Part shown: in pieces, positions 1 through 64,000 of the stretch | Layout: each line of letters starts with the position of its first letter | Numbering within the stretch: the first letter of the stretch is position 1 | DNA from: Naegleria gruberi | Lineage: Eukaryota | Assembly: GCA_000004985.1 (NCBI GenBank) | Contig: GG738877.1 | Length of the DNA stretch: 64,000 bases | Strand: one strand, 5' to 3' | Translations under genes and position numbers: made by a program | The notes under the pieces: model-generated | What the model was told of the DNA's origin: nothing | What the model saw: the letters and a program-made list of their open reading frames with translations, nothing else | Database searches by the model: none

Positions 1-931
1 TAACCCAAATACGATCTTGGTTATCCAATGAAATACCCCAAGGTTCTCTAAACTCAATATTAGATCCTAATTCACGAGAATTTCCCTTCTCTCCAAATAT
101 TTTCAATTGTTTCCCATCAAACGTATTCAAAATCTTGATTCGATTATTCCACTTATCACATACGAATAGAATATTTCCAAGTTTCTTATCATCATGTTCA
201 TTTCTGAAAGAATCATACTTATTGGAATAGCAAATGGCTATCATTTCAGGCCAATTATAGTTAAACTCATCAGTAAATCCTCTTCCACTATCTCCAGTTT
301 TTTTAGTGCCACTTATCCACAATGGTTGGATATTTGGTTTAGTTTCGTTACTCTTAAACAAGCTCTCCAAATCATATTTCTCAACTGTGTGTCTGGTAAA
401 TGAGACAATGAGGGCTTCACCACCTCTATATCCATCCTTTTCAATTGCAATATCACTAAATGAGCTATGCAATCTAATTCCCTTGATGAATTTTTTAGTA
501 TTAAAATCCAAAAACAACAATTGACCATCAGCTCCCACAATAATACATTGAAATTGATGTGAAATTGTAACACAATTTGGCATTCCTCCTTCAATTGGTC
601 CACTATAATGCCTTTCATACATTGCTTCTTCATCTAAATCAACTTGTCTTTCATCAAATTCTTCTTCTTCTTCTTCGTCTTCTTCTTCTTGTGCCTCTTC
701 ATCATCATCATCATCATCATTAGGAATTTCCAATCCCTTTCTATCCAATTTTATAACTTGTTTCAAATTAAATTTGTAGGAAAATGGAATTTCCTCCTTC
801 GGAGCTTGTTTCCCCAATTTTTGTTGTAATTGCACTTCGATGGTGGAATGTTGTGGAATATTGTCCAATGTGATGATTACTGGCGAGGAATTTTCAAGAT
901 CTTCTTGGTGTGTTGATGGATTCATCATCAT
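1..931 (-). CDS. NHL-repeat protein with central poly-Asp/Glu tract. The 5' part with the ATG is in the window; the 3' end runs off the window start (partial).
   Basis: I translated the minus strand by hand from the ATG triplet at 931..923. It stays open to position 1: MMMNPSTHQEDLENSSPVIITLDNIPQ...DDDDDDEEAQEEEDEEEEE...GPIEGGMPNCVTISHQFQCIIVGADGQLLFLDF...LGNILFVCDKWNNRIKILNTFDGKQLKIFGEKGNSRELGSNIEFREPWGISLDNQDRIWV. The C-terminal part matches the NHL repeat pattern (FxxPxGIxxD..GxIxVxDxxNxRIQVF). It is not in the ORF track because no stop falls inside the window. Confidence 0.55.
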   Translation of the reverse strand, partial: MMMNPSTHQEDLENSSPVIITLDNIPQHSTIEVQLQQKLGKQAPKEEIPFSYKFNLKQVIKLDRKGLEIPNDDDDDDEEAQEEEDEEEEEEFDERQVDLDEEAMYERHYSGPIEGGMPNCVTISHQFQCIIVGADGQLLFLDFNTKKFIKGIRLHSSFSDIAIEKDGYRGGEALIVSFTRHTVEKYDLESLFKSNETKPNIQPLWISGTKKTGDSGRGFTDEFNYNWPEMIAICYSNKYDSFRNEHDDKKLGNILFVCDKWNNRIKILNTFDGKQLKIFGEKGNSRELGSNIEFREPWGISLDNQDRIWV

Positions 932-1001
932 GGTTGTTCGATGTGTTTTCTCTCTATTTTTTTTTTAAGAAGAATCAAAGATGAATTTGAACTTTCAGAT
1001 A

Positions 1002-1050
1002 TCCACAACCACACAACCACAGATTCAGTGCATGGTTGTGTGGTTGTGGA
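1002..1050. promoter_or_regulatory. 18-bp perfect inverted repeat (TCCACAACCACACAACCA ... TGGTTGTGTGGTTGTGGA) with a 13-nt spacer, in the divergent promoter between the NHL gene and the ATPase gene.
   Basis: Read directly: 1002-1019 is the exact reverse complement of 1033-1050. It lies about 70 bp upstream of the minus-strand ATG at 931 and about 325 bp upstream of the plus-strand ATG at 1375. Confidence 0.6.
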
Positions 1051-1374
1051 ATGGAAATATATTTCACAATATTTCAATGTTGGTGGGATGAATCTCGGAG
1101 TGATTTCACATGGTGAAACTTAGAATTTTACATCATCACCATAATCATAACACTAATTGACTTATTCATCATTTAAATTTTCAGTAAAATCATCACCAAG
1201 TGCTGAATCTACACACAACAGCAATATTCCAGGTCGCCAATTTTAAAAACTCTATTTTTACGTTGGGAATTCACAAACAACAGCAACTTTAAATTTCCTT
1301 CATTTTCCATCATTTACACAACACAAAAAACATTACCACTACAACTACAACATCAGATTTTCATAATCATCATC

Positions 1375-2901
1375 ATGGTCAGTGCCTCAGAGGAACGACA
1401 GGAAATTCTTCTACAAGTCATTACACTCCGACAATTAGCCAAACATTCGAATAGTATTCACAAGGATGCCATCACTGCCTACATTGAAAAGGATCCACTC
1501 TACAAGCAATGCGAATCAATTATACTTGGCATGAATGGAAAGAGAACGATCTTTCAAATTATTCAAAAATTATCAGAAAATGATTTGAAATTCAATGAAA
1601 GTGAGGAATTTGAATTGATTAGAGATTTGAATCAAGTGGATGAAGAATTGTATCCAAAAAAGTTCTTTGAATTGACTAAACCATTGGATAGATTGTTTTC
1701 TCTTGAGGTTTATCAGTTGGCTGCACTTTCTTTGAAAATTGATTATAAGAAACCTAAAGAGTTTTTTGACTTGATGTTTGCCAAGCTAAATATTGAGCAA
1801 ATAGTAACCAATAAGAAGAAGAAGGTATTATTTACTAAATTGGATGAAGAGGAAAGTAAAAAGAAATTGGTTGTGATTGAGAATCAACTTGATGAATTAT
1901 TCGAAATATTTCCAATAGAATTTGCAGAGAGAGTGAAAGCCAAATGTGGTGAAAATTTGGATCAATTGGTTGAAATTGTAATGGATATTAAGAAACCCTT
2001 GAGACTCTACTATTATCAACAAGACGAAAAGGACGAAACTTGTACAATCGACTATCAAATTTTAAACTCAATTTGTCAAAATCTAATTTTTGGACAGGAT
2101 GACAGGGCTGGCATTAGTGGAACACTACATCGTGTCAGTAGAATTACATCCAGAATTGGAAACGTGATTGGCTTAACTATTCGAATAGGCAGAGCAGTTG
2201 TAGGAATTGGAGAACTTTTCAAAGATGTCACTAATTCGAATGAAAATATCCTACTGGTGGGTATTCCTAATTCTGGTAAAAGTACATTGATTAGAGATTT
2301 GAGTAGAGTTCTTTCAGAACAGAATCGAGTAGTGATAGTAGATACATCTTGTGAAATTGCAGGTTTGGGAGATGTGCCTCATTCTGCAACAGGAGATTCG
2401 AGAAGAATTCCTGTCAAAGATCCAAAAAATCAAAGAGTTGACATGTTGAGAGCTGTCCAAAATCATTCTCCACAAGTAATTGTCATTGATGAGATTAGTG
2501 ATTCTAAGGAGGTGCAAACATGTAGAACTATTTCTCAAAGGGGAGTCCGTTTGTGTGCCTCAGCTCATGGAACTTTGGAAAAACTTCTGGTCAACCCAGT
2601 GTTACGCGATTTATTGGGAGGAGTTGGTGATGTTACAGTCTCTGATGATTCAGCCAGACAAAAGGGAGGTCAAAAGATTATCAATCAAATGAAGGGCTCA
2701 CCAATTTTTGGAATAATAATCGAAGTTAAAAAGTCTCAAAATGGTGACACAGAGTGGATTATTTATAACAATGTAAAGGAAACTGTAAGGAGTATTTTGA
2801 ATGGACAGGATTTTAAGGGTATTAGGAGAAGTTTGAAAATTCCAAATGATTTGCTCTCAGTGCAGGACATAGTTACGGTTTTCCAACCAACCAATTTTTA
2901 A
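1375..2901 (+). CDS. P-loop ATPase of the SpoIIIAA / Ycf45 family.
   Basis: Walker A LLVGIPNSGKSTLIRDL. Family-typical motifs VIVDTSCEIAG (cf. DERSEIAG), RRIPV...RVDMLRAVQNHSPQVIVIDEI (Walker B) and CASAHG (cf. ATAHG). Starts on a real ATG. Confidence 0.6.
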   Translation: MVSASEERQEILLQVITLRQLAKHSNSIHKDAITAYIEKDPLYKQCESIILGMNGKRTIFQIIQKLSENDLKFNESEEFELIRDLNQVDEELYPKKFFELTKPLDRLFSLEVYQLAALSLKIDYKKPKEFFDLMFAKLNIEQIVTNKKKKVLFTKLDEEESKKKLVVIENQLDELFEIFPIEFAERVKAKCGENLDQLVEIVMDIKKPLRLYYYQQDEKDETCTIDYQILNSICQNLIFGQDDRAGISGTLHRVSRITSRIGNVIGLTIRIGRAVVGIGELFKDVTNSNENILLVGIPNSGKSTLIRDLSRVLSEQNRVVIVDTSCEIAGLGDVPHSATGDSRRIPVKDPKNQRVDMLRAVQNHSPQVIVIDEISDSKEVQTCRTISQRGVRLCASAHGTLEKLLVNPVLRDLLGGVGDVTVSDDSARQKGGQKIINQMKGSPIFGIIIEVKKSQNGDTEWIIYNNVKETVRSILNGQDFKGIRRSLKIPNDLLSVQDIVTVFQPTNF

Positions 2902-3091
2902 GTAATTTTCTTGATTTGGAAAGAGCAAATACTATGACTTAATTTTGAAACCTTGATATTTAAAGTAAAAAGTACTGAAATGGCCGCAGCCATTCAATTG
3001 ATTTATTGACTGTTATCTGACCCAAATGCAAAACCTATGTCTCAACCTGGTAAGCCAGCTCTTTTTGGAAAAGGTACAGAGCTTAACCAAT

Positions 3092-5255
3092 TTATGCAAT
3101 CTCCTCAACAATGGTGTTCTTGCGTGTTGCAGTATAAGCTTTTGAATCTGAAAATTTGTGAAAATGATGTTTTGACATGAAAATAATGAGAGCTTTTACA
3201 AACTTCGTATTGCTCACACTATCATTCATATCGCTCAACAACTTATTCTTCAAATCCGTAATAAGTTCTGATGTTGGCATATATTCTATTATTGGATAAA
3301 TATATTAAATATTAAATAATTAAATACAGCTACATACCTTTCCATTCAATTTTCTCAGTCTTGTTTTTAAATATTTTAAAACTAGTTGAACTATAATCAT
3401 CATATCCATTAAAAGATGTAACTTCAAGTATTACATTCAATATTTCATTACTTGTTGTTTTAAAATTGCATTCTGAATAAATTTTCATTTCATCTAAAAC
3501 TGGACTTGATATGGAAACTGAAAAACCCTTCCTATCATCATTTAATTGTTTCTTTTTCAAATGTTTTTCTGCTTTAGATTTAATATTGTAATCACTATTT
3601 TCAAATTTTACTAATTTTCCAGAATATTTCAAACAGAAATTTCTTAAATCAATTAAACTTTTCAAATGTTGACTACTATTGAAATGATATGATTGTAATG
3701 AAATTTCATTCACAAGCTTTTCCATATATGTAATTCCATCCAATTCATAACATGTATGACAATTTCTACGGATGGTATCATTAGAATTACTATCATTAGA
3801 ATTGCTATCGGAATTACTATTATTAGAATTATTTTTGGATAATAAATTAAAATTTAAATCGTGTAATTGTAAAAATTGTAAAATATCAACTATTGCATAT
3901 TCCTTTTCAGAAAAATTGGTAATGTGAATTTTGAACGAGCATGAACAAATCATTAAAAATTTAACAAAATCTTCCAAATTCCAATTTAGAGGAATATCCA
4001 ACAATGAAAATACATCATTCAATGCCTCCTTATCATGAATTACTTTATCTTGTTCATATGTGTCAGTTAATAACAAAGTTTCCATTCTTTTTTCTTTTCT
4101 AGCTGCCAAATAATAATAAACATGGCATGTATCATCTCCACTACATATTGTCTTGACATGATGTTGAAAGAATTCCATAAATCCATTTCCATCTTTTCTT
4201 TTTATAGATAATTTACAAACACTTCCTTGTGAATGATCCAATTTAACAGATGCCCAACTTGTAAATTTAACATTTCCATCCTTAAATAATTGTTTATAAT
4301 TGTTCAATATTTTTAAATTTTCATCATTGGATGATAAATAATCATTCATATCAATTGAATGAGTGGAATCATTTGACACTAATTGATTGTTTAATATATG
4401 TGCATTTAAATGGAGTATACATCCATTAATAAATTGCATAGTAGATGCAATTGTAGATTTTTTATCTAAATAACTGTTAATTATGTTTTTAAATAAAAGA
4501 TATATTTGAAATTGATATTTACGATACTGTAAATGACTATTATATCCAATGTAGAGTTCATTGGTAAAAGCTGCATGAACAAGTCTAAATGGTAATTGAT
4601 CACTATTTGGTAAATACATGAAAATATTGTGTAATACAATAGTATTCAACCAATTTGTAAAATGATAATTAGGATGTCGAATAATAATTAGTGAAGGAGT
4701 TACATTAGTATTGATAGATTGTGTTACATGTTTAGAATTATTCAATTTTCTCTTTTTCCTACGATGACGAATTTTCCTTTTCAAATCTTCATCATCAGAA
4801 CTTTCCTCTTCATCGGAATCCTCATCTTCCTCATCATCAGAATTATTACATTTACGAGCTTTCTTTTTATCCTCATTTTCCTCTTCCTCGTCTTCTTCCT
4901 CATCCTCTTCATCCTCATCTTCCTCTTCCTCGTCTTCTTCCTCCACTTCTTCCTCCTCTTCCTCATCACAATCACAATACAATTCTTTTCCAAATAATAA
5001 TGTATTTCTAATTTTTTGAACATCACCACGATCATAGTCATAGCTTTCGGAATCATAGCCATAGTTTTCGGAATCATAGTTTTCGAAATCCGAATAATCA
5101 TCTACACTATTTTCTTGCTCTTCCAATTCCTTTTCCAATAAATTTTGTAATTTGCTTTCTTCCCTTAATGGTGCACCATCTGTTTTGAAATGATCATACC
5201 AGCAAGAATCGCCAAATCGACAACAACCTGCTAACCAATACCAACAAACAACCAT
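3092..5255 (-). CDS. CCCH (C3H1) zinc-finger protein with a long poly-Glu/Asp tract. Proposed two exons: 3338..5255 and 3092..3285, intron 3286..3337.
   Basis: N-terminal CWYWLAGCCRFGDSCWYDH is a C-x7-C-x5-C-x3-H finger. The acidic tract is encoded by a GAA/GAG/GAT microsatellite (4780-4980). The track ORF 3330..5255 ends ...EWKGM*, where GTATGT directly overlaps the last codons. Splicing GTATGT...AATAG (52 nt) joins it in frame to track ORF 3092..3280, adding EYMPTSELITDL...EEIA. Confidence 0.5.
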
Positions 5256-5421
5256 TTTTTTTTAATTAGTATTATTTCTAAATTGACCTTTTTTTATTAT
5301 TAGAAAGAAATTTCCACTTGCTTTTGGAAGTCAAACTTCTAGAAATTTGAAGAAAGAATAAATTTAGCAGTTGTTTATTTCAGATAAAGTAATCTTTCAA
5401 CTTTATTCAAATTTAAATGAA

Positions 5422-6120
5422 TTAGTAAGTACGACATTGACTTTCTGGAGGACAACTATCTGGAATTGTGAAAAGTTTTGGATCTAATTGATAACTTGCT
5501 CCAGAAAATTGTACATTCTTTGAGAAACTTCCCTCAGGTTGAGTAATTGCTTGAACATAACTTGCAAAAACGCAACTTTGTTGATCAATAGGAAGTGTCC
5601 AATAATATTCGGTGCTGATATATCTATCGACTCCTCTTTGCATAATTGTCTCAGTTCCATATTTTTGTGCCTTATTAAAGCCAATATTTGATTCTTCCAA
5701 TAGTTTTCCAATAGTACAATAGTTATTGGACCAATTGTTCTGAGCAGTTTTCACACAGAAACATGTTTGTCCCCAAATAATAGTATAGGAATAAGTAAGT
5801 TGGCCATTTCTGTATGAAATTATAGTAGTATTTGGTGCAATATTGCTATTGGTCACATCTGTTCTTGCCTTTCCATTATCTAAATCATCATTGATGGTCC
5901 ATGTAGCAAAGTATGTGTTGGTTTCATTACCAGCAAAGCCTACTTGCATTGTACTTCCCTTCAAGGAGATTTTTCTTGGTAAACAGCAAGAAGTTGGGTA
6001 ATCCTTTTGGTTGACCATTGCTGGCAGTATAGAACGAGGATGTATGGCAGTAGAATAATTGACAATCAACAAGATTGCAAATAAACAAGCAGTGATGATC
6101 AATGCGTTGTGATGAGACAT
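5422..6120 (-). CDS. Secreted cysteine-containing protein of unknown family (N-terminal signal peptide).
   Basis: Real ATG, then the hydrophobic stretch HNALIITACLFAILLIVNYSTA, then a Cys-containing, Asn/Thr-rich ectodomain. No family recognised. Confidence 0.4.
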   Translation of the reverse strand: MSHHNALIITACLFAILLIVNYSTAIHPRSILPAMVNQKDYPTSCCLPRKISLKGSTMQVGFAGNETNTYFATWTINDDLDNGKARTDVTNSNIAPNTTIISYRNGQLTYSYTIIWGQTCFCVKTAQNNWSNNYCTIGKLLEESNIGFNKAQKYGTETIMQRGVDRYISTEYYWTLPIDQQSCVFASYVQAITQPEGSFSKNVQFSGASYQLDPKLFTIPDSCPPESQCRTY

Positions 6121-6416
6121 TTTTTTGTTGGGATTTTGATTTGATATTTAAATGTGGCGTAACTTTCTAGTATGATTCCAAGAACATGTTCTTCTCATCC
6201 ATTTCGAGTCTAATAACGGAACAATTTGTGAAATTTACAACTACTCGGAGTTGACTACAATCTTAAATTCAATGTTCAGCAGATGATCTTTATTTTCTTT
6301 TTTCATTCACTTCTTACAGGGTTAATGGTGTTGATTCTGAAGCTAAAAAGTTGATTAATGATTTCAAATTTTTTGTAATTTAAACAAGCGTCCACCTCAA
6401 AAGCAATATTATAAAA

Positions 6417-6533
6417 GACTACAGCACCACAGGTTCCCAAGTTGTCTCCAACCTCAGTACTGATGTGGCTCGACGATGCTTAACTTCTCAAATCGGACGG
6501 GATGGGTTCATTCATCGTGATATGGCCGTAGCC
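6417..6533 (-). rRNA. 5S rRNA gene, copy 1 (117 nt), dispersed.
   Basis: Reverse complement reads GGCUACGGCCAUAUCACGAUGAAUGAACCCAUCCCGUCCGAUUUGAGAAGUUAAGCAUCGUCGAGCCACAUCAGUACUGAGGUUGGAGACAACUUGGGAACCUGUGGUGCUGUAGUC followed by TTTT. Helix I ends pair (GGCUACGG / CUGUAGUC). The conserved CCCGUCCGAU and GGUGCUGUAG boxes are present. Confidence 0.8.
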
Positions 6534-6598
6534 ATTGATATCCTTAATTTACGATATTTAATCTATTAAGATGAGCTTTCTCGAACATAGAACGAACT

Positions 6599-7126
6599 AT
6601 GAACCAAGAAACGTTCATCACAAAATCAAAAAAAATGGGTCAAAAGCAAAGTATCTCTAAATGGACGATTGATGAACATACTTTGAGCATTGATGATGTT
6701 TGCAAAAAGTTCGATACTCAATTTAATAACTATAATCCGGATGAATCATTAGGCTTGAAGAGTCAAGTGGTTAATAAACGATCGGCACAGTTAAGTAGAA
6801 AGAGGAGAACAGTCATTGTATTTAGGGATGGTATTAAGAAAAATATTGATAGTGAAGAGTTGGTGGTGGGTGATATTGTGATGGTCAATAGTGGAGATAT
6901 TGTTCCAGCAGATTTGAGAATTTTGAGTATTAATGGTTTGAAGGTGGATAATTGCATAATAAGCGGAGAGAAGACGATATTGAATTGTACTGTTGATAAG
7001 ACACACGAAAATCCTTTCGAGACGTCCAATATTCTTTTCAAGGAGACAACCATTGTAGCTGGAAGTGGGTATGCAGTGGTCATTAAAATTGGTAGTGATA
7101 CATTAATTGAATCTTTGGCTCCATAA
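6599..7126 (+). pseudogene. 5' fragment (about 175 codons) of a P2-type cation ATPase (Na/K- or H/K-ATPase alpha-like). It covers the N-terminal and early actuator-domain region and is truncated before the TGES motif.
   Basis: EHTLSIDDVCKKFDT...NPDESLGLKSQVVNKRSAQ...VFRDG...VVGDIVMVNSGDIVPADLRIL...VDNCIISGE...GSGYAVVIKIGSDTLIESLAP is the typical N-terminus of P2 ATPases. It ends in TAA, with no coding continuation or usable splice donor downstream (7127-7613). Confidence 0.5.
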
Positions 7127-7230
7127 CAGAATGCTATTGAAATCATACACAAAAAACTGTTCTGATGCAAGGAATAGATAGGTTATTGAATTATTAATAT
7201 CATATGTTGGGGAGGTATTGTTTGGTGCTG

Positions 7231-7249
7231 GTTGACTAGAATTTAAAAA
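7231..7249 (+). repeat. 19-nt motif GTTGACTAGAATTTAAAAA, copy A, about 105 bp downstream of the ATPase-fragment stop.
   Basis: Exact 19/19 match to 9049..9067. A degenerate third copy AGTTGACTACAATCTTAAATT lies at 6249..6269. Confidence 0.6.
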
Positions 7250-7613
7250 CATTCCAATAATATTTTAGTGGGTTTACATTCTCTTACATCTAACCTAAGA
7301 TCATAGTATCCGCCTTAAGGCACTCCTTTCAGGGACAAAGCTTTGAAGAACTACAGTTTGAAGGATGATTAAGGGATGATTAAGCATAGTGTAAATCACA
7401 ATTAAAAGCTGGAGTATCAGATTTAATTTCCTTTTCAATCAACTTGAACCTTTTTCTTCACCTCTTTGATGTTTTCCACCACCTTCATGATGGAACAATT
7501 CAAACGTTTTTCCTTGCTTATCAATGATAAATTGGCGCCACTTTCCAAAGCCTTAAATTTTTAAAATTTTAAAAAAAACTCTCAAATTGAAACTCTAACT
7601 TTCTTCTTCAGTA

Positions 7614-8999
7614 ATGAACGCAAACCATTTCAATAGCCTTTTGAATAAGGTCGCAGAAGGGCATTTCAACAGAAAGATCACAGAATCAAAGGTTTTGAAA
7701 ACCTTTCTCTCTGTGATTAGAATGAAGATTAAGAATAATTTTGATTCACTTATCGGAAAGGAAGAGGAAAACGAAGAGATGGAAAGAATACTTCATTCCT
7801 TTTTAATTGATGAAATTGGTGATGTAAATAATATAATTTATACCCACTCGTTAATTATTAGATCAAAACATTCCATCACAAACGTTGAAGATTTCTTTAA
7901 ATTTCTAACAACAATTGGAAACAAGTACAACCTGTTGGAGTTATTGTTTTTAGATGATCTAGAGCATCAATGGGCTGAATACGATATGATTGTAAGCGAT
8001 TATGAAGAATCGATGAAAGCTTTTGTTAAAAGAAATTTGCCTTTCAATCCTTCATCAATAGAAACCGTTGTAAGGGATAACGAACAGTTTGATGTTTTCG
8101 AACAACTTGTTAATAGGTGGTTCCCAAATGCATCAAACAAGCTTTTGATTGATGGGTTGATTTATTCAATGATGTTTTACTTTAGTATTACCCCTTCCAG
8201 AAAAGATTTAGTTTTGCAAGTTGGAATTCTTCCTCAATTACCAAGTTTCTTTGACAAGTTTTTATTGCTAATGTGTTATTGCAAAAACTTTGAGATGATT
8301 CCATCTGAAAAGTTTAAATTTATCTTGAAGTTTATTATTGATAATAATCCATTCAACAATTTTTCTGACTTGATGAATAGCACCGATACAGTCATTCTGA
8401 CCAAGCTTTTTATTAAGCTAGGGATTGCTTTACATGAAAAAATGGACCAAACAAAACTAGAGGAATTAACTATGCAAATATCTACACTTTCCGAAAACCT
8501 AGAGAAAGAGTCAAGAAAGAATTTGATAACAAGAGAAGAGGTTCAATTAATTAGTATAAAATTGGCAGGGACTGAGGAAGAGTTAAGACTTACCAGAGAG
8601 AAGTTAGAAGAAGAATTACGACTTACCAAAGAGAAGTTACAATCACAAGAAGAAGAGTTAAGAGTTGCAAGAGAGAAATTATTTGAAGTAGAAACTGAAT
8701 TAGCATTGATGAATAATATTATGATTAACCCCAAAAATAGAGAACTGCAAAAGTTAGCCTCACAAATTGAAGCACTCACTCAAACAATATTCTCTCTTCT
8801 TTCACAACAAGACAGTTCACAAAAGGAATGTGCAAGAAAAAGTAAACAAATCGAAGAATTGGAAGGGTTCATCGTTGAAATTCAAGAGAAATATCATTTG
8901 GAAATGAAACAAAGAGCAGAGCAACCTGTTTGTGAATGCAGTTGCACATCCTGTGTTTCTTGTGTTCATAAGAGTAATACGAATATTTCAAACAATTAA
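7614..8999 (+). CDS. Hypothetical protein with a C-terminal coiled coil (EELRLTREKLEEELRLTKEKLQSQEEELRVAREKL) and a Cys-rich tail (CECSCTSCVSCVH).
   Basis: 461-aa ORF with a real ATG. Heptad-like E/L/R/K repeats. No family recognised. Confidence 0.45.
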   Translation: MNANHFNSLLNKVAEGHFNRKITESKVLKTFLSVIRMKIKNNFDSLIGKEEENEEMERILHSFLIDEIGDVNNIIYTHSLIIRSKHSITNVEDFFKFLTTIGNKYNLLELLFLDDLEHQWAEYDMIVSDYEESMKAFVKRNLPFNPSSIETVVRDNEQFDVFEQLVNRWFPNASNKLLIDGLIYSMMFYFSITPSRKDLVLQVGILPQLPSFFDKFLLLMCYCKNFEMIPSEKFKFILKFIIDNNPFNNFSDLMNSTDTVILTKLFIKLGIALHEKMDQTKLEELTMQISTLSENLEKESRKNLITREEVQLISIKLAGTEEELRLTREKLEEELRLTKEKLQSQEEELRVAREKLFEVETELALMNNIMINPKNRELQKLASQIEALTQTIFSLLSQQDSSQKECARKSKQIEELEGFIVEIQEKYHLEMKQRAEQPVCECSCTSCVSCVHKSNTNISNN

Positions 9000-9048
9000 A
9001 TAATAAACCAATATCCAACAGCCTTTAATTACAATGAAATTACCGAAG

Positions 9049-9067
9049 TTGACTAGAATTTAAAAAT
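9049..9067 (+). repeat. 19-nt motif GTTGACTAGAATTTAAAAA, copy B, about 50 bp downstream of the stop of gene 7614..8999.
   Basis: Identical to 7231..7249. Confidence 0.6.
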
Positions 9068-9183
9068 AGTTTATGATTTTCACTTAAAAACGAACTTCCA
9101 TCATCTATTTTTATTTTCAAAAAAAATTCAGCCACTTTCTCTGCTGAACTTAAAGAACAACAAAAACAATACAAAATTACAAA

Positions 9184-9741
9184 ATGGCAAGGTCGGAGAA
9201 GAATGGATCTGGATATTGGAGTGATGAATACAAACATTCAAAGAATAGACACGGATCATCACGTGGAAGCGTTAATAAAATAAAGAGAAAGAAGATGAGA
9301 GACGCAACAGCAAGTTTTGGACAAGGAGGGTTACAGAGCATCGATAGCATGCCAACGAGAACTTTTACACAACGATATTCATTGGATACTGTTTATAACT
9401 CTGAAACAACAGAATACAGACACGACAATGTCAAAAGATATAGAGAGAAAGTGGAAGAATTGGACGAAAAGAAGGAGCAACTGAAGCTGGAAAAATTGAG
9501 TGAAAAGTTTGAAGAATGGTCTGCTGGAAAAACTAACAGAACTGTGAGAAAGGCTTTGAAAAAGTCGAAACGTGAAGGATTGGAGCATCCTTTCGAAGAG
9601 GAATCTACTGATTCAGAAATTGAACGAGAAATTGAAAAATCTAGATCAAAACTGGTTGGTGCCAATCAGGAAGTTGTAAAATATTTGGAAACAGGAAGTG
9701 GTAAGTCTTTTCAATGGGAAAGGCATTATTCCACTAAATAA
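9184..9741 (+). CDS. Small basic K/R/E-rich hypothetical protein.
   Basis: 185-aa ORF with a real ATG. Charged low-complexity. Confidence 0.35.
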   Translation: MARSEKNGSGYWSDEYKHSKNRHGSSRGSVNKIKRKKMRDATASFGQGGLQSIDSMPTRTFTQRYSLDTVYNSETTEYRHDNVKRYREKVEELDEKKEQLKLEKLSEKFEEWSAGKTNRTVRKALKKSKREGLEHPFEEESTDSEIEREIEKSRSKLVGANQEVVKYLETGSGKSFQWERHYSTK

Positions 9742-9828
9742 ATTATTGAAATTTTGAAACTTTAAAATTATTAAATTATTATTATTATTACTATGTACAC
9801 ACTCTTCAAAATTGGGAGAGCAATCCTT

Positions 9829-11046
9829 TTAGAACAATACTCTTGCTTTAATGGTTGATTCCAATTCCTTAATTTGTTTGAAAACTTCCTCAGCAACTGA
9901 TTTATCCAATTCAATGACCATATAACCAATATGTTTTGTTGTGCCCAACAATTGACTAACAACATTGTAATCTTGCAAGAGAGCGTTGATAGATTTCAAC
10001 ACACCATGTCTGTTGACGTGAATGTGAAGCAATCTGTGACAACCAGCATAGTGAACTGGATTAATTTGTGGGAAGTTGACACTACCAAGAGTGATACCTT
10101 CATTCATGTAGGAAATCAACTTTTGAGCCACTTCCTTACCAATAGCATCTTGTGCCTCAATGGTTGAACCACCAATGTGTGGTGTTAAAATTGTGTTTGG
10201 ACAATTTTGAAGTGGTGATGAAAATACATTATCACCATCCTTTTCAGGTTCAGTTGGGAAGACATCGACAGCACAACCATGCAAATGACCACTCTTAAGG
10301 GCACTAGCAAGTGCATTAACATCAACAACACTTCCACGAGAAAGATTCAAAAGGTAGGACCCCTTTTGCATTTGGGCAATTTGTGCTTCCCCAATCAAGT
10401 TATTGGTTTGTTCAGTTTTTGGAACATGGAGGGAGACAAAGTGAGCAGTTGAGAGAACTTGTTCCATACTATCGACAGGTTTAGCATTTCCCAATGGTAA
10501 CTTGTGTTCGATATCATAATAGATAACACTCATACCAAATCCTTCAGCCAATAAACCCAATTGACTTCCTACGTGTCCATAACCAACAATACCCAAAATT
10601 TTACCTCTAATTTCATAACAATCCTTAGCAATCTTGTACCAATGGCCTTGATGCAAACTCTTTACGTGTTCGGAAACCTTACGTGACAACATGACAATTT
10701 CTGACATGGCCAACTCGGCAACAGATCTAGTATTTGCATAAGGTGAGTTAAATACAGGAATACCCTTCTTTTCACAACATTCCAAATCAACTTGATCAGT
10801 TCCAATACAGTAACATCCCACAGCTTTCAATTTTTTAGCATTAGAAAGAACTTTTTCTGTTAATTTAGTTTTTGAACGAATTCCGACCAAGTGAACATCT
10901 TCAATTTTAACAGTTAATTCTTCTTCACTGAGAGATTTGGAAACACTCTCAACCTGGAAACCTTCCTTTTTAAATAAATCAACAGCTGTTTGAGAAATAT
11001 TCTCCAAAAGCAAAACCTTGATGAGGTGTTTAGGATAGCTAGTCAT
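9829..11046 (-). CDS. D-3-phosphoglycerate dehydrogenase (D-isomer 2-hydroxyacid dehydrogenase fold with C-terminal ACT domain).
   Basis: GIVGYGHVGSQLG is the NAD-binding GxGxxG motif. The catalytic-domain block reads LSRGSVVDVNALASALKSGHLHGCAVDVFPTEP...LTPHIGGST. The C-terminal regulatory domain resembles ACT. Confidence 0.85.
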   Translation of the reverse strand: MTSYPKHLIKVLLLENISQTAVDLFKKEGFQVESVSKSLSEEELTVKIEDVHLVGIRSKTKLTEKVLSNAKKLKAVGCYCIGTDQVDLECCEKKGIPVFNSPYANTRSVAELAMSEIVMLSRKVSEHVKSLHQGHWYKIAKDCYEIRGKILGIVGYGHVGSQLGLLAEGFGMSVIYYDIEHKLPLGNAKPVDSMEQVLSTAHFVSLHVPKTEQTNNLIGEAQIAQMQKGSYLLNLSRGSVVDVNALASALKSGHLHGCAVDVFPTEPEKDGDNVFSSPLQNCPNTILTPHIGGSTIEAQDAIGKEVAQKLISYMNEGITLGSVNFPQINPVHYAGCHRLLHIHVNRHGVLKSINALLQDYNVVSQLLGTTKHIGYMVIELDKSVAEEVFKQIKELESTIKARVLF

Positions 11047-11757
11047 TTTCTATATTACAATTTAATGGTGAGTACAAAAGTATGATGATGATAAATATAA
11101 TACAAAAAGTGATGATGAAAGAATCACTACTGTAGTGAGAAAGAAGTGAGGTAGGTAGGTGGTATGGAAAATATAGTGCCCGAGCGAAAAAACAAATTCT
11201 CTTATTATGAATGGAGGAGAAGTTGCCAACAAGGTTTTGAGTTGTTTTTTTTAAAGTTGGTTTTTCAAAAAACCCGAGATGATCAATAGCAATATTTTGG
11301 ATATTCTCTCGAGAGGTAGATAAATGTACGAAGAGAATGAGAGGAAGATTTCGAAGGGTTTTGTGGTGGTGCCTTGGTTGCAACCTCAATGTATTAATGT
11401 TGGATATTTTTCCACAACGATAAACTGTTTGAGGGTGAGAACGGATAGCTATTGTCAATTTTGAAAGAAGAGAGTAAGATTTTTCAATGGACAATTAGTG
11501 AAAGAAACGATTCTTCAAAAAAAAAAATTCCCTTTCCTAATTGAGGAGAATCGGATTAACGCGAAATTTCTTCTTGCTAATTCAGACAAGTTTCTATTTG
11601 AGTTCAATTCAGCTCTCAATATTATCCAGATGAAATTAAAAGAAACTAATTGTAAAAGTAGATAAAATATATGAATTATCATAAATATAAGAATTTGAAC
11701 GAATTAAGGCTTCTAAAAAAGTGGAATATCAAACACCTAGTAGTAATCAAATCAATT

Positions 11758-13449
11758 TTATTCCATGTCAATATCCACAATTTGAGCAGTAACGCTTGTT
11801 GAGACTGTGGTGATAGGTGCAAATGAGGCCAAAATATTGGCTGGTTCGATGGCTTCAGAATGACCAGCTTTAGTTCTATATGAACGACGTAACTTTTCAA
11901 CAGCTTCAATAGTACTTGGAACGTCATCTATAGTCTTTGGCACAGCAATACGTAATGAGCTGAGTTGATTAAATTTATCAACTGGGTGTTGCAAGGTAGG
12001 GAGGGACATGTTAGGCTTTTTGTTTCCTTGTAATGAGGAAAGATCAAGTTTTTGAGTACGAAGTTTCTTATTCGATCGGAGCTTTTGAAGATAATCCAGT
12101 AAATTATCACAAATCTTGATTTCTTCCTCATAGATGTTCTTTGTTTGTTCTGGCACGGCTTCAGCCCATTGTTGTGTAGTTTCTTTAAGGAAATTTTCAC
12201 GAGCCTTCTTTTCTTGCATTCTCTTTTCTCTGATAGCCTTCTTGTGTTCAAATTGCTTTTGTGTTTGCAATCTATCTTCCAATTTTTCCAAACTTTCCTT
12301 TTGTCTTTGTTGAGAAGATGAAACTTTTCTTAATGTAGATTGACTTTGATAATTGTCATCGAAGAGATTCTTAATTTCCTTCTTGATACCCTTGAGTTGA
12401 TCTTCAAGTTTCTTCTTTTCTTCGAGGGCAGCCTTCTTTTTTGTGGTATTTTCGTCAAGCATGTCAAAATACTTTTGACGTTCATCAACCTTATCCTTAG
12501 AGGCCAAGTTGAGGCCTTGAATCTTGAGCTTGAGCTCCTTCTTGGCATCGAGCTTGTCTCTAACTTGTTTCTTCAAGGCTGAATGCTTTTCAAAGTTATT
12601 TTTCAAAGTGTTGAGAGTTTTGATTTTTCTTAAAATTACTTCTTCTTCCTTCATTGAAAGGGTTTCTGTTTGTTGTTTTTCACTGAGGTAATAAATCTCT
12701 CTGCCAATTTCGTCGGCACTTCTAAACTTGGATTTCTTGACTTCCTCACCAAATTCTTCAATACTTTCATTGAGATCGACAATTTCTTGTTCGATTTGAT
12801 TAATTTGTACAAGAATACGATCCTTTTCATTACGGGTTTCATTTGTTACGTCCTTATATTTACCAATTTCATCAAATAAAACCTTTCTAGCTTCATTCAA
12901 TTGTTTAACCTTCTCGTTAGCCTTTGAAAGCTTTTGATTAATCTTTTCGACTTGATCTTGTTTATCTTCAATAGTTTTTTGAATCTTCTTCAACTTGTCT
13001 TGCACTTCTTGCTCTTTTGGATGTTCAGCTAACTTGGCCTTGATTTCCGAAATCTTTTTACTCAACTCTTCGGAGGTGAGGAATTTCTTTTTATTTTCTT
13101 CCTTGTTGTTTGATTCCTCCTTGTTATCATCCTCTCCGGTTTTTTCTTCCTTCTTGTAATTCTTTTGTCTCTTTTTCTTTTCCTTCTTATCTTCATTTTC
13201 TTCCTTTTTGTTGTTGTTTTCATCACCTTCGACAGCCTTCTTTGGTTTTCTTTCCTTCTTCTTTTTACTATCAGCGGCGATATCTTGTTGTTGTATCACC
13301 TTTTCATTAGTCTTGAGGGCTGATTCCTCTGTGGTAATAGTGGTATTTGTTGTAGAAGCTCCTGTATTTGCTGATGACAAATCAGTTGAAGCGGCTTGCA
13401 GAGTATTTTCAGACATTTTTTTTGTGTTTGGCGCCATGTAGCTTTTCAT
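11758..13449 (-). CDS. Lys/Glu-rich coiled-coil protein, hypothetical.
   Basis: 563-aa ORF with a real ATG. Long heptad-like KxxE repeats. Function unknown. Confidence 0.45.
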   Translation of the reverse strand: MKSYMAPNTKKMSENTLQAASTDLSSANTGASTTNTTITTEESALKTNEKVIQQQDIAADSKKKKERKPKKAVEGDENNNKKEENEDKKEKKKRQKNYKKEEKTGEDDNKEESNNKEENKKKFLTSEELSKKISEIKAKLAEHPKEQEVQDKLKKIQKTIEDKQDQVEKINQKLSKANEKVKQLNEARKVLFDEIGKYKDVTNETRNEKDRILVQINQIEQEIVDLNESIEEFGEEVKKSKFRSADEIGREIYYLSEKQQTETLSMKEEEVILRKIKTLNTLKNNFEKHSALKKQVRDKLDAKKELKLKIQGLNLASKDKVDERQKYFDMLDENTTKKKAALEEKKKLEDQLKGIKKEIKNLFDDNYQSQSTLRKVSSSQQRQKESLEKLEDRLQTQKQFEHKKAIREKRMQEKKARENFLKETTQQWAEAVPEQTKNIYEEEIKICDNLLDYLQKLRSNKKLRTQKLDLSSLQGNKKPNMSLPTLQHPVDKFNQLSSLRIAVPKTIDDVPSTIEAVEKLRRSYRTKAGHSEAIEPANILASFAPITTVSTSVTAQIVDIDME

Positions 13450-13813
13450 TACTCAACTTTAGACAATGAAGCCCTTGTCTATTCCGAACTCAATACCATT
13501 TTCTAATGACATGATAATGACCCAAAGTTGAAGTGTTCAACTCGAATTTGTTGTTTGCCACTGTGATGAAATTTTGTATATTGTCTTAATGAAAACTCAA
13601 CTAACAATCCATTCCATCTCCAAAACAGGCACGGAGCCAACGAATAACTGCATTACGGTTGAGGATTGAATTTGTTAGTCGCTTACAAGAAGATTATTAT
13701 TAAAAAATGTCTTCTTCCTTAAATTGCTATATTCCAACAGGTGTTTTATTATTTTAATTTAAAATAATTAAAAATAATATTTTCATGATGAACAATTAAT
13801 AACCTTTTGGAGA

Positions 13814-16123
13814 ATGACAAAATTTGATTCTAATCCATACAATAGAAGAATATATCCATCTATCACCAAGCAGTCATCAAACAACAAAAAAAAGAACAAC
13901 ATGTATGCTGATTTGACTTTCCAATTCCTTGCTGAAGAGGAAGACAATTCCGTTTATTATTCATCCTATTATGCTTTTCAATCATTTGGATCTGATGAAT
14001 TGCTTTCTCTCTTGAAAAACAAATTTGTAAATCAAGCTAGAAATTTGATCAAATTCTTGAATAACAGAAAACAATTTCTCGAGTATGGAAAACGTTTGAA
14101 AAACAATGGGATCATTCCTACGGGTGTTCCTATAGAATTGATTTGTGATTGTACGGTACATTTGAATGTTTTTGAAACATTTAATAGAGTTTCGTTTGAG
14201 GAGATTATGGCTTGGGTTCCTGGTGAAATATTTTGCATTACAAATAAGCAAGTTATAAAAGAAGCATTGCATTATCGTGGAATCCTTGTAATGGCAAGTG
14301 ATGAATTGAAATCAGACCCAGAATTGGTTCTTAAAGCTATTGAAACAGATGGAAATTTAAAGAAGGGAAGCTTTAAATTTGCTTCCAAGAGTTTGAGGAG
14401 TAATCAACAATTTCTACTGGATGCCATTGAAATAGATGCTGATATTTTAAAGTATGCTGATTCTGCATTGAGAAATGATCCAGATTTTATGAGAAAGGTT
14501 GCTAGAAGACACCTCTATTGCTTTAGATTTATTGGTGAAGAGTTGGAAAGAAATGAGGAATTTATAACCTCTGTAATGATTGAAAACTCACTAGCTATTG
14601 GTTGTTTGGGAGAATTGTCGAGATCATTGTTCAATGATTTGGATCGTGCTGGAGAAGAAATTGTACAATTATTTGAAACATTAGTGGATATGAGTAGGTC
14701 TGACCTCATTGAACATGTTAAGGGAATTTGTCACGATAGGGATTCAATGAAGCAGCTGTTGAGGTGTGATGGTTCACTTTTGGAGTTTTGTACTGAAGAA
14801 CTTCAAAATGACAGGACACTTGTAATAATAGCTGTAAAGAATAGGGGATCCTCTCTCCGATTTGCTGCCCCAAATTTTAAAATGGATCGAGAAATAGTTA
14901 ATCTTGCATGTAAAGATTCAGCAGAAAACTTCAAATATGCCTCAGATTCTCTCAGAAGTAATTTTGATTTTATAATAGAAAATCTGAAAAACGGTATCGA
15001 CCTTGTTCCATATCATACAGCTGATATTGATGAAATGTTGAAATTAATTGGATTTTATTGCTTTGATGATTTTATTCAATTCTCTTGTGAATATTTTCCT
15101 GATTTAGGTTCAGATCTTGATCTGATAGAAAAGATTGTGGAGAGATGTTGGGAAGTGAGACAAGAATTTAGTGACTGGCCGATATTGGAGCATGTTTCCG
15201 AGGAGGTGATTCCTGCTCTTCAAAAAGACATTTTGTTAAAAGTAGTTCAAATGGATGACTCGAACTTTGACAGAATACCTACTGAACTCAAGAATGACAC
15301 AGAAATTCTAGCAGCACATATTACAAACCAGGTCAACCAAGCTCCATATTTTGAAGACTTTGAAAGCCTACCACAATTTCTTGATTCTGAATTCATCAAA
15401 CTATTAATCAATTATAACATTGACTATCGTATTATTGAGCATATGCCTGAAGTTGTAAAAGTAACACCCATTACATCTGAATTTGTGAAGAAATGGCCAC
15501 AAGCTTTTACTCTATGCCCAGAATTTTATTCAGACGATGTACAATTCATTACAGATAGTAACGTTATGGCTATTGCATTTGCTCGTGAACCAGTGCAACT
15601 GGAACACTTGGATTTAGTCGCTCAGGCCATTCAGAAAGATCCTAACGTGTTGACAAAATTACCTGATGATGTCCAAATAGGATTACTCAAACAACACAAA
15701 CCAGACCTATTGAAAGCACTAGCCCAAAATTGTGACGATTATGCGAGGCTATGTGAGGAGGTACAAGCAGATCGTGATGTGATTTTAATGTGTGCTGGTT
15801 CTCCTTTTGGAGGTCATTTGGCTGATCTTATTCCAGAACAAGTCTTGTTGGACAGAGATTTCTTAGTCAACCTTGTCAGGAGAAATGGCTTTACTTACCA
15901 AATGATTCGAGAAATGACTATGGAAGAGGATGAAGATGAAGAATTAGCTATGGAAGCTTTGAAATCTTGGGGCTGGTTTGAATCTTCATTACTATATCAA
16001 TATCATGATGCTAAAATAATTTACAAGATTTTCAAGGAATTATTGAATCAACGTTTGAAGGCTTTTTACAGTGAAGATTTCTTTATTCCCTCAAGATATT
16101 CTTCACTTGCTTTTAAGGTTTAA
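13814..16123 (+). CDS. DUF4116-repeat protein.
   Basis: Multiple about 36-aa repeats of the form L(R/Q)NDxxF/LxxxAVKxxxxxLxYAxxxL, e.g. LQNDRTLVIIAVKNRGSSLRFAAPNFKMDREIVNLACKDSAENFKYASDSLRSN. Confidence 0.6.
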   Translation: MTKFDSNPYNRRIYPSITKQSSNNKKKNNMYADLTFQFLAEEEDNSVYYSSYYAFQSFGSDELLSLLKNKFVNQARNLIKFLNNRKQFLEYGKRLKNNGIIPTGVPIELICDCTVHLNVFETFNRVSFEEIMAWVPGEIFCITNKQVIKEALHYRGILVMASDELKSDPELVLKAIETDGNLKKGSFKFASKSLRSNQQFLLDAIEIDADILKYADSALRNDPDFMRKVARRHLYCFRFIGEELERNEEFITSVMIENSLAIGCLGELSRSLFNDLDRAGEEIVQLFETLVDMSRSDLIEHVKGICHDRDSMKQLLRCDGSLLEFCTEELQNDRTLVIIAVKNRGSSLRFAAPNFKMDREIVNLACKDSAENFKYASDSLRSNFDFIIENLKNGIDLVPYHTADIDEMLKLIGFYCFDDFIQFSCEYFPDLGSDLDLIEKIVERCWEVRQEFSDWPILEHVSEEVIPALQKDILLKVVQMDDSNFDRIPTELKNDTEILAAHITNQVNQAPYFEDFESLPQFLDSEFIKLLINYNIDYRIIEHMPEVVKVTPITSEFVKKWPQAFTLCPEFYSDDVQFITDSNVMAIAFAREPVQLEHLDLVAQAIQKDPNVLTKLPDDVQIGLLKQHKPDLLKALAQNCDDYARLCEEVQADRDVILMCAGSPFGGHLADLIPEQVLLDRDFLVNLVRRNGFTYQMIREMTMEEDEDEELAMEALKSWGWFESSLLYQYHDAKIIYKIFKELLNQRLKAFYSEDFFIPSRYSSLAFKV

Positions 16124-16226
16124 CATTGAATAGGTTCAATATTTGAGAGGATTTATTTCCTTAATCATTATGACTATAGAATAGTCTAAAGTAAATATTG
16201 CACTTTGCCACACCAATTTAAAAAAA

Positions 16227-18239
16227 ATGTCGCTATTCCTCACGCACTGTTTCCCTCATGCTAGCTCATGCACCGATCACTATGAATCCGATTCGGAATA
16301 TGAATGTCGTGACGATCTATTCGATTTAAACAGATTCACACAACCAATTCACGTCGGATTGGATTTAACAATCGAAGGTTCAAGAAAATTAGGACACTAC
16401 CTATTGATCATCATGTGGAGGTTAATATTAAAAAGTCCCATGTTATTCCGAGTGAGAGATGAAGCGAAAGAACAAGTCAAATTGTTGGAGAAATTTTGTT
16501 GCCAGAGACACGAAGAGTTTAGGGAGGTTTGTTCGAATCATCATTTGTTTGAAGATTCGAGTGTGGAAGTGTTTGATGATATGCAGGTGTGGGCTTCCAT
16601 GAGAGAAAGTGAAGAAAATGAGACACGGGAATACGAAGGAGAAAAGAGAATTAAATTAGATGCTGAATCTCTGTCAAAAGTTTATACACTTTCGAATTAT
16701 TTTGCTACTATTGTTAAAAAATACATATTTGGAGAGTTGGCGAAACATGGCACTGTAGAGATTTACAAATTTATCACAAAGCAAAATAAGATTGCACTTA
16801 CATTTAAAATTGAGGAGCTCAGAGATATGGTATTGAAATATTTCGAATATACTCCTTCAATGCTTCCATTGGAAGATCAGGATGTTAAATTATATTTTAT
16901 TGGAATGACAGCCTTACTGGAATATTTGGCAGCTGACATGATTGAATTGGGTGGAAATGCCGCTAGAGATGCCCGTCAGGAATATATTACACCTTCTTGT
17001 TTTGAAATAGCCACTTCAGGAGATGCAGAATTGGAAAGGACTGTACTATTTCACATGAACCATTTGCCTCTCGTTGATTTCAATTATTTTTATGGAGCCA
17101 ATCAAACAGTATTACCTCCTATTGATGTGAATGAGAAAGCCAATAGTGGAGAGGAATTTAATTTTACTCAACTACCAACTGAATTACATCATACCATACT
17201 CAAAAATGTTTCTTCGTTGGAAGAACTTTTGGAAATGAGATTGGTTTGCAAACAATGGAACTATTTCATCATGAATGATAATGATATTTGGAAGAGTTTA
17301 ATTTGTAACAATATGATTTCAGAAGATTTATTCAGGTTCTGTGATTCAACTTTTACTGTTGATGAGTTGGAAACTATTTTGAGTAGAGGAAAAGATCTAA
17401 AACCTCTCCATTTTGGCCAACAAGTAATTAATCATTTCTATGAGAAGAATGATTGGAAGTCCCTATACTTTATTCTCGTACGAAGACATTTGACATTTAT
17501 ACGTGATTTGGATTTGATGAAATCAAGAGAATTTTTCGATGTATTTCAATTAGATTCTTCTGTAGAATCATATGATAACTCGAAAAAGAAACTGCAAATT
17601 GGAATTACAAAGGGTTTATTTGCATATTTCAACTTTACAAAACACCTATCATCACGTGTTTCGTCTAAGGTTTACATTCCTAAAGATGCTCTTTCAGAAT
17701 TTTTGAAATTTGGAAATAATTATTCACTAGTTGGTGTGATTGACTTTTCAAAATTCTCCTCCTTCATTTCATGTCGTTTGTTCCCAAAAAATGGATTATT
17801 ATATTGCTTTTATCACAAAATCAATCAAGCAGATTTTCTATTCTTTGAGAATTATTCTCTTGAATCTGAACAATTAATTGAATTTGAAATCAAAGACAAA
17901 ACCTTTAAATTTCCTCAACCAATTAATCCATACCAAGTCTACCATGAACAAATTGTTGTCAATCAACCTTCATGTTGTCCATTCTTTTACTTGCAGCAAG
18001 CACAAGGTCATCGTTCAGGTTGCAATCTAGCCCCAAGCGTTCTATTTAACAATAATGAAGACAGACCTGAAACAATGATTCAATCCTACCTCAGAGAGGA
18101 TGACGATGATAATATAGTACTGCTATCAGACACCTTGGAGGAATCAGAAGATACTTTTTCTATTTACATTTCAAGAGAGGATTTAATCTTAAGAAAGTTT
18201 GAGAATGCAAAAATTGAATATGTGAAACCAAACTACTAG
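16227..18239 (+). CDS. F-box protein.
   Basis: LPTELHHTILKNVSSLEELLEMRLVCKQWNYFI is an F-box consensus (LPxEIxxxILxxL...LxxxxxVCKxW). Confidence 0.55.
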   Translation: MSLFLTHCFPHASSCTDHYESDSEYECRDDLFDLNRFTQPIHVGLDLTIEGSRKLGHYLLIIMWRLILKSPMLFRVRDEAKEQVKLLEKFCCQRHEEFREVCSNHHLFEDSSVEVFDDMQVWASMRESEENETREYEGEKRIKLDAESLSKVYTLSNYFATIVKKYIFGELAKHGTVEIYKFITKQNKIALTFKIEELRDMVLKYFEYTPSMLPLEDQDVKLYFIGMTALLEYLAADMIELGGNAARDARQEYITPSCFEIATSGDAELERTVLFHMNHLPLVDFNYFYGANQTVLPPIDVNEKANSGEEFNFTQLPTELHHTILKNVSSLEELLEMRLVCKQWNYFIMNDNDIWKSLICNNMISEDLFRFCDSTFTVDELETILSRGKDLKPLHFGQQVINHFYEKNDWKSLYFILVRRHLTFIRDLDLMKSREFFDVFQLDSSVESYDNSKKKLQIGITKGLFAYFNFTKHLSSRVSSKVYIPKDALSEFLKFGNNYSLVGVIDFSKFSSFISCRLFPKNGLLYCFYHKINQADFLFFENYSLESEQLIEFEIKDKTFKFPQPINPYQVYHEQIVVNQPSCCPFFYLQQAQGHRSGCNLAPSVLFNNNEDRPETMIQSYLREDDDDNIVLLSDTLEESEDTFSIYISREDLILRKFENAKIEYVKPNY

Positions 18240-18277
18240 CACGAGCCATCAGCCAAAATTGTTTAATAAATTAAAAA

Positions 18278-18395
18278 GACTACAGCACCACAGGTTCCCA
18301 AGTTGTCTCCAACCTCAGTACTGATGTGGCTCGACGATGCTTAACTTCTCAAATCGGACGGGATGAGGTGAATTCATCGTGATATGGCCGTAGCC
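18278..18395 (-). rRNA. 5S rRNA gene, copy 2 (118 nt).
   Basis: About 96% identical to copy 1, with substitutions clustered in helix III (CGAUGAAUUCACCUCAUCCCG vs CGAUGAAUGAACCCAUCCCG). Same orientation, same TTTT(T) terminator, and a similar AT-rich upstream box (CCTTAAT...GATATTTAA). Confidence 0.8.
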
Positions 18396-18569
18396 ATTCA
18401 TCACCTTAATATGTGATATTTAAATAAAAGGTATACTACCTTAATATCCCGATGTATAAAAGCTATACCGAAACTAAGCCAGTTTATCTTATATCTGTTG
18501 TATATCCAAATATATAAGATATCACCTAATCACTATTCATAACCAATTTCTTTTCAAACAACAAAAAAA

Positions 18570-19991
18570 ATGCTAACAAACAACCAAGAACTTGTTTCAA
18601 TCATTCTTGATTCGAATTTTAAAAGCGATTCGTTGAAATCAATCTTTGGAAATTATTTAATTAATCAACAAGAATTAAAATATTTACACATTCTCGCCTT
18701 TGTCTATTCCAACAATTACAAGAATACTAATTACAACCATAGCAGCAGTCGAGTCAGAACTTTAGAAAATCGAGAATTGATCAAACTTTGTTTGCATAAA
18801 TGTGGAACTTTTATCAAATTATTGGAAGATAAATTCCGAAATGATAGAGAATTGGCATTGATTGCTGTTAAGAGTAACTCGAATGCCTACACGTTTATTT
18901 CGAGAGATTTGCAGGATGATGAAGAAATTTGCATGGAAACCTTGTTGAATGCTAATTTTGGAACTGGGTTCAATACACTGGAATTGATTTTTACAAAATT
19001 TCCAGGATTTGGTTTGCATGAAGATGTTTTATTGCATAATTTGCAGTTCAGTGCTGATTTGTTGAGATTTGCTGATCGGTCATTGGTTGGAAACAAGGAA
19101 TTTATGATGAAAGCTGTCAAGGTTAATGCAAATTCTATTCAATATGCTTCTCCACAAATACGAAATGATGAAGAAGTGGTGATGGAAGCTGTTTTATTAC
19201 AACCTCATGTAATATTTGGTATCCATTCAACTAATCCAGATTTTATTTTGAAATATATTGAGAAAAGTCAAATACCAACAATACTGAAATTTGTTGATTG
19301 GGACATACGAAATAATCGAAATATTGTTTGGGAAATTATTAAGAAAAATCCATCAGAGTTTAAATATGCAAGTTATGAACTCAAAGGAAACGACAGAGAA
19401 ATCGTTGAATATGTAGTTCAAATAGATGGCCAACTCCTGTTGGAATATGTAGAAGAACCACTCATTCAAGATAGAGACATAGTTCAGCTAGCTATTCGAA
19501 ACAACCCAATGGCTATCAGATTTGCAAACTATTTTCAAAATGATAGAGAAATTGTCGAATTGGCCCTTTCCATGAATAAAGATGCAATTCAATTTGCATC
19601 GAAGAGATTGAGAGAAGAAATTGAATATCAATCTCAATTAGACAATGATTTATATGGAAATGAAACAGTTTCCAAATCAGATAATCATGAGGTTGATAAT
19701 GATCTTTATGGAAATGAATCAGTTTCGAATATTTTAAATGATGAAATAATTCCACAAGATTTTAATCTAATTTACTATCGAGAGAAAATGTTAGAATCCA
19801 TCAAATGGAATGAATCTTATTTGAAGAGTGTTGAGAATTCCCTTGATTTGAATCGATCTTTCATAAGAGATTGTATTCGAAACAATAAGAATTGTCTATT
19901 ATTCATTAGAAATCACTTTTTAATGGATAAAGAATTTATCCTCTTTGCATGTTCCAACTATTCCATTCAAGATTTTTCATGTGAGTTCTAA
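18570..19991 (+). CDS. DUF4116-repeat protein, paralogue of 13814..16123.
   Basis: Repeats such as FRNDRELALIAVKSNSNAYTFISRDLQDDEEICMETLL, IRNDEEVVMEAVLLQPH and FQNDREIVELALSMNKDAIQFASKRLRE. Confidence 0.6.
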   Translation: MLTNNQELVSIILDSNFKSDSLKSIFGNYLINQQELKYLHILAFVYSNNYKNTNYNHSSSRVRTLENRELIKLCLHKCGTFIKLLEDKFRNDRELALIAVKSNSNAYTFISRDLQDDEEICMETLLNANFGTGFNTLELIFTKFPGFGLHEDVLLHNLQFSADLLRFADRSLVGNKEFMMKAVKVNANSIQYASPQIRNDEEVVMEAVLLQPHVIFGIHSTNPDFILKYIEKSQIPTILKFVDWDIRNNRNIVWEIIKKNPSEFKYASYELKGNDREIVEYVVQIDGQLLLEYVEEPLIQDRDIVQLAIRNNPMAIRFANYFQNDREIVELALSMNKDAIQFASKRLREEIEYQSQLDNDLYGNETVSKSDNHEVDNDLYGNESVSNILNDEIIPQDFNLIYYREKMLESIKWNESYLKSVENSLDLNRSFIRDCIRNNKNCLLFIRNHFLMDKEFILFACSNYSIQDFSCEF

Positions 19992-20096
19992 ACTTTCAAC
20001 TTCAAAACTTGTTTCTAATAAAATATTATACTTTATTTTTACTGTGTCATGTCCGTATCCATGTCCATATCCATATCCAAATCCATCAAATCCAAA

Positions 20097-20528
20097 TTAC
20101 GGTTCCAAATTCTTTCCAAAATCTTGTGGAGTAACAATTAAATGCAATTTGGCTTCTGTCTTACTTTCCATAAGATTCAACCACAAATCCTTATCCTCTC
20201 CCAAAACAAACGATGCAAAGCTTAGAATTTTAGCTTTTCCTAAAGGATCATCCTCTGATAAATGGTCATGATCTTTCACGACGAAAGTTACCGAATCCAT
20301 TTTTGGATTAGAAATGGAAATGTAAAATTCTTCATTCCAAACTGGATTTAAAGTTCGTTTTATAACTTGAGTGGTGAATATTTTGGTGGGTGTGATGATT
20401 TCCACGTACGGATCACTCGACAAGATATCGGAAATCATCAAGTTTGTTGCTTCAACAATTTTAATTTTGACAAGTGGCATTTTTTTAGAGTTGATTAATT
20501 GGGATGAGATGGTGAACTTGATTGTCAT
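20097..20528 (-). CDS. C2-domain protein (start may be the internal Met at about 20480, MPLVKIKIVEATNL).
   Basis: SDPYVEIITPTKIFTTQVIKRTLNPVWNEEF...VKDHDHLSEDDPLGKA matches the C2 signature (DPYV...T..I...LNP.WNE.F...V.D.D....DD.LG). Confidence 0.6.
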   Translation of the reverse strand: MTIKFTISSQLINSKKMPLVKIKIVEATNLMISDILSSDPYVEIITPTKIFTTQVIKRTLNPVWNEEFYISISNPKMDSVTFVVKDHDHLSEDDPLGKAKILSFASFVLGEDKDLWLNLMESKTEAKLHLIVTPQDFGKNLEP

Positions 20529-20622
20529 CTTTGAAAATATAATGGATGGAATTTTATATCTTTAATAAATGGTGAAATTTTAATATTTTTTATTATTTCT
20601 AATATAAATTTTAGAATAAAAA

Positions 20623-22375
20623 ATGATCAAATCACCTGCTAAACTATTCTTCACAATTGCATTGATAGTCATTGTCTATTCTTTAATTTTCTTATTATTC
20701 AAGGGAACAAGCAACCATTCACAACTATACGAAAGTGATGAGAAAGCAGCCGAAACACCTCTAACCAACAATGTTCCAACAAGAACAGATAAACAAGGAG
20801 TTTCGGAAGAAGAAAAACCCATTCAATCTTCATCAGACGAAATAGGATTTGGAGAAGCTGACGAAGAAACCACTGAAATTCCAACAGGACTTGCTCCAAT
20901 CTATCCTAAATTTGCCAAACTAATCCTTTCGTATGACTTTCGTAAAAAAGGAACCTACGGATGGTATTTACATAAATTACTAACTAAACATTCCATTGGA
21001 AATCAGCAATTCCCTTCAAAAAAGAAGAGAAAACTAATTCAATTCGGATTTGGAGAGAAATTAACAACTCATCCGAATTGGTTTGGATTTTTCAGGAAAT
21101 TTAATAATACGCATTGTAGACAATCGAATTGTGAATCATTTCCATTGGAAGATTCCAGAACTTTCTTCTCAAAGAATCAAAGTTTGGGAATTTATTTGGA
21201 TGCAAATATTGAACATTACGAATATAAAGATAGAGGATTGGGATTAGCAATGGCTAAGGGAGAGGAAAAGGTTAGAAGAAAAATGGATAAATTTATGAGT
21301 GAGAATCAATCACTACATGATGAGGAGAATCTATCTGAAAAGTTTGATGAGGAATTTGCATTGAAAATGTGGTTGGCAATGAGGCCATTGAATATTCTGT
21401 TGAATAATGAAGCAAATGCATTGAGTGAAGTGGAAAAGAGTGATAATAATGAGAAGGGACATATGGATATGTCAATGTGTTGGAGTAGAAAGTGCTCCAT
21501 TTGGACAACCTATTTCTATACCAAGATGAATTTGGAATTTCAAGAAAATGATTCAGGAAAAATACCAAAACATTGTATCTGTTCATTTATTAGTAATTGT
21601 GTTGAGGAGAGATTGAAAGTTGTGAGAGAAATTAATGCAATCACTCCTGTCACTCAATATGGCAGTAAGTATTTAAGTACTAATGAATTATAACTCATCT
21701 TTTCTCAAAAAAGCATGTGAAAGAAATGCACAAGAAGGAAAGGGAGGTAAAATCCAAGAATTAGCTGACAATTGCAAATTCTACATGGCCTTTGAGAATA
21801 CCTTGAGGGATGATTACATTACTGAGAAATTCTTTGAGGGTTTCATGCCACTTGGTTTGGGAGGAAAAACAATTTCCATCTATAGAGGAGCTTTCAATGT
21901 TGGAGATTATGGATTCAAAAAGGATAGTTTCATTAATTTCCATGATTTTCAAACCCCAACTGAATTGGCAAACTTTATCAAACCATACTGTGAGAGTGAT
22001 ATAAAGTTTGCCAAGCTTTTCCAGCAACGAATGAATGAACAGACTAAAAAATCCATTAAGGAAATGACATTGAAATTGCATTTGGCCAATGTGATCAAGT
22101 CGCCATGTAAATTGTGCACAGCCATTGGTGAAATGAAACTTTCCAGATACATCCTATTTAAATTAGGACTCAAACCAAAATATTATAGAGTGAAAAGTTC
22201 TGAATTTACTAAATTTATTGCGGAGATGGGATATGATAAATTGGAAACAGATCAATTGAGAATTTTGTGGGATATTTGGGATAGAGCTTATGGAAGATTA
22301 ATTAAACCTGATAACAATCAATCAAATTGGAATGATTATGACATTAGTTGGGTGACCTATGTCAAAGATCAATAG
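20623..22375 (+). CDS. GT10-family alpha-1,3-fucosyltransferase, type II membrane topology. Two exons: 20623..21664 and 21714..22375, intron 21665..21713.
   Basis: N-terminal signal anchor (FFTIALIVIVYSLIFLLF). The hallmark GT10 motif CKFYMAFENTLRDDYITEKFFEGF lies in the second track ORF (21683..). A GTAAGT donor at 21665 and acceptor AAAAAAG at 21713 (49 nt, branch-like GTACTAATG) join the two track ORFs in frame (...TQYG/T/CERNAQEG...). Confidence 0.65.
21665..21713 (+). other. Spliceosomal intron (49 nt) in the fucosyltransferase gene, GTAAGT...TACTAAT...AAG.
   Basis: Canonical donor, a yeast-like branch point, and frame continuity between the two track ORFs. Confidence 0.6.
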
Positions 22376-22388
22376 ACATTCTTAATAT

Positions 22389-22850
22389 TTACAATTCTAA
22401 ACGACTTTCCTTGGCCAACTTGACTGCTGCCATAATAAATAATATGAAACTCAAAATCATTTGACCACCAATCCAATTACAAAATAATGAAAGCACAGCA
22501 GTGTGCAATGGATAAATTTGTAGAGGATAATAATTATCAAAGTAAGGAATGGCAAAACAAATTTGCATCACTGAATAGGAGGTTGTAATTTCCAACAAGT
22601 AGAAACAACTCTTTGAATGAAAGCTCCACCAGAAATGCCAATCAAACCAGCTGAAATCAGCTTGTGCCAATTCCGAAACCAAAAAGAAAGCAAAAACTAA
22701 TGTCAAGACGCTTTGAATAATCTCAGCTCTCTGATAGCCACGATATTGATTAATAAATAGCACATTGAACAATATCCAATAGATGACCAGAGAACCAAAT
22801 ATTGGGAATGGCCAAACATAGAGCAGAAAGCTAATCACTTCATAAATCAT
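22389..22850 (-). CDS. Multi-pass integral membrane protein, unknown family.
   Basis: 153-aa ORF with a real ATG and 4-5 hydrophobic segments rich in W/F/Y. Confidence 0.35.
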   Translation of the reverse strand: MIYEVISFLLYVWPFPIFGSLVIYWILFNVLFINQYRGYQRAEIIQSVLTLVFAFFLVSELAQADFSWFDWHFWWSFHSKSCFYLLEITTSYSVMQICFAIPYFDNYYPLQIYPLHTAVLSLFCNWIGGQMILSFILFIMAAVKLAKESRLEL

Positions 22851-23002
22851 TTTTTTCTTCTTGTTTAAGTGAAATTAGGAGTTTGTCGAATTTTAAATAC
22901 TTTTTTATTCGTTGCTTGTGGTTGTGTGAACTCTCCAAACAGTAACACTTGTAAAAAAAACTTGCATGTGGAAGAATCGAAAATGGATACAGGTGGACTT
23001 TG

Positions 23003-24579
23003 TTATCGAACAGAAAGTTTATTTTGTTGGCAAAATCGAATAAAAGTATCTTTCAAATTCATTAAACATTCAAATCTCAAATCCTCTAAAAATTGTACAA
23101 TTTTGATTTGTGGAATTTCCTCAAAATCATGATCTTCCAATGACATGGGTGATAGAGAATTAGTTCCTTCCAAATTTGATGGATGTGAATTACTCAATTG
23201 TTGCTGCTGTCCACTCTGAGTGGATGATCCCTGATTCAAAATTGCAGAAGATGAAAAGAATTTCATGCTCATTCTCTTCGAACTTCTCTTATTGGCCAAC
23301 CACTGTTGCTGTGCTTGATTATTTTCCTTAATCTTTTCAATTTGACTTTTCAATTTCTTTCCAACGTTGATTTCTTCCAAACCACCACCACCACCACCAC
23401 CGCACTCACAGCACCAAATGAAGGAGCAGAAAATTTAGCAAATAAATCTTCATCGAATGATGAATTGGCACCTTCTGATGTTAAGTTGCCTCCTCCATTT
23501 ACTGCACTTGTCGTTCCTCTCTCACTAGTAAATGCTTGTTTAAACATATTTCTGTCAATTCCTAGAAATTCAGTGTTTTTTCTTCTGCCCTTCATGAGAG
23601 ATTTTCTCTTTTCCAAATTCATTTTCTGCATCTTTTCAATAACTTGTTCCAAAGATTTTTCCAATTTCTTGATAATTTTCTCTTCGAATGAAAATTGAGA
23701 TTGTGCAATTTTGAATAGTTTGGATTTCGTTTGCATTCTTACTGAATTTCTCTTTGAATTTTCAGAACTATTCGAATTATCTACAACATTGTCCAAATTC
23801 TTTTTACATTCTTCCAATAATTGATTACTGACAAGAAAAATATCCAAATTTTCTTCTGAATATTCCATCTTGGTATAATTTCTGAATTGTGAAAGGAGAA
23901 GTTTATCTTTTAGCACCTTGTTTATTCCATCAAATCCTAAACTATCTAAACTACTGATGGAAAATGGACGTTGCTGAAAAGTACGACTATTTCTATTATT
24001 CGAATCTGAACTATTCTTATTATTCAATAAAGCAAATAATCGTGAATCAATGGAGAGGTGTTTTTGTGAGTGTTGTGCAGAAATGGTTGGTGGAGAATTG
24101 GGAGTAGAATTTGTAGGACTTTCTTGTGAATTATTCGAAGTACTTCTGTGGTGATGATACATGGAACCATTAGACGAAACTATGGTTAATGAAGATGTTG
24201 AAGCACCAGAGGAAGGTTGTTGATTTTGTTGATGGTGGTTGTGCATCATGGAAATGGCTTCTGTAAAATTAGCTGACTTTCGTTTAAGTGCTTTTTCATT
24301 ATTCGAAAGTTTATGATGTTCAGTTTGTTCATTTCCAATAGTTATTGTAGAAGTGGTAGTTAATGATGTTGTTGCTGTAGTGGATGATGATGAGGAAGAA
24401 GGAGGAGGTTGAGAAGTATCTGTTGTCATCATTGGATTATTCGAAACTTCGGATAGTGGCAGCGAATAAATCATATCATCGTATGGTCCTGGATGACTCG
24501 TCGTGCTCGTAGTTAAACCATGTAACGTAGTGGACGAATCTCCATTCGCTGGAAATTCATTCGATATTGGTTGTCCCAT
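23003..24579 (-). CDS. S/T/N/Q-rich hypothetical protein. The reading frame breaks inside a (GGT)7/(ACC)7 microsatellite at about 23385-23405 (track ORFs 23350..24579 and 23003..23380 differ by 1 nt in frame).
   Basis: The upstream ORF ends with an implausible VVVVVVVW tail read from the GGT repeat. The downstream ORF starts on TTG and, in its own frame, reads GGGGGGG from the same repeat before continuing LEEINVGKK.... This points to a single gene with a 1-nt indel in the repeat. Confidence 0.4.
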
Positions 24580-24901
24580 TGCTTTGCAAAAAACAACAAA
24601 AAATTAATATTAGAAACTGGACGAAATAGTTTCAGATGATGAATAGCAAGGAAGATGTTTTGTGCTTTTTTTAAGTATGCTAGTCATGTCACCCTCATGT
24701 TAATTTTAAAACCGTTATTCGATACCAAAAGATATATTTCGCCTTGCTTCGAATGAGGATTCTTCTTACTAAAAGTGGAAGCTAGAGTCCTTTGTTTCTG
24801 TAATCACAAAACCTTTGTTTCGTTTAAAATTAAAGTAAGGTAATCTACTTGTCAAAATTATTCTTTATTGGAAAGTGAATTGTTTAAAGTTTCTAATAAT
24901 T

Positions 24902-26533
24902 CTAAAATTGTGAAGATTTAGTGGTCATATAACACCATCTACTAGCTTTCAGATATTCCAAAACTATTCTCATTGAATCTCTTGTTCCAATTCTTTCCAA
25001 TGCATCCAATGCAAATCCAACAACATATCTACATTGATCTGTTTTCAAAACTCTGTTCAATGCTCGAGTGGATCTTTCGGCTTGGTTTCCAATTCTCAAT
25101 GTAGAGAAAACACTGACATATCTGGTTTGTTCATCAAAGTTTGCACTTGTCATGAAATCCATTAACTTATCGAGTGCTGTGTTGAAAGTTTCGTTTTGAG
25201 TTTGTAATTGATAATTGCAGAAAATGGTTCCCAAAGTTTCGGCAACATAGATTTTCACAACTGTTGGATATTTGGATTTAGAACTGCAAATGTGATTAAT
25301 TAAATCAGAAAGTGATTTGTCATCCAATGAAGATTTGACAAAAGGTCCCCATTCACTTAAAACATACATGCATCCAATCAATCCATTCAAATGTGCAAAT
25401 TTTCCATTCATGATTTTGGAGGCAACTGCTTGAACGGCACTTGGCATTCTACAGGCAACCATGGCTTGAGCTGAATTGAGACTGAATTGTTCATCTTCAG
25501 AGTCCATTCTCTTCAGAAGTGTGTTATATTGCCCAGAGAGAGCAAAACGGTAATGATTTCCCATTCTCAATTGTTCTCCCTTTTCATTGAGGGATTCTTC
25601 GGTAAGTGTTTTCGAATCTATTGGCTCTTGCTTGAATGGAATTTGATGCATCCAGTTCCAAATGTGTTTAGCAATTGGATATTGAGTATTCTTTTCGAAT
25701 TCTTCCAATTTTTCAGAATCTACTTGATCAAATTCAGTAAATCCATTAATATTTCCTACAATATCTGGATCTACTTGTGGTTCAACAACTCTACTGAATT
25801 GGAATTTGAACATGGCTCTATCTCTCAAATCATTCTTAGATCCCTTATGGATAAGATCATAGTGAATCAGCAAGATACTACCAGCTTCACATTCCATATA
25901 CAAATCACAATCTTCTCTCCATCCCTTTTCGAATTCATTTGGCAAATCTCCCTTATATCTCTTTGGATCCATACAAGTATATTGGGTTCCCTTTCTCAAT
26001 GCAGTTGGACCCATTTCAAGAACAGTCTTTTGAGGATAGTACATTAACATGACATTTCTCAATTGATTAGATCTCAAAGGTCTACCATGTCCAAAATACG
26101 AATCCTTATGCCACTGTTGAGTCAAAGTACCAGGTTCTGTAAAATGCATAAATCTATGAGCTTGCATCACATATTCTCTTCCCAAAACTCTTGTCAAAAC
26201 TCCTCTCACTTTCTTATCTTGGAAAATTTCATTCAACTGTGGAAATCTTGCCAAGACGTTATTTCCCAAATTTCCTTCCTCCTTATAAATTTCAGAAACG
26301 TATTGAAATAGATTTGAATGCCATTGTGGATTCACTGATAATTCACTTGGTTTAATAATCAAATAACCATCCAATAGAAACCTCTTCAAATCACTATCGG
26401 ATAAATATTCATTCATTGGCAAGGTCAAATCTCCTGATAAATCATAATCATCCTCCAGATAATCATAATTTATAGGTGCTTCTTTTTGAGATTCCTTTCT
26501 AACTTCACTGTGTCTTTTCTTATTACCTGCCAT
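24902..26533 (-). CDS. Protein with an N-terminal PhyH-like Fe(II)/2-oxoglutarate dioxygenase domain and a C-terminal helical-repeat (ARM/HEAT-like) region.
   Basis: WHKDSYFG (HxD) ... ILLIHYDLIHKGS (distal His) fits the phytanoyl-CoA dioxygenase-type facial triad spacing. Assignment is tentative. Confidence 0.4.
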   Translation of the reverse strand: MAGNKKRHSEVRKESQKEAPINYDYLEDDYDLSGDLTLPMNEYLSDSDLKRFLLDGYLIIKPSELSVNPQWHSNLFQYVSEIYKEEGNLGNNVLARFPQLNEIFQDKKVRGVLTRVLGREYVMQAHRFMHFTEPGTLTQQWHKDSYFGHGRPLRSNQLRNVMLMYYPQKTVLEMGPTALRKGTQYTCMDPKRYKGDLPNEFEKGWREDCDLYMECEAGSILLIHYDLIHKGSKNDLRDRAMFKFQFSRVVEPQVDPDIVGNINGFTEFDQVDSEKLEEFEKNTQYPIAKHIWNWMHQIPFKQEPIDSKTLTEESLNEKGEQLRMGNHYRFALSGQYNTLLKRMDSEDEQFSLNSAQAMVACRMPSAVQAVASKIMNGKFAHLNGLIGCMYVLSEWGPFVKSSLDDKSLSDLINHICSSKSKYPTVVKIYVAETLGTIFCNYQLQTQNETFNTALDKLMDFMTSANFDEQTRYVSVFSTLRIGNQAERSTRALNRVLKTDQCRYVVGFALDALERIGTRDSMRIVLEYLKASRWCYMTTKSSQF

Positions 26534-26947
26534 TTTTCCTAGTTGTGTGTTGAATATTTTTTTTGTTTTTGAAATTGAATTAAAAGTTGAACAAGTTCAT
26601 CTTGTTTCTCAGAGTTGATAAAAATAGTTTTCAAGATGGAGGATGAAGTTTATTCACAGGTGTATTGTTCAATTCTTGTAATAAGGGCTTCTTTCACACT
26701 CAATAATATAGGACTATTCAATTGTTTACCGTAAACAATCCATTACAATAAATACATAAACATGCAATCTTCCAACACAACAGCAGCACAAACCAACATG
26801 CAACCAACAGCTTGCGTGTTGAGCACAAGTATCAATCCACAATTGGTCTCAACAACAATATCGCACGCAGCAATCAGAAAAAAAAAAGCGCCACCATAAG
26901 TAAGGTTATTTTTCTCTCTGACTTCGGAAGATATTAAGGTTGTTGAG

Positions 26948-28435
26948 ATGAGAAGGACAGACGTAGTACTCTTGTTGGAGGTTTGGATGGTTTTGATGAT
27001 GGGAGTTGTGGTGGTTTTGGCAGCAAATCCACCAAGTCCTAAAATTGAATTGAATGGACAAATTTCCAAGATGGAATCTAAATGTTTGATTGGCTTGAAG
27101 GGATTGAAATGTGGAGGAGGCATACCAATGTCTGTTCAAAATGCACAACTTAGAGGTGCAAATGCAATTGTTGATGAATCTGTTATTATTGCTGGTGTTG
27201 GTTATAGTAGAGTGGATCATACCATCAAGCCACAAATATTGAAATCTCCAACAGCTAAGAAGGTGCCTGTAACAAGCACTAAATTGTTGAATGTTATGAG
27301 AAATGCAAATGAATTCTTTGAGCTTGTCTATCCTGCTGATGGAAAGCCAATTTATAATGGATTGTATTCACACAACTCAGGAGCTGAAAATATTTATCAA
27401 AACTATTTCAAAGGAGATATGGTTGTCATGGATGCCCAACAACAATACATTACTCACCAAGTAGAAACAAATACCATTCAAGTTACTGAGGATTTCCAAA
27501 GAATTATTGATATTTTACCAAATGCTATGGATAGAGATTTGTACAATTTGGTCATTACATCTTTTGGTGATTCCATTCTCACTAGTGTTAATTATGGTGG
27601 AGTTGTCGATATGGTTGTCTCTGTTAGATCCTGTTTCAGTGATGCAAATATGAAGAGTTATTTGGATATTCAATTACAACTGTCTGTTGATAATAATACT
27701 GATACATCCTCTCTTCCAACAGGATATATTAGATACAATAAGGTAGCTCAATTGGATATCGTTGGAGGTAATCCTCAAATTTTCAACGTAAAGGAAAGAG
27801 TTAAAACTTTTGAACAAAATCCTGTTCCAGTTAAATTCTTGTCCATTCCAATTTGGAGAGCATTCCCAGCTGGACCAAAACAAGAAAATATGAAAACTGT
27901 CTACAATGAATATGTAAATCAAAAGGGAAAGGAAATTTCAGGCTTATTCACTCAATTGGAAGACAAGAGACTTCAAGAAGCTCAAACAGTTTACCTCTTC
28001 AGAGACAATCCATACGGTCTCATTGTTGATCACGGCCAAAGAATGGAATTGGCTCCTGGAGCAAGTGGATTGAGTAATGAATCAATCAAACTTGTTTTCC
28101 AACCTAATTTCCCATATGATGAGCCAACAATTATTTTCGGATTGAGACCTTACGTACACAGAAACAACGACGGATCTTTCTTTTTCGATTTCTTGAAAGG
28201 AATTTGTGATAATTATGAAATTGAAAAGTGCAAATACCCAGAGTTGGCCAATAGACCTCAAACTCCAGCCCAACACATTTCTCCAACTGGAAAAGGTGAA
28301 TGTGTCAAGTTGAAATTCCCATACACTGCACAAACTCGTTATTCTTCATTTTATCTGTGGGCCTGTTCTGGATGTATGCCATTTATTTCAAATACTGGAA
28401 AAGAACTTACTTGCAATTGCCCATTTGTCAAATAA
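26948..28435 (+). CDS. Secreted protein with a MACPF-like signature (putative pore-forming / membrane-attack type).
   Basis: Real ATG. Hydrophobic signal VVLLLEVWMVLMMGVVVVLAA. LVITSFGDSILTSVNYGGVVDMVVSV resembles the MACPF motif (Y/F)G(T/S)H(F/Y)x6GG. Cys-rich C-terminus. Confidence 0.35.
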   Translation: MRRTDVVLLLEVWMVLMMGVVVVLAANPPSPKIELNGQISKMESKCLIGLKGLKCGGGIPMSVQNAQLRGANAIVDESVIIAGVGYSRVDHTIKPQILKSPTAKKVPVTSTKLLNVMRNANEFFELVYPADGKPIYNGLYSHNSGAENIYQNYFKGDMVVMDAQQQYITHQVETNTIQVTEDFQRIIDILPNAMDRDLYNLVITSFGDSILTSVNYGGVVDMVVSVRSCFSDANMKSYLDIQLQLSVDNNTDTSSLPTGYIRYNKVAQLDIVGGNPQIFNVKERVKTFEQNPVPVKFLSIPIWRAFPAGPKQENMKTVYNEYVNQKGKEISGLFTQLEDKRLQEAQTVYLFRDNPYGLIVDHGQRMELAPGASGLSNESIKLVFQPNFPYDEPTIIFGLRPYVHRNNDGSFFFDFLKGICDNYEIEKCKYPELANRPQTPAQHISPTGKGECVKLKFPYTAQTRYSSFYLWACSGCMPFISNTGKELTCNCPFVK

Positions 28436-28442
28436 ATTAATC

Positions 28443-30623
28443 TTAATTTGCAGTTTTGAATTGCTCTGTGAGATACTTGAAATCCTTCTTGAACTTAGAT
28501 GGAATCTCTCTGCCAAAGTTACCAAAGTAAGATGGTTGCAGTGTTCGAATATTTGGCATGTTTTCCACATTCTTCCAAACAGTTTGATTTCCATCCTGTA
28601 CTATTAAGCCGAAACCATAGAGTCCATTCTTAGAAGGGAATTGATAAAGTGGGCTTATTATTGATCCCACCTCTACATAACTATCCATATCAATGAATCT
28701 ATCCTCATCCTCATCTGCCGCTCTGTACCATTGGGCCTCACTAAAGCATGAATAAGCTCCAAATAATCTAGCACCTTCATTAGAGAATTTTGGATGAATT
28801 AATTGTGAAAATACTTCATCCAAACGCAAGGTTTCATATTCGAAACCTTCACAACTAGGCAATAGTAAGTGGCGTAACAAAAACGGATCAGAAAATAATA
28901 TTTCAGACAGTTTAGGAATAAAAAGTGCCTCATAGAATTGAACTTTTGCACACACCGTCTTTTTTGGATTATTAACTCTTGTCAATTCACTCAAACTTCC
29001 ATCATAATGCAAAATTATTCCATTATCGAAGAAATAGAGAATACCTGATTCAGGTAAAAGATGCTTCACAGGAGAATTTTCAATAGATAATATACCAACT
29101 CCCTTCTCTTTCAAATCATTAATATTCAATTGTAAAATCAGAGATCGTTGACAAATGGGATGTTGATGTAAACTTGAAGGGAAATCAAAATTACCAAAAA
29201 GCTTAGTACTACCAATTGCAACAGTATCATCTTGGCATGTAGTTTGTTCGAAAAATAACGCTGTTGTAAGGACACTATTAAACTTGATCAAGTCAAAGCT
29301 TGCCTTACTTTCACCTTCTTTGGTTTTGGAATAAATATGTTCTAGAACCACCTTGTAATCAATAATAATTGGATTAATGATATTCCTAAAAATAATATAG
29401 TGAGGCATGTTTGTTTTGGCCAATACTTGTTCATTTCTGAATGGAGAAAGAAATTCATAATTTGATGCGTATGCAATACAAATATCCTTCCACAAGTGAT
29501 CTTGGAAGCACATATTTCTAGCCAACTTGTTCACAAGTGAAAAATTATTCAAAATATCTTGAACTGGCAAAAATTTGAGAGCATTAAAGAAAACCTCATT
29601 TGGAAACATATTACTCAATTGTTGCTCAGAATTGATGCTCATATTGAGAAGAGTGTTTTCATAATCCATATTCAACATATGCCTGCTCTTCGTTCTTGCC
29701 TCTATTAATAATTCAGAGGAGATGCAGTGATGTTTGAGACGATTTATATCTAATGGTTTCAAATGTTTAAATTCATTAACCGATGCAACCAATTCTGAGT
29801 ACAGGTAAAATTCAGTTTTTCCAACAAGTTTCATTTCAAAATAAATTTTTCCTTGTTCTGCAGATAGTATTGAATCACTCACTACAACTGCACACTGTCC
29901 AAAGTCTTCGATAACCTCATGAGGATTCATTAAATTTTGGATCACTTTAGAGGCACCATTCTCTAACAAGTAACGAGTCATTTCTTCCTTTTCCTGCTGA
30001 TTATCAGAGAGTAAAATGTAATCTCTAAAGTTCATAACAGGATTGATCAATTGCTTATTCAAATTGTATAATAGCTCTTCAGAATTCTCAAAATATGAAT
30101 CTAAATCTGAAGGTCTAATAACAATTCCATTCATACTACCCTCACTCAATTTGAGAATTATTCTAAATAGTGGAATGCCAATCCTTGCCTCCGCCTCTGT
30201 ACATACAAGAATAACAGTCGGATTCAACATTTCAAACAAGGGAGGCTTTGGAGAATGAGATTTTAAGAGTTTCAATTCGTGAGGAGTGAGAATTTCTTTC
30301 CATTCCTCTTCACTCTTAACTTCACCAAGCTTTAATAATGAATTCAAAGTCTTTTCTGTATTGGATGAAATACTTCTCACTAATTTTGTATGAATTAAGA
30401 CTTTTAAAAAGGCTTCGGGATGTTCCATAATTGTAGCACCAGTTTTGAGAATTTTACTCTTCAATTCTTCAAAGGTTTGATTGTTTTCTTGTTTAAAGCC
30501 TTCGGAAAATAGAAGGAAATCATTATTAATTCGTGATTTGCCATTGTTGGTCATCATATTGATCATTTCAAAGAGAGAATTTTCATAGTCATCATCTCCT
30601 GACTGTTGTCTGTTTCGTTTCAT
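28443..30623 (-). CDS. Large hypothetical protein with a central F-box.
   Basis: FPNEVFFNALKFLPVQDILNNFSLVNKLARNMCFQDHLWKDI is F-box-like. Confidence 0.45.
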   Translation of the reverse strand: MKRNRQQSGDDDYENSLFEMINMMTNNGKSRINNDFLLFSEGFKQENNQTFEELKSKILKTGATIMEHPEAFLKVLIHTKLVRSISSNTEKTLNSLLKLGEVKSEEEWKEILTPHELKLLKSHSPKPPLFEMLNPTVILVCTEAEARIGIPLFRIILKLSEGSMNGIVIRPSDLDSYFENSEELLYNLNKQLINPVMNFRDYILLSDNQQEKEEMTRYLLENGASKVIQNLMNPHEVIEDFGQCAVVVSDSILSAEQGKIYFEMKLVGKTEFYLYSELVASVNEFKHLKPLDINRLKHHCISSELLIEARTKSRHMLNMDYENTLLNMSINSEQQLSNMFPNEVFFNALKFLPVQDILNNFSLVNKLARNMCFQDHLWKDICIAYASNYEFLSPFRNEQVLAKTNMPHYIIFRNIINPIIIDYKVVLEHIYSKTKEGESKASFDLIKFNSVLTTALFFEQTTCQDDTVAIGSTKLFGNFDFPSSLHQHPICQRSLILQLNINDLKEKGVGILSIENSPVKHLLPESGILYFFDNGIILHYDGSLSELTRVNNPKKTVCAKVQFYEALFIPKLSEILFSDPFLLRHLLLPSCEGFEYETLRLDEVFSQLIHPKFSNEGARLFGAYSCFSEAQWYRAADEDEDRFIDMDSYVEVGSIISPLYQFPSKNGLYGFGLIVQDGNQTVWKNVENMPNIRTLQPSYFGNFGREIPSKFKKDFKYLTEQFKTAN

Positions 30624-30694
30624 TTTTTTTAAATCAAATTTTAAATTAATATTTAATACTATTTGGTATTTTAATAGTAATAACGGAAAGAAAA

Positions 30695-31492
30695 ATGCTT
30701 CGCCAACTGCCGAATGAAATTCATCACCTCATTGTTGATTTCATCGGTACTAGAAAGGATTCCTCCAACTATGCCATGATCAATAAAAGTGTTCGGGATT
30801 ATCTGATGGAAAATCACTCAACACTTTTACTTGTAAAGATTGAACAGGAAATTGGCAGATTATCCAATAGTATTGCTCGATCTGTACAGAAAGCACATTC
30901 AGAGGTTGGATTTGCTACTTGTTTTGATAAGAAACAAATCGATTCAAAGAAATTGAAAAGACTCAGAGGTGAAATTAGCAATGCTGAGGATGTGATTAGC
31001 ACATTGGAGAGTTCTTGTAAGAAGTTGAAGGAAACTTTGGGGTGCACTGTTGAAACTGTTTCAGTGCAAGAGAATTGGCCACAGTTTTTGAGTGAAATCA
31101 AGGAGGAATATGGAAATGGAGTGGCATCTTCTATTTCAGAACTGGTATTCGATAAGGTTAGATATGAAAAGGTGTCGATTCAGTACGAAACCAAGTATAT
31201 TTGTAATGTGAGCTGTTTGATACATGTTGGATTGTGTACCTTTGATTTTAGTGGCTCAGAATATTTCATGAAAGGAGAAGAAACTTGTTATGGCCTTAGT
31301 ATGAATAACAAGTCAGTTCTAAAATTCGAAATGAAATATTTGGAAGCGAATCAATCATTATTGCACACCTTTAGAGATCAAGTTGGATTGCAGAAGGATA
31401 TTTCAGATGATTTATTAGTGGATTTACTATTGGCTATTATTCCTTTCAAAGATGAAGATTCCCAATATTACGAAGAGATTGAATTTATTTAA
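30695..31492 (+). CDS. Small F-box-like protein.
   Basis: N-terminal LRQLPNEIHHLIVDFIGTRKDSSNYAMINKSVRDYL. Confidence 0.4.
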   Translation: MLRQLPNEIHHLIVDFIGTRKDSSNYAMINKSVRDYLMENHSTLLLVKIEQEIGRLSNSIARSVQKAHSEVGFATCFDKKQIDSKKLKRLRGEISNAEDVISTLESSCKKLKETLGCTVETVSVQENWPQFLSEIKEEYGNGVASSISELVFDKVRYEKVSIQYETKYICNVSCLIHVGLCTFDFSGSEYFMKGEETCYGLSMNNKSVLKFEMKYLEANQSLLHTFRDQVGLQKDISDDLLVDLLLAIIPFKDEDSQYYEEIEFI

Positions 31493-32940
31493 GAGGTCCA
31501 AGAAAATTCAATTGATTCGTGCCCATACATCATTATCGCAGGGTACACAGGTAATTTGATATCACGGATCGAAGCAATCTTGGAGTTTCCCTTATAAAAC
31601 TGCAATTTTTTCTTGGCAGCATTCAGCTTAATAGTAATTACATCTCCTGGCTCAATATTCTTACTGTACACGTGTTTGTACTTTTTAGATCCACTCTGAG
31701 AAGGATTCCATATAAACCCATTAGCGGACATCATGTACATGCAATGGTCATCGTATGGTGACAAGCTGTGAATATGTTTTTCTGGTATTGAATTCATTAC
31801 CACTCCAAATCCAAGCCAAGTATTAAGATTTACAATTTTAATCTTCCACTTGTAAACTTTTTCACTTCCATCCAATAATTTTGATATAAATACACTTGCA
31901 TAGTTGGCATCGGTTGTTTTTGAGACTTTTTGCTTATCCACAAAGAATCCAGCACCAGGGATAATGAATTTTGGAAGTTCAATGGGTTGGTGGTGGAAAT
32001 TCAACATTTCCATTTGTTCCAAACCGTATGCTACAAAGGCTGGATAGACAGGAAGACTAATATTGGGAATTGTCATTATTTTCAATTCATTCTTGTAAAA
32101 GGTAAGCTCCTTTTGTTCTGTACATATTTCCATAATTATAGTATCCCCAACATCACATTTATGTTTAACTTGATCATATTTCGTCTTGTCCTCTTTTTGA
32201 TAATTCCACACATATCCATTCGGAGAGTATAGATAACTACCATTCCTATGGTATGGAGAGAGGTTGAAAATTTGCTTTTCCACAATCTCTGATGAGGTAA
32301 CACCAACAGCTAACCAAGTTTGGAAAGCTAAAATCCTTACTTTCAATTTAATCTTTCCTGTGAATGTTGTTCCTATTGGAGTATCAAGGAATGTGCTCGA
32401 GTAGGATTTGTCAACAATCTTTTCAATTCTATTTCCAACAACCTTAAAATCCTTTGGATTGAACAAGTATTGCACATGATCTGTATTGTTCGTAACTTTG
32501 GACAAACTCACTTGAGATGAGGATGTAATTGAACTTGTTCGAATGTGAGAGGCTGATGATGATTTTTCTTGTGGTATTGTGGTGGAGGCAAGATCTTGAT
32601 GTTCTGGTTGTTGAAGAGTTTGATTATTATTCGTGGAAATATTGCTGCTACTCGTTGTGGATAAGGCTCCATCAGATGCTGATTTTGCAAGAGTGGAAGA
32701 AGTGTTTGTGTCCTCCTTTTCAAAGCTGTACTTTAAGGATTCAAGTGGTGGTGGCTCTATTAGCTTGGATGGACATGAAAATTGTTCCAAGTAGTTTGAC
32801 TTCTCAGCTTCCAATGTTGTAGTCGATGTGCTGCTATTACTACTATTTGTGCTGATTGCATCAGAGGAGTTGTTAATATTGGCTGTTGATGGAGTAGAGG
32901 TTGTATCATAGATAGGAGGAGGCTTTAATTCACTATCCAT
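31489..32940 (-). CDS. Protein with an S/T-rich N-terminus and two tandem SPRY-like domains. The real ATG is at 32940 (the track start 32946 is a TTG).
   Basis: Two about 170-aa modules, each ending ...GDTIIMEICTEQKELTFYKNELKI...LPVYPAFVAYG / ...GDVITIKLNAAKKKLQFYKGNSKI...LPVYPAIMMYG. This matches the SPRY C-terminal pattern (GDvIGv.lD...g.L.FtkNG......LYPav). Confidence 0.5.
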   Translation of the reverse strand: MDSELKPPPIYDTTSTPSTANINNSSDAISTNSSNSSTSTTTLEAEKSNYLEQFSCPSKLIEPPPLESLKYSFEKEDTNTSSTLAKSASDGALSTTSSSNISTNNNQTLQQPEHQDLASTTIPQEKSSSASHIRTSSITSSSQVSLSKVTNNTDHVQYLFNPKDFKVVGNRIEKIVDKSYSSTFLDTPIGTTFTGKIKLKVRILAFQTWLAVGVTSSEIVEKQIFNLSPYHRNGSYLYSPNGYVWNYQKEDKTKYDQVKHKCDVGDTIIMEICTEQKELTFYKNELKIMTIPNISLPVYPAFVAYGLEQMEMLNFHHQPIELPKFIIPGAGFFVDKQKVSKTTDANYASVFISKLLDGSEKVYKWKIKIVNLNTWLGFGVVMNSIPEKHIHSLSPYDDHCMYMMSANGFIWNPSQSGSKKYKHVYSKNIEPGDVITIKLNAAKKKLQFYKGNSKIASIRDIKLPVYPAIMMYGHESIEFSWTS

Positions 32941-33316
32941 TTTCAATTTTACGCTTTTTTAATGATATGTTTATGAGTGTAGAGGTGTGATGGAGGAGGG
33001 AGCGAGGAATGTATTAAGGTAGTTTTTTTTGAAGGCGATTTTCTCAAATACGGTATCAATAAAAGAATGATTTCATCCTTTTACACACTTCAATTGGCTT
33101 TTTTAAGGAAATTCAGTAAGTGCTTAACAAAAAAGATTGCTGTTAATTGTTTCATTTCACTTATTGATTTGGCTCTTTCATCACCAACTTGATTTTCACC
33201 AATTTTTCAGTTCAGGTATCAAAAGAGCCAAACAGAAAACACTTTTCTTTGGTTTTTTCTGAAATTGAATTGTGTTGGTATTTGCGGACTTTATTAATGA
33301 TTAAGATCTTTCAGAA

Positions 33317-33389
33317 GCTGGCGTAGCTCAGTCGGTAGAGCGTTGGTCTAATAAGCCATTGGTCGCCCGTTCGATCCCGTCCGTCAGCA
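33317..33389 (+). tRNA. tRNA-Ile (anticodon AAU), possibly defective.
   Basis: 73 nt with acceptor GCUGGCG/CGUCAGC (one G-U) and D-arm GCUC-AGUCGGUA-GAGC. Anticodon loop CUAAUAA, T-loop UUCGAUC. The T-stem GCCCG/CCGUC pairs only 3 of 5, and the anticodon stem has a U-U. Confidence 0.55.
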
Positions 33390-33671
33390 AATAATTTTAT
33401 AATCCAATCTTTTTATTCTGCAGTTATTAAGAAAGGTGTTTCAATTTAAGATTCTCAGTATGATCTTAAATAGGTTTCATTCTATTGCCCATTTTTTAAA
33501 ATTCATTTTACACATACCATTTCAGCCATAACATTTGACATCAACTCTCTAATATTGTGTCAACTTTCTTCAGTCACCACAAAAAAAACAAATTCAAAAC
33601 TCCCCACAGCTCTCATCCAAGAACAGGACAGAGCAACAAACAACACTTGTATTCCACTCCATTAACACAAG

Positions 33672-35384
33672 ATGACATCTTCAAGATTTTCATTAAAAGC
33701 CCTAAAAGCAACCACAAATTCATCTTCAACCCCAACTATCAGTACTACACAAAACGGTGGCAATAGTAGAAATAACAGTGCCTCCACTCCAACCCTCCCA
33801 TCAGATCAACAACAAATTCATCATCATTTAGATATTGCAACCGATCGAAGCCAAACGACTAATGGTAACAATAGAAATAGCATTCACAGTCATCAATCCT
33901 ATCAAATTAATAATAATACAACTCCTTCCTCGGCAACAACACCTCGAACACCAGCAGCAACCATAGGTGTTGCTTCTGGAGTCAGTACTTCTTCTTCATA
34001 TAATCACACAATAACTGTTGATTCAAGTTATGTTGGTGGTAATAATCACATTGATGATGACTTGAATAATTGGAAACCGATTAGTAGAAACAATTCGAAA
34101 AAATCACTTTCGTCTTCTTTCCGTAAATTGCTTTTTGGTTGTAGAAATGTAAGAGGGGATGAAGAAGTTGAACAGGAGAAGAAAATGATTAGTCGATCAT
34201 CATTGTATTTACCTGATGATCAATTATTTAAAGAAACATCAGAAACTTTGGTAGATGATGCTCATCATAATTCTGCTCACGTAATGGCATTGGTTAGTCC
34301 CAGAGGTAAATCATCACCTAGAACTAGTGCAAATCTGTCACCTGCTCGTCATGACGCTGAAATGAAAAGGAGAAGCGTTGAAAGCCCAACCATGATGTTA
34401 ATCGCAGCGAATCAATCACCATCTTCATCTCATCATCATCATACAACACCAAGTGGAGGTTCGAGTAACTACTCACTAAGAAATAAGATATTTGCTGGGG
34501 CTATTCCAGAAGAGAGAGCTGAGGAAGTAATTTTGAATAGTGACTATTCACAAAAAGTTCAATTTCATTTTGAAGGACAATTTGAAGTCAAACAGTGCCA
34601 TAATTTGGAAACTATTTCCGATTTGACTGCATTCAAGGATTGTATCACTCCATTTGTGAAAATTGAGTGGTTTGTCGAGTTTTTCAATACACAAGGTTCT
34701 TTGAAAAACAAGATGGTTCCAATGCTGAAACCAACTCCTAACACTGATACAAATACATGGAAACAAAGCAAAAAGACAACAGTAACCTGTTTGGAAGTGG
34801 GAAGAAAGGAAGTTTCTTGGAATGAAGTTTTGGATTTTTCTATAACTGTGGATGGATATTTGCATAGAAATGTTTTGGAATTTTACAAAAAGAATAGTGA
34901 ATCGTCTCTATTGGATCAAGTAACCAAACCATATGGAGAGAATGTCATAGGAATTTTGAGAGTCAAGTCTCATCTCTATGACTATGACGATTTACTCCTA
35001 CAGGAGAATATCATTTCACATCATACAATGGAATTCCCAATAACTCTTAAAACTTTAATGAAAAATTCTGGTGCTACTTCTCCTTCCCTAAAGATTGAAT
35101 CATACATTGAAAATTTTGGAAATTCAAATTCTCCACTAGGTACCGTTTCTACACCATCTCATGTTAAATTGCAATCTGTTGGAACATCTAAAGGAACAAT
35201 GTCTCCAACACCTCAAGAAAGTGCCATCTCTGGTTTTGGTGAAAATACAATCACCATGTTTGAAAAAAATCAACCAGTGAATGATTATCAAATGGTTCAA
35301 GATTCTGATTCAGAAATTATCCTCACAATAGTACCAGTTATTGAATTGTCTTACTATGTCAAAATGCTTGGTACTTCTGTATAA
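33672..35384 (+). CDS. S/T/N/H-rich hypothetical protein with a structured C-terminal domain (possibly C2-like).
   Basis: 570-aa ORF with a real ATG. Low-complexity N-terminal half and a non-repetitive C-terminal about 250 aa. Confidence 0.4.
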   Translation: MTSSRFSLKALKATTNSSSTPTISTTQNGGNSRNNSASTPTLPSDQQQIHHHLDIATDRSQTTNGNNRNSIHSHQSYQINNNTTPSSATTPRTPAATIGVASGVSTSSSYNHTITVDSSYVGGNNHIDDDLNNWKPISRNNSKKSLSSSFRKLLFGCRNVRGDEEVEQEKKMISRSSLYLPDDQLFKETSETLVDDAHHNSAHVMALVSPRGKSSPRTSANLSPARHDAEMKRRSVESPTMMLIAANQSPSSSHHHHTTPSGGSSNYSLRNKIFAGAIPEERAEEVILNSDYSQKVQFHFEGQFEVKQCHNLETISDLTAFKDCITPFVKIEWFVEFFNTQGSLKNKMVPMLKPTPNTDTNTWKQSKKTTVTCLEVGRKEVSWNEVLDFSITVDGYLHRNVLEFYKKNSESSLLDQVTKPYGENVIGILRVKSHLYDYDDLLLQENIISHHTMEFPITLKTLMKNSGATSPSLKIESYIENFGNSNSPLGTVSTPSHVKLQSVGTSKGTMSPTPQESAISGFGENTITMFEKNQPVNDYQMVQDSDSEIILTIVPVIELSYYVKMLGTSV

Positions 35385-35861
35385 ATTGTACATTATAATT
35401 TATAAACTTTTCCATTCTTTTGTTTTTCAAATAGTTTTCAATTCAAAATTCATAGGATGTAAAATTGGTTTAGAACCTTAGAGAGGATGTAAATATTAAT
35501 CAGTATGCTGTTATGCTTCAAGTACTAGACGTTCAGTCCCGAAAGGTGAAAAATTTGTGTTATCATCAGATTAACAATCGAACTATCCTTGCCATATCAC
35601 TCTTCGGCTTATCAACCCGTGACACAAAACAAGTATTTATGGTTTTTAATTTTTTTAAAATATTAAATTCAAAAAGTGGCGCCAAAATCCAATACAGATA
35701 ATTAAATAGGTTCAAAACAAACCTAGCCACTCGCATTTCAATATAGTGGAAAGAACTTGAAGAAAAAATACGTTATAAAATATCGCTACAACTAACGGAA
35801 GCCCTGGAGAATAAGAATAACCTTAAAAAAAATACGTTGACAACAAACACATCAACAAGAA

Positions 35862-37577
35862 ATGAGGCATTCTAGGCCTCCCGTATATAATCACTTTCAT
35901 CATTCTAGCAACAATAATGGAGGATTAGGTCGGGATGATTTTCTTATGAATAGTAAAGATAAATTTAATGTGGATCTAAAATCATCACTTAATGATTTGC
36001 AAATAACAAATAGTTTGAGGAAAAGTATGAATAGGAGAGAATCTATGGAGGATTTGACAGTATTTTTGGAAAAGAATCAAAATAGTGGATTACTCCCTAT
36101 TCAACCAACACCACCTCCGTTGAATAGGGAAGATTCTTTGGCCAATGATGTTTTTACTTATCAGGATAGTATGAAAGAATTTTCTTTGGAAGAATTGAAA
36201 CATCATCACCTTAGACGTCTAAATGAATCTAGGAATGAATCATATAGAGCCAGTAACTATTTTGAATCGGCTGCCTCGCTCATTACCACCACAACCGAAG
36301 AGCAAAACTATTATGACGAAGATGACGAGAATATAGCTATTGAGGGTGTTGATAGAGAGAGTGACATTATGCTCCACAGTGATGATGAGGACTATCAAGA
36401 TGAGGATGATTTCGAGGGTCAAAATCATCTCCTTGGTAAAAAAAAAGTTAAGGTTTTCCCTTTCCTTGTGGATTCTCCACCTGATTTGAAAAAGAAAGGC
36501 CGAACAAAAGCATTACAAGTTGCCTACAATAAGAGAAAGGAAAAACTTCAGAGAGTTAAACAAGAGCTAGAAATGGGTAGAACAAGTCCAACACTCTTCT
36601 CTATCAATTCACAAACACCTCCTCCTTTCAGAAAGAGCCCTTGTCCTCCACTGGATATTTTCCATCAAAATAGTTTTCACAAGAAAAAGCCAGATCCTCT
36701 CCTCTCCTCAATCGAATCCCTCCTTGTACAAATACCTCACCAATCATCCTCAGCCACCTCAATATCGCAACAGAATCATCACAACCTCTCCACCTTTGTT
36801 CCAAGCAAAGAAAGACCCTCCTCAATGAAGGCAGGTCATCGAAAGAAGAATTTAACCAGCAGTGCTGATGGAACTAAAACAAGTCGTTCAGTCTCCTCAA
36901 CCAATGTAAACTTGAACTGTTTACAGAAGGATCCTATTCCTGATGATTATTTGGGGCATCACATTGCAACAACTTCATCACGAATACAGTCCAAATACAA
37001 GGAACACTTTGCAGTTTCGAAAAATCCAATAGTAGTTATTGCAAATAGAAATCAATATAAGGAGAAAAAAGCTGATAAGGAAAAAGCTTTACAAAACAAT
37101 TCTTCCAGTTCTTCCTCTCTACCACTTCCCATCTCCAACTCTCAACCATCCCAATCTCTTGCTCCTCCACACAAATCAAACAATACCACAACAACCAGTA
37201 CAGTTAAGGAGCCAATGAATAGAGCTCCACTGTATAAAATTCCCCAAGCTCCAAAGAGGAAGAAATTAACACCAGAAGATTTGGGACTAACCTATCAAGC
37301 TAGTTTAGAACTTGATAAGGGACTTCCAACATCTTGTCAAGTTGATGCAAAGAAGGTAATCATGCAAACTCTTATCAATTCTTGGATTGGTATTGGACCT
37401 TCACTAGGAGATGTAAATGTTGAAAATAGAAAACCACTCAATTTGAAACCTTCCAAGATTACCTCTTCCAATCCTGAGGAAAGAAGAAAGGAAATTTTGA
37501 AATTAATGTACAAGGACAGGCAAACAGAGGTGAAGGAGAACATTCTGAAACCAAAGCAAACAAAGAAGAATAGGTAG
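35862..37577 (+). CDS. S/P/N-rich basic hypothetical protein.
   Basis: 571-aa ORF with a real ATG. No family recognised. Confidence 0.4.
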   Translation: MRHSRPPVYNHFHHSSNNNGGLGRDDFLMNSKDKFNVDLKSSLNDLQITNSLRKSMNRRESMEDLTVFLEKNQNSGLLPIQPTPPPLNREDSLANDVFTYQDSMKEFSLEELKHHHLRRLNESRNESYRASNYFESAASLITTTTEEQNYYDEDDENIAIEGVDRESDIMLHSDDEDYQDEDDFEGQNHLLGKKKVKVFPFLVDSPPDLKKKGRTKALQVAYNKRKEKLQRVKQELEMGRTSPTLFSINSQTPPPFRKSPCPPLDIFHQNSFHKKKPDPLLSSIESLLVQIPHQSSSATSISQQNHHNLSTFVPSKERPSSMKAGHRKKNLTSSADGTKTSRSVSSTNVNLNCLQKDPIPDDYLGHHIATTSSRIQSKYKEHFAVSKNPIVVIANRNQYKEKKADKEKALQNNSSSSSSLPLPISNSQPSQSLAPPHKSNNTTTTSTVKEPMNRAPLYKIPQAPKRKKLTPEDLGLTYQASLELDKGLPTSCQVDAKKVIMQTLINSWIGIGPSLGDVNVENRKPLNLKPSKITSSNPEERRKEILKLMYKDRQTEVKENILKPKQTKKNR

Positions 37578-37860
37578 ATCTGTTTCGAACTGATTTAAAT
37601 TTAATCAAAAGAGAGAAAGAACATACTGTCAAAATGAAAATTACACAACATGAATGTTTGAACTTAATCAAACTATTTGTAATAAGAAATCCAACAATAA
37701 TAGAAATCATTTCTTTGCTTTGTCACTTTACAACATGCTAGAAAAGAATCTTCCTCTTGTTATTGTCATTAGGAGTATTTCCTCCAAATAAATCAACAAA
37801 ACAAAAACCACGACACCTTTCTCATAATCAGTTCTTATTTATTGCCAATAACATTTTCCG

Positions 37861-40752
37861 ATGAGTCATCATCACAATAACAACCACCACCAACAGATGT
37901 TGAATCAATCATCCAATTCTCCACACCTTTCTTCCACCAGCAATGGTGCTGTTACTTCCCAACAACATCACAATACCACCACCACACCAATAACCTCCTC
38001 CACATCAACAACAACGACAAATAGTACACCCTCTAGTATTCAATCATCAACAACGACCACTCCAAATTCCTCCTCCACCAATAATAATAATACATTTCCC
38101 ATCCTCATTGGTGGAGTTTTACTTTCCAATCCTTCTCCTTCATCTTCCTCGTCAACAACAACAACAACACAAATCATCACATCACTTCATCAAATCCTCC
38201 GACAAGTAATAATACCAATAATACTACGACAATTACAACAGAATCGGCACCAAATAGTAATAATTTAAATGCTGCCACTTCATCCAATGATGGAAATATG
38301 CCTCCGAATGCAATTGTTTATAATTCACCAGTAACACTCTATACAGTGGCTTGTACCCATTGTAGAAAGCAACACAAGAAGGTTAGTATTTAAATCTTTA
38401 ATACCTTTTATTAAATAATATTGTTATTTGTAAAGTGTGTAAGTAATATTAAATACATTTGGAGAATGTTTACAATTTTAATAGGATCGTAAAATGCCAA
38501 GTTGTGACCGATGTATTCAGAAAGGAATTAAATGTGAATATAAAGAATCGAAAAGAACACCAAATGGTCAACCTGGTCAACCAATTGAAACTAGTCAACC
38601 ACAAGAAAAATCAACGAGGAAAAAGAAAAAATCAAAATCTCATTCATTTGTATTGGAATCAACAAATGGAAAGGATGAAAAAAATGATAATGAGATATCA
38701 ATTGAAGAGGAAGGATTATCAAAGAGACAAGTTATTGATTTTTACTTTAGTTTTGCAAGTGATGGATTTCCTCTAATGAATAAGGATGATCTGGAAAAGT
38801 GTCCATCTCTGTATTCAGTCTATCTCAAAGATATTGATGAGGAGAGAATGATTATCAAGGAAGATGAAACAGTAGATAATGAAAAAGTAAATAAGGAACT
38901 GGTGGCATTGTTTTTGGGAACTAAAGCTGTTTGTGAAGTGAGATGTGGAATGATGGAGGTTAGTGAAAAAACAGCCAAACTTGCCCGAGCAGCAGTTAGT
39001 AGATATTTTGATAGTCATGAAAGCTTTTTCGTTGCTACTACCTATGCTCTCTTAGCTCAATTTGAAATTTGGAACTCGAGAATTACCAATGCCAAGTTTT
39101 ACCTTCAATTCCCAGCTTTTTATCTCAGAAATAAGTATCTTCAAAAACCAGGATGTGATATTTCACCAACTTCAGGCGAACACGAAGTTGGTCAATGTAC
39201 AAAATGTATGTCAATCATGACCAAATACGAAAAGAATTTGGAAAACAATATTAATTGGGTGGAAAGATGTACCCATTCACTAAGTTCAAATAATGGAAAT
39301 AATACCAAGAGAACATTTTTTGATGTTTCCTATGCAGATGGAGGATTTATTAGCGAAATTCCTAGATACTTTACAATTTTCACTGGTTTGAAATTTCCAA
39401 CTGAATGGATTTCCTCTCTAAATCAAGAAGTTACAGTTAGTAATTGCTTTGATTATTTACAATTGTTAGATTCAATCTTTGCATTTACGACGAGAAACAT
39501 GAGAGAAAGATCAAATATTGAGCTAATCGCCTCAAAGACCAATCCAACACTAGATCTGGATAACAATTCTCCATCGTGCATCTTTCAAGGAGATTATCAA
39601 TATATTGCCTTGTATGAGAGAATGCTAGATGTCGTATTGAATGGATTAAAGATTAGAATTCTCACCAAATTGGGATGTAGTGGTAGAGATCGTGAGAGAG
39701 AAACAATTGAACAAGCAGCATTGAATATTACAATGGCAACTCAACACGAACTGTTTCCACTCTTCCTTCCATATCTAGTTCCATATATTTCAGCAGCAAC
39801 ACTTGTACATTTGAGAGTGTTAAAGATGAATATTCAATCCTATAGTTCGAGCACTTCAACAATTGTTTCACAACATAGAGCCAACAATTGGTCAACTTTA
39901 ATGTATTATGAGGATATTTTGAAAAAGGACTTGAGAGCTATGCAAATTATGGCTAAAAGATTCAAGCTAGTCAGTCTTAACTATAGCAAATTAATGAAAG
40001 AAATCGAGGACACATTTGAAAATTTAGAAAATCTGAAACGATCCACAAAACCAACAATTACAGAATATGAAACTTCTCTTCCACAACAATTCCTGACCTA
40101 TCGACATAATCCACACAATCAGCGAGCACACATGTTGCATCCTCCATCACAAATTCAATCCAATAATATGCAACAAGCCACGAATTTCAATTTTAATCCA
40201 CCACAAGTCCCTCAACCATCAGCATCTTCCTCAACAACCATGCAAAATCCTGGTCTATTCTCACAAATCATACCAAATAATTCACTTCCACTCCATATGG
40301 AATTGCAATCTGCTTCATATTTTGCTAATTTAATGAGTTCACACCAGATGGCCGGTGGTCCACCAATGAGTGGTTTTGACACAACCTCTGCATTTGGAAA
40401 TCTTTTAATGATGCAACAGAATCCTCTCATCAGTAATCCATCACTATCTTCCTCTAGCTCAGCAAATACAAACACAAATAATAATAATAATAATGGTATG
40501 GAATCATTTGGTGGTGGTTTTGGTGGTTTTGGAATGGGAGGTGTGTTTGATCCATTCTTAACTGAGGAAGATTTGGATTTAATCTTCTCAATTCAAAATA
40601 AGGAACAACAACAACAGGTCAATAATTTATCAGTCAACCAAACTGTTTCAAGTAACAATTTGGGTGATCCACTCCAATCAATTTCCCAACTTAATAGTGC
40701 AACAATTCATGATATGATTGATAAACATGTTCAACAAAATGAAAGAAGATAA
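37861..40752 (+). CDS. Zn(II)2Cys6 (GAL4-type) binuclear-cluster transcription factor with N/Q/S/T-rich regions. Proposed structure: ...38381 / micro-exon 38436..38438 / 38485..40752. The true start may instead be the ATG at 38298, because an upstream frame switch exists at about 38150-38170.
   Basis: The frame containing ATG 38298 (frame 0) reads ...MPPNAIVYNSPVTLYTVACTHCRKQHKK up to a GTTAGT donor at 38382. The next track ORF starts ...DRKMPSCDRCIQKGIKCEY. Inserting the single codon TGT (38436-38438), bounded by acceptor TTTGTAAAG and donor GTAAGT, gives ACTHCRKQHKK-C-DRKMPSCDRCIQKGIKC. That is CX2CX6CX6CX2CX6C, exactly the GAL4 spacing. Confidence 0.5.
38436..38438 (+). other. Putative 3-nt micro-exon (TGT, Cys) flanked by introns 38382..38435 (54 nt) and 38439..38484 (46 nt).
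   Basis: Upstream acceptor ...ttgttatttgtaaAG. Downstream donor GTAAGT. It restores the third Zn-ligand cysteine of the Zn2Cys6 cluster in frame. Confidence 0.45.
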
Positions 40753-40847
40753 ACCAATTGATATTCAAAAATTATTTATTTTCTATTGCAAAAATGTGTT
40801 TTGGTGTTTTTAATGTACATTGTTTTTGTTTCCTCAATAATAATTTG

Positions 40848-43367
40848 TTATTGTAAAAATACATGAATTGAATCTCCTTCACTCAAATTCTTATCAACAA
40901 AAAAGAATTCATCAACATCAGCAAGAATAGTATTCTTAAATCTATCTTGTGAGCTGATCTTTAAACTCAAAACTTTTGTCTCTCCACTATTGCTACTACA
41001 GGCCGAGGTAGAATCGTTGGACAACAATGAACTGGCATCAGAAGTTGAAGTAGAAGTTTTTGGATCTTCCAACTTGGATTGTTTAAAGTCTTTTGCTCTG
41101 TCTGTCAGTAATTGTTTGATATTCTCCAGTGCAAGTTTACCTTGAATAATTTGAATATTATTTGTTTGAGAAACTTCAAAATGTTTCTTATTGACCTTGA
41201 GAGCGGTTGTGTAAAATTGATGGAAATGTTTAGAAATTTCAGAATCCTTTTCGTTTGGATAAATTCCAAACATTTGTTGTTTCTGAATTCTTAATTGAGT
41301 TTGATTAAATTCGTTAATTTGGTCTAAAAGTTTTGAACTATCACTTGCAATATCATCATCCACTTGATAAAATTGGACAATGATTGATATTTCATCTGGA
41401 TTCTTGTTTCTTTTACAAAGAGTTTCTATTTCTGATGAAAATTTAGTTCTCTTACTGTCACGATCATACTTATCAGTACTACTATCAGATGGAACATGAT
41501 CACTATTATTGGCTCCATTATTATTATTATTATTAATACTGTGAACTGGAGTTGTTGCACTAAATGTAGAAACAGTAAGTGCCTTTCTCTTATGTGTTCG
41601 AGGAGAACCATTTGTTGGTGAATAATCAGTTTGAATTGCTGACACACGATTATTCAAAGGGAATGCCAATGTTGGAGTGAGTGGACTTCCAGTACTGTCT
41701 CCATCTCTCATAGATCTTTGTTTGATTCCTTCCCTTGGATTGTTTCTTCTGATTTTTGAAGGATCGTAGAGTCCACGTTGGAACCTCCACTGTTTGTTAT
41801 AACATGTGGCACATACAGGTCCAGATGTGATTTGATCAATATTTTGTGGGAATGTATTTCTATACGATTCAATATTTCCCTCATGAATTGAATAATTCTT
41901 CTTGAAACTAACTTCAGCATCTGAACGACCACAACAATGACAATTGGTTACTTCTCTATTGGGATCTTCGGTTGTGTTAAGTTTTGGTGATTCATTCACT
42001 AATTTAGTTTTCTTAGTCATATTTGGAGTTCCCATAATGTTTTGTTGTGTGGAAATTTGATTTTGCTGTTGATTCATAGGTCGTGAATACAAGTTTCCAT
42101 TCATTTGTTCATAAGTGTGAATCATTAATCCATTAGTTGACTGATTTTGATCGTGTTGATGTTGCATTACATTTTGATTATTTCTCATGACAACATCATC
42201 TAGATTTGTGCCATTTGTGTGTAAATGTTGTGAATTATCAACAACTGAAGTACTTTGTGTATGTTCCACATAAGGAGCAACACTGTCAAAGTATGTGAAA
42301 TTTACCTTGTCACCTCTCCAATCATTGTTATTTTGTGAAAGTTGTAATTGAGTTGAATTATTCATCATTAAATTATCATGATTTGATTGATCTACAAGAT
42401 TTGTATCATTTTCTTGTTGATTTCCTAAGAAATTCAAAATATTATCTTGAATACCATTTGTATAATTCGAAAGTCCAACTTGTTGTTGTAAAGTAGCAGA
42501 ATTCATTGAATGGTGTTGTAATGAAGAATGCATCATTTGATTAGGTTGCGTCAAATGATGATGATTGGCAGTTGAATGATGAACAACTGGTTGTGAAAGA
42601 CCCAAAGCAGCTGCATTTGGCATGGTTGAGTAATGATGATGGTGTGGTTGCATCATGTGTTGTGATTGTTGTTGAAGTAACATTTGTTGCATAACAAAAT
42701 CCTGATGATCAACTGGAGAATTTGCTTCATTTCCAGCACTTCCTCTCATTGCCATATTCAAAATTAAATTACTGTAATCGTTATTCGTTGAATGTGAATT
42801 CAAATTATTTGAATTTGGATCTAGACCATTATTTGAGAAGGAGGAATGTTGATGCAGTGCAGAATTATTCAATTGTGGATAATTCATTGATTGTGTTTGT
42901 AAATGTTGTTGTTGTCTAAATAATTCTTGTAAAACTTGAGTATTTCCTGTATTCGTTCCCATGCCACCAACAATATTTGAACTACCAATAGAACCACCTC
43001 CATTACCCATCATGTGTTGTTGTTGTTGATTACTTGATGAGATTGAATTGTTGTGAGCTAACTGTTGCTGTTGTGAGGAAGAAGAAACACTTGGATCCAC
43101 CATTGTATTATTGTTATTATTGGAGGACATGTTATGAAGTTGATGATGATAGGGTGAAGTTGAGGAGGAAACAAGTGAATTGCTACTTGAGGACATGCCA
43201 GCATTCACTACTGTATTATTGGCAGTATTGTTGAGATTGGGAGATAGTGGTTGTTGTTGTGATTGAGTAGTGGCAGCTGTTGTTGATGGGCTAACGTTCA
43301 TCATTAAATTATCAGCTGTCGAATAAATAGTATTAAGTGTTGCTGCTGCTGTTTGAGACATCATCAT
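40848..43367 (-). CDS. Very N/Q/S-rich nuclear-type protein with a C-terminal Cys4 zinc-finger-like module.
   Basis: 839-aa ORF starting on ATG triplets. Long poly-N, poly-Q and histidine runs. The Cys4 module is TNCHCCGRSD...(37)...CATCYNKQWRFQRGLY. Confidence 0.45.
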   Translation of the reverse strand: MMMSQTAAATLNTIYSTADNLMMNVSPSTTAATTQSQQQPLSPNLNNTANNTVVNAGMSSSSNSLVSSSTSPYHHQLHNMSSNNNNNTMVDPSVSSSSQQQQLAHNNSISSSNQQQQHMMGNGGGSIGSSNIVGGMGTNTGNTQVLQELFRQQQHLQTQSMNYPQLNNSALHQHSSFSNNGLDPNSNNLNSHSTNNDYSNLILNMAMRGSAGNEANSPVDHQDFVMQQMLLQQQSQHMMQPHHHHYSTMPNAAALGLSQPVVHHSTANHHHLTQPNQMMHSSLQHHSMNSATLQQQVGLSNYTNGIQDNILNFLGNQQENDTNLVDQSNHDNLMMNNSTQLQLSQNNNDWRGDKVNFTYFDSVAPYVEHTQSTSVVDNSQHLHTNGTNLDDVVMRNNQNVMQHQHDQNQSTNGLMIHTYEQMNGNLYSRPMNQQQNQISTQQNIMGTPNMTKKTKLVNESPKLNTTEDPNREVTNCHCCGRSDAEVSFKKNYSIHEGNIESYRNTFPQNIDQITSGPVCATCYNKQWRFQRGLYDPSKIRRNNPREGIKQRSMRDGDSTGSPLTPTLAFPLNNRVSAIQTDYSPTNGSPRTHKRKALTVSTFSATTPVHSINNNNNNGANNSDHVPSDSSTDKYDRDSKRTKFSSEIETLCKRNKNPDEISIIVQFYQVDDDIASDSSKLLDQINEFNQTQLRIQKQQMFGIYPNEKDSEISKHFHQFYTTALKVNKKHFEVSQTNNIQIIQGKLALENIKQLLTDRAKDFKQSKLEDPKTSTSTSDASSLLSNDSTSACSSNSGETKVLSLKISSQDRFKNTILADVDEFFFVDKNLSEGDSIHVFLQ

Positions 43368-44071
43368 ACTGTCAACAAACGTTCTAAATCTGATTTAAAA
43401 TTAGTTACAGAAACTGTCTCTCTGTGTGAGTGTGGTTTGGTTGATTCTTAGAGAGAGTGAATGACAGTGGCAGATCCTTTCAAAGTGGCAGAATCTCTGT
43501 TTTTTTTTGTGCTGTGGAAAGGTTTCTTGTTGAAAAAACGTGCTGGAATGAGAGTTGTTTTTTAAACTCTATTCACACAAAGAAGTGTTTGACACGTGAG
43601 GTAAATTGCGCAGTTGTGCGAAAATTGAAATGCATTACCTTCGTGAAAACACTACTCAATCTGTCAGATAACAAATGGGGGCTTGGTTGTACTGCTTAGG
43701 TAAGCAATTATTAGGAAAAGCTTTTCAATTATTGAAAGATAAATACTCTGAATGTAGTGAATTTAAACCGCAAATTGAGGTGCTTGCCACTTTTGACTTA
43801 TTTACAATTGATTATTCTTTTAATAAAGACATGTCGTGCAGACGGGTTGTGTTTCTTTCAACCACACGACAAGATGGATTCTTTGTTACTGTACCTGGTT
43901 TCCTTTAGAATACATTGGGAACTTTCGTATTGAAATATTTGGAATGGTGTTGGTGACAGGTTAACAATTTAGTCTAATTACACCGAATTACCACGTGTTA
44001 AGTCTCATCACAGTGAGCTACATTGAATAGTTTTTAAATATTGGTCATCTTTTGGCGATCAGTCAACATAT

Positions 44072-45313
44072 TCAATCATCTTCCTCATCTTTGTATTGAT
44101 TCAATCCTTGCAGCAATGCAGAACAACCTGAAATTGATGATTTCGTATTAGTAAATTTGGCTCTCTGTAGAGTCCACTTTGAATTTTCACACGTCGCCGA
44201 GCTTTTGGGAGATGTTATTTCCTGTTGTGTAGAGTTGGTCAACTTTCTTTTTTTTAACTCTTTGGCCATCTTGGTTATTTCATTTGGTTTCAATGGTTGT
44301 GAGGATTTGGAAGCGTTAAATATTGAGGCGGATGATGTTCCTTCAATGTTTCTCTTTTTCACACGAGTTGACAATTCTTGTTTGGCAATAATTCCATCCT
44401 CAAGTGTTTCTTCAGGTAACAATGAACGTAGTGTATAGGAATTAACAAAGTTAGCTCCCAATCTTTGTCCCAAATTCTTGCAAGCTTCCTTCTCACTCTT
44501 TCTTAATTGTCTGTGAGAAGCTCTTAGCTGAAAATTTGACTCGAAATCGTTCTCTTGTCTCTTATTGAGTTTAATAATTGATTCCAGTTGAGGGATGGCA
44601 CTTTCTGCTTTCACTAAATCCTCTTTTTCATGATTAATTCTCTGCATTGAATCCATACTTTCCAAATCTTGTCCAATCACAATCATTTCCGAACGGGTAT
44701 CATTAACATCCAAATTAGATACATCGGCATCATTGCTAATGTTCAGTCCTTGACTCTTCCACTTTATTCCACTCACACAATCATAGGTTAATTGTTCAGG
44801 ATTGGTTCTAATCTCCAATCTTCCCGAACAATCATAACATTTCATAACAAATGAATAAATTGGCATTGTTAGAGTTTTTTCCTTCTTTTCATTGTTCATG
44901 TTAAATGTATCAGAATTAATATTATTATTACTATCATCTGTTTCTTCCAATTTTACTTTAACATGATCTAGAGTATTTGTTCCTGAATTTTCTGAATCAT
45001 TATTTAAATTTTCGGAATTATTTAAATTATTATTATTTCCTCCAAACAATCCAACTTGTTTCTTCCGAGCATTGAATCGTGTTCCTTTTGCAATGCCTTT
45101 TGAGCAATGAGTACAGATAGCATTGTATGGCATCTCGAAACGAATGACCAAAGATCCTATTCGTTCATCATCAATATCGGAAGATGAAGAGGCTTTCAAT
45201 TTACTTGCACGTTGTCTCAATGGATGAGAGTGATGATATCCATTAATTGATTTGTGTTTTTTCGGATCAAAATCTGGTGGAATGTACTTGTTTGTTGCTT
45301 TACGTTCTGCCAT
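44072..45313 (-). CDS. Splicing factor of the Yju2 / CWC16 (CCDC94/CCDC130) family.
   Basis: MAERKATNKYIPPDFDPKK...IRFEMPYNAICTHCSKGIAKGTRFNARKKQVG...YSFVMKCYDCSGRLEIRTNPEQLTYDCVSG is the conserved N-terminal Yju2 domain with its two CxxC pairs. Confidence 0.7.
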   Translation of the reverse strand: MAERKATNKYIPPDFDPKKHKSINGYHHSHPLRQRASKLKASSSSDIDDERIGSLVIRFEMPYNAICTHCSKGIAKGTRFNARKKQVGLFGGNNNNLNNSENLNNDSENSGTNTLDHVKVKLEETDDSNNNINSDTFNMNNEKKEKTLTMPIYSFVMKCYDCSGRLEIRTNPEQLTYDCVSGIKWKSQGLNISNDADVSNLDVNDTRSEMIVIGQDLESMDSMQRINHEKEDLVKAESAIPQLESIIKLNKRQENDFESNFQLRASHRQLRKSEKEACKNLGQRLGANFVNSYTLRSLLPEETLEDGIIAKQELSTRVKKRNIEGTSSASIFNASKSSQPLKPNEITKMAKELKKRKLTNSTQQEITSPKSSATCENSKWTLQRAKFTNTKSSISGCSALLQGLNQYKDEEDD

Positions 45314-45470
45314 TTTTTTTTTGAAATAGGAAATAATTGAATGTGTTGTTTACAATTTATTATTCATCTATGGAAAATTGAATGTGTTGTTTACAAGAGT
45401 TTTGAAATGGTTGAAATTAAGGACTGCCTCCATGAGAGAGGGTTCTACTGAATTTCGCTTTGTATCCTTT

Positions 45471-46661
45471 TTATTTCTTCTTCTTTTTAACATTTTTCTT
45501 AACCTTCTTTTTCTTTGTCTTCTTTTGTTTGAGAGTTTTGGAAATTTTGGTTACAAATTTAGTATGGAGCTTTTTCAGAAAGGAACTTCTTCCTCCCTTC
45601 TCCTTACACAAATCTATTGAATCAATGAATTTGTAATCACAAATCTCTTCTGTGAATTCGTACTTTTTCAGTAAATTCAACAAGCTATCCAGAAAATTAT
45701 CTTGTTGTGAAATTGTTCGAGATATTTCAACTGCATTAAATGTCATGAGCTCATTATTTTCCTTCAACTTTTTGTAATTTTTCATTAAATTCTCTACAAT
45801 AGCATCTGTCCTGTCCCATTCTACTTCATGTGCATATATGAAATTTGTTTCAAACTTTGTAAATGGTCCATTCATTACACTTTTCTCTGCATTGATTGAA
45901 TATCCATACAATTCTTCTCTCATTTCTCTTAGACAGCATTCCATACCCGACTCGGAAGGTCGTGATTTCTTTCCTCCAACAAAACTCCATGCACTTGAAT
46001 CAGTATTTTTACAAATCAAGTATTTGAATGCAAATTTCTTTCCAAGACTATTCTTTGCATAGATAATAATGAAGGAAGATTCAAATTTCATTGTTTTTCC
46101 ATTGCTACCAGTCATTAGACATTGCACTGGTTCATTGACAACACCCTCCAATCCAGTTTTTATCCAACCTTGAGCAATCTCTTCCAAACTCTCAAAAAAC
46201 AATAAATTCATCTCTTTGGATGAATCTTTCTGAATGAAAAATTGAGTATTTCCATGAATTTTTCTATGTTTAAGATTATCTTTCAAATATCCTTCAAACT
46301 TTTTCATCAACTTTTCATTAAAATTGTCCTTCATCAATTCCTTGACTTGAATTAAAATTGTTGCAATTAATTTTTCCTTCAACATGCGAATTGTATGATC
46401 ATTCTTTAATTTCCGAATGGCATCAATTTCTTTAGAACATTGAATGACGTTCTTTGAATTTCTAAAATCGAATAATATGGAATTGTGCAGTGATTGGTCT
46501 TCATTATTCCTATCATTGTCGCCTATATCTTGATTGTTGGTTTCTGTTGTTATTTCTTCATCTTTTTCCTCATCAATGTTTTCAACTTCATCTTCCGATG
46601 AATCGTCATCACTCGCAACTATTTCTTCTAATTTCCTCTTGTTTTGTTTGCGCCTAGCCAT
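45471..46661 (-). CDS. Protein with an acidic N-terminus and a Nudix-like hydrolase motif (tentative).
   Basis: GGKKSRPSESGMECCLREMREELYGY approximates the Nudix box Gx5Ex7REUxEExGU, with one-residue spacing deviations. Confidence 0.35.
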   Translation of the reverse strand: MARRKQNKRKLEEIVASDDDSSEDEVENIDEEKDEEITTETNNQDIGDNDRNNEDQSLHNSILFDFRNSKNVIQCSKEIDAIRKLKNDHTIRMLKEKLIATILIQVKELMKDNFNEKLMKKFEGYLKDNLKHRKIHGNTQFFIQKDSSKEMNLLFFESLEEIAQGWIKTGLEGVVNEPVQCLMTGSNGKTMKFESSFIIIYAKNSLGKKFAFKYLICKNTDSSAWSFVGGKKSRPSESGMECCLREMREELYGYSINAEKSVMNGPFTKFETNFIYAHEVEWDRTDAIVENLMKNYKKLKENNELMTFNAVEISRTISQQDNFLDSLLNLLKKYEFTEEICDYKFIDSIDLCKEKGGRSSFLKKLHTKFVTKISKTLKQKKTKKKKVKKNVKKKKK

Positions 46662-46863
46662 TTGTTTTCAATTTTTTTAAATTATTATTTGTTTTAATAT
46701 TATTTAGAGGTAATTTTTTGTATTGACCCAGGGCTTTAAATTTCAATGAATACCTTATAAAATCTCATGAAAAAAGAGAATATCATAGAAAAATATGTCT
46801 ATATTATGAGGTGCAAAATTTAGTTCACGACATTGAATAATCATAAAAATACAAAATAATTTC

Positions 46864-46934
46864 TGCGTCGACCGGGAATTGAACCCGGGTCACGGCGATG
46901 GCAACGCCGTATTCTACCACTAAACCATCGACGC
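46864..46934 (-). tRNA. tRNA-Gly (anticodon GCC).
   Basis: Reverse complement reads GCGUCGAUGGUUUAGUGGUAGAAUACGGCGUUGCCAUCGCCGUGACCCGGGUUCAAUUCCCGGUCGACGCA. Acceptor, anticodon (CGGCG/CGCCG) and T (CCGGG/CCCGG) stems are all perfect. Confidence 0.85.
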
Positions 46935-47191
46935 CTTCTTATTATTTATAATTGGTTACTCAATATGAAAATAGAGAAAATTGCTTCAAGTCACTGGAAG
47001 GAAGTGTAGCTATTAGTGTTGAACACCAATTTATGCTTTGCATTTTTGTTTATTAATAAAACCATAACAAATAAGATAACAAGGCTTATTGTTCAAAATA
47101 TTTGCCTTCTTCTAGAGAAACAACCTGGAGTTTTAAATTCCCTAATGAAATATCCAATAAATACAAATGGTTTATTATGTAAATATATGAC

Positions 47192-48063
47192 TTATTCATG
47201 ATGATCATCATCACCTCCATCGTCATCCTCGTGTTGAGAAACCAATTTATATTCACTACTGTGATCGTCATGATGACCAACATGAACAGGTCTAGCCAAG
47301 AAGATTGAAACACTGTGACCTAAAGTTATTATTATTATTCATTATTAATAATTTCCATTCAAGTAATTCAATGAACAAGTATTAAAAGAATTTCAATAAA
47401 TGGCAATTAACACACAATTTTCACACATTGAGTCAAATTTAACAATTTAAACAAGTGAATAATACTTACTGGCATGAGTGTAGTGAGTGGCCTTTTCAAA
47501 AATCACATACCACTGCACCAAAACTTCCAAAATTTCAACAGCCAAATGTTCCTCCAAACTTGCTGATTTGTTGGCAAAGTAGGCAGGATCCTTCTTTCTC
47601 TTATTGTAATTGTAATCATACTCACGACCTAAATAAACAAAGTGAATAATACCAGTGGCAAATGAATAAATGCAAAAGATGAAATAAATAATGCTTTCGA
47701 TCCAATTGATCCAGATGGTGAGTGGTTTCTTTCTCTTCACAGCAATCAATTCACGAATGTAACGGAATGTGAATAGGATTGGAATACAAATCATGGCAAT
47801 GTAGGAAGTAATTTTCAATCCGAATTGGACATCGGTTTCACCATCGACGAGATGGCCAGTTGTGATGCCCAATAAATCGTTTGCTTGAACGAAGGAAATG
47901 ACTACAATCTGTAAATGGTGATGGAATTAAATGTTTCAATGAGAAATATTTCGAATAGAGTGTTGCAAAAAGTGAGAAAATCACCAAAAACGATCAAAGC
48001 GAACATTGTCATCATAACAACAATCAACAAGGCCATTAAACATGGATACAAAGTATTGAACAT
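47192..48063 (-). CDS. Small multi-pass membrane protein encoded by at least 3 exons. Last exon 47192..47319, intron 47320..47469 (150 nt, GTAAGT...TTTAG), middle exon about 47470..47901/47908. The first exon (ATG 48063) and its donor are uncertain.
   Basis: The track ORF 47447..47872 ends ...HYTHASKYYSLV*, where GTAAGT overlaps the last codons. Splicing to acceptor CTTTAG at 47320 continues in frame as SHSVSIFLARPVHVGHHDDHSSEYKLVSQHEDDDGGDDDHHE*. An upstream hydrophobic exon MFNTLYPCLMALLIVVMMTMFALIVF (48063..) can be joined via GTGATT...TAG to ...VISFVQANDLLGITTGHLV. Confidence 0.4.
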
Positions 48064-48567
48064 TCTAATAAACAATTCGAAAGAAATTTAAAAACAAACC
48101 TTGAAAACAGACAGCAAATACATTCTCAATCTTCTATTACCAATTGTATTACGAGAGATTGTTCTGAGAACCTTCTTGGTCTTCTCCCACGAAGACAACT
48201 CTCTTCCAGCAGAACCAGAAAGTGGTTCAGTAAGTGATGTAGTCATATTTTTTGCTATTTTGCAAACTGAACAATACACAGAAAGGAACGAAATAGAGTG
48301 CTTGTTGTTGAAGAACGACAAAACTCATGCTGGAATAGTTCGCATTCTTGTTAGAATTGGGAAGGATAATCCAATTATGGTGCGACTGAAGTGCTTACAA
48401 TGAGAAAGAGGCTAATTATTCGAATATGTCAGTGGATGTCATGCTCATGATTGGATGTGAAATTTTAATACAAAATATTGTAAAGCAGTAAAAACAAATA
48501 GTATTCGAATTGGAGATACGTTTAGTTCAGTATATTTTAGCGGGAATATAGTACAAAGTTTAATTCT

Positions 48568-50568
48568 TTATTCAATTTCAATGCCCAAAGTTTCTAATTG
48601 ACCTTCAACAAGTCGATGCATTCTTCTGAATGTAGATTGATTCTTCTTAACACGTTTGGTCTTGTCTGATGTTTTGCTTATTCTTGTTTTGATTTTGGTG
48701 GATGGTGTTGATAAATTAGATCCTGGTGAATTGAGTGAAACAGAGTTGGTTGACTGCTGGAGTGAAATTGTTGGTTTGACTGAGAAGGTTGCTCCAACAA
48801 GTTCTTCCTCATCATCTTGTTCAGAATCTGAATCTGAATCAGAGTGGTGATCTTTGAGGATAATCTTTCCAGAGTTGACCGTTGAGTTGTTGGAAGAATT
48901 TGGTTTCACTGTTGTGGTGTTGAGTGAAATTTCCTCGTCAGAATTATCGGAATCTGATTCGATTATTCTTCTGGAACTGTTGGATTTTCTATTATCTGAA
49001 GGTGTATTGAGTGAAACTGAGGTAAATTCTCCCTTTCCATCAGAAGATGAATCAGTTTCATCGTCTGTACCTGATTCAGTTTCATAGTTTAGTTTGATAT
49101 TTTCAGTACGATTAATTAAATCATCCAAATCGTCCAAATCATCAGATTCACGTACTTGATTGGTAGTTCTAGAAACTGAGAATGAGTCCTTAATCATAAT
49201 TTCCATTGCATGATCGTCGTCATTGGATGCTTCGTGTTCAATCATTAACTTGTCCTTCTTTATCTTTTTTGTCTTTTTCTCCTTGTCAGATAATTTGATA
49301 TCTTGAATCTTGACATCAGAACTGCTTCCCATATAAGATGACAAACTGTTGCTGCTACCTGGAGTGGTTGTACCACCATTTGGTGATTGAGAATTTGGTG
49401 GAGAGATGATTGCAGAACCTGGTGAAGTTGAAATTTGCATTGGAGAAGCATGTGCAAAGAGGGAAACTCTCATGTTTTGAGAGGTGAGATCCATATCTTG
49501 GGCATGGCTTGTGAGGTTTTTCATTCCCTCTGGAAACATTAATGAAACACGGTTGGAAGCACTCATATCTCCTGAATCGTCGTGTACAGAAGAGAGCTTT
49601 GAGAGTTTTCCTTCTTGGTAGAGTTTCCTCAAACGGTCAACTGGATTGGCAATTCCTTCATTGTTGATCTTTTCAACATTTTCAGTCTTTTCCAAGAATT
49701 GATTTCTACATCTGTGGAAAGACAAACTCTTCCACATCATTGGAGAGTGAGGAGAAACTTGTTCACTCAAAATGTCATTTGCCTTTTCCTTCTTGGCTTC
49801 CTTAATTCTGTTAAGAATAAGTTGATGAATGGCAATCGATTTTTTCTGAATCAATTCACCTTCATTCAACATTTTTGTAACATTATTAATGGCATCAATC
49901 CACTCCTCTCTATCACGTTCAGACTCGGCCAAGAAGAAATATTGTCTCCCAACAGTGTGTAAAGTAATTCCACATTTGGTATTTTTAGTTGCTTCCACAC
50001 GAGTTCCCTTCAAATCAATCGAATCAATTGGTTCCATTTCCTTTTCACTCTTATAATAGGACAATGCACTGTCTTTCAAAACAAAGAATCTAGTCTTGAT
50101 ACTCTTAAAACTACCTCCCTGTTTCTTTAAAACACCCTTCTTTTCAACTCTCTTTGCTTGATCCCCACGAAGGAAATTTCTTGGATCATTGTAAACTTTT
50201 TTCAAATTTGCATAATAAACACTTGCACGAAGAGCATAAACCCATTCACTAACTTCTTCCTCCAAATCACAAACCATATAATAATTTCTATTCTTTGTTA
50301 CAATAGCAAAACAGTTCTTTTTTCCAATTTGAAATTCATCAACAAACATGACAAGACTGTCAACTTCAATTTTAACACTTCCAGCCGGATACGAATCATT
50401 TTGACTCTTATAATAGGAAAGTGTGTCATCATGAAGAACGAACCATCTCTTCTTCCAGTTCTTTCTCTTTGCCCCTTGTTTGGTAACATTTCCCTTTTTA
50501 CTTGTTAATGAAATATCAAATTCTCTCTCGAGTCTGTAATCACCATTTTCCAGAGTTGGAATGTACAA
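48568..50568 (-). CDS. Protein with two N-terminal PH domains and an S/T/D-rich C-terminal half. The 5' end is probably incomplete in this model: no in-frame ATG, so an upstream micro-exon is likely.
   Basis: KRKNWKKRWFVLHDDTLSYYKS...WVYALRASV and KKQGGSFKSIKTRFFVLKDSALSYYKSEKE...REEWIDAINNV are two PH-domain signatures. The track start is TTG. An in-frame TGA lies 22 codons upstream with no ATG between, and a strong acceptor TTTATTACAG sits 24 nt upstream of the TTG. Confidence 0.6.
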   Translation of the reverse strand: MYIPTLENGDYRLEREFDISLTSKKGNVTKQGAKRKNWKKRWFVLHDDTLSYYKSQNDSYPAGSVKIEVDSLVMFVDEFQIGKKNCFAIVTKNRNYYMVCDLEEEVSEWVYALRASVYYANLKKVYNDPRNFLRGDQAKRVEKKGVLKKQGGSFKSIKTRFFVLKDSALSYYKSEKEMEPIDSIDLKGTRVEATKNTKCGITLHTVGRQYFFLAESERDREEWIDAINNVTKMLNEGELIQKKSIAIHQLILNRIKEAKKEKANDILSEQVSPHSPMMWKSLSFHRCRNQFLEKTENVEKINNEGIANPVDRLRKLYQEGKLSKLSSVHDDSGDMSASNRVSLMFPEGMKNLTSHAQDMDLTSQNMRVSLFAHASPMQISTSPGSAIISPPNSQSPNGGTTTPGSSNSLSSYMGSSSDVKIQDIKLSDKEKKTKKIKKDKLMIEHEASNDDDHAMEIMIKDSFSVSRTTNQVRESDDLDDLDDLINRTENIKLNYETESGTDDETDSSSDGKGEFTSVSLNTPSDNRKSNSSRRIIESDSDNSDEEISLNTTTVKPNSSNNSTVNSGKIILKDHHSDSDSDSEQDDEEELVGATFSVKPTISLQQSTNSVSLNSPGSNLSTPSTKIKTRISKTSDKTKRVKKNQSTFRRMHRLVEGQLETLGIEIE

Positions 50569-50832
50569 CTTTTTTACATATTTATCTGTAATAAACTTTT
50601 TTCTAAATGAACTGTTTAATAATCAATGATGCAATACACACACAACAACAAGAATGTTATATCAATTCAACACAGTGTTACGTTATTAATCAATTGTCAA
50701 AAAATTCAAAATTCATCAATCATTATCCGATATTATTCGAAAGTGATCATTTTCAACAATTCATCATCAATCATCACACAGGTAACACATCAATATAATA
50801 AACATTCATAATTATTATATAAACAATACATA

Positions 50833-51168
50833 CTACTTGTCGTGAGCAGATGGTTTTTCAAAAGGAAATAAATTACATTCCCAATATGCATTAGCTTCTA
50901 CATTTCCTACTCTATTCATTACTTCATATTGTTCTTCATCATTCCATTCATCCAATTCAACTGATTTCACTTTGGAAATGTGTGTTCCCATTGATCGGTG
51001 AACACCCGAACAATTGATACAAACAAAAACACCAAGATTAGTTGAAGCCCATGCTGTTTCTGTTGCTAAACAATCAGCACAATATTTGTTTTCTGATTTG
51101 TTTTTTATGCTGATGATTTCTTGTTTGTAGTTTTTAGAGGTCTGTGCTGTTGTGGCGATGACAGACAT
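50833..51168 (-). CDS. Small ArfGAP-domain protein.
   Basis: NKYCADCLATETAWASTNLGVFVCINCSGVHRSMGTHISKVKSVELDEW is the ArfGAP C4 zinc finger with the arginine finger. Confidence 0.7.
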   Translation of the reverse strand: MSVIATTAQTSKNYKQEIISIKNKSENKYCADCLATETAWASTNLGVFVCINCSGVHRSMGTHISKVKSVELDEWNDEEQYEVMNRVGNVEANAYWECNLFPFEKPSAHDK

Positions 51169-51370
51169 TTTTTTAAAACTAACAAGTGACAGACAGGTCG
51201 GTGATATGACTTACCTTGGTGACTCTTCAAAAATGTGTTGACCATTATTAATCCTTGAACATGTTTAAATGATTCGCAACATCTCACAACAAGCAATTGA
51301 TCCTTTTTCTCCTTCTCGTAATTACGATTTTTCCAAATGATTCGACCCTCATTGTAAAAATCTCATTTAT

Positions 51371-53686
51371 TTACCAAACATCTCTACATAATCTCTTTTC
51401 ATGTTCCAATTCTTCCATCTTGAGAGTGGCTTGGTCATTGGAAAGTGATTCATGTTTGATGAAAATATTCTTGAAAGTCTCAATCACAGCAGGGCACATT
51501 GAAGATCCATCACCACAAATGTAAATGTGGGCATTTTCTTTAACAATCAAATTGTAAAGTGATTCTGAATTTTCAAGAATTAAATCTTGCACATAGACCT
51601 TCTTCTTTGGGTCTTCTCTAGAAAAGGCAGTATGTAATTCAATGGAATTATTCTTTGACCAATTTTCCAACTCGGTTCTATATAAAAAGTCCTTATTTCT
51701 ATCTCTGCAACCAAAGAAGAGAATATTTCTTCCCTTTGCCTGCAAATTTAATCGTTCTTGGATGAATCCCATGAATGGTGCAATACCTGTTCCTGGGCCA
51801 ATCATAATAATTGGTGTGCTAGTGTCTGATGGCAGCTTGAAATCTCTATTCTTCGAAATAAATATTGGTACTATGGATTGATGTTTGAGGAAGTTAGTGG
51901 CTACACCCTTTCTATTCTTATTAAGGGTATTATAAGTTACAATGGAAACAGTTATTGTTGCCTTTTCATTCTTAGTTTCAACAGCTGATGAACTGATTGA
52001 GTAATATCTTGGTACAAGCACTTTGAATTGATCGACAATGTTTTGAATAGTTATTTTAGACTTGGTGTAAGTATTCTTGTTCGATTTGTGAACGAGAGGG
52101 ATGAGGAAATCTTCCAAAACATCCTCTACCCATCTATCCTCAATGTAGGAATTAAGAGTACTTTCGTCATGCAAAATATTGTCCAATTTGGTTTTCAAAT
52201 CTTCCATGCCAGTGAAATCTTGCTTATCGTGAAGTAATTGCAGCAGTGAGGCACTGACTTGCTTAAGATCGTAGAATCTTGTAATGGCTTCCTTGAGGGT
52301 AATATATTCTGGCATACCACTATCAGCATTCTTGAATGGAGAGCTTTCTGCAGGTGAGAAATAGTTGCTTGGTGCATTAACGAGTGGGGAAGCACTAGAT
52401 CCATGCTCACAAGTAAAGAAATCACTCAAATACTTGAAGAGTGTCTCTGTAACTTGAGAATCATTCTCAGGAAGGACTCCCAGAGCGTCACCACATTCAT
52501 ATTTCAAGCTCTTATCATCCAACAAATCAAAACAAAAGTGAACACATTCTCTAATGTCTTTTGGATTGGATTCATCAATGCATATTCTTCTATTTTCTGT
52601 CACCTTAGCAAAGAATGGATTTGTTCTGTCGTACTGAGTTGTTGTTGACAATGCATTGGCAGAATCACTTTGTAAATAGTCCAAAAGAGGTGAATTAACT
52701 GTAAAATTGGCTCTTCTCTCAGTGATTTGTTGAACAACTCCGTTAAGCCACTTATTAATAGATCTCCAATCGTCTCTATCAATGTCAACTCTATCATGAA
52801 TCCTCTCCGATTGTATAAACTTGCTCTCAAACAAAGAATCAAGTGTTTTCCCTGATCTACAAAAGTGTGTATAACTCTTATCACCTAATGCAAGTACAGA
52901 GTAATAAATATTAGAGGTGGTTTCAATTGATTTGTCTTTCTTTTCTTGCATCGATTCAAAGAATGATAGGGCTGCATTTGGAGGCACTCCTTCTCCATAC
53001 GTTGAACAAACTGAAATGACACAGCTTTCTTGACTCCAATCTATCACATTGTAGTGTTTCAAATCTAATAATCTAGGAACAAAGACAAAGTCATCCTTGT
53101 TATTCAACTTTTCCACAATTTCCTCACAAATTTTCATACCAACTTGTTTTGAAAACCCGAATTCTGTACCATACAAGACCAAAATATTAATCACCTTCTT
53201 TTGCTTATCAAGTGACGAAATAATATCACTGCTGACACTCTTTGGTGTCCAAACTAGTTTTTTAACTGGTGCCTTTTTGATTTGTGTTTGTTCTTCAGCC
53301 TCGGATTCATCCAAACCTTCGAGAAATTCTCTTGTCGACTGAATTTGTTTGTACAATTTATAACCAAGTGTTGATAAGCCAACAATTGCAACAGCTGGAA
53401 GTACAATCTTGTATAAATAGGACCATTTGGATGATTTGTTCTTTGTTGATACCTTGTTAGTGACTGCTCTCGTTAAATTATGAGAAATAATTGATGAAAT
53501 TTGCTGATTATTTGAACTATTAAATTGATTGATGATATTTCTCCCTTGTGATGATGTCTTACCAAACACACTTGTAAGATACATCAAAGTATCCAACAAG
53601 AGTTGGTTATTATTATTGATCATCGATGAACCACTACTACTATGACGAGCATAACTAGGAGGAGGTGGGTAGTTGTTTCTTGTCAT
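51371..53686 (-). CDS. NADPH-dependent diflavin oxidoreductase of the cytochrome-P450-reductase (CPR) family, with an N-terminal membrane anchor.
   Basis: TM helix LPAVAIVGLSTLGY. Flavodoxin-like domain (ILVLYGTEFGFSKQVGMK...YSVLALGDKSY). FAD/NADPH domain (RYYSISSS...IIMIGPGTGIAPFMGFIQER...HIYICGDGSSM...DVW). Confidence 0.7.
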   Translation of the reverse strand: MTRNNYPPPPSYARHSSSGSSMINNNNQLLLDTLMYLTSVFGKTSSQGRNIINQFNSSNNQQISSIISHNLTRAVTNKVSTKNKSSKWSYLYKIVLPAVAIVGLSTLGYKLYKQIQSTREFLEGLDESEAEEQTQIKKAPVKKLVWTPKSVSSDIISSLDKQKKVINILVLYGTEFGFSKQVGMKICEEIVEKLNNKDDFVFVPRLLDLKHYNVIDWSQESCVISVCSTYGEGVPPNAALSFFESMQEKKDKSIETTSNIYYSVLALGDKSYTHFCRSGKTLDSLFESKFIQSERIHDRVDIDRDDWRSINKWLNGVVQQITERRANFTVNSPLLDYLQSDSANALSTTTQYDRTNPFFAKVTENRRICIDESNPKDIRECVHFCFDLLDDKSLKYECGDALGVLPENDSQVTETLFKYLSDFFTCEHGSSASPLVNAPSNYFSPAESSPFKNADSGMPEYITLKEAITRFYDLKQVSASLLQLLHDKQDFTGMEDLKTKLDNILHDESTLNSYIEDRWVEDVLEDFLIPLVHKSNKNTYTKSKITIQNIVDQFKVLVPRYYSISSSAVETKNEKATITVSIVTYNTLNKNRKGVATNFLKHQSIVPIFISKNRDFKLPSDTSTPIIMIGPGTGIAPFMGFIQERLNLQAKGRNILFFGCRDRNKDFLYRTELENWSKNNSIELHTAFSREDPKKKVYVQDLILENSESLYNLIVKENAHIYICGDGSSMCPAVIETFKNIFIKHESLSNDQATLKMEELEHEKRLCRDVW

Positions 53687-54583
53687 GTGTTTTGAATTTT
53701 TACCTTCCAGATGAGACGTGGCGATTAATCTGGTTTTTTTTCAAGGCTTGTTGAACTGATTCTTAACCTTGATGGTTTTTCAAAGTTTGAATCTTGTTGT
53801 GGTGTGTTGAAGATTTTGTAATTGCAACACACTCATTGGTTCTGGTTTGTTCTGCTGTGGTGTGTGGTAGGAAAAACCAATAGAAATTGCTGGCTTATTA
53901 GCAAGCCGATTCTCCTATTTGGAAGCTTTCTCTAGAGCGAATTGTAGCCAGTCCGATTCCAAAATTTGATGATGGTGATGAGTGTGACTGGAATCAAGAC
54001 GCAAAATTTCAACTACCTAGCATGTGTTAAATTTTCACACACACGAACGAGGATCTTTTTTCAACTCCCTCGATTTACAGTATCCTCTCAATAAAGAAGT
54101 TGAACAACAATCAAGACTTGTTATTGGTTCAATTTCCATGGCCAGTATTGAATCCTTCCTGAGATGCTTTTTACTGTAATTTCTCAATTTCTCCACATGA
54201 AAATGTTGATTTCATTTGAACACATTCTCTTCCTAAACTAACATTGACACAAATTAACCTTCAATTATCCACAACTAATACACATGATCAATCTATTGAA
54301 TGAATCTTACCAAGTGAGCTTGTTCCAACTCTTCAAGATAACACCTCAGGTTTTTTAGTTCTTCGTTGTTCGAATCTTTGCAGAGAGCGCCAAGCAAGTT
54401 AACAACCTTTGAAAAAAATTCACAACACACACCTCTCGCGACAAAGATCTAAAAATCGTACAACCACGAGTCGGAGAGAAAACGTTTGATCATATCGTCA
54501 TCTATTTATCATCACACACAAAAGAATATTAACGAATATTAACAACAACAACAACAATTATATATAACTGTACAACAATAACG

Positions 54584-56149
54584 ATGAGTGAATTATTAAA
54601 GACTAAATTCGATGAACTTATGTTGTTGGTTCAACAAAAGCCTTCTAAACAAGCTCTGATTAAATGGCTCTTATTCAGTGGTGGTATCTTGATTTTGATT
54701 TATGTATACAAGGCTAGTGGAATTGGAAAACTCTTCCGTAAGAAGCCTAGAGCAATCCGTGATCCAAATATCAACTCTACTCACCGTTCTAAACAATCAA
54801 CTCTTAAAGAAAACGAATATGATGTTTGTATTGTTGGTGCTGGTCCATCAGGAGCTACTTGTGCCTATTATCTTGCCAAGTTTGGATACAAAGTTTTGGT
54901 TTTGGAGCAAAAGTATTTCCCACGTGAAAAGACTTGTGGAGATGGTTGTACTGCCAAAACTCTTGCATACCTGAAGGAAATGGGTGTTTTACAAGAATTA
55001 GAAAAGGAAGGAAAGGTCGCCAGTATGGGAAGTGGAGGTATTGTTGGTCCTAATGGTTTGAGTTTCATTGAAAATTCTGGTGCTACTATTGAAAAGATCA
55101 GTGGTGACAATAATTGGACACCAAAAGCAATCAAGAGAATTCACATGGACGAAAAGGTTGCTCGTGCTTGTCAAAAGATGGGTGCCGATCTTAAGGAAGG
55201 TATGGATGTCACCAAGGTTAGTCGTAACTTTGTCGGATTGAAGGGGTGGTCTATTGTTGCTAATCACACTCCAAAGGAAGATGGTGAAACCAAGCAAGTT
55301 AAATTTTTGGCTTCAGTTCTCGTTTGTGCTGATGGTGCTCCATCTAAGCTTGCTACCTCACTCAAGATGGTCAATGAAGAACCACAAGGTATTTCTTCAA
55401 GAGTTTACGTTTCGAACCACAAGATGGAAACTAATTGCATTATCTTCTATCCTAAGCCAGTTTTGCCAGGTTATTGTTCAATGTTTTGTCACTCTGATGG
55501 TGATGTTTCTTTGTGTACTTATATTGTTCCAGGTGGTAAACCAACTAAGGATGATTTGGGTAAACTCCATGAATATTGTACAACTGAAGATCCATTGATT
55601 ACAAAGGCTCTTGGCCCAAATCCTCAATGGCAACAAATGAAGGCTGCTTATTTGAGATTGGGAGGTATTTCTAACTCATACGGTGATAATATTCTCGTTA
55701 TTGGTGATGCTTGCGGTTTGATTAATCCAATGACTGGTGAAGGTATTCACTACGCTATGGATAGGTATGTTTTATTTTTTTTAAAAATTATTTACTGACC
55801 TATTTCAAATAGTGGTAAAATGGCTGCTGAAGTTTTAGGTGATGCCATTAAGGGTGGTGATCTTTCAAAGAATAAGCTCAAACTCTATCAAGATATGTGG
55901 GAATACCAATTTGCTAATGACTTCCATTTCTCTAACGAAGCTGCTGTTCTCGTTGCTAAGTATCCACTCCTCCTTGATGCTGTTGCTTCAGCTGTCAAGA
56001 AAAAGGGTGGTAAATTCTTGGCTGAATTTGCTATGGTTTCTTCAGGTGTGAAGAGTTGGTCTTGGTTCTTGAGACCTGATGTTGCTTTGCCACTTCTTCT
56101 TGAAGTTGTTCTTCTTTCAATCTTTGGTACTCCAAAAAGACAAAAATAA
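54584..56149 (+). CDS. FAD-dependent oxidoreductase of the geranylgeranyl-reductase (ChlP/GGR) family, with an N-terminal hydrophobic anchor. Exons 54584..55764 and 55813..56149, intron 55765..55812.
   Basis: YDVCIVGAGPSGATCAYYLAK is the FAD Rossmann motif. REKTCGDGCT is the GGR Cys motif. GDACGLINPMTGEGIHYAMD/SGKMAAEVLG is the GGR C-terminal FAD motif. The intron GTATGT...TTACTGAC...AAATAG (48 nt) joins the two track ORFs in frame. Confidence 0.65.
55765..55812 (+). other. Spliceosomal intron (48 nt), GTATGT...TTACTGAC...TAG.
   Basis: Canonical yeast-like donor and branch point. It restores the conserved GGR motif across the junction. Confidence 0.65.
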
Positions 56150-56255
56150 ATTAATTTATTAGTCCTTAATTGTTATTAGAGATTAATTTGAATTATTTCG
56201 TTTAAGCTGGATGGATTATCGTATTATTATTAAAAAAAATTAGTTTATGAAATAA

Positions 56256-57185
56256 TCAAATATCTAATTGCAAATCCAACTCTGAAAAGTAAGGTAAATC
56301 ATCTAGCAGCGTTTCATATTCAGAAAGTTTCCTTGTTATAAACATATTAGAATTCAATTCTCTTTTCAATTCACTTGGTATTAGTATGGGAGAGGTCGAA
56401 TATTTGGTATTGGAAAGAAATTGAGAGAATATAGCATTTGAATACTGATGCCACAATTCTTCCAATTGTTTTGGGCTCACACTAAAAGCAACCTTAGATA
56501 GAACACTGTAAAATGGAAAATCATTCTCAAACTCCTCTCTCAATAGTCCTACATCTTGTGGAAAATCTCGATTGAAAAATATTCTATAATCTGTCGTTGA
56601 CACATTATTCTGGTCCTTAATTGAATTAGCTCCACTGAATTTCATCATTAAATTCCAAAATTCAATATAAACATACATGAAAAAATCGAAAATTTCTGAA
56701 GTTACTTCTTCTGAAAATATATTTCTAATTTCCTTGATAATTTCCAAATCCGACGATGATACTCTACTCAAAATATTTGCTATTGAAAATGTGTAAATTA
56801 CACAAACTATCACTCTGGCGTTGGTTGAATCATTCTCATCCAAAATCATACTATTTACAACACTCGATAATTCTAATTTAATTTCATTAATAAATTCTAT
56901 AGCCTCTCCGACTGATGACAATTCTCCTCCTCCATTATTTTCATCTTCATCACAGCTGTTATCCAATATTACTATTTCATGATTTTGTTCATCGTCATCG
57001 GATGATGATTTATGTTCATTCCGATTAGAGTAAAAGTATTTGTAAATTCCATAACATGACACAGCCACTCCTGTAACAATACTCGATCCTATCAGCAAAT
57101 TTCTCTTCTTTCTACGGTCTACTTGTTGAAATTTCTGCCAATACTTGGTTAATGATGAAGTTTGAAAGAAGAGATCATGAAACAT
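56256..57185 (-). CDS. Membrane-anchored protein, possibly peroxin-3 (PEX3)-like.
   Basis: N-terminus WQKFQQVDRRKKRNLLIGSSIVTGVAVSCYGIYKYFY resembles the PEX3 N-terminal basic cluster plus TM segment. The rest is weakly similar at best. Confidence 0.3.
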   Translation of the reverse strand: MFHDLFFQTSSLTKYWQKFQQVDRRKKRNLLIGSSIVTGVAVSCYGIYKYFYSNRNEHKSSSDDDEQNHEIVILDNSCDEDENNGGGELSSVGEAIEFINEIKLELSSVVNSMILDENDSTNARVIVCVIYTFSIANILSRVSSSDLEIIKEIRNIFSEEVTSEIFDFFMYVYIEFWNLMMKFSGANSIKDQNNVSTTDYRIFFNRDFPQDVGLLREEFENDFPFYSVLSKVAFSVSPKQLEELWHQYSNAIFSQFLSNTKYSTSPILIPSELKRELNSNMFITRKLSEYETLLDDLPYFSELDLQLDI

Positions 57186-57243
57186 TTTTTTTTAATAATA
57201 CTTATTTCCAAATTTAATTTGGGATGTTAAAAAAGATAAAAGA

Positions 57244-57317
57244 TGCCTCCCTTGGGAATCGAACCCAAGACCTCTGTCTTACTAGGACAGCGCTACTGCC
57301 AACTGAGCTAGGAAGGC
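57244..57317 (-). tRNA. tRNA-Thr (anticodon AGU).
   Basis: Reverse complement reads GCCUUCCUAGCUCAGUUGGCAGUAGCGCUGUCCUAGUAAGACAGAGGUCUUGGGUUCGAUUCCCAAGGGAGGCA. Good acceptor, anticodon (CUGUC/GACAG) and T (UUGGG/CCCAA) stems. Confidence 0.8.
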
Positions 57318-57416
57318 TTTCTTCAAAGATTTTTCGTACACAATCTAGTGTAAAACGAAAACAGTTCTTTGAACACAGAACCATAGCATGCAAGTTCCCA
57401 CAAATTAGGCTAAAAA

Positions 57417-58358
57417 ATGTCGTTAAAGCTGTGTGATCTGTCTTCCGATTTGCTGAATGAAATTTTGTTGTTGCTGGATAATTTGTTGGGCTACGATAGG
57501 AATATCATAAATTTATGCTTGGTTTGCAAAACTCTCTATTCAGAGATATCTAAAATTAATAATTTTTGGAATGATAAAATTCATAGAGCCTTCATTCCTT
57601 CGTGTTTTGACACAATTTCCATCAAACAATTGAAAGATTTGGAAAATGAAAACAAACTCATGACAGCTTACTTTAATTTGGAATATTTCTGTATTAATGA
57701 TTCCAAACTTCCAGTGGAAGATCTTGTGAAAATTGAAAACTTTGAAAAAAAACAATTATCAATCTCAACAATTGGAAATGATTGTGACAAGTTCTACACG
57801 GGAGCTGGATTTGGGACTTGGTTTCAAGATGGATTTTATAACCACGAGTACATTTATAGAAAAGGACGGTTTGAATATAGTGGATTGGTCAATTTTGCAG
57901 TCAACCATAAAATATGTTGTAACTTTGACAGTGGTTATCTCTACATTGGTGACGAGTTTCCAAACAATATTTTTGATGGTTTTATTTGGTTGACAAGCTT
58001 GTGGGAATTGACAGATTGGACTGAAATTGAAAGGAGGTGCTTGATCATTAATGACTTTTATGAAGGAAAGGTCAAGATTGATGAACCTGAAAAGCCATTC
58101 TTTATTTGCCTGGTTGCGAAACATTTTGATAGAGAAACATTTGAAAAGATTGTTTATTTATTGAATGGATATATTAAGAGGAGAGGAATGACAGTTTCTC
58201 GACTCATGTATTGTAATTTATTAACGATAGAGCCAAAAGCTGTCATGCTCAGTTTACTAAGCAGAATTTCCAAGAGTTTCTTTTCACAACTATTGAACCA
58301 TCTCCACACAAAGTTTGTCCCTCTTGGCAGACAAAAGAAAAAGTGTTTCCTTATGTAA
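57417..58358 (+). CDS. F-box-like protein.
   Basis: N-terminal LSSDLLNEILLLLDNLLGYDRNIINLCLVCKTLYSEI. Real ATG 99 bp upstream of... tRNA-Thr. Confidence 0.4.
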   Translation: MSLKLCDLSSDLLNEILLLLDNLLGYDRNIINLCLVCKTLYSEISKINNFWNDKIHRAFIPSCFDTISIKQLKDLENENKLMTAYFNLEYFCINDSKLPVEDLVKIENFEKKQLSISTIGNDCDKFYTGAGFGTWFQDGFYNHEYIYRKGRFEYSGLVNFAVNHKICCNFDSGYLYIGDEFPNNIFDGFIWLTSLWELTDWTEIERRCLIINDFYEGKVKIDEPEKPFFICLVAKHFDRETFEKIVYLLNGYIKRRGMTVSRLMYCNLLTIEPKAVMLSLLSRISKSFFSQLLNHLHTKFVPLGRQKKKCFLM

Positions 58359-58390
58359 TTATCTCTTACTAGTTCCAAATAATATTTTAT

Positions 58391-59704
58391 TTAAAAGAAT
58401 TTACCAACAATGTTTGAATCTTGTTCCCAATCAGATGACAAATTACCATTCGGATGGAAAATTAGCTTATTAACAACATTAGGATACTTATCAAATGAAC
58501 TAGCTAGTGCATCATAGGAACTAGTCTCAAAAATCACATCAATGGAATCCTTATATCTGTAACTCTCATTCATGTAATAATATCCAATTGTTGTGAACAT
58601 GTAATTGAAATTCTTTCTCACATTTGAGAATGTAGGAGCTACTTGAGAGAGCACTGATGAAATAGTAACTCTATTCTCATCAATCCAACGTTTGGTCTTA
58701 TTTTGATTATCATATCCTTCCTCTCCAATCACTGACAATTCTCTAAAGACAACTCTTTTTACACCCAAATTAATGGCCCATTCCAAATATTGTTCCACTT
58801 GTTCAATATTAGAGATACCTGCCTTAGTGAGAATGCATGAATTCTTCACAACTTTGAATAATGGAGGAAGTACATTCTTGGTGACATTTTCATAAATATC
58901 ATTCAATCGAATTGGTTGTACCTTTTCAAATCTCATAATCTTCTGATTAACTTGTTCATCAAAATGTTGTCTACTCAATTCAATTCTATCAAAATTAAGA
59001 TTTTTCAAACTGTCAACAACCTCTTGAGCATAAAGAGCAAATCCACTTCCATTCGAATACAAAACCTTTTCATCAAATAAATCTGGATATCTTTCCAATA
59101 ATTCACAAAATCTCTGAAACCAATTAGGTTCACTTGTTGCTTCCAATCCAGAAAGTGACAATCCCATATTTAACTTTCCCTTTTCTTTTTGAATGTTATC
59201 AAGAATTTGGAAGGATTTTTCAAGCCCTTTAAAATACTGATCATAATCTTTGATTCTTTTAGTAGGATATGAATTCATCTTCTTTTTAGAACTAGGATTC
59301 TCATCTTGCATTCTTTCTAAATTTTCACTGCAGAAATGACAGTTGGCATTGCAAATCCTTGCAAAAGCATACGGTGTGAAAGTCAACCCATTTCTAACGT
59401 GTAAAATTTTGTTTTTTTCAGATGCATCCGATCCTTGCCAATTAAATATCTCTGATGATAGAGGTGTCATTAATTTAGGTTCATAGAGTGATGATTTCAA
59501 TTGTCTCATGCGAATCAGCTCTTCATCACTTGTTGCTGTCATTACTTGATTTCTGTATGCGTGATGATGTAGAGAAGCAGTGGCGACAGTACATGTGTGA
59601 AAGGATCGGGAGAGGCCAAATTCTCCCACCATGTTCAAGTTTGAACTTTTAAATGATGACGACAAAAAACTCTTTGATGATGTTACTACTGCACAGAGTT
59701 TCAT
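58391..59704 (-). CDS. Radical-SAM superfamily enzyme with an N-terminal mitochondrial-type presequence. Not assignable to a known eukaryotic radical-SAM family. The real ATG is at 59704 (the track start 59713 is GTG).
   Basis: TPYAFARICNANCHFCSE is the CxxxCxxC [4Fe-4S] motif. A GGE-like SAM motif (GLSLSGLEATSEPNWF) lies about 55 residues later. The N-terminus MKLCAVVTSSKSFLSSSFKSSNL...SRSFHTC is S/K-rich and amphipathic-like. Confidence 0.6.
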   Translation of the reverse strand: MKLCAVVTSSKSFLSSSFKSSNLNMVGEFGLSRSFHTCTVATASLHHHAYRNQVMTATSDEELIRMRQLKSSLYEPKLMTPLSSEIFNWQGSDASEKNKILHVRNGLTFTPYAFARICNANCHFCSENLERMQDENPSSKKKMNSYPTKRIKDYDQYFKGLEKSFQILDNIQKEKGKLNMGLSLSGLEATSEPNWFQRFCELLERYPDLFDEKVLYSNGSGFALYAQEVVDSLKNLNFDRIELSRQHFDEQVNQKIMRFEKVQPIRLNDIYENVTKNVLPPLFKVVKNSCILTKAGISNIEQVEQYLEWAINLGVKRVVFRELSVIGEEGYDNQNKTKRWIDENRVTISSVLSQVAPTFSNVRKNFNYMFTTIGYYYMNESYRYKDSIDVIFETSSYDALASSFDKYPNVVNKLIFHPNGNLSSDWEQDSNIVGKFF

Positions 59705-59877
59705 TTTTTTCACTTTGGATTGTTCGAGAGTTCGCGAGAGTTCAACTGTAAATGAAAGTCAAAGGATCCCTTTTCGAAGGTGACAAGGATTAATTTCACA
59801 CATTTCTCAATCCTTCCATTTGTTAATTCCTTACTACTATCAAAAGAGAATTACATGACACTGATTAAGTCTTTTTA

Positions 59878-62800
59878 TTAATAAAAATTGAGAGTGAATC
59901 TGAGCTTTGAGAGTGGAGTAAGGATGGTCAAAATATGATCCTGTTGCACAGGATCACACATAATAGAGTCTGGTCTATAATTCTTTTCCAGGATCATAAT
60001 GTTTTTGAAAATGAACTTCAAAGCATCTGTCAAAATTTGATAATTGAGACAATACACCACAAAACTAAAGAATTTGTCATCAAGTAATTGTTGTTTGGTT
60101 GTTTGATTCTTCTTTTTTACAGTAGAATCTATCGTTAATACTATGCTGTCGAATGAATAACCTGTCTTTACATTCATACCAACTTTGGATAACTCACCCT
60201 TAGCACAGGCAGTAATTAAATGCCATGGATGAGAAATAAGAGTACCAGCAAAATTCTTCCATTTTGACTCAGAAATTAACTTGTCCATTAAGATTGACTT
60301 TAAAATGTACATTATTAAACTTCTGACAACTTTTCCAATGTTATGATTTTTTGACTCGTCTGTAATTGCATTGATTGGAATTTTTTCATTCTTTCCAATT
60401 TCAATAATGTATTGTAAAAGCGTCTTAATGTTACCTTGCAAGGTTGCGATTAGAGTACCTTCCTCTTTTGAACCGCCTGCTTGTTGAGACAATTCAAATT
60501 CAAACTTGAGTTCAAAATTGAAATGTTTCTTCAATAAATTCAAAACAGCAAAAATGGTTGGTGAGTATTCTTCCAAATTCATTATGGATGTTTCTTCGAA
60601 ACACATTGCTGTGTATTTTTGATTGAGAGCGAGCTCATATGTACAAACTGCTAATAACTTGCTTTGTAAAAGGTATTGAATAAAGAGTAAGTCCCTCTCT
60701 TTCAATTTCTTAGGGTCAAGAATTCTCACTTCCTTAAAAGCAAGAAAATCTTGAACAATCTTTTCCTTTTTTACAATATCAAGTTTTGAAAAAATGGTAC
60801 ATAAATCCCTATCAGATTTGAATATTGTCGGTTTGGTTCTGTTAGTAAGTATAGAGTAAATCGAGTGAACTAAAGGTGCCAATAAAGGAGAGGTTCTGTT
60901 AATATTTACAATTCCAGACACTCTTGTTTCCTCAGTCATTGAACTAGTCAACAAATCAATAATGTTTCTTCTCAACTTATCAAGAAGAGGATGTTCCATG
61001 AGAGGTTTTTCTGTATAGAGAAAAGTGTATGGTTTTTCCCATCCCTTTGGAAAAGTGGAAGGATCCACAAAGTTCTCAAACATTTTTTCTTTTCTTTTTG
61101 GTGTAATTGGAGAGTAAAGGTCGTACAGACTCTTGGGAGTGCAAGAAAGAGGCGTTGTTTCGTTGTGAGCACTGTCTGATCTGGAAGGACTTGGATGAGT
61201 GAGAGTATTTGATGTTGTAGTATTTGTTTCAGAAATTGTTGACAAAAGGGCGCAATCTTCTCCAATGAAATCTTCAAGAACTGCATGCTCAACAGTTACC
61301 TCCTGAGCCAATTCTTGTGTGGCTTCTTTCTTTGTGCTACTTGATCTTGAGGAAGGATTAGAATCAAGAAACTCTTGAAGTAGCAAAGCTCCTGCTTCTT
61401 GTTGATGAGGAGAAGAACCTGTTTTCTTTCTATTGGCTCTTTTTGACTTTCTTGAATCAGATCTTTCTCCACTACTGGAATGGCTATCTGTTGTTGATGT
61501 TATTGATACTTTTCTTCCTTCACTGCCTTTTTCCATAGCCTGCTTCTCTAATACAGAAACTAAAACATCAACGCTGCTGGACGGCTCCTCTTCATGGGTA
61601 GAAATGATGTCAGATATCTTTTCCTCTTCAATTATATCTTCCTTTTCTGATTTTGGAACTGATTGTGGGTCAATATTTGATTCTGGCTCACCTTCTGATA
61701 AAAAATCATCAATGTTTACAACAGAATGTTCTGTTGTTTCATCATCACTTTCTTCGCCTTCCTTAATTGATTCTTCTTTCACCATTTTTGCAATGGCTGG
61801 AAGAGGTTTGGCGATTGGTGTTTCTATTTCTTTTATCTCGAGTGGTGACACTTTTGGATCTGGTTTTTTTGGAGTCTTGGAAAGAAATGAGGAAAAATAT
61901 GATCTTATTGATGCAGTTCTGGAGATGGTTGGCTCAGATGCCTTTTTCTCAAAAACTGGATCTGGTTTTGTTTCTACAACTGTAGTTGGTGTTGACTCTG
62001 GTTCTACTGGTGTTATTGGTTCTGAATCGACAGGTGAAGTGGACGCTTGAACTTCAAACACATCCTTTGCAACTTCTATTGGTTTTGGTGATACCACTGG
62101 TAGAGCCTTCACTGGCTTCTTTGGAACAAGAGGCAGAGGTTTTGTTGGAGAATCAACAACAGGCAGACTTGGCTGTTGAGGCAATGCTTTCAAGATAGGC
62201 AGAGGTTTAATTTCGACGATTGGTTTGATTGGTTGAACGGTTTCCTTTTCAATCTGTTTCTCTGGTTCTGTTATCAGCTTAACTTCCACTGTGGTTGTAG
62301 TTTCTTTTTGAGTATTCAAAATTGTAAATGACGTACTTGTTTGAGAATTTGTTTCAACCTTTGGAGTTTCCACAACCACTTGTTTTGGCTCAACTGGAAC
62401 AGGAAGAGCTTTTGGCTCAGAACTCTCAACAACTTTTGGAATCTCTGCTAGTTTATCTTTGGTAACAATTGGAAGAGGTTTCACAGTTGTTTGTTTTGGT
62501 TCTTCAACTTTGATTGGAACTGATGGATCTAGCAATTTTTCCTCTTTTACCACAACTGGTTTTAAAGAAATCAGGGTTGTTTCTTTGCTTTCATGTACAT
62601 TAGGAGTTGAGACAATTGATTGTTTTTCAGGAGATTTCTCAATGGTTTTAGTAGTTTTGGGAGAAGTTTTCTCTTCTAATTTGGGAGAAGATGGTGCTTT
62701 TTCATCAATACGTGATGACTTTAAGGTAATGGTGGTGATTTCCTTTTCCACAATTTCCAAAGAATTTACGTCAATTGGTTGTTCTACAAATACAGGTTGT

Positions 62801-63888
62801 TGTTGAAGAGGAGTTTTATCCTCAATCGAAGGAGAAACAATTTCTTTTTCTACTATAGTGGGTGTTGAATTTGTTTTGACCTCCTCACTACATGGTGTTG
62901 TGGCATTTTCCTCGTTATATGCAGGTTCAAGACTTGGTGATGATGTAGTCTCTTGAATTGATTCGATGGTATTTGAAGTTTGGAACACCTCATCAGTTAC
63001 AATTGTTGGTGATAATGGGGTATGGTCCACAACATGTGATTCCTCAATATCATATTCTTCAAAGGTTTCCAAATAATCCTCTTCTTCAAACTCAACAACA
63101 TGGTCCTCAGGCTCTGAACTTGTTGGCAGTGTTGTGGTTGTTATTTCAACACTATTTGGAGTAGTATCAATGATCTGCTCTTCTTTGGAAGTAATGATGG
63201 GAAGTTCGGAGCTTTTATATTCTTCTACAGTGTCAATAAGGGATGATTCTGGAAGTGCCTCAATATTACTATTATCTGATATTATTGTTTTAGTTACATC
63301 TATTGGTGAAGTAGAGACTACTGGATGTTCTTCATACTCTTCATATTCCTCGTAAAATTCATCATCGTCAATCTCTTCTGGAGTTAACTCTTCGGTTGTA
63401 AGTTGTTTTTCATGGACTTCGACAAAAGTTGTTGAAGGCTCAGCAAGTTCTTCTTGTTCTTCATCTACCACTTTCTCATTATTTTCCTCAATTATAGGAT
63501 GAATAGGAGTGTAAGAGAAAAAGAAGGAGCTATGATCAGCCTTAAACCTCTTAAAATGAATCTGTGGAGTAGAAGTGGTAATTTTCGACTCAACTTGAGA
63601 GCGAAGTTTTGAGTACCTTTTGGAAATTCTATCCAATGCTTGTATCGGTGATTTGTTCTTTTGCATATCATTACTAGTCTCTTTTAAAATTGCTTGATAA
63701 TTCCTTTCCAAGCTATTTAACTCTTCCTCATTCGAAAATATATCCTGGTTCCTATTTCTATAGAGAAATACACCAAGCTTGGATGGATTTTGTGATTGAA
63801 GGGATTTTAATTCATTCTTGCCGTCTTGTTGATGATTTTCATTGAGTTTTTCAAATCGCGCTCTCAATGACTTCCACCCTTCCGTCAT
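59878..63888 (-). CDS. Large (1336 aa) protein with a central P/T/E/K/V-rich low-complexity region and a conserved globular C-terminal about 450 aa (RUN-like?).
   Basis: Real ATG. The central region has PxxP/KPxP-type repeats (KPLPIVTKDK, KALPVVSPKPIEV). The C-terminal domain is non-repetitive. No confident family call. Confidence 0.45.
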   Translation of the reverse strand: MTEGWKSLRARFEKLNENHQQDGKNELKSLQSQNPSKLGVFLYRNRNQDIFSNEEELNSLERNYQAILKETSNDMQKNKSPIQALDRISKRYSKLRSQVESKITTSTPQIHFKRFKADHSSFFFSYTPIHPIIEENNEKVVDEEQEELAEPSTTFVEVHEKQLTTEELTPEEIDDDEFYEEYEEYEEHPVVSTSPIDVTKTIISDNSNIEALPESSLIDTVEEYKSSELPIITSKEEQIIDTTPNSVEITTTTLPTSSEPEDHVVEFEEEDYLETFEEYDIEESHVVDHTPLSPTIVTDEVFQTSNTIESIQETTSSPSLEPAYNEENATTPCSEEVKTNSTPTIVEKEIVSPSIEDKTPLQQQPVFVEQPIDVNSLEIVEKEITTITLKSSRIDEKAPSSPKLEEKTSPKTTKTIEKSPEKQSIVSTPNVHESKETTLISLKPVVVKEEKLLDPSVPIKVEEPKQTTVKPLPIVTKDKLAEIPKVVESSEPKALPVPVEPKQVVVETPKVETNSQTSTSFTILNTQKETTTTVEVKLITEPEKQIEKETVQPIKPIVEIKPLPILKALPQQPSLPVVDSPTKPLPLVPKKPVKALPVVSPKPIEVAKDVFEVQASTSPVDSEPITPVEPESTPTTVVETKPDPVFEKKASEPTISRTASIRSYFSSFLSKTPKKPDPKVSPLEIKEIETPIAKPLPAIAKMVKEESIKEGEESDDETTEHSVVNIDDFLSEGEPESNIDPQSVPKSEKEDIIEEEKISDIISTHEEEPSSSVDVLVSVLEKQAMEKGSEGRKVSITSTTDSHSSSGERSDSRKSKRANRKKTGSSPHQQEAGALLLQEFLDSNPSSRSSSTKKEATQELAQEVTVEHAVLEDFIGEDCALLSTISETNTTTSNTLTHPSPSRSDSAHNETTPLSCTPKSLYDLYSPITPKRKEKMFENFVDPSTFPKGWEKPYTFLYTEKPLMEHPLLDKLRRNIIDLLTSSMTEETRVSGIVNINRTSPLLAPLVHSIYSILTNRTKPTIFKSDRDLCTIFSKLDIVKKEKIVQDFLAFKEVRILDPKKLKERDLLFIQYLLQSKLLAVCTYELALNQKYTAMCFEETSIMNLEEYSPTIFAVLNLLKKHFNFELKFEFELSQQAGGSKEEGTLIATLQGNIKTLLQYIIEIGKNEKIPINAITDESKNHNIGKVVRSLIMYILKSILMDKLISESKWKNFAGTLISHPWHLITACAKGELSKVGMNVKTGYSFDSIVLTIDSTVKKKNQTTKQQLLDDKFFSFVVYCLNYQILTDALKFIFKNIMILEKNYRPDSIMCDPVQQDHILTILTPLSKLRFTLNFY

Positions 63889-64000
63889 TTTTTAACTAAA
63901 TGTTTTTACACCTCAATCAGCCGTTTTGAAAACAAATAGAGGAGAGCGAGAGCAGCAGAAGCTTTCATCTCACATGACTGCTTGGTGAATAGAGTGAAAG

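What the first reader, a model, noticed from the sequence alone, without database searches (positions are those of the whole stretch)
6417..7126. Dispersed 5S rRNA gene abutting a truncated P-type ATPase gene fragment
A complete 5S gene (minus strand, with TTTT terminator) lies 65 bp from the 5' end of a 175-codon ORF. That ORF is clearly the N-terminus of a P2-type cation pump, but it stops before the TGES/actuator motif with no downstream exons. This looks like a gene relic, created by a rearrangement or by segmental duplication together with the 5S unit. It hints that 5S copies mark duplication or insertion breakpoints in this genome.
Basis: seen in the sequence. Interest (0 to 1): 0.5.

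Follow-up and report, generated by a model that had tools for sequence, protein, structure and literature searches.

The report
Stand-alone pump actuator domain beside 5S
Next to an ordinary dispersed 5S rRNA gene of the amoeba Naegleria gruberi sits a small gene that kept only the cytoplasmic "actuator" domain of a sodium-pump-type ATPase; it looks like a selectively maintained protein, not a dead gene fragment, and its closeness to the 5S gene seems incidental.

Summary
The window is Naegleria gruberi nuclear DNA. The 5S gene (6416-6533, minus strand, T-run terminator) is real and lies 65 bp from the 175-codon ORF (6599-7126). That ORF is the annotated NAEGRDRAFT_69190.

The ORF does not stop before the TGES motif. 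It covers the pump's N-terminal segment and the whole actuator (A) domain barrel, with the motif reading SGEK (Gly-Glu kept). The roughly 95 residues of the M1-M2 membrane hairpin are cleanly missing. No other ATPase piece occurs in the 64 kb.

The only full-length N. gruberi relative found is just 45% identical, so this is not a recent duplicate.

A second allele on a metagenome contig carries the same 5S-ORF junction. It differs by 7-8 synonymous and 3 non-synonymous changes and one in-frame indel (dN/dS about 0.1). Its 3' flank diverges about 7%, with further indels, most of them not multiples of three. AlphaFold gives a confident, complete A-domain fold.

The best reading is a domesticated, soluble A-domain protein rather than a neutral relic. 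Its function is unknown and is only inferred here.

Dispersed 5S genes in this genome (279) are already published. The second 5S copy in the window lies between two long open ORFs with no pump homology. I found no support for 5S genes marking breakpoints.

The parts
6416..6533 (-). 5S rRNA gene, copy A (118 nt). It is full-length but its helix III is weakened compared with copy B.
   Evidence: Rfam RF00001 scores 90.7 bits over model positions 1-120. Relative to copy B it has two substitutions and a 1-nt deletion. The MFE fold loses the CUCA/UGAG stem.
6413..6416 (-). Pol III-type T-run (TTTT) at the 3' end of the 5S gene. A second TTTT lies at 6399-6402.
   Evidence: Read directly from the sequence.
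6534..6598 (.). A 65-bp divergent spacer between the 5S gene and the ORF. It contains the AT-rich TATA-like upstream element shared with 5S copy B (TTAAATATC...ATTAAGG..AT.AAT on the minus strand).
   Evidence: Alignment of the two 5S copies with their flanks. The element is consistent with the TATA box reported for N. gruberi 5S genes (PMC3369914). There are 0 differences in 88 nt (spacer plus the first 23 nt of the 5S gene) against the second allele L001, compared with 7% divergence in the 3' flank.
6599..7126 (+). A 175-codon ORF, annotated as NAEGRDRAFT_69190 / XP_002675507.1 (the annotated model starts at Met13, position 6635). It encodes a stand-alone P-type-ATPase actuator domain.
   Evidence: 100% identity to P0001. 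Pfam PF00122 scores 7e-20. dN/dS is about 0.1 against allele P0275/L001. The AF2 model has pLDDT 86.9 and pTM 0.82.
6626..6790 (+). N-terminal pump segment (aa 10-64). It carries the 7-residue insert typical of heterolobosean pumps (T.FN..NP.ES.GL).
   Evidence: tblastn with P0004 residues 77-131 gives 44% identity, E 1e-7. blastp against the N. gruberi pump P0162 gives 41% for residues 11-59.
6791..6817 (+). Short basic linker (around ...QLSRKRRTV...) standing where the roughly 92-95 residues of the M1-M2 hairpin lie in full-length pumps.
   Evidence: This is the gap between the two homology blocks. The ORF has no hydrophobic segment. It is the only stretch inside residues 20-175 with lower pLDDT, about 75.
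6818..7120 (+). A-domain beta-barrel (aa 74-174). It aligns without gaps to the M2-M3 cytoplasmic loop of IIC pumps.
   Evidence: Solved Na,K-ATPase chains, residues 158-259, E 4e-23. Identity is 44-50% to Naegleria and Willaertia pumps. Foldseek top hit is 9kcg_A with TMq 0.76 and rmsd 2.4 A.
6962..6973 (+). The TGES-motif position, which reads S-G-E-K. Gly and the catalytic Glu are kept, and Thr is replaced by Ser.
   Evidence: Alignment. G123 and E124 are invariant across all 59 aligned sequences. The N. gruberi pump itself reads TGET.
18277..18395 (-). 5S rRNA gene, copy B, used for comparison. It lies between two long open ORFs (16227-18239 and 18570-19991).
   Evidence: Rfam scores 103.3 bits. 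The flanking ORFs are listed.

Best explanation
Two unrelated features sit back to back.

(1) The 5S gene. It is one of the many dispersed, individually promoted Pol III 5S rRNA genes of Naegleria gruberi, and a slightly aberrant copy.

(2) The ORF. It is a small protein-coding gene descended from a Naegleria-lineage Na/K-type (P2C) pump gene. That gene lost, in frame, the M1-M2 membrane hairpin and everything from M3 onward. What remains is exactly the two polypeptide pieces that fold together into the pump's cytoplasmic actuator (A) domain, joined by a short basic linker.

Shown:
- The domain content and its boundaries.
- The native (heterolobosean) origin.
- The long divergence from the one full-length N. 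gruberi pump found.
- An intact frame in two alleles, with substitutions concentrated at synonymous third positions.
- A confident prediction of a complete A-domain fold.

Inferred:
- The ORF is translated into a soluble protein. If translation starts at Met13 (MGQKQS...), it may be N-myristoylated.
- The protein has been kept by selection after it stopped being a pump.
- My preferred mechanism, at low confidence, is that it docks on the P/N domains of the full-length pump, or on partners of the pump's N-terminus. It would then act as a trans modulator or decoy, using the retained Gly-Glu of the (T/S)GE loop.
- The closeness to the 5S gene reflects the compact genome and a shared AT-rich 65-bp divergent promoter region. 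It is not a rearrangement scar.
For: Organism and gene identity:
- The ORF is 100% identical to an annotated N. gruberi protein.

Anatomy:
- The N-terminal segment plus the complete A domain are present. M1-M2 is excised and the ORF ends at the A/M3 boundary.
- There is no TM segment.
- No other pump pieces occur in the 64 kb.

Native origin, but old:
- The ORF shares the 7-aa heterolobosean insert and the Naegleria-clade GSGY signature.
- In the NJ tree it is a long-branch sister to the Naegleria/Willaertia pumps.
- It is 44% identical to the N. gruberi pump, where working pumps of the clade are 53-74% identical to each other.
- It keeps 22 of 31 columns that are invariant in 17 full-length pumps, and most of the replacements are conservative.

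Selection:
- The second allele P0275/L001 comes from a metagenome.
- Coding changes are 7-8 synonymous and 3 non-synonymous. NG86 gives dN 0.007 and dS 0.080. The binomial p is 2e-4 to 4e-3.
- Nine of 11 changes are at third codon positions (p = 1.4e-3). Only this frame is open in both alleles.
- The coding indel is 6 nt and in frame. The 3' flank has 11 changes in 154 nt plus indels of 9, 3, 1 and 1 nt. Fisher p is 0.0025.
- In a neutral-decay simulation, 29% amino-acid divergence leaves the frame open in only about 4% of runs, substitutions only.

Fold:
- The AF2 model has pLDDT 86.9 and pTM 0.82.
- It superposes on the A domain of the human sodium pump, N-terminal segment included, with TMq 0.76 and rmsd 2.4 A over 239 columns.

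Precedent for soluble A-domain proteins:
- An unnamed family of roughly 60 clusters from environmental, transcript-sized contigs has the same TM-less architecture, arranged as two tandem modules.

5S context:
- A published survey lists 279 dispersed putative 5S genes with a TATA box (PMC3369914).
- Copy B lies between two long open ORFs.
Against: - The selection test rests on one extra allele and only 10-11 substitutions.
- No annotated orthologue exists in N. fowleri, N. lovaniensis or Willaertia, although their full-length pumps are in the same databases. The gene is therefore young or lineage-restricted, or its orthologues are unannotated.
- The long branch and the loss of 9 of 31 pump-invariant residues, including Thr of TGE and the EPQ that follows it, show relaxed pump-type constraint.
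- I could check no expression or protein evidence.
- The AF2 model was driven by an alignment of full-length pumps, so the packing of the N-segment is partly inherited from them.
- The proposed trans-acting mechanism and the myristoylation are untested inferences.
- Pfam does not recognise the N-terminal segment.
Confidence: 0.62

Rival explanations
1. Neutral gene relic. The ORF would be a dead remnant of a pump paralogue, left by deletions or rearrangement, whose frame happens still to be open.
For: - About 85% of a pump is missing, and no completing exons occur in the 64 kb.
- The TGES motif is degenerate and 9 of 31 pump-invariant residues have changed. The branch is very long.
- No annotated orthologue exists in other Naegleria species.
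- Under the lower bound of divergence, an open frame still survives in about 16% of neutral simulations.
Against: - dN/dS is about 0.1, with 9 of 11 differences at third positions. The only coding indel is in frame, while the adjacent 3' flank diverges about three times faster and carries additional indels, most not multiples of three.
- Across about 55% amino-acid divergence there is not one gap in the 101-residue barrel.
- Both deletions coincide with the structural boundaries of one domain.
Confidence: 0.15
2. Recent segmental duplication or rearrangement that carried the 5S unit and the 5' end of a pump gene together, with 5S genes acting as breakpoint hot-spots.
For: - The ORF keeps the pump's native N-terminus (FI.KSKK...), so the 5' end of the parent gene was included.
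- The 5S gene is only 65 bp away, and the junction is identical in a second strain.
Against: - The only full-length N. gruberi relative found is 44-45% identical, no closer than pumps of other genera. That is not recent.
- The two 5S copies share no flanking sequence beyond about 35 nt of promoter.
- Copy B lies between two long open ORFs with no pump homology.
- With 279 5S genes in a gene-dense 41-Mb genome, closeness to a gene is expected (PMC3369914; the genome size is from my own knowledge of the 2010 genome paper).
- I could not retrieve the P0162 locus to look for a neighbouring 5S gene.
Confidence: 0.08
3. The ORF is a real, selected gene, but the A-domain fold has been re-used for something unrelated to P-type pumps, such as a generic binding module. 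The motif remnants would then have no meaning.
For: - Selection and fold evidence are the same as for the best explanation.
- Pump-specific surface residues around the TGES loop (T, EPQ, R) have been replaced.
- In the marine TM-less family the first module has lost the motif entirely.
Against: - Gly-Glu of the loop is kept, as are the N-segment EH.LS..VC motif and the PADLR strand.
- Nothing I ran separates this reading from the trans-regulator idea.
Confidence: 0.15

Closest known systems
Type IIC (Na,K-/H,K-ATPase-like) P-type ATPase alpha subunits, in particular the N. gruberi pump NAEGRDRAFT_30663 (P0162) and its N. fowleri, N. lovaniensis and Willaertia relatives
   Same: The N-terminal segment and the A-domain barrel are homologous, at 41% and 44-50% identity. 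The ORF shares the heterolobosean 7-aa insert and the GSGY signature. Gly-Glu of the TGE loop is kept. The predicted fold superposes on the A domain of solved sodium pumps.
   Different: The ORF has no M1-M10, no P domain (no DKTGT) and no N domain, so it cannot be a pump. Thr of TGE is replaced by Ser and the EPQ after the motif is lost. It is 175 aa long, against about 1040-1240 aa for the pumps.
An unnamed family of TM-less A-domain proteins from environmental eukaryotic contigs. Two-module members include P0003, P0007 and P0130; single-module members include P0091, P0043 and P0140.
   Same: The architecture is the same: Cation_ATPase_N-like segment, short linker, A-domain barrel, ending at the A/M3 boundary, with no membrane segments. 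Pfam finds PF00690 and PF00122 only.
   Different: The origin is independent. These proteins lack the heterolobosean insert and cluster apart from the ORF in the NJ tree. Most have two tandem modules. Their source organisms are unknown. Identity to the ORF is only 27-42%.
Dispersed 5S rRNA genes of N. gruberi (279 putative copies, TATA box plus internal control region; PMC3369914)
   Same: Copy A is a full-length Rfam match with an upstream TATA-like element and a T-run terminator. It is not linked to the rDNA.
   Different: Copy A carries a 1-nt deletion and two substitutions that weaken helix III. Whether it is a working copy is unknown.
Exon-skipped or truncated transcripts of animal Na,K-ATPase alpha genes (for example P0112 in the representative library)
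   Same: The same join of N-terminal segment to A domain, with M1-M2 missing. This shows the architecture can arise by skipping the exons that encode the hairpin.
   Different: Those are transcript variants of a full-length gene. Here the shortened form is the gene itself, fixed in the genome and carrying its own stop codon.

Membership tests
5S rRNA (Rfam RF00001) | Full-length match to the covariance model above the gathering score | tested here: met
   90.7 bits against 38, model positions 1-120, at 6416-6533 on the minus strand.
5S rRNA (Rfam RF00001) | All five helices intact | tested here: inconclusive
   Helices I, II, IV and V fold as in copy B. The helix III stem CUCA/UGAG is lost through a 1-nt deletion. 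Rfam marks two more non-standard pairs than in copy B.
5S rRNA (Rfam RF00001) | Pol III transcription signals (upstream TATA-like element in Naegleria, T-run terminator) | tested here: met
   The upstream motif is shared with copy B and a TTTT lies at the 3' end. A TATA box is reported in PMC3369914. Transcription itself was not testable.
P-type ATPase, type IIC pump | Phosphorylation (P) domain with DKTGT, and a nucleotide-binding domain | tested here: not met
   The ORF ends at the A/M3 boundary. tblastn with 34 full-length pumps finds no P or N domain sequence anywhere in the 64 kb.
P-type ATPase, type IIC pump | Transmembrane helices M1-M10 | tested here: not met
   A hydropathy scan finds no hydrophobic segment. 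The M1-M2 region is absent from the alignment.
P-type ATPase, type IIC pump | A domain with the TGE(S) dephosphorylation loop | tested here: inconclusive
   The barrel is present and aligns without gaps. The loop reads SGEK, so Gly-Glu are kept and Thr is replaced by Ser.
Pseudogene / gene relic | Frame disruptions, or substitution pattern without codon-position bias (dN/dS near 1) | tested here: not met
   The frame is open in both alleles. Changes are 7-8 synonymous and 3 non-synonymous, and 9 of 11 fall at third positions. dN/dS is about 0.09-0.14.
Pseudogene / gene relic | Loss of parts essential for the parental function | tested here: met
   M1-M2 and everything from M3 to the C-terminus are missing.
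TM-less A-domain proteins of environmental eukaryotes (unnamed) | Architecture: N-segment, linker and A barrel only | tested here: met
   Alignment. The representative search aligns ORF residues 9-174 contiguously to residues 203-368 of P0003.
TM-less A-domain proteins of environmental eukaryotes (unnamed) | Common descent with that family | tested here: not met
   The ORF carries the heterolobosean insert that they lack. In the NJ tree it groups with the Naegleria pumps, away from them.

The most novel reading that the evidence does not exclude
The Naegleria ORF and the environmental TM-less family would be independent inventions of a new class of small proteins: free actuator domains of P-type ATPases. 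Such proteins would act in trans on full-length pumps, for instance by competing with or supplementing the built-in A domain at the phosphorylated P domain. That would add a diffusible (or, in Naegleria, possibly myristoyl-anchored) regulator to a pump family thought to be regulated only in cis or by small membrane subunits.
Probability: 0.15. Interest if true: 0.7.

Novelty: new variant of a known kind. Interest (0 to 1): 0.42.

Why it matters
The 5S part is ordinary and already published.

The ORF matters for two reasons. It is a clean natural example of one cytoplasmic domain of a P-type pump being excised from its membrane scaffold and kept as a gene. A much larger unnamed family with the same design also exists in environmental eukaryotes. 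If these proteins act on pumps in trans, they would represent an unrecognised layer of P-type ATPase regulation. They would also offer a naturally soluble A domain for biochemistry.

For genome annotation there is a practical lesson. A truncated domain fragment that looks like a relic can be under purifying selection, and one extra allele can settle the question.

Tried and rejected
- **N. gruberi loci not retrievable.** The look-up of encoding contigs had no record for the neighbouring serA-like ORF, for P0001, or for the full-length pump P0162. I therefore could not examine the pump's intron positions or look for a 5S gene beside it.
- **Word-indexed search.** Run with the ORF, it returned only the ORF itself. 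The exhaustive representative search was needed to find relatives.
- **JGI metagenome scan.** The scan for more alleles found only distant bacterial-type P-ATPases at 28-32% identity.
- **Literature.** Searches for the gene and protein accessions, and for the metagenome accession, found nothing. A search for stand-alone actuator domains found nothing relevant.
- **Neutral-decay simulation.** It gave only moderate discrimination, with P(open frame) about 0.04-0.16. It was superseded by the allele comparison.
- **Small inversion.** I looked for inverted repeats that could explain the reversed tail of contig L001. None were convincing.
- **Horizontal transfer.** I considered transfer from animals or from the marine family and rejected it, because the ORF carries the heterolobosean insert and the Naegleria-clade signature.
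- **Continuation past the stop codon.** I considered that the ORF continues by splicing past its stop. Homology ends at the stop, the stop is conserved in L001 with a 9-nt indel right after it, and the annotated model ends there.

Full report
**Organism and observation**

The ORF at 6599-7126 is 100% identical to a 163-aa 'predicted protein' of Naegleria gruberi: XP_002675507.1, NAEGRDRAFT_69190, on a 394,700-bp scaffold. The window has about 33% G+C throughout.

Rfam finds two full-length 5S rRNA genes on the minus strand. Copy A lies at 6416-6533 (90.7 bits) and copy B at 18277-18395 (103.3 bits). It also finds three tRNAs. Copy A ends in a TTTT run, and its 5' end is 65 bp from the ATG of the 175-codon ORF.

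**What the ORF contains**

Pfam recognises only E1-E2_ATPase, with residues 69-173 matching profile positions 4-97 of 181 (7e-20). Against solved structures, residues 71-172 align without gaps to residues 158-259 of Na,K-ATPase alpha (4e-23). Residues 23-41 weakly match the pump's N-terminal EH.LS..VC segment.

Heterolobosean pumps make the N-terminal match solid:
- P0004 residues 77-131 match at 44% identity (E 1e-7), and residues 224-324 also at 44%.
- The N. gruberi pump P0162 matches at residues 11-59 (41%) and 155-256 (45%).

Three conclusions follow.
- The ORF starts at the pump's true N-terminus.
- It lacks the roughly 92-95 residues that form M1-M2; about nine mostly basic residues stand there instead.
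- It runs through the whole A-domain barrel and stops at the A/M3 boundary.

It reads SGEK. Gly123 and Glu124 are invariant across all 59 aligned sequences, and the N. gruberi pump itself reads TGET. The ORF has no hydrophobic segment. tblastn with 34 full-length pumps finds nothing else in the 64 kb.

In P2 pumps the A domain is built from exactly these two pieces: the N-terminal segment and the M2-M3 loop. This is established structural knowledge of SERCA and Na,K-ATPase. The ORF therefore encodes one complete domain, not an arbitrary fragment.

**Origin**

The ORF carries two lineage markers:
- the 7-residue insert after the EH.LS..VC helix (T.FN..NP.ES.GL), found in heterolobosean and some amoebozoan pumps but not in animal pumps;
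- the GSGY signature of the Naegleria/Willaertia clade.

A neighbour-joining tree places it as a very long branch beside that clade. It is 44% identical to the N. gruberi pump in the barrel, whereas working pumps of the clade are 53-74% identical to one another. Of 31 columns invariant in 17 full-length pumps, 22 are kept, and most replacements are conservative.

So the ORF is native but old. It is not a recent copy of the only full-length paralogue found, P0162, which lies on a different scaffold.

**Relic or gene?**

The 90% cluster of the annotated protein holds one more member, P0275 (177 aa). It is encoded on an 838-bp contig of an ENA metagenome assembly, L001 (ERZ929261). That contig starts inside the 5S gene, so the 5S-ORF junction exists in a second strain.

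| Region | Differences between the two alleles |
|---|---|
| 5S part + 65-nt spacer | 0 in 88 nt |
| Coding region | 10-11 substitutions in 525 nt, one in-frame 6-nt indel |
| 3' flank | 11 substitutions in 154 nt, plus indels of 9, 3, 1 and 1 nt |

Coding against flank gives Fisher p = 0.0025.

Of the coding changes, 7-8 are synonymous and 3 are not. NG86 gives dN 0.007 and dS 0.080. The binomial p is 2e-4 to 4e-3 under several mutation models. Nine of the 11 changes are at third codon positions (p = 1.4e-3), and no other frame is open. This is the pattern of a translated ORF under purifying selection.

A simulation of neutral decay adds weaker support. At the divergence implied by the changed invariant residues (29%), the frame stays open in about 4% of runs, before counting indels.

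Three caveats apply. There is only one extra allele. No annotated orthologue exists in N. fowleri, N. lovaniensis or Willaertia, although their pumps are in the databases. I had no expression data.

**Fold**

AlphaFold2, given an alignment of the ORF with 58 pumps, returns a single compact domain with mean pLDDT 86.9 and pTM 0.82. Only residues 1-18 are disordered, and the linker scores about 75.

Foldseek's best PDB match is the human sodium pump 9kcg_A, with TMq 0.76 and rmsd 2.4 A over 239 alignment columns. The N-terminal segment and the barrel therefore sit as they do in the pump's A domain. The alignment of full-length pumps biases the model towards this arrangement.

**Precedent elsewhere**

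The exhaustive search also surfaced proteins with the same TM-less design from short environmental contigs. Single-module forms include P0091, P0043 and P0140. A coherent two-module family includes P0003, P0007 and P0130. With a profile of that family, about 60 clusters of 350-400 aa were found. All are unnamed, all carry only PF00690 and PF00122, and all lie on contigs of about 1.2-1.3 kb that look like whole transcripts.

These proteins lack the heterolobosean insert and cluster apart from the ORF. The design therefore arose independently at least twice. One hit (P0112) looks like an exon-skipped vertebrate transcript with the same join, which suggests one route to the architecture.

**The 5S side**

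A published survey lists 279 putative 5S genes in N. gruberi. They are unlinked to the rDNA, have a TATA box and an internal control region, and are spread over many scaffolds (PMC3369914).

The two copies in the window share the gene and about 35 nt of upstream AT-rich motif, and nothing beyond that. Copy B lies between open ORFs of 670 and 473 codons that have no pump homology. Copy A has a 1-nt deletion and two substitutions that abolish the CUCA/UGAG stem of helix III, so it may be a minor or defective copy.

Nothing links 5S genes to duplication breakpoints here. The perfectly conserved 65-bp spacer suggests a shared, constrained divergent promoter region. That is an inference.

**Verdict**

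However, 'relic', 'recent duplication with the 5S unit' and '5S as breakpoint marker' are not supported.

The best explanation is a domesticated, probably soluble actuator-domain protein beside an ordinary dispersed 5S gene. Its function is unknown. A trans-acting role on the full-length pump is my preferred guess, and it is untested.

Noticed in passing
Proteins P0003, P0007, P0130, P0155, P0103, P0276-P0329 (environmental contigs, not in the window): This is a sizeable unnamed family of roughly 350-400-aa proteins. Each is made of two tandem 'pump N-segment + A domain' modules with no membrane segments. The second module keeps a TGES-like loop and the first has lost it. All come from contigs of about 1.2-1.3 kb in JGI, Logan, ENA and MERC data. 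The source organisms are unknown.
   Followed up: partly
window 6635-6652 (Met13 onward: MGQKQS): The annotated model starts at Met13 with MGQKQS, which resembles an N-myristoylation motif (Gly2, Ser6). It is identical in both alleles. The 36 nt between the first ATG and Met13 hold the only coding indel. This hints that Met13 may be the real start and that the protein may be lipid-anchored. I did not test this.
   Followed up: no
L001:790-838 versus window 7456-7520: After the position equivalent to window 7281, the metagenome contig continues with sequence matching the reverse complement of window ~7456-7520 (24 nt at 96%, with indels of 9 and 3 nt further along). The cause is either a ~240-bp inversion between strains just downstream of the ORF or an assembly chimera. 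I found no flanking inverted repeats.
   Followed up: partly
window 6534-6598: The 65-bp spacer between the 5S gene and the ORF, together with the first 23 nt of the 5S gene, shows no difference between the two alleles (0 of 88). The 3' flank of the ORF differs at 7% of positions. The spacer is probably a constrained divergent Pol III / Pol II promoter region.
   Followed up: partly
window 6505-6512 (5S copy A, helix III): Copy A reads UGAACC-C where copy B reads UUCACCUC. The 1-nt deletion removes the helix III stem in the predicted fold, so copy A may be a variant or a defective 5S gene.
   Followed up: partly
window 3330-5255 (-): This is a 641-codon ORF with an N-terminal CCCH-like motif (CWYWLAGCCRFGDSCWYDH), long acidic E/D runs and N/S-rich tracts. 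I did not examine it.
   Followed up: no
window 13814-16123 (+) and 18570-19991 (+): These two ORFs flank the region around 5S copy B. They share a repeated motif of the kind '...L.FAS..L+.D+E.V..AV..N...' and are possibly paralogues of a repeat-protein family. I did not examine them.
   Followed up: no
window 33317-33389 (+), 46864-46934 (-), 57244-57317 (-): Three dispersed tRNA genes reach the Rfam gathering score. Like the 5S genes, they are scattered singly among protein-coding genes.
   Followed up: no

What the first reader, a model, noticed from the sequence alone, without database searches (positions are those of the whole stretch)
38352..38500. Zn2Cys6 DNA-binding domain apparently completed by a 3-nt micro-exon (TGT) between two very short introns
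Exon A ends ...ACTHCRKQHKK at a GTTAGT donor (38382). The downstream ORF begins DRKMPSCDRCIQKGIKCEY. Joining them directly gives only five cysteines with 12 residues between Cys2 and Cys3. In the 103-nt gap, the triplet TGT (38436-38438) is preceded by a pyrimidine-rich acceptor (ttgttatttgtaaAG) and followed immediately by a consensus donor GTAAGT. Including it yields CTHCRKQHKKCDRKMPSCDRCIQKGIKC. That is CX2CX6CX6CX2CX6C, the canonical GAL4 spacing, with the typical A-C-x-x-C-R-K-x-x-K-K-C first half. A micro-exon that encodes a single metal-ligand cysteine is unusual and is easy for gene callers to miss.
Basis: partly seen in the sequence, partly recalled or inferred. Interest (0 to 1): 0.62.

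Follow-up and report, generated by a model that had tools for sequence, protein, structure and literature searches.

The report
Three-base exon completes a zinc-cluster domain
A Naegleria gruberi transcription-factor gene almost certainly carries a 3-base exon (TGT), between two very short introns, that supplies one of six zinc-binding cysteines; the public gene model misses it and so loses the DNA-binding domain. Exons this small are already known elsewhere.

Summary
The window is Naegleria gruberi. The gene is NAEGRDRAFT_58437, annotated only as the 752-aa ORF from ATG 38494, which has no Pfam domain.

Exon A ends at 38381 (…ACTHCRKQHKK). Then come a 54-nt intron (38382-38435), TGT (38436-38438), a 46-nt intron (38439-38484) and exon C (38485-40752).

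- An exhaustive enumeration finds no single deletion that restores an open frame with a six-cysteine cluster. It finds exactly one GT-AG two-intron solution, the proposed one.
- With the Cys, Pfam Zn_clus scores 37.3 bits against 28.1 without. The peptide then aligns without gaps to LAC9 across all six cysteines.
- All three orthologues have Cys here. N. lovaniensis has one intron exactly at the intron-1 site. Willaertia magna has one intron 1 nt from the intron-2 site. An N. fowleri-like genome has none.
- Introns of 48-49 nt are confirmed elsewhere in the window.

No transcript data could be reached, so inclusion is inferred, at about 0.87 confidence. Three-base exons are known in animals, plants and fungi, Zn_clus is already the largest Naegleria transcription-factor family, and a 20-nt microexon inside a Zn2Cys6 domain is known in Trichoderma. 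This is a new member of a known kind and a useful annotation fix.

The parts
37861..38148 (+). Probable N-terminal coding region of the same gene (frame +1, from ATG 37861; MSHHHNNN…FPILIGGVLLSNPSPSSS). Its link to exon A is unresolved.
   Evidence: tblastn with N. lovaniensis P0003 residues 5-107 matches this frame. The frame changes to +3 between 38148 and 38157 inside a low-complexity TCN/AAC run. The only canonical GT-AG fixes use the weak donor GTCAAC at 38151: 38151-38206 (56 nt) or 38151-38257 (107 nt). Otherwise it is a 1-nt indel, or translation starts at ATG 38298.
38157..38381 (+). Exon A (frame +3). It ends …PPNAIVYNSPVTLYTVACTHCRKQHKK and encodes Cys1, Cys2 and the basic stretch of the zinc cluster. 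The first in-frame ATG is at 38298.
   Evidence: Translation. tblastn HSP to P0003 residues 116-197 ends exactly at 38381. The last 27 residues are 20/27 identical to both Naegleria orthologues, against 47-48% for the aligned whole protein.
38382..38435 (+). Intron 1: 54 nt, phase 0, GTTAGT…TTGTTATTTGTAAAG, 15% GC.
   Evidence: N. lovaniensis has an 83-nt intron at the identical codon boundary, AAG|GTATGT…AAAAAG|TGC.
38436..38438 (+). Micro-exon TGT, encoding Cys3 of the Zn2Cys6 cluster.
   Evidence: It is the only two-intron GT-AG solution that restores CX2CX6CX6CX2CX6C, and no single-deletion solution exists. Cys is present at this position in all three orthologues. Pfam rises by 9 bits. The peptide aligns without gaps to LAC9 (1cld) across all six cysteines, and also matches HAP1/CYP1, PUT3 and GAL4.
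38439..38484 (+). Intron 2: 46 nt, phase 0, GTAAGTA…TTTACAATTTTAATAG, 20% GC.
   Evidence: Retaining it gives a stop after 18 codons (CVSNIKYIWRMFTILIGS*). Willaertia magna has a 54-nt intron 1 nt downstream of this position, TGT G|GTATGT…TTTAG|AT.
38485..40752 (+). Exon C: DRKMPSCDRCIQKGIKCEY… It holds Cys4-6 of the cluster, about 450 aa of conserved all-helical region, a Q/N-rich tail, the conserved VFDPFLTEEDLDLIFS motif, and the stop codon at 40750-40752.
   Evidence: ORF listing. It is collinear with the orthologues to the C-terminus. The annotated model NAEGRDRAFT_58437 is only 38494-40752 and has no Pfam hit.

Best explanation
The locus is the Naegleria gruberi gene annotated as NAEGRDRAFT_58437. 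It encodes a GAL4-type Zn(II)2Cys6 transcription factor whose DNA-binding domain is split across three exons.

Exon A (to 38381) carries Cys1, Cys2 and the basic RKQHKK stretch. A 3-nt exon, TGT (38436-38438), carries Cys3. Exon C (from 38485) carries Cys4-6 and the rest of the protein. The minimal corrected coding sequence is join(38298..38381, 38436..38438, 38485..40752), 784 aa.

The two flanking introns, 54 and 46 nt, belong to the organism's class of minimal AT-rich introns.

Inferred mechanism: each intron is recognised across the intron (intron definition), and the two are removed one after the other rather than together. The 3' splice site of intron 1 and the 5' splice site of intron 2 are only 3 nt apart, so their recognition complexes would overlap. 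Whichever intron goes first, the TGT becomes part of a normal-sized exon for the second reaction. Donor 2 has no helpful exonic context (TGT|) but a perfect intronic GTAAGTA. Donor 1 has an off-consensus +3 T (GTTAGT) but a consensus exonic AAG|. This looks like the usual compensation in pairing with U1 snRNA.

Shown: the sequence anatomy, the uniqueness of the solution, the domain scores, the orthologue cysteine and the orthologue intron positions. Inferred: actual inclusion in mRNA, splicing order, and zinc and DNA binding.
For: (1) Identity. There is a 100% match to N. gruberi NAEGRDRAFT_58437, whose model is the ORF alone from ATG 38494. That model has no Pfam hit.

(2) Uniqueness. Zero single deletions with any boundaries restore an open frame with a six-Cys cluster, and exactly one GT-AG two-intron solution does.

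(3) Domain. PF00172 scores 37.3 bits with the Cys and 28.1 without, against a cut-off of 21. With the Cys, the peptide aligns without gaps to LAC9 across all six cysteines, and it matches HAP1/CYP1, PUT3 and GAL4.

(4) Orthologues. N. lovaniensis, an N. fowleri-like genome and Willaertia magna all read …HK[KR]-C-DR[KR]…. tblastn leaves exactly one residue, C198, unaligned between 38381 and 38485.

(5) Intron positions. N. lovaniensis has a single 83-nt phase-0 intron at the intron-1 site. W. magna has a single 54-nt intron 1 nt from the intron-2 site. The N. fowleri-like locus is intronless.

(6) Intron size. Introns of 49 nt (21665-21713) and 48 nt (55765-55812) in this window are confirmed by Pfam domains that span the junctions. 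W. magna introns are 54 and 46 nt.

(7) Chance. The motif has an expectation of about 2e-5 per 103 nt.

(8) Selection. The DNA-binding region is 41/52 identical to each Naegleria orthologue, against 47-48% for the aligned whole protein. All the other five Cys are retained.

(9) Feasibility. Long-read data in Coprinopsis cinerea support 27 exons of 3 nt, and some of 1-2 nt (PMC12230235).
Against: - No cDNA or RNA-seq junction evidence could be reached. The protein database holds no transcript-derived N. gruberi product, and look-ups failed.
- Donor 1 (GTTAGT) has T at +3, which none of the other likely introns seen in the window has.
- The Willaertia intron is offset by 1 nt, so its homology with intron 2 is not established.
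- The N-terminal part of the gene shows an unexplained frame change near 38150. This leaves some doubt about the integrity or assembly of the 5' region.
Confidence: 0.87

Rival explanations
1. Regulated micro-exon. Both isoforms are made. Inclusion gives a DNA-binding-competent six-Cys factor. In-frame skipping (donor 38382 joined to acceptor 38484) gives a five-Cys protein that cannot fold its zinc cluster and acts as an inactive or dominant-negative form. This would be a splice-level on/off switch like Xlr2 of Trichoderma.
For: - Skipping 3 nt keeps the frame, so the product would escape nonsense-mediated decay.
- A 103-nt intron is within the species' range. The mean intron is 203 bp (PMC8296547).
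- Donor 1 is slightly off consensus.
- Precedent: a 20-nt microexon encoding PCRRCE of a Zn2Cys6 domain is included conditionally in T. virens Xlr2 (PMC11121469).
- Exon skipping was detected in N. gruberi transcriptomes (PMC6142364).
Against: - There are no expression data for this gene.
- Relatives encode the Cys constitutively, with one intron or none beside it, so a switch would be specific to N. gruberi.
- Intron retention exceeds exon skipping in nearly all the eukaryotes surveyed.
Confidence: 0.12
2. A single 103-nt intron (38382-38484) is always removed. The protein lacks Cys3, so it is a degenerate or decaying zinc cluster, and the TGT between AG and GTAAGT is coincidence.
For: - GTTAGT…AATAG is a canonical pair of plausible length (one search lists it).
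- Pfam still scores the five-Cys version at 28.1 bits, above the cut-off.
Against: - The motif is expected only about 2e-5 to 7e-3 times per 103 nt by chance.
- The other five Cys and the basic residues are conserved at 41/52 identity, which is not expected for a dead domain.
- All orthologues keep the Cys.
- Both component intron positions exist in relatives.
Confidence: 0.05
3. The annotated model is right. Translation starts at ATG 38494 (MPSCDRC…), and the upstream sequence is 5' UTR or a relic, so no zinc cluster is made.
For: - This is the public JGI/NCBI model.
- An ATG lies 9 nt into exon C.
- The upstream region has a frame discontinuity near 38150.
Against: - Exon A is conserved as protein (20/27) right up to the GT donor.
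- The orthologues encode a full cluster about 200 aa from their N-termini.
- The annotated product starts in the middle of a domain and has no Pfam hit.
- Ab initio callers routinely miss such exons. The same thing happened to Xlr2 in eight Trichoderma genomes.
Confidence: 0.03

Closest known systems
GAL4-type Zn(II)2Cys6 binuclear-cluster transcription factors (Pfam PF00172; GAL4, LAC9, HAP1, PUT3), including the large Naegleria Zn_clus family
   Same: Six cysteines with CX2CX6CX6CX2CX6C spacing and an A-C-x-x-C-R-K-x-x-K-K-C first half. The match is above the Pfam threshold, and the alignment to the solved LAC9 domain is ungapped. Zn_clus is already listed as the largest transcription-factor family in Naegleria, with 78 genes in N. 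gruberi and 56-58 in N. fowleri. The N. fowleri orthologue g4614 is in that list (PMC8296547 Table S3).
   Different: No fungal middle-homology (Fungal_trans) domain is detectable by Pfam. The all-helical central region gives only a low-confidence model and no significant fold match. The third Cys codon is a separate exon.
Xlr2 microexon of Trichoderma virens (PMC11121469)
   Same: A microexon inside the Zn2Cys6 DNA-binding domain encodes zinc-ligand cysteines and is flanked by canonical short introns. JGI gene models missed it, so the annotated protein lacks the domain.
   Different: The Xlr2 exon is 20 nt and encodes PCRRCE (two cysteines). It has RNA-seq support and glucose-dependent inclusion. 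Here the exon is 3 nt and encodes one cysteine (Cys3), the organism is a heterolobosean, and there is no transcript or regulatory evidence.
Ultra-short (1-3 nt) exons documented by long reads or RT-PCR: Coprinopsis cinerea (27 exons of 3 nt), Drosophila hth 3-bp micro-exon, human MAP4K5 3-base exon, plant microexons
   Same: An internal 3-nt coding exon between GT-AG introns, easily missed by annotation pipelines (PMC12230235; PMC7392893, PMC8632122 and PMC8831610).
   Different: Those cases have transcript proof. None found here is in Heterolobosea, and a literature search for Naegleria plus microexon found nothing relevant. Animal examples sit between long introns and rely on exon-definition helpers. 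Here both introns are minimal, at 46 and 54 nt.
Recursive splice sites / zero-length exons and spliceosomal twin introns (stwintrons)
   Same: A 3' splice site (AG) and a strong 5' splice site (GTAAGT) are almost juxtaposed, which implies two consecutive splicing reactions in a roughly 100-nt stretch.
   Different: In those systems nothing is left in the mRNA. Here 3 nt must remain to encode Cys. Neither intron interrupts the other's splice signals, so it is not a stwintron.

Membership tests
Zn(II)2Cys6 binuclear cluster domain (PF00172) | Six cysteines spaced CX2CX6CX5-12CX2CX6-8C | tested here: met
   CTHCRKQHKKCDRKMPSCDRCIQKGIKC is obtained only when TGT 38436-38438 is included. Without it there are five Cys.
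Zn(II)2Cys6 binuclear cluster domain (PF00172) | Profile score above Pfam's gathering threshold | tested here: met
   37.3 bits (E 2.9e-9) against a cut-off of 21; 28.1 bits without the Cys. The annotated 752-aa model has no hit.
Zn(II)2Cys6 binuclear cluster domain (PF00172) | Alignment of all six ligands with experimentally solved domains | tested here: met
   Ungapped phmmer alignment to LAC9 1cld through all six Cys. HAP1/CYP1 (the only gap follows Cys5), PUT3 and GAL4 1d66 are also matched.
Zn(II)2Cys6 binuclear cluster domain (PF00172) | Binds two Zn(II) ions and CGG-type DNA sites | not testable with these tools
   Needs biochemistry.
Fungal Gal4-like regulator architecture | Middle homology region (PF04082 / PF11951) downstream of the cluster | tested here: not met
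   No Pfam hit other than Zn_clus in any of the four orthologues. The AlphaFold model is all-helical over residues 70-517 but has mean pLDDT 45.8. The best Foldseek PDB hit has E 0.028, and Cep3 has only E 0.24.
Micro-exon (internal exon of 30 nt or less between spliceosomal introns) | Canonical GT…AG boundaries on both flanking introns | tested here: met
   GTTAGT…AAAG and GTAAGT…ATAG.
Micro-exon (internal exon of 30 nt or less between spliceosomal introns) | Flanking introns of a length the organism's spliceosome handles | tested here: met
   The flanking introns are 54 and 46 nt. Domain-validated introns in the window are 49 and 48 nt, and W. magna introns are 54 and 46 nt.
Micro-exon (internal exon of 30 nt or less between spliceosomal introns) | Encoded residue required by and conserved in orthologues | tested here: met
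   Cys is present in N. lovaniensis, the N. fowleri-like genome and W. magna. A one-residue gap (C198) falls exactly at this place in tblastn.
Micro-exon (internal exon of 30 nt or less between spliceosomal introns) | Same three-exon structure in orthologues | tested here: not met
   No relative has both introns. N. lovaniensis has intron 1 only, W. magna has an intron 1 nt from intron 2 only, and the N. fowleri-like genome has none. The micro-exon as such is seen only in N. gruberi.
Micro-exon (internal exon of 30 nt or less between spliceosomal introns) | Spliced junctions observed in transcripts | not testable with these tools
   No transcript-derived protein is in the database.
Stwintron / recursive zero-length exon | One intron interrupts a splice signal of the other, and nothing remains in the mRNA | tested here: not met
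   The two introns are separate, and TGT must stay in the mRNA to restore the cluster.

The most novel reading that the evidence does not exclude
There are two novel readings.

(a) The 3-nt exon is a functional toggle. Because skipping it is in-frame, N. gruberi could switch this regulator between a DNA-binding form and a non-binding (five-Cys) form by choosing between two minimal introns and one 103-nt intron.

(b) The micro-exon is ancestral to Naegleria plus Willaertia and has been resolved in three different ways in the descendants: loss of the 3' intron, loss of the 5' intron with a 1-nt slide, and loss of both. That would make this single codon a compact natural record of intron loss and intron sliding.
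Probability: 0.15. Interest if true: 0.6.

Novelty: new member of a known kind. Interest (0 to 1): 0.36.

Why it matters
Practically, the finding corrects a public gene model. NAEGRDRAFT_58437 changes from an 'uncharacterized protein' with no domain into a Zn2Cys6 transcription factor, and would add one member to domain-based counts of the largest Naegleria transcription-factor family.

It also warns that other members of that family, and other N. gruberi genes, may be truncated in the same way, because ab initio callers cannot see 3-nt exons.

For intron biology, it is a candidate example of an ultra-short exon in a deeply branching, intron-poor protist (1.7 exons per gene). Both flanking introns are near the minimal length, and four related species show four different exon-intron arrangements around one codon.

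It does not reveal a new kind of system.

Tried and rejected
- **Single-intron or shifted-boundary solutions.** I enumerated every deletion of 20 nt or more starting in 38352-38499 and ending by 38559. None gives an open frame plus six Cys.
- **Intron 2 as a duplicate of intron 1, or homologous to the N. lovaniensis intron.** Global alignments are no better than shuffles, with p 0.44, 0.31 and 0.87.
- **Introner-like repeated intron.** blastn-short of the 103-nt gap against the window finds only short AT-rich chance matches.
- **More orthologues.**
  - A profile search of the protein database returned only the same proteins.
  - A 55-aa domain query found no candidates.
  - A metagenome scan returned three unrelated Zn_clus genes.
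- **Transcript evidence.** The annotated protein is not on record in the contig index.
- **Other Zn clusters in the window.** A regex scan of six frames found none, but the half-motif patterns I used would have missed even this gene, so that part is uninformative.
- **C-terminal domain identity.** Pfam found nothing. A PDB profile search matched only the zinc cluster region, apart from sub-threshold I-MsoI endonuclease hits. The AlphaFold2 model has mean pLDDT 45.8 and Foldseek found no significant match.
- **Stwintron or recursive-site reading.** Rejected, because 3 nt must remain in the mRNA.
- **Whether NAEGRDRAFT_58437 is missing from the published N. gruberi Zn_clus list.** This could not be checked, because the supplement holds per-gene sheets for N. 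fowleri only.
Full report
**1. The observation**

The stated sequence features are all present at the stated coordinates.

- Exon A reads …NAIVYNSPVTLYTVACTHCRKQHKK and ends with AAG at 38379-38381. GTTAGT follows at 38382.
- The stretch 38382-38484 is 103 nt.
- TGT lies at 38436-38438, directly after …TTGTTATTTGTAAAG and directly before GTAAGT (38439).
- AATAG ends at 38484. GAT CGT AAA ATG CCA AGT TGT GAC CGA TGT… begins at 38485 and runs as an open frame to the stop at 40752.
- The two putative introns are 54 nt (15% GC) and 46 nt (20% GC). The window as a whole is 34% GC.

The motif AG-TGY-GTWAGT occurs once in the whole window on both strands, at this site. Dinucleotide shuffles give 0.03 expected, roughly 2e-5 for a 103-nt gap. 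Even the bare AG-TGY-GT motif has an empirical expectation of 0.007 per 103 nt.

**2. Organism and gene**

A protein search with the spliced product gives a 100% match to 'hypothetical protein NAEGRDRAFT_58437 [Naegleria gruberi]'. That model is 752 aa. It is exactly the ORF from ATG 38494 (MPSCDRC…), so it starts in the middle of the zinc cluster. It has no Pfam hit.

Three orthologues were found:
- N. lovaniensis C9374_003262, 1269 aa.
- A 1367-aa protein from a Logan assembly of SRR29240419.
- Willaertia magna ABK040_010674, 613 aa.

The zinc-cluster peptide of the Logan protein is identical to that of N. fowleri 986 g4614 in Table S3 of Herman et al. 2021 (PMC8296547). In its structured regions the protein is nearly identical to the N. 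lovaniensis one. I therefore treat it as N. fowleri or a very close relative.

**3. Is the cysteine needed, and is the micro-exon the only way to get it?**

All three orthologues read …CRK(Q/I)HK(K/R)-C-DR(K/R)xPSC….

tblastn of the N. lovaniensis protein against the window gives one HSP that ends at K197 at base 38381. The next HSP starts at D199 at base 38485. Exactly one residue, C198, is left over.

I enumerated every deletion of at least 20 nt starting in 38352-38499 and ending by 38559, whatever its boundaries. None restores an open frame with a six-cysteine cluster. Among all pairs of GT-AG introns there is exactly one solution: 38382-38435 plus 38439-38484, leaving TGT. Retaining intron 2 gives CVSNIKYIWRMFTILIGS-stop.

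With the Cys, Pfam Zn_clus scores 37.3 bits (E 2.9e-9). Without it the score is 28.1 bits. With the Cys the peptide aligns without gaps to LAC9 (1cld) through all six ligands. It also matches HAP1/CYP1 (the only gap follows Cys5), PUT3 and GAL4.

The DNA-binding region is 41/52 identical to each Naegleria orthologue, and exon A's last 27 residues are 20/27 identical. The aligned whole protein is 47-48% identical. The cluster is therefore under selection in N. gruberi, which argues against a decayed five-Cys domain.

**4. Gene structures around this codon in relatives**

| Species | Sequence around the Cys codon |
|---|---|
| N. gruberi | AAG AAG \|gttagt…54 nt…aaag\| TGT \|gtaagt…46 nt…atag\| GAT CGT |
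| N. lovaniensis | AAA AAG \|gtatgt…83 nt…aaag\| TGC GAC CGA |
| N. fowleri-like | AAA CGT TGC GAC CGA (no intron; the whole gene is one ORF) |
| W. magna | AAG AAA TGT G\|gtatgt…54 nt…ttag\|AT AGA |

- Intron 1 sits at the identical phase-0 position in N. lovaniensis.
- An intron 1 nt from the intron-2 site exists in Willaertia. It is phase 1, inside the Asp codon, and the offset is real because shifting either intron by one base destroys GT-AG.
- No relative has both introns, so the 3-nt exon as such is seen only in N. gruberi.

I take the tree to be ((N. fowleri, N. lovaniensis), N. gruberi), Willaertia. That branching order is my own background knowledge, not a tool result.
- On that tree, intron 1 was present in the Naegleria ancestor and was lost in the N. 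fowleri lineage.
- Intron 2 is either ancestral or a gain in the N. gruberi lineage. If ancestral, it was lost in the fowleri/lovaniensis stem and slid by 1 nt in one lineage.
- The intron sequences show no significant similarity to each other or across species. They have no other copies in the window. Neither a duplication nor an introner-type origin is supported.

**5. Are 46- and 54-nt introns plausible here?**

The published mean intron length for N. gruberi is 203 bp, with 1.7 exons per gene (PMC8296547). A simple ORF-joining scan of the window nevertheless finds several minimal introns. Two were validated.
- 21665-21713 (49 nt, GTAAGT…AAAAAG) lies inside a Glyco_transf_10 domain match.
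- 55765-55812 (48 nt, GTATGT…AAATAG, with TACTGAC) lies inside an FAD_binding_3 match that runs through the GDAxGxxNPxxGEG motif.

The two Willaertia introns in the orthologue are 54 and 46 nt. The two introns proposed here fit this size class.

**6. How it most likely works**

Shown: the anatomy, the uniqueness of the solution, the domain completion and the comparative support.

Inferred from general knowledge of U1 and U2AF footprints and of intron definition in short-intron organisms:
- Each intron is paired across itself.
- The 3' splice site of intron 1 and the 5' splice site of intron 2 are only 3 nt apart, so they cannot be occupied at the same time and the introns are removed consecutively.
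- After either first step, the TGT is part of an ordinary exon for the second step.
- Donor 2 has no favourable exonic bases but a perfect GTAAGTA. Donor 1 has T at +3 but a consensus AAG| exon end.

That such exons can be spliced in a short-intron organism is shown by the 27 exons of 3 nt, and others of 1-2 nt, supported by long reads in Coprinopsis cinerea (PMC12230235).

The product is a GAL4-type zinc-cluster regulator. Its central region of about 450 aa is conserved and predicted to be helical. It matches no Pfam family, and the model is too poor for fold assignment.

**7. Comparison with what is known**

- Zn_clus proteins are not new in Naegleria. They are the largest transcription-factor family there, with 78 in N. 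gruberi and 56-58 in N. fowleri (PMC8296547 Table S3).
- Three-base exons are documented in Drosophila hth, human MAP4K5, plants and Coprinopsis.
- A microexon inside a Zn2Cys6 domain is also known. The 20-nt exon of Trichoderma Xlr2 encodes PCRRCE, was missed by JGI models, and is included conditionally (PMC11121469).
- I found no report of micro-exons in Naegleria.

The finding is therefore a new member of a known kind. It is real with high probability and useful as an annotation correction. It is mildly interesting for intron evolution, because four species show four different structures around one codon.

**8. What remains open**

- No transcript data could be reached. Constitutive inclusion versus partial in-frame skipping is untested.
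- The 5' part of the gene has an unexplained frame change. Orthologue-supported coding runs in frame +1 from ATG 37861 to about 38148, and in frame +3 from about 38157. The only GT-AG fixes use a weak GTCAAC donor at 38151. A 1-nt indel in the (AAC)n run, or a start at ATG 38298, are alternatives.

**9. Verdict**

- Observation: confirmed.
- Interpretation: supported, at 0.87 confidence that TGT is included in the functional mRNA.
- Novelty: new member of a known kind.
- Interest: 0.36.

Noticed in passing
window 37861-38381 (frame change near 38148-38157): Orthologue-supported coding switches from frame +1 (ATG 37861 … FPILIGGVLLSNPSPSSS) to frame +3 (…NNTNNTTTITTESAPNSNN…PPNAIVY) inside a TCN/(AAC)5 low-complexity run. 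The only canonical GT-AG fixes are 38151-38206 (56 nt) or 38151-38257 (107 nt), both with a weak GTCAAC donor. Otherwise it is a 1-nt indel or assembly error, or translation starts at ATG 38298.
   Followed up: partly
window 38494-40752: The public model NAEGRDRAFT_58437 is just this ORF. It begins inside the zinc cluster and has no Pfam domain, so domain-based transcription-factor counts would miss this gene.
   Followed up: yes
L003 3137-3190 (Willaertia magna JBEGDK010000157.1): The Willaertia intron lies 1 nt downstream of the N. gruberi intron-2 position (phase 1 against phase 0). This is either a possible one-base intron slide or an independent insertion at a neighbouring site.
   Followed up: partly
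L004 about 2640-2700 and L006 about 3060-3100 (JAESGV010003934.1, JAESGV010002342.1): These are unrelated zinc-cluster genes (…CRKQHKKCDRKLPKC…) from a metagenome-collection assembly. They appear to have 30-31-nt introns (GTAATG…CACTAAC…TGTAG and GTTTGT…TACTAAT…TTAG) that split the Cys4 codon in phase 1. Removing them restores CX6CX2CX6C. The organism is unknown.
   Followed up: no
window 21665-21713 (+) and 55765-55812 (+): Two minimal introns (49 and 48 nt) lie inside a GT10 fucosyltransferase-like gene and an FAD-dependent oxidoreductase gene. Both are confirmed by Pfam matches that span the junctions. A further likely 52-nt intron at 3286-3337 (-) was not validated.
   Followed up: partly
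window 35862-37577 (+) and 40848-43367 (-): The flanking ORFs (571 aa, and 839 aa Q/N-rich) have no Pfam hit. In N. lovaniensis and the N. fowleri-like locus the upstream neighbour is a syntaxin/SNARE gene, which is not the immediate upstream ORF here. This may be a local synteny difference. The 839-aa ORF contains a CHCCGRS…CATCYNKQWRFQRG stretch that might be a divergent zinc finger.
   Followed up: no
PMC8296547 Table S3, N. fowleri 986 g4614: The published N. fowleri 986 model places the zinc cluster at residues 501-538, whereas it lies around residues 211-248 in the intronless ORF of L002. The published model may therefore be fused to an upstream gene.
   Followed up: no

What the first reader, a model, noticed from the sequence alone, without database searches (positions are those of the whole stretch)
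58391..59713. Orphan radical-SAM enzyme with a mitochondrial-like presequence in a eukaryotic gene neighbourhood
The protein has an unambiguous CxxxCxxC cluster motif (CNANCHFC) and a GGE-like SAM-binding motif. The motif context does not resemble the eukaryotic radical-SAM families I know: LIAS CTRGCRFC, MOCS1 CNLRCQYC, viperin CNYKCGFC, TYW1, Elp3, CDK5RAP1. The N-terminal about 50 residues look like a cleavable organellar targeting peptide. This could be a lineage-specific or horizontally acquired enzyme, for example RNA or cofactor modification, or an antiviral viperin-like chemistry. It sits 6 kb from a CPR-type reductase and a GGR-type flavoprotein, which could supply reducing equivalents, but that linkage is speculative.
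Basis: partly seen in the sequence, partly recalled or inferred. Interest (0 to 1): 0.6.

Follow-up and report, generated by a model that had tools for sequence, protein, structure and literature searches.

The report
Bacterial-origin radical-SAM gene in Naegleria
This is a real gene of the amoeba Naegleria gruberi for a radical-SAM enzyme acquired long ago from bacteria; its family has no known function, but in bacteria it is almost always paired with a small nucleotidyltransferase and, in one large branch, sits inside NAD-salvage operons.

Summary
Window 58391-59713(-) is an intact ORF with CNANCHFC, an SGLE (GGE-like) motif, a Pfam Radical_SAM hit and a confident radical-SAM fold. The window is Naegleria gruberi; the gene is the deposited 'predicted protein' XP_002675602.

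It is not an orphan. Orthologues exist in N. fowleri and another Naegleria-like genome, and hundreds of about 45%-identical homologues occur in Bacteroidota, Myxococcota and others. The Naegleria clade (100% bootstrap) nests in the Bacteroidota-type branch, and GC/GC3 match the neighbours, so this is an old, ameliorated horizontal transfer.

It fails membership of viperin, MoaA and PqqE/SPASM: there is one cluster plus one further invariant Cys.

In bacteria the gene is coupled to a LnuA/ANT(2'')/MenT-like nucleotidyltransferase (54/67 loci, plus natural fusions). Myxococcota add a tandem TauD dioxygenase. Proteobacteria add a methyltransferase, with NrtR/NAMPT/NadM/ADP-ribose genes alongside (7/7 loci). 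My best guess is radical chemistry on a nucleotide-like substrate.

Naegleria kept only the rSAM gene and added an N-terminal extension of about 50 residues. The extension is coding, which makes the deposited 383-aa model too short. Mitochondrial targeting is plausible but untested. The proposed link to the CPR/flavoprotein neighbours is not conserved.

The parts
58391..59704 (-). Proposed full coding sequence: 437 codons from the first ATG (59702-59704) to the stop codon (58391-58393).
   Evidence: ORF; sequence read; coordinates computed. The frame is open for 68 codons upstream of the conserved RNQ motif.
59564..59704 (-). Naegleria-specific N-terminal extension (residues 4 to about 50). 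It is basic, Ser/Thr-rich and poor in acidic residues, and is a candidate organellar targeting peptide. It contains R36-S-F38 (59600-59608), a motif also present in N. fowleri.
   Evidence: Absent from the bacterial homologues. pLDDT is below 50. In the first 40 residues there are 4 K/R, 1 D/E and 13 S/T. The extension is 15-29% identical between Naegleria species, against 61-77% for the mature part. The frame is kept open in all three species. Targeting itself was not tested.
59540..59542 (-). ATG of codon 58, the start of the deposited 383-aa model XP_002675602. It is probably not the true start.
   Evidence: P0001 covers 87% of the ORF. The family-wide, nearly invariant N55 and the 'RN' consensus lie upstream of this ATG. 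N. fowleri has Ile at this position.
58394..59554 (-). Region homologous to the bacterial rSAM family (residues 54-440): an N-terminal beta/alpha cap, the radical-SAM partial TIM barrel and a C-terminal beta-rich domain ending in GYYY..E and FHPNGNL.
   Evidence: Alignment A1 has 44 invariant columns. Structure. Bacterial hits cover 88% of the query.
59330..59353 (-). CNANCHFC: the CxxxCxPhiC motif that binds the [4Fe-4S] cluster (C121, C125, C128; F127).
   Evidence: Invariant in 67/67 aligned sequences. Coordinates.
59141..59152 (-). SGLE (S188-E191) within GLSLSGLEAT, the counterpart of the 'GGE' SAM-binding motif.
   Evidence: S186, S188, G189, L190 and E191 are invariant. The phage relative has a canonical GGEP at this position.
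58835..58837 (-). C293, the only invariant cysteine outside the cluster motif. It is a candidate catalytic residue (hydrogen-atom donor or thiyl radical).
   Evidence: Invariant columns. The protein's cysteines are at 7, 41, 121, 125, 128, 203 and 293, so no SPASM/twitch or second MoaA-type cluster is possible. The catalytic role is inferred.
58931..59365 (-). Span of the Pfam Radical_SAM (PF04055) match, residues 117-261.

Best explanation
The ORF is a functional nuclear gene of Naegleria gruberi. It encodes a radical-SAM enzyme with a single [4Fe-4S] cluster, from an uncharacterised family that is otherwise bacterial.

Origin. The gene entered the Naegleria lineage by horizontal transfer from a Bacteroidota-type donor before N. 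gruberi and N. fowleri diverged. Its composition has since been fully ameliorated. It also gained an N-terminal extension of about 50 residues, which is translated and most likely acts as an organellar (mitochondrial) targeting peptide.

Mechanism. Shown: the CxxxCxxC cluster site, the SAM motif and the radical-SAM barrel are intact and invariant. The enzyme should therefore reductively cleave SAM to a 5'-deoxyadenosyl radical that abstracts a hydrogen atom from its substrate. Inferred: the substrate is a nucleotide or nucleotide-derived molecule, possibly related to NAD or ADP-ribose, or a nucleotide within RNA. The invariant C293 would then help resolve the substrate radical.

Basis for the substrate inference. 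In bacteria the enzyme works with a small Pol-beta-type nucleotidyltransferase to which it is translationally coupled or fused. Lineage-specific additions are an amino-methyltransferase of the (D/N)PPY type, a tandem TauD dioxygenase, and placement within NrtR/NAMPT/NadM/ADP-ribose gene neighbourhoods. Naegleria appears to have kept only the radical-SAM step.
For: Identity and host:
- 100% match to N. gruberi XP_002675602; orthologues are 76% and 59% identical.
- The flanking genes are eukaryotic in both species.
- Gene GC is 0.333 and GC3 0.279, within the neighbours' range.

Horizontal transfer:
- After Naegleria, the next-best hits are Bacteroidota proteins at 44-48% identity.
- In the NJ tree Naegleria is monophyletic in 200/200 bootstraps and lies inside the Bacteroidota-type clade (67.5%). 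The Myxococcota clade and the outgroup clade each have 100% support.

Enzyme class:
- Pfam hit; 44 invariant columns including C121/C125/C128 and SGLE.
- Model pLDDT 85.8.

Partner:
- A gene of about 160 aa lies immediately downstream on the same strand in 54/67 loci, often overlapping the stop codon.
- It keeps the G..DxD..D/E signature.
- Natural rSAM-NTase fusions exist: P0274 is confirmed (32% identity to the Naegleria protein, E 4e-42); P0267 is inferred from its length and a C-terminal NTase match.

Nucleotide theme:
- The NTase is fused to an N6_N4_Mtase/UPF0020-type methyltransferase.
- 7/7 proteobacterial-type loci carry NrtR, NAMPT, NadM, NADAR, Tpt1, ARH or NT5C next to the pair.
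- L007, in the main clade, has NADAR and Tpt1 5-8 kb upstream.
- A MazG gene is adjacent in Blastocatellia.
- The best, though weak, profile hits are to viperin.

Extension:
- N55 and 'RN' are conserved upstream of M58.
- The frame stays open 68/66/47 codons upstream of RNQ in the three species (chance 0.02, 0.016, 0.005).
- The extension is 15-29% identical between species, against 61-77% for the mature part.
Against: - No substrate has been identified; every functional inference is contextual.
- The NAD/ADP-ribose neighbourhood is strong only in the proteobacterial branch, which is about 33-35% identical to the Naegleria protein. In the Bacteroidota/Myxococcota branch that includes the likely donor, only 1 of about 60 loci shows it.
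- Two divergent members sit in cobalamin-type clusters instead.
- 13/67 bacterial loci lack the partner next door.
- No partner was found in the window, in the N. fowleri locus, or in the word-indexed protein search. The Naegleria enzyme may therefore do something different from the bacterial pair.
- The presequence features are only moderately convincing: weak amphipathicity, and the RSF motif is absent from the third species.
- The tree is NJ only, and the exact sister group is unresolved (31-38% support).
Confidence: 0.55

Rival explanations
1. It modifies a polynucleotide (tRNA, rRNA or DNA) rather than a free nucleotide. In Naegleria it would be an imported modification enzyme for mitochondrial RNA.
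Against: No RNA-binding module (THUMP, PUA, TRAM, S4) is present in the rSAM or its partner. The sporadic taxonomic distribution is unlike that of housekeeping RNA modifiers. The partner matches the small-molecule nucleotidyltransferases LnuA and ANT(2'') just as well.
Confidence: 0.2
2. It is a viperin-like antiviral enzyme that converts an NTP into a 3'-deoxy-3',4'-didehydro chain terminator.
Against: The scores are far below the 180-bit cut-off. MoaA and GDGT-MAS match the fold better. The N-terminal cap and the C-terminal GYYYY / FHxNGNL domain have no viperin counterpart. The conserved partner is a nucleotidyltransferase, not a kinase. The survey of eukaryotic viperins does not mention Naegleria or Telonema.
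Confidence: 0.08
3. It acts in corrinoid (cobamide) metabolism, for example on the nucleotide loop or during salvage.
For: The rSAM-NTase fusion in L092 lies between a CobB/CobQ-type amidotransferase and CbiC (266 bits). The L091 operon ends with the corrinoid adenosyltransferase CobA/BtuR (211 bits), overlapping the preceding gene. The N. fowleri orthologue is 7 kb from MMADHC.
Against: Only two loci, both from divergent members, show this. None of these cobalamin genes recurs in the other loci fetched up to that point (L001-L092). The MMADHC proximity is not shared by N. gruberi and is probably coincidental.
Confidence: 0.07
4. It is a peptide/protein maturase (RiPP- or SPASM-like) or a lipid-tail cross-linking enzyme like GDGT-MAS.
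Against: There are no auxiliary-cluster cysteines: only C293 is invariant beyond the SAM cluster. No conserved precursor peptide, protease, transporter or lipid-synthesis neighbour was found.
Confidence: 0.05
5. The gene is bacterial contamination of the assembly, or a decaying pseudogene with no function in Naegleria.
For: It has bacterial affinity and no introns.
Against: It is embedded between eukaryotic genes on a 394.7-kb scaffold. Its GC and GC3 match the neighbours. Intact orthologues occur in two further Naegleria-type genomes, with all 44 family-invariant residues kept and 61-77% identity.
Confidence: 0.02

Closest known systems
MoaA / MOCS1A (GTP 3',8-cyclase)
   Different: 14% identity. 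TIGR02666 scores 16.3 bits against a cut-off of 284. There is no second C-terminal [4Fe-4S] cluster. The N-terminal cap and C-terminal domain differ. The partner is a nucleotidyltransferase, not MoaC.
Viperin (RSAD2) and prokaryotic viperins (pVips)
   Different: Scores are 5- to 10-fold below the family cut-off. The flanking domains are different. No kinase is associated, and no defence-island context was seen.
GDGT-MAS / Tes (archaeal tetraether lipid synthase, PDB 7tom)
   Different: 14% identity. Tes is larger (498 aa) and, from my own knowledge, carries additional clusters and a lipid-binding pocket. The family here has no extra Cys ligands and no lipid-gene context.
LnuA / ANT(2'')-Ia / MenT / TM1012 minimal nucleotidyltransferases (for the bacterial partner)
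   Different: 12-16% identity, and only sub-threshold Pfam hits (NTP_transf_5, DUF2204, MdcG). It is a small dedicated family (264 representatives among 1.84 billion) that is tied to this rSAM enzyme. It was not found in Naegleria.
NrtR-regulated NAD-salvage operons (prs-nadV-nadM; Rodionov et al. 2008, PMC2330246)
   Same: The proteobacterial branch of the family sits in exactly these gene sets. In Massilia it forms an 'nrtR<>X-Y' divergon, like the unassigned nrtX-nrtY pairs in that paper.
   Different: Identity with nrtX/nrtY could not be verified: the taxa listed in the paper are absent from the top hits and no supplement is held. The association does not extend to most loci of the branch that contains the Naegleria donor.

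Membership tests
Radical SAM superfamily (PF04055) | A CxxxCxxC motif supplying three Cys ligands to the SAM-binding [4Fe-4S] cluster | tested here: met
   CNANCHFC at residues 121-128, invariant in 67/67 sequences.
Radical SAM superfamily (PF04055) | Profile score at or above the Pfam gathering threshold | tested here: met
   32.4 bits against 29.5. The margin is narrow, and several bacterial homologues fall below the threshold.
Radical SAM superfamily (PF04055) | Partial (beta/alpha)6 TIM-barrel fold with a GGE-type SAM motif | tested here: met
Radical SAM superfamily (PF04055) | Reductive cleavage of SAM to 5'-deoxyadenosine | not testable with these tools
   Requires anaerobic biochemistry.
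Viperin / pVip | Score at or above the NCBIfam NF038283 cut-off (180 bits), or membership of the viperin clade | tested here: not met
   16.8 bits for the Naegleria protein and 33.2 bits for P0073. PADLOC pVip gives 22-31 bits over the core only.
MoaA / MOCS1A | TIGR02666 at or above 284 bits, and a second C-terminal [4Fe-4S] cluster with three Cys ligands | tested here: not met
   16.3 bits. Only one invariant Cys (C293) lies outside the SAM-cluster motif.
SPASM / twitch maturases (PqqE, anSME, SkfB and others) | A Cys-rich C-terminal auxiliary-cluster domain | tested here: not met
   PqqE TIGR02109 scores 21 bits against 381. The C-terminal 150 residues of the Naegleria protein contain no cysteine at all.
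Uncharacterised NTase-coupled rSAM family (Bacteroidota/Myxococcota/Pseudomonadota; defined here) | Full-length homology, including R70, R107, TFTP, CNAxCxFCSE, LSLSGLE, NQxIMRF, C293, GYYYxxE and FHxNGNL | tested here: met
   44-48% identity over 88% of the query. All 44 invariant columns are present.
Uncharacterised NTase-coupled rSAM family (Bacteroidota/Myxococcota/Pseudomonadota; defined here) | An adjacent or fused Pol-beta-type nucleotidyltransferase partner | tested here: not met
   The partner is present in 54/67 bacterial loci. It is absent from the 64-kb window, from 8 kb either side of the gene in N. fowleri, and from the short Naegleria-like contigs. Whole Naegleria genomes could not be searched.
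Mitochondrial matrix-targeted proteins (cleavable presequence) | An N-terminal extension relative to prokaryotic homologues, net positive and poor in acidic residues | tested here: met
   An extension of about 50 residues occurs in all three Naegleria proteins. N. gruberi has 4 K/R against 1 D/E in the first 40 residues (net +3); net charge is +3 to +5 over the first 40 residues in the three species.
Mitochondrial matrix-targeted proteins (cleavable presequence) | An amphipathic helix and an MPP cleavage motif (R-2/R-3) | tested here: inconclusive
   The hydrophobic moment is unremarkable for N. gruberi (1.13, against a window background of 0.8-2.3). An 'RSF' motif is shared by N. gruberi and N. 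fowleri but not by the third species. TargetP and MitoFates were not available.
Mitochondrial matrix-targeted proteins (cleavable presequence) | Experimental localisation to mitochondria | not testable with these tools
   The N. gruberi mitochondrial proteome table (PMC8134430) is stored truncated, and the protein was not found in the stored part.

The most novel reading that the evidence does not exclude
The rSAM-nucleotidyltransferase pair, with its methyltransferase or TauD add-ons, makes or repairs a so far unknown modified nucleotide derived from NAD, NMN or ADP-ribose, under NrtR control. Naegleria captured the radical step and sends it to its mitochondrion. That would give a eukaryotic organelle a bacterial nucleotide-modifying chemistry with no counterpart in other eukaryotes.
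Probability: 0.15. Interest if true: 0.75.

Novelty: new variant of a known kind. Interest (0 to 1): 0.42.

Why it matters
For Naegleria, this is a clean, datable bacterium-to-eukaryote transfer that gained a targeting-type extension. It also corrects a deposited gene model that is truncated at its 5' end.

More broadly, tracing the homologues uncovered a radical-SAM family of several hundred members with no assigned function. The family has a dedicated nucleotidyltransferase partner, supported by gene fusions as well as adjacency. In Proteobacteria the pair sits consistently next to NAD-salvage and ADP-ribose genes (NrtR, NAMPT, NadM, NADAR, Tpt1, ARH).

NAD and ADP-ribose metabolism is currently central to phage-host conflict and to signalling, so an unassigned radical enzyme inside those regulons is a concrete, testable lead for new nucleotide chemistry. 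Because N. fowleri carries the orthologue and humans have no homologue, a defined function could also matter for that pathogen.

Tried and rejected
1. Specific family assignment. NCBIfam, Pfam, PADLOC, and both single-sequence and profile searches of PDB sequences gave only sub-threshold or generic hits.
2. The NTase partner in Naegleria. Nothing was found by six-frame HMM scans of the window or of the N. fowleri and Naegleria-like loci, nor in the word-indexed protein search. The most AT-rich hits of the exhaustive search proved to be the bacterial neighbours of rSAM hits, judged by matching contig lengths. Absence from whole Naegleria genomes is not proven.
3. Mitochondrial proteome evidence. 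The supplement of PMC8134430 is stored truncated and the protein is not in the stored part, so this is uninformative.
4. Transcript evidence for the 5' extension. The 1.6-kb Logan contigs look like AT-rich genomic DNA ending in a telomere-like repeat, not poly(A) transcripts.
5. Identity with the 'nrtX-nrtY' pairs of Rodionov 2008. The architecture matches, but the listed taxa are not among the top hits and no supplement is held, so this is unverified.
6. Cobalamin link. It is seen in two divergent loci only and does not recur.
7. Phage or defence association. One gut phage carries a full-length relative, but its small neighbour is not the NTase. The BFVD fold search found no close viral match.
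8. Functional link to the CPR-type reductase and the FAD monooxygenase in the window. It is not conserved in N. fowleri.
9. Literature. No paper mentions the locus tags or accessions, and none links a radical-SAM enzyme to NrtR or nadV operons.
Full report

WHOSE GENE IT IS. The best database hit (100% identity, 383 aa) is the N. gruberi 'predicted protein' XP_002675602 / NAEGRDRAFT_69217, on a 394.7-kb scaffold. The neighbouring ORFs are eukaryotic in type: PH-domain, RUN-domain and Saf4/Yju2 proteins, a diflavin CPR-like reductase and an FAD_binding_3 monooxygenase. The gene's GC (0.333) and GC3 (0.279) lie within the range of the 29 other long ORFs in the window. Orthologues exist in N. fowleri (FDP41_003218, 447 aa, 59% identity) and in an unnamed, very AT-rich Naegleria-like organism (P0002, 428 aa, 76%). 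The N. fowleri gene lies among other eukaryotic genes (RCC1, Ras, ArsA/Get3) and is not syntenic with the window. Contamination and recent transfer are therefore excluded.

NOT AN ORPHAN: A BACTERIAL FAMILY AND A HORIZONTAL TRANSFER. After the Naegleria proteins, the hits are proteins of 360-375 aa at 41-48% identity over 88% of the query, with E-values down to 1e-91. Where a source is named, they come from Bacteroidota (Hymenobacter, Rhodocytophaga, Flavilitoribacter, Saprospiraceae, Cytophagaceae). Others come from Myxococcota, Blastocatellia, Calditrichia, Leptospiraceae and Nocardia.

A bootstrapped NJ tree of 71 sequences over 355 columns gives these supports:
- Naegleria monophyly: 200/200.
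- A Myxococcota clade: 100%.
- A divergent outgroup clade (Pseudomonadales, Nocardia, Nannocystis, Bdellovibrionales): 100%.
- Naegleria inside the Bacteroidota-dominated clade: 67.5%.
The exact sister group is unresolved.

A Telonema subtile transcriptome protein (P0052) is also a homologue. It branches separately near Hymenobacter (Naegleria+Telonema 17%) and may be an independent acquisition or a prey contaminant. The most economical reading is a single transfer from a Bacteroidota-type donor into the Naegleria stem lineage.

WHICH KNOWN FAMILIES IT IS NOT. NCBIfam gives only sub-threshold hits. For the Naegleria protein these are PqqE at 21 bits (cut-off 381) and viperin_w_prok at 16.8 bits (cut-off 180). 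For the bacterial member P0073 they are viperin 33.2, HxsC 20.3 and MoaA 16.3 (cut-off 284). PADLOC gives pVip at 22-31 bits. Single-sequence and profile searches of PDB sequences find nothing significant. Across the family only four cysteines are invariant: the three cluster ligands and C293. The last 150 residues of the Naegleria protein contain no cysteine. That rules out a MoaA-type second cluster and SPASM/twitch domains. The family is an unassigned branch of the MoaA/viperin/SPASM-like part of the superfamily. It has its own N-terminal cap (invariant R70, W74, R107, TFTP) and its own C-terminal beta-rich domain (GYYYxxE, ETSSY, FHxNGNL, W429).

WHAT THE BACTERIAL CONTEXT SAYS.

(ii) Lineage-specific additions. 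In 24 loci, almost all Myxococcota, a tandem TauD-type Fe/2OG dioxygenase lies directly upstream on the same strand. In Pseudomonadota and relatives the NTase is fused to an amino-methyltransferase of the N6_N4_Mtase/UPF0020 type. One relative has the NTase fused to an FAD_binding_4 domain.

(iii) A nucleotide/NAD theme. In the Pseudomonadales locus L067 the order is Prs-like, NAMPT, NrtR, NADAR, NT5C, rSAM, MTase-NTase, all co-directional with short gaps. These are followed by DUF4291, Tpt1/KptA, a second NrtR and an ADP-ribosylglycohydrolase. The same gene types flank the pair in L068, L069 and L070. They also do so in three further complete genomes chosen only by genus. In Massilia, NrtR is divergent from rSAM-MTase/NTase. 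In Lysobacter the order is NadM-like, NAMPT, rSAM, MTase/NTase. In Microbulbifer it is ARH, NrtR, rSAM, MTase, NTase, NAMPT. That makes 7 of 7 loci of this branch, which itself has at least 368 members. In the main branch the signal is weak: L007 has NADAR and Tpt1 5-8 kb upstream, and the Blastocatellia locus has a divergent MazG. Two divergent members instead sit next to corrinoid genes (CobA/BtuR; CobQ-like and CbiC), and these do not recur elsewhere. One gut phage (Dulem virus 40) has a full-length relative in its early/DNA-metabolism region.

MECHANISM (best estimate). Shown: an intact, invariant SAM-cluster site and barrel, so the enzyme should generate a 5'-deoxyadenosyl radical. Inferred: the substrate is a nucleotide or nucleotide-derived molecule, free or within RNA. 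The inference rests on five points:
- an obligatory nucleotidyltransferase partner;
- a fused methyltransferase of the nucleobase-amine type;
- the NAD-salvage/ADP-ribose neighbourhoods;
- the structural neighbours MoaA and viperin both act on NTPs;
- TauD-family enzymes that act on nucleotides are known (LipL/Cpr19, from my own knowledge).
The single invariant extra cysteine, C293, is a candidate hydrogen-atom donor or thiyl site, as in several radical-SAM epimerases and spore photoproduct lyase (own knowledge; not tested here). I put about 0.9 on 'horizontally acquired member of this bacterial rSAM family', about 0.4 on a nucleotide-type substrate, and about 0.5 on mitochondrial localisation.

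THE N-TERMINAL EXTENSION. Bacterial proteins begin about 10 residues before the 'SDEEL..R..KW.LY' helix. All three Naegleria proteins carry 44-51 extra residues. The deposited N. gruberi model starts at M58, but three observations place the true start upstream. The family-wide, nearly invariant N55 and the 'RN' consensus lie upstream of M58. N. fowleri has Ile at the M58 position. And the frame stays open 68, 66 and 47 codons upstream of the RNQ motif in the three species, with chance probabilities of about 0.02, 0.016 and 0.005 given local composition. The true start is therefore upstream, most simply the first ATG at 59702-59704.

The extension evolves fast (15-29% identity, against 61-77% for the mature part). 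It is net positive, Ser/Thr-rich and nearly free of acidic residues at its start, and it is modelled as disordered. An 'R-S-F' motif, compatible with an MPP R-3 site, is shared by N. gruberi and N. fowleri but not by the third species. Amphipathicity is unremarkable, no predictor could be run, and the available mitochondrial proteome table is truncated. Naegleria also offers a cautionary precedent: predicted mitochondrial hydrogenase maturases turned out to be non-mitochondrial (PMC4007538, listed).

NAEGLERIA HAS, AS FAR AS I CAN SEE, ONLY THE rSAM GENE. The partner profile finds nothing in the 64-kb window, within 8 kb either side of the N. fowleri gene, or on the short Naegleria-like contigs. 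No eukaryotic protein appeared in the partner searches. Thirteen bacterial loci likewise lack an adjacent partner, so a stand-alone role is plausible. Whole Naegleria genomes were not searchable here.

The CPR-like diflavin reductase (51371-53686) and the FAD monooxygenase (54584-55798) exist. The N. fowleri orthologue has neither within 8 kb, so there is no conserved linkage.

VERDICT. This is a genuine but moderately interesting finding. The Naegleria gene itself is an already deposited, unannotated protein and one more bacterial acquisition in a genome known for them. What is new is the characterisation of its family: an unassigned radical-SAM branch with a dedicated nucleotidyltransferase partner and, in Proteobacteria, a consistent NAD-salvage/ADP-ribose context. 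No paper I could find describes it. Interest 0.42; novelty: new variant of a known kind.

Noticed in passing
window 59540-59704: The deposited N. gruberi gene model (XP_002675602, 383 aa) starts at the ATG of codon 58. Conservation of N55 and 'RN' across the family, and the open frame upstream, indicate that the model is truncated at its 5' end by about 54 codons.
   Followed up: yes
window 57244-57317 (-): A tRNA-Thr(AGT) gene lies about 1.1 kb downstream of the rSAM gene's stop codon, beyond the 313-aa ORF 57417-58358(+) and next to the 309-aa ORF 56256-57185(-). The 70-aa ORF 57224-57436(+) listed mechanically overlaps it and is almost certainly spurious. Two more tRNAs are at 33317-33389 (Ile-AAT) and 46864-46934 (Gly-GCC).
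   Followed up: no
L088 1-1621 (Logan ERR14847230; also L089, L090): The 76%-identical orthologue sits on contigs of about 1.6 kb with extremely AT-rich flanks (local GC about 0.18). L088 ends in (GGGGATT)x3, a telomere-like repeat, which suggests an unnamed Naegleria-related species in which the gene may be subtelomeric.
   Followed up: partly
P0052 (EukProt EP00656 Telonema subtile): The Telonema homologue begins with MIRRPPRSTLSSSSAASDVYKRQ. I recognise this, from my own knowledge, as a translated sequencing-adapter artefact. Its real N-terminus is therefore unknown, and it branches apart from Naegleria near Hymenobacter, so bacterial contamination of the transcriptome cannot be excluded.
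   Followed up: partly
L091 2292-5477 and L092 1-4928: Two divergent family members lie in corrinoid-type operons. L091 has rSAM, MTase-NTase, CobA/BtuR and a GNAT gene. L092 has a CobQ-like amidotransferase, an unknown 216-aa gene, the rSAM-NTase fusion, CbiC and an asparaginase. Separately, the N. fowleri orthologue is 7 kb from an MMADHC (cobalamin trafficking) gene (L086 329-934). The latter is probably coincidence.
   Followed up: partly
L096 5081-7234 (Dulem virus 40, PP511379.1 17179-19332): A lemur-gut phage encodes a full-length relative of the family (27-28% identity). It is preceded by a second 'Fe-S oxidoreductase' gene and followed by a 115-aa 'NAT SF' gene that is not the NTase partner. 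All three lie in the early/DNA-metabolism region of the phage.
   Followed up: partly
L093 6218-9263; PMC2330246 Table 1: The Massilia arrangement, with nrtR divergent from the rSAM and MTase-NTase genes, has the same architecture as the unassigned 'nrtR<#>nrtX-nrtY' divergons that Rodionov et al. 2008 reported in Proteus, Hahella, Frankia, Kineococcus and Streptomyces. Whether nrtX/nrtY are this pair could not be checked.
   Followed up: partly
L083 1-1316: The Myxococcales contig that carries the TauD-rSAM-NTase operon also has EgtB-like (DinB_2 + FGE-sulfatase) and EgtD-like (Methyltransf_33) ergothioneine-type genes about 8 kb upstream on the opposite strand, plus a second FGE-sulfatase gene downstream. 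No link was established.
   Followed up: no
window 59878-63888 (-): The upstream neighbour is a 1336-aa ORF whose first roughly 1,000 residues are low-complexity (Pro/Glu/Ser/Thr/Val-rich), ending in a C-terminal RUN domain. Its stop codon lies only about 175 bp from the rSAM gene's first ATG, so the rSAM promoter and 5' UTR must be very short.
   Followed up: no
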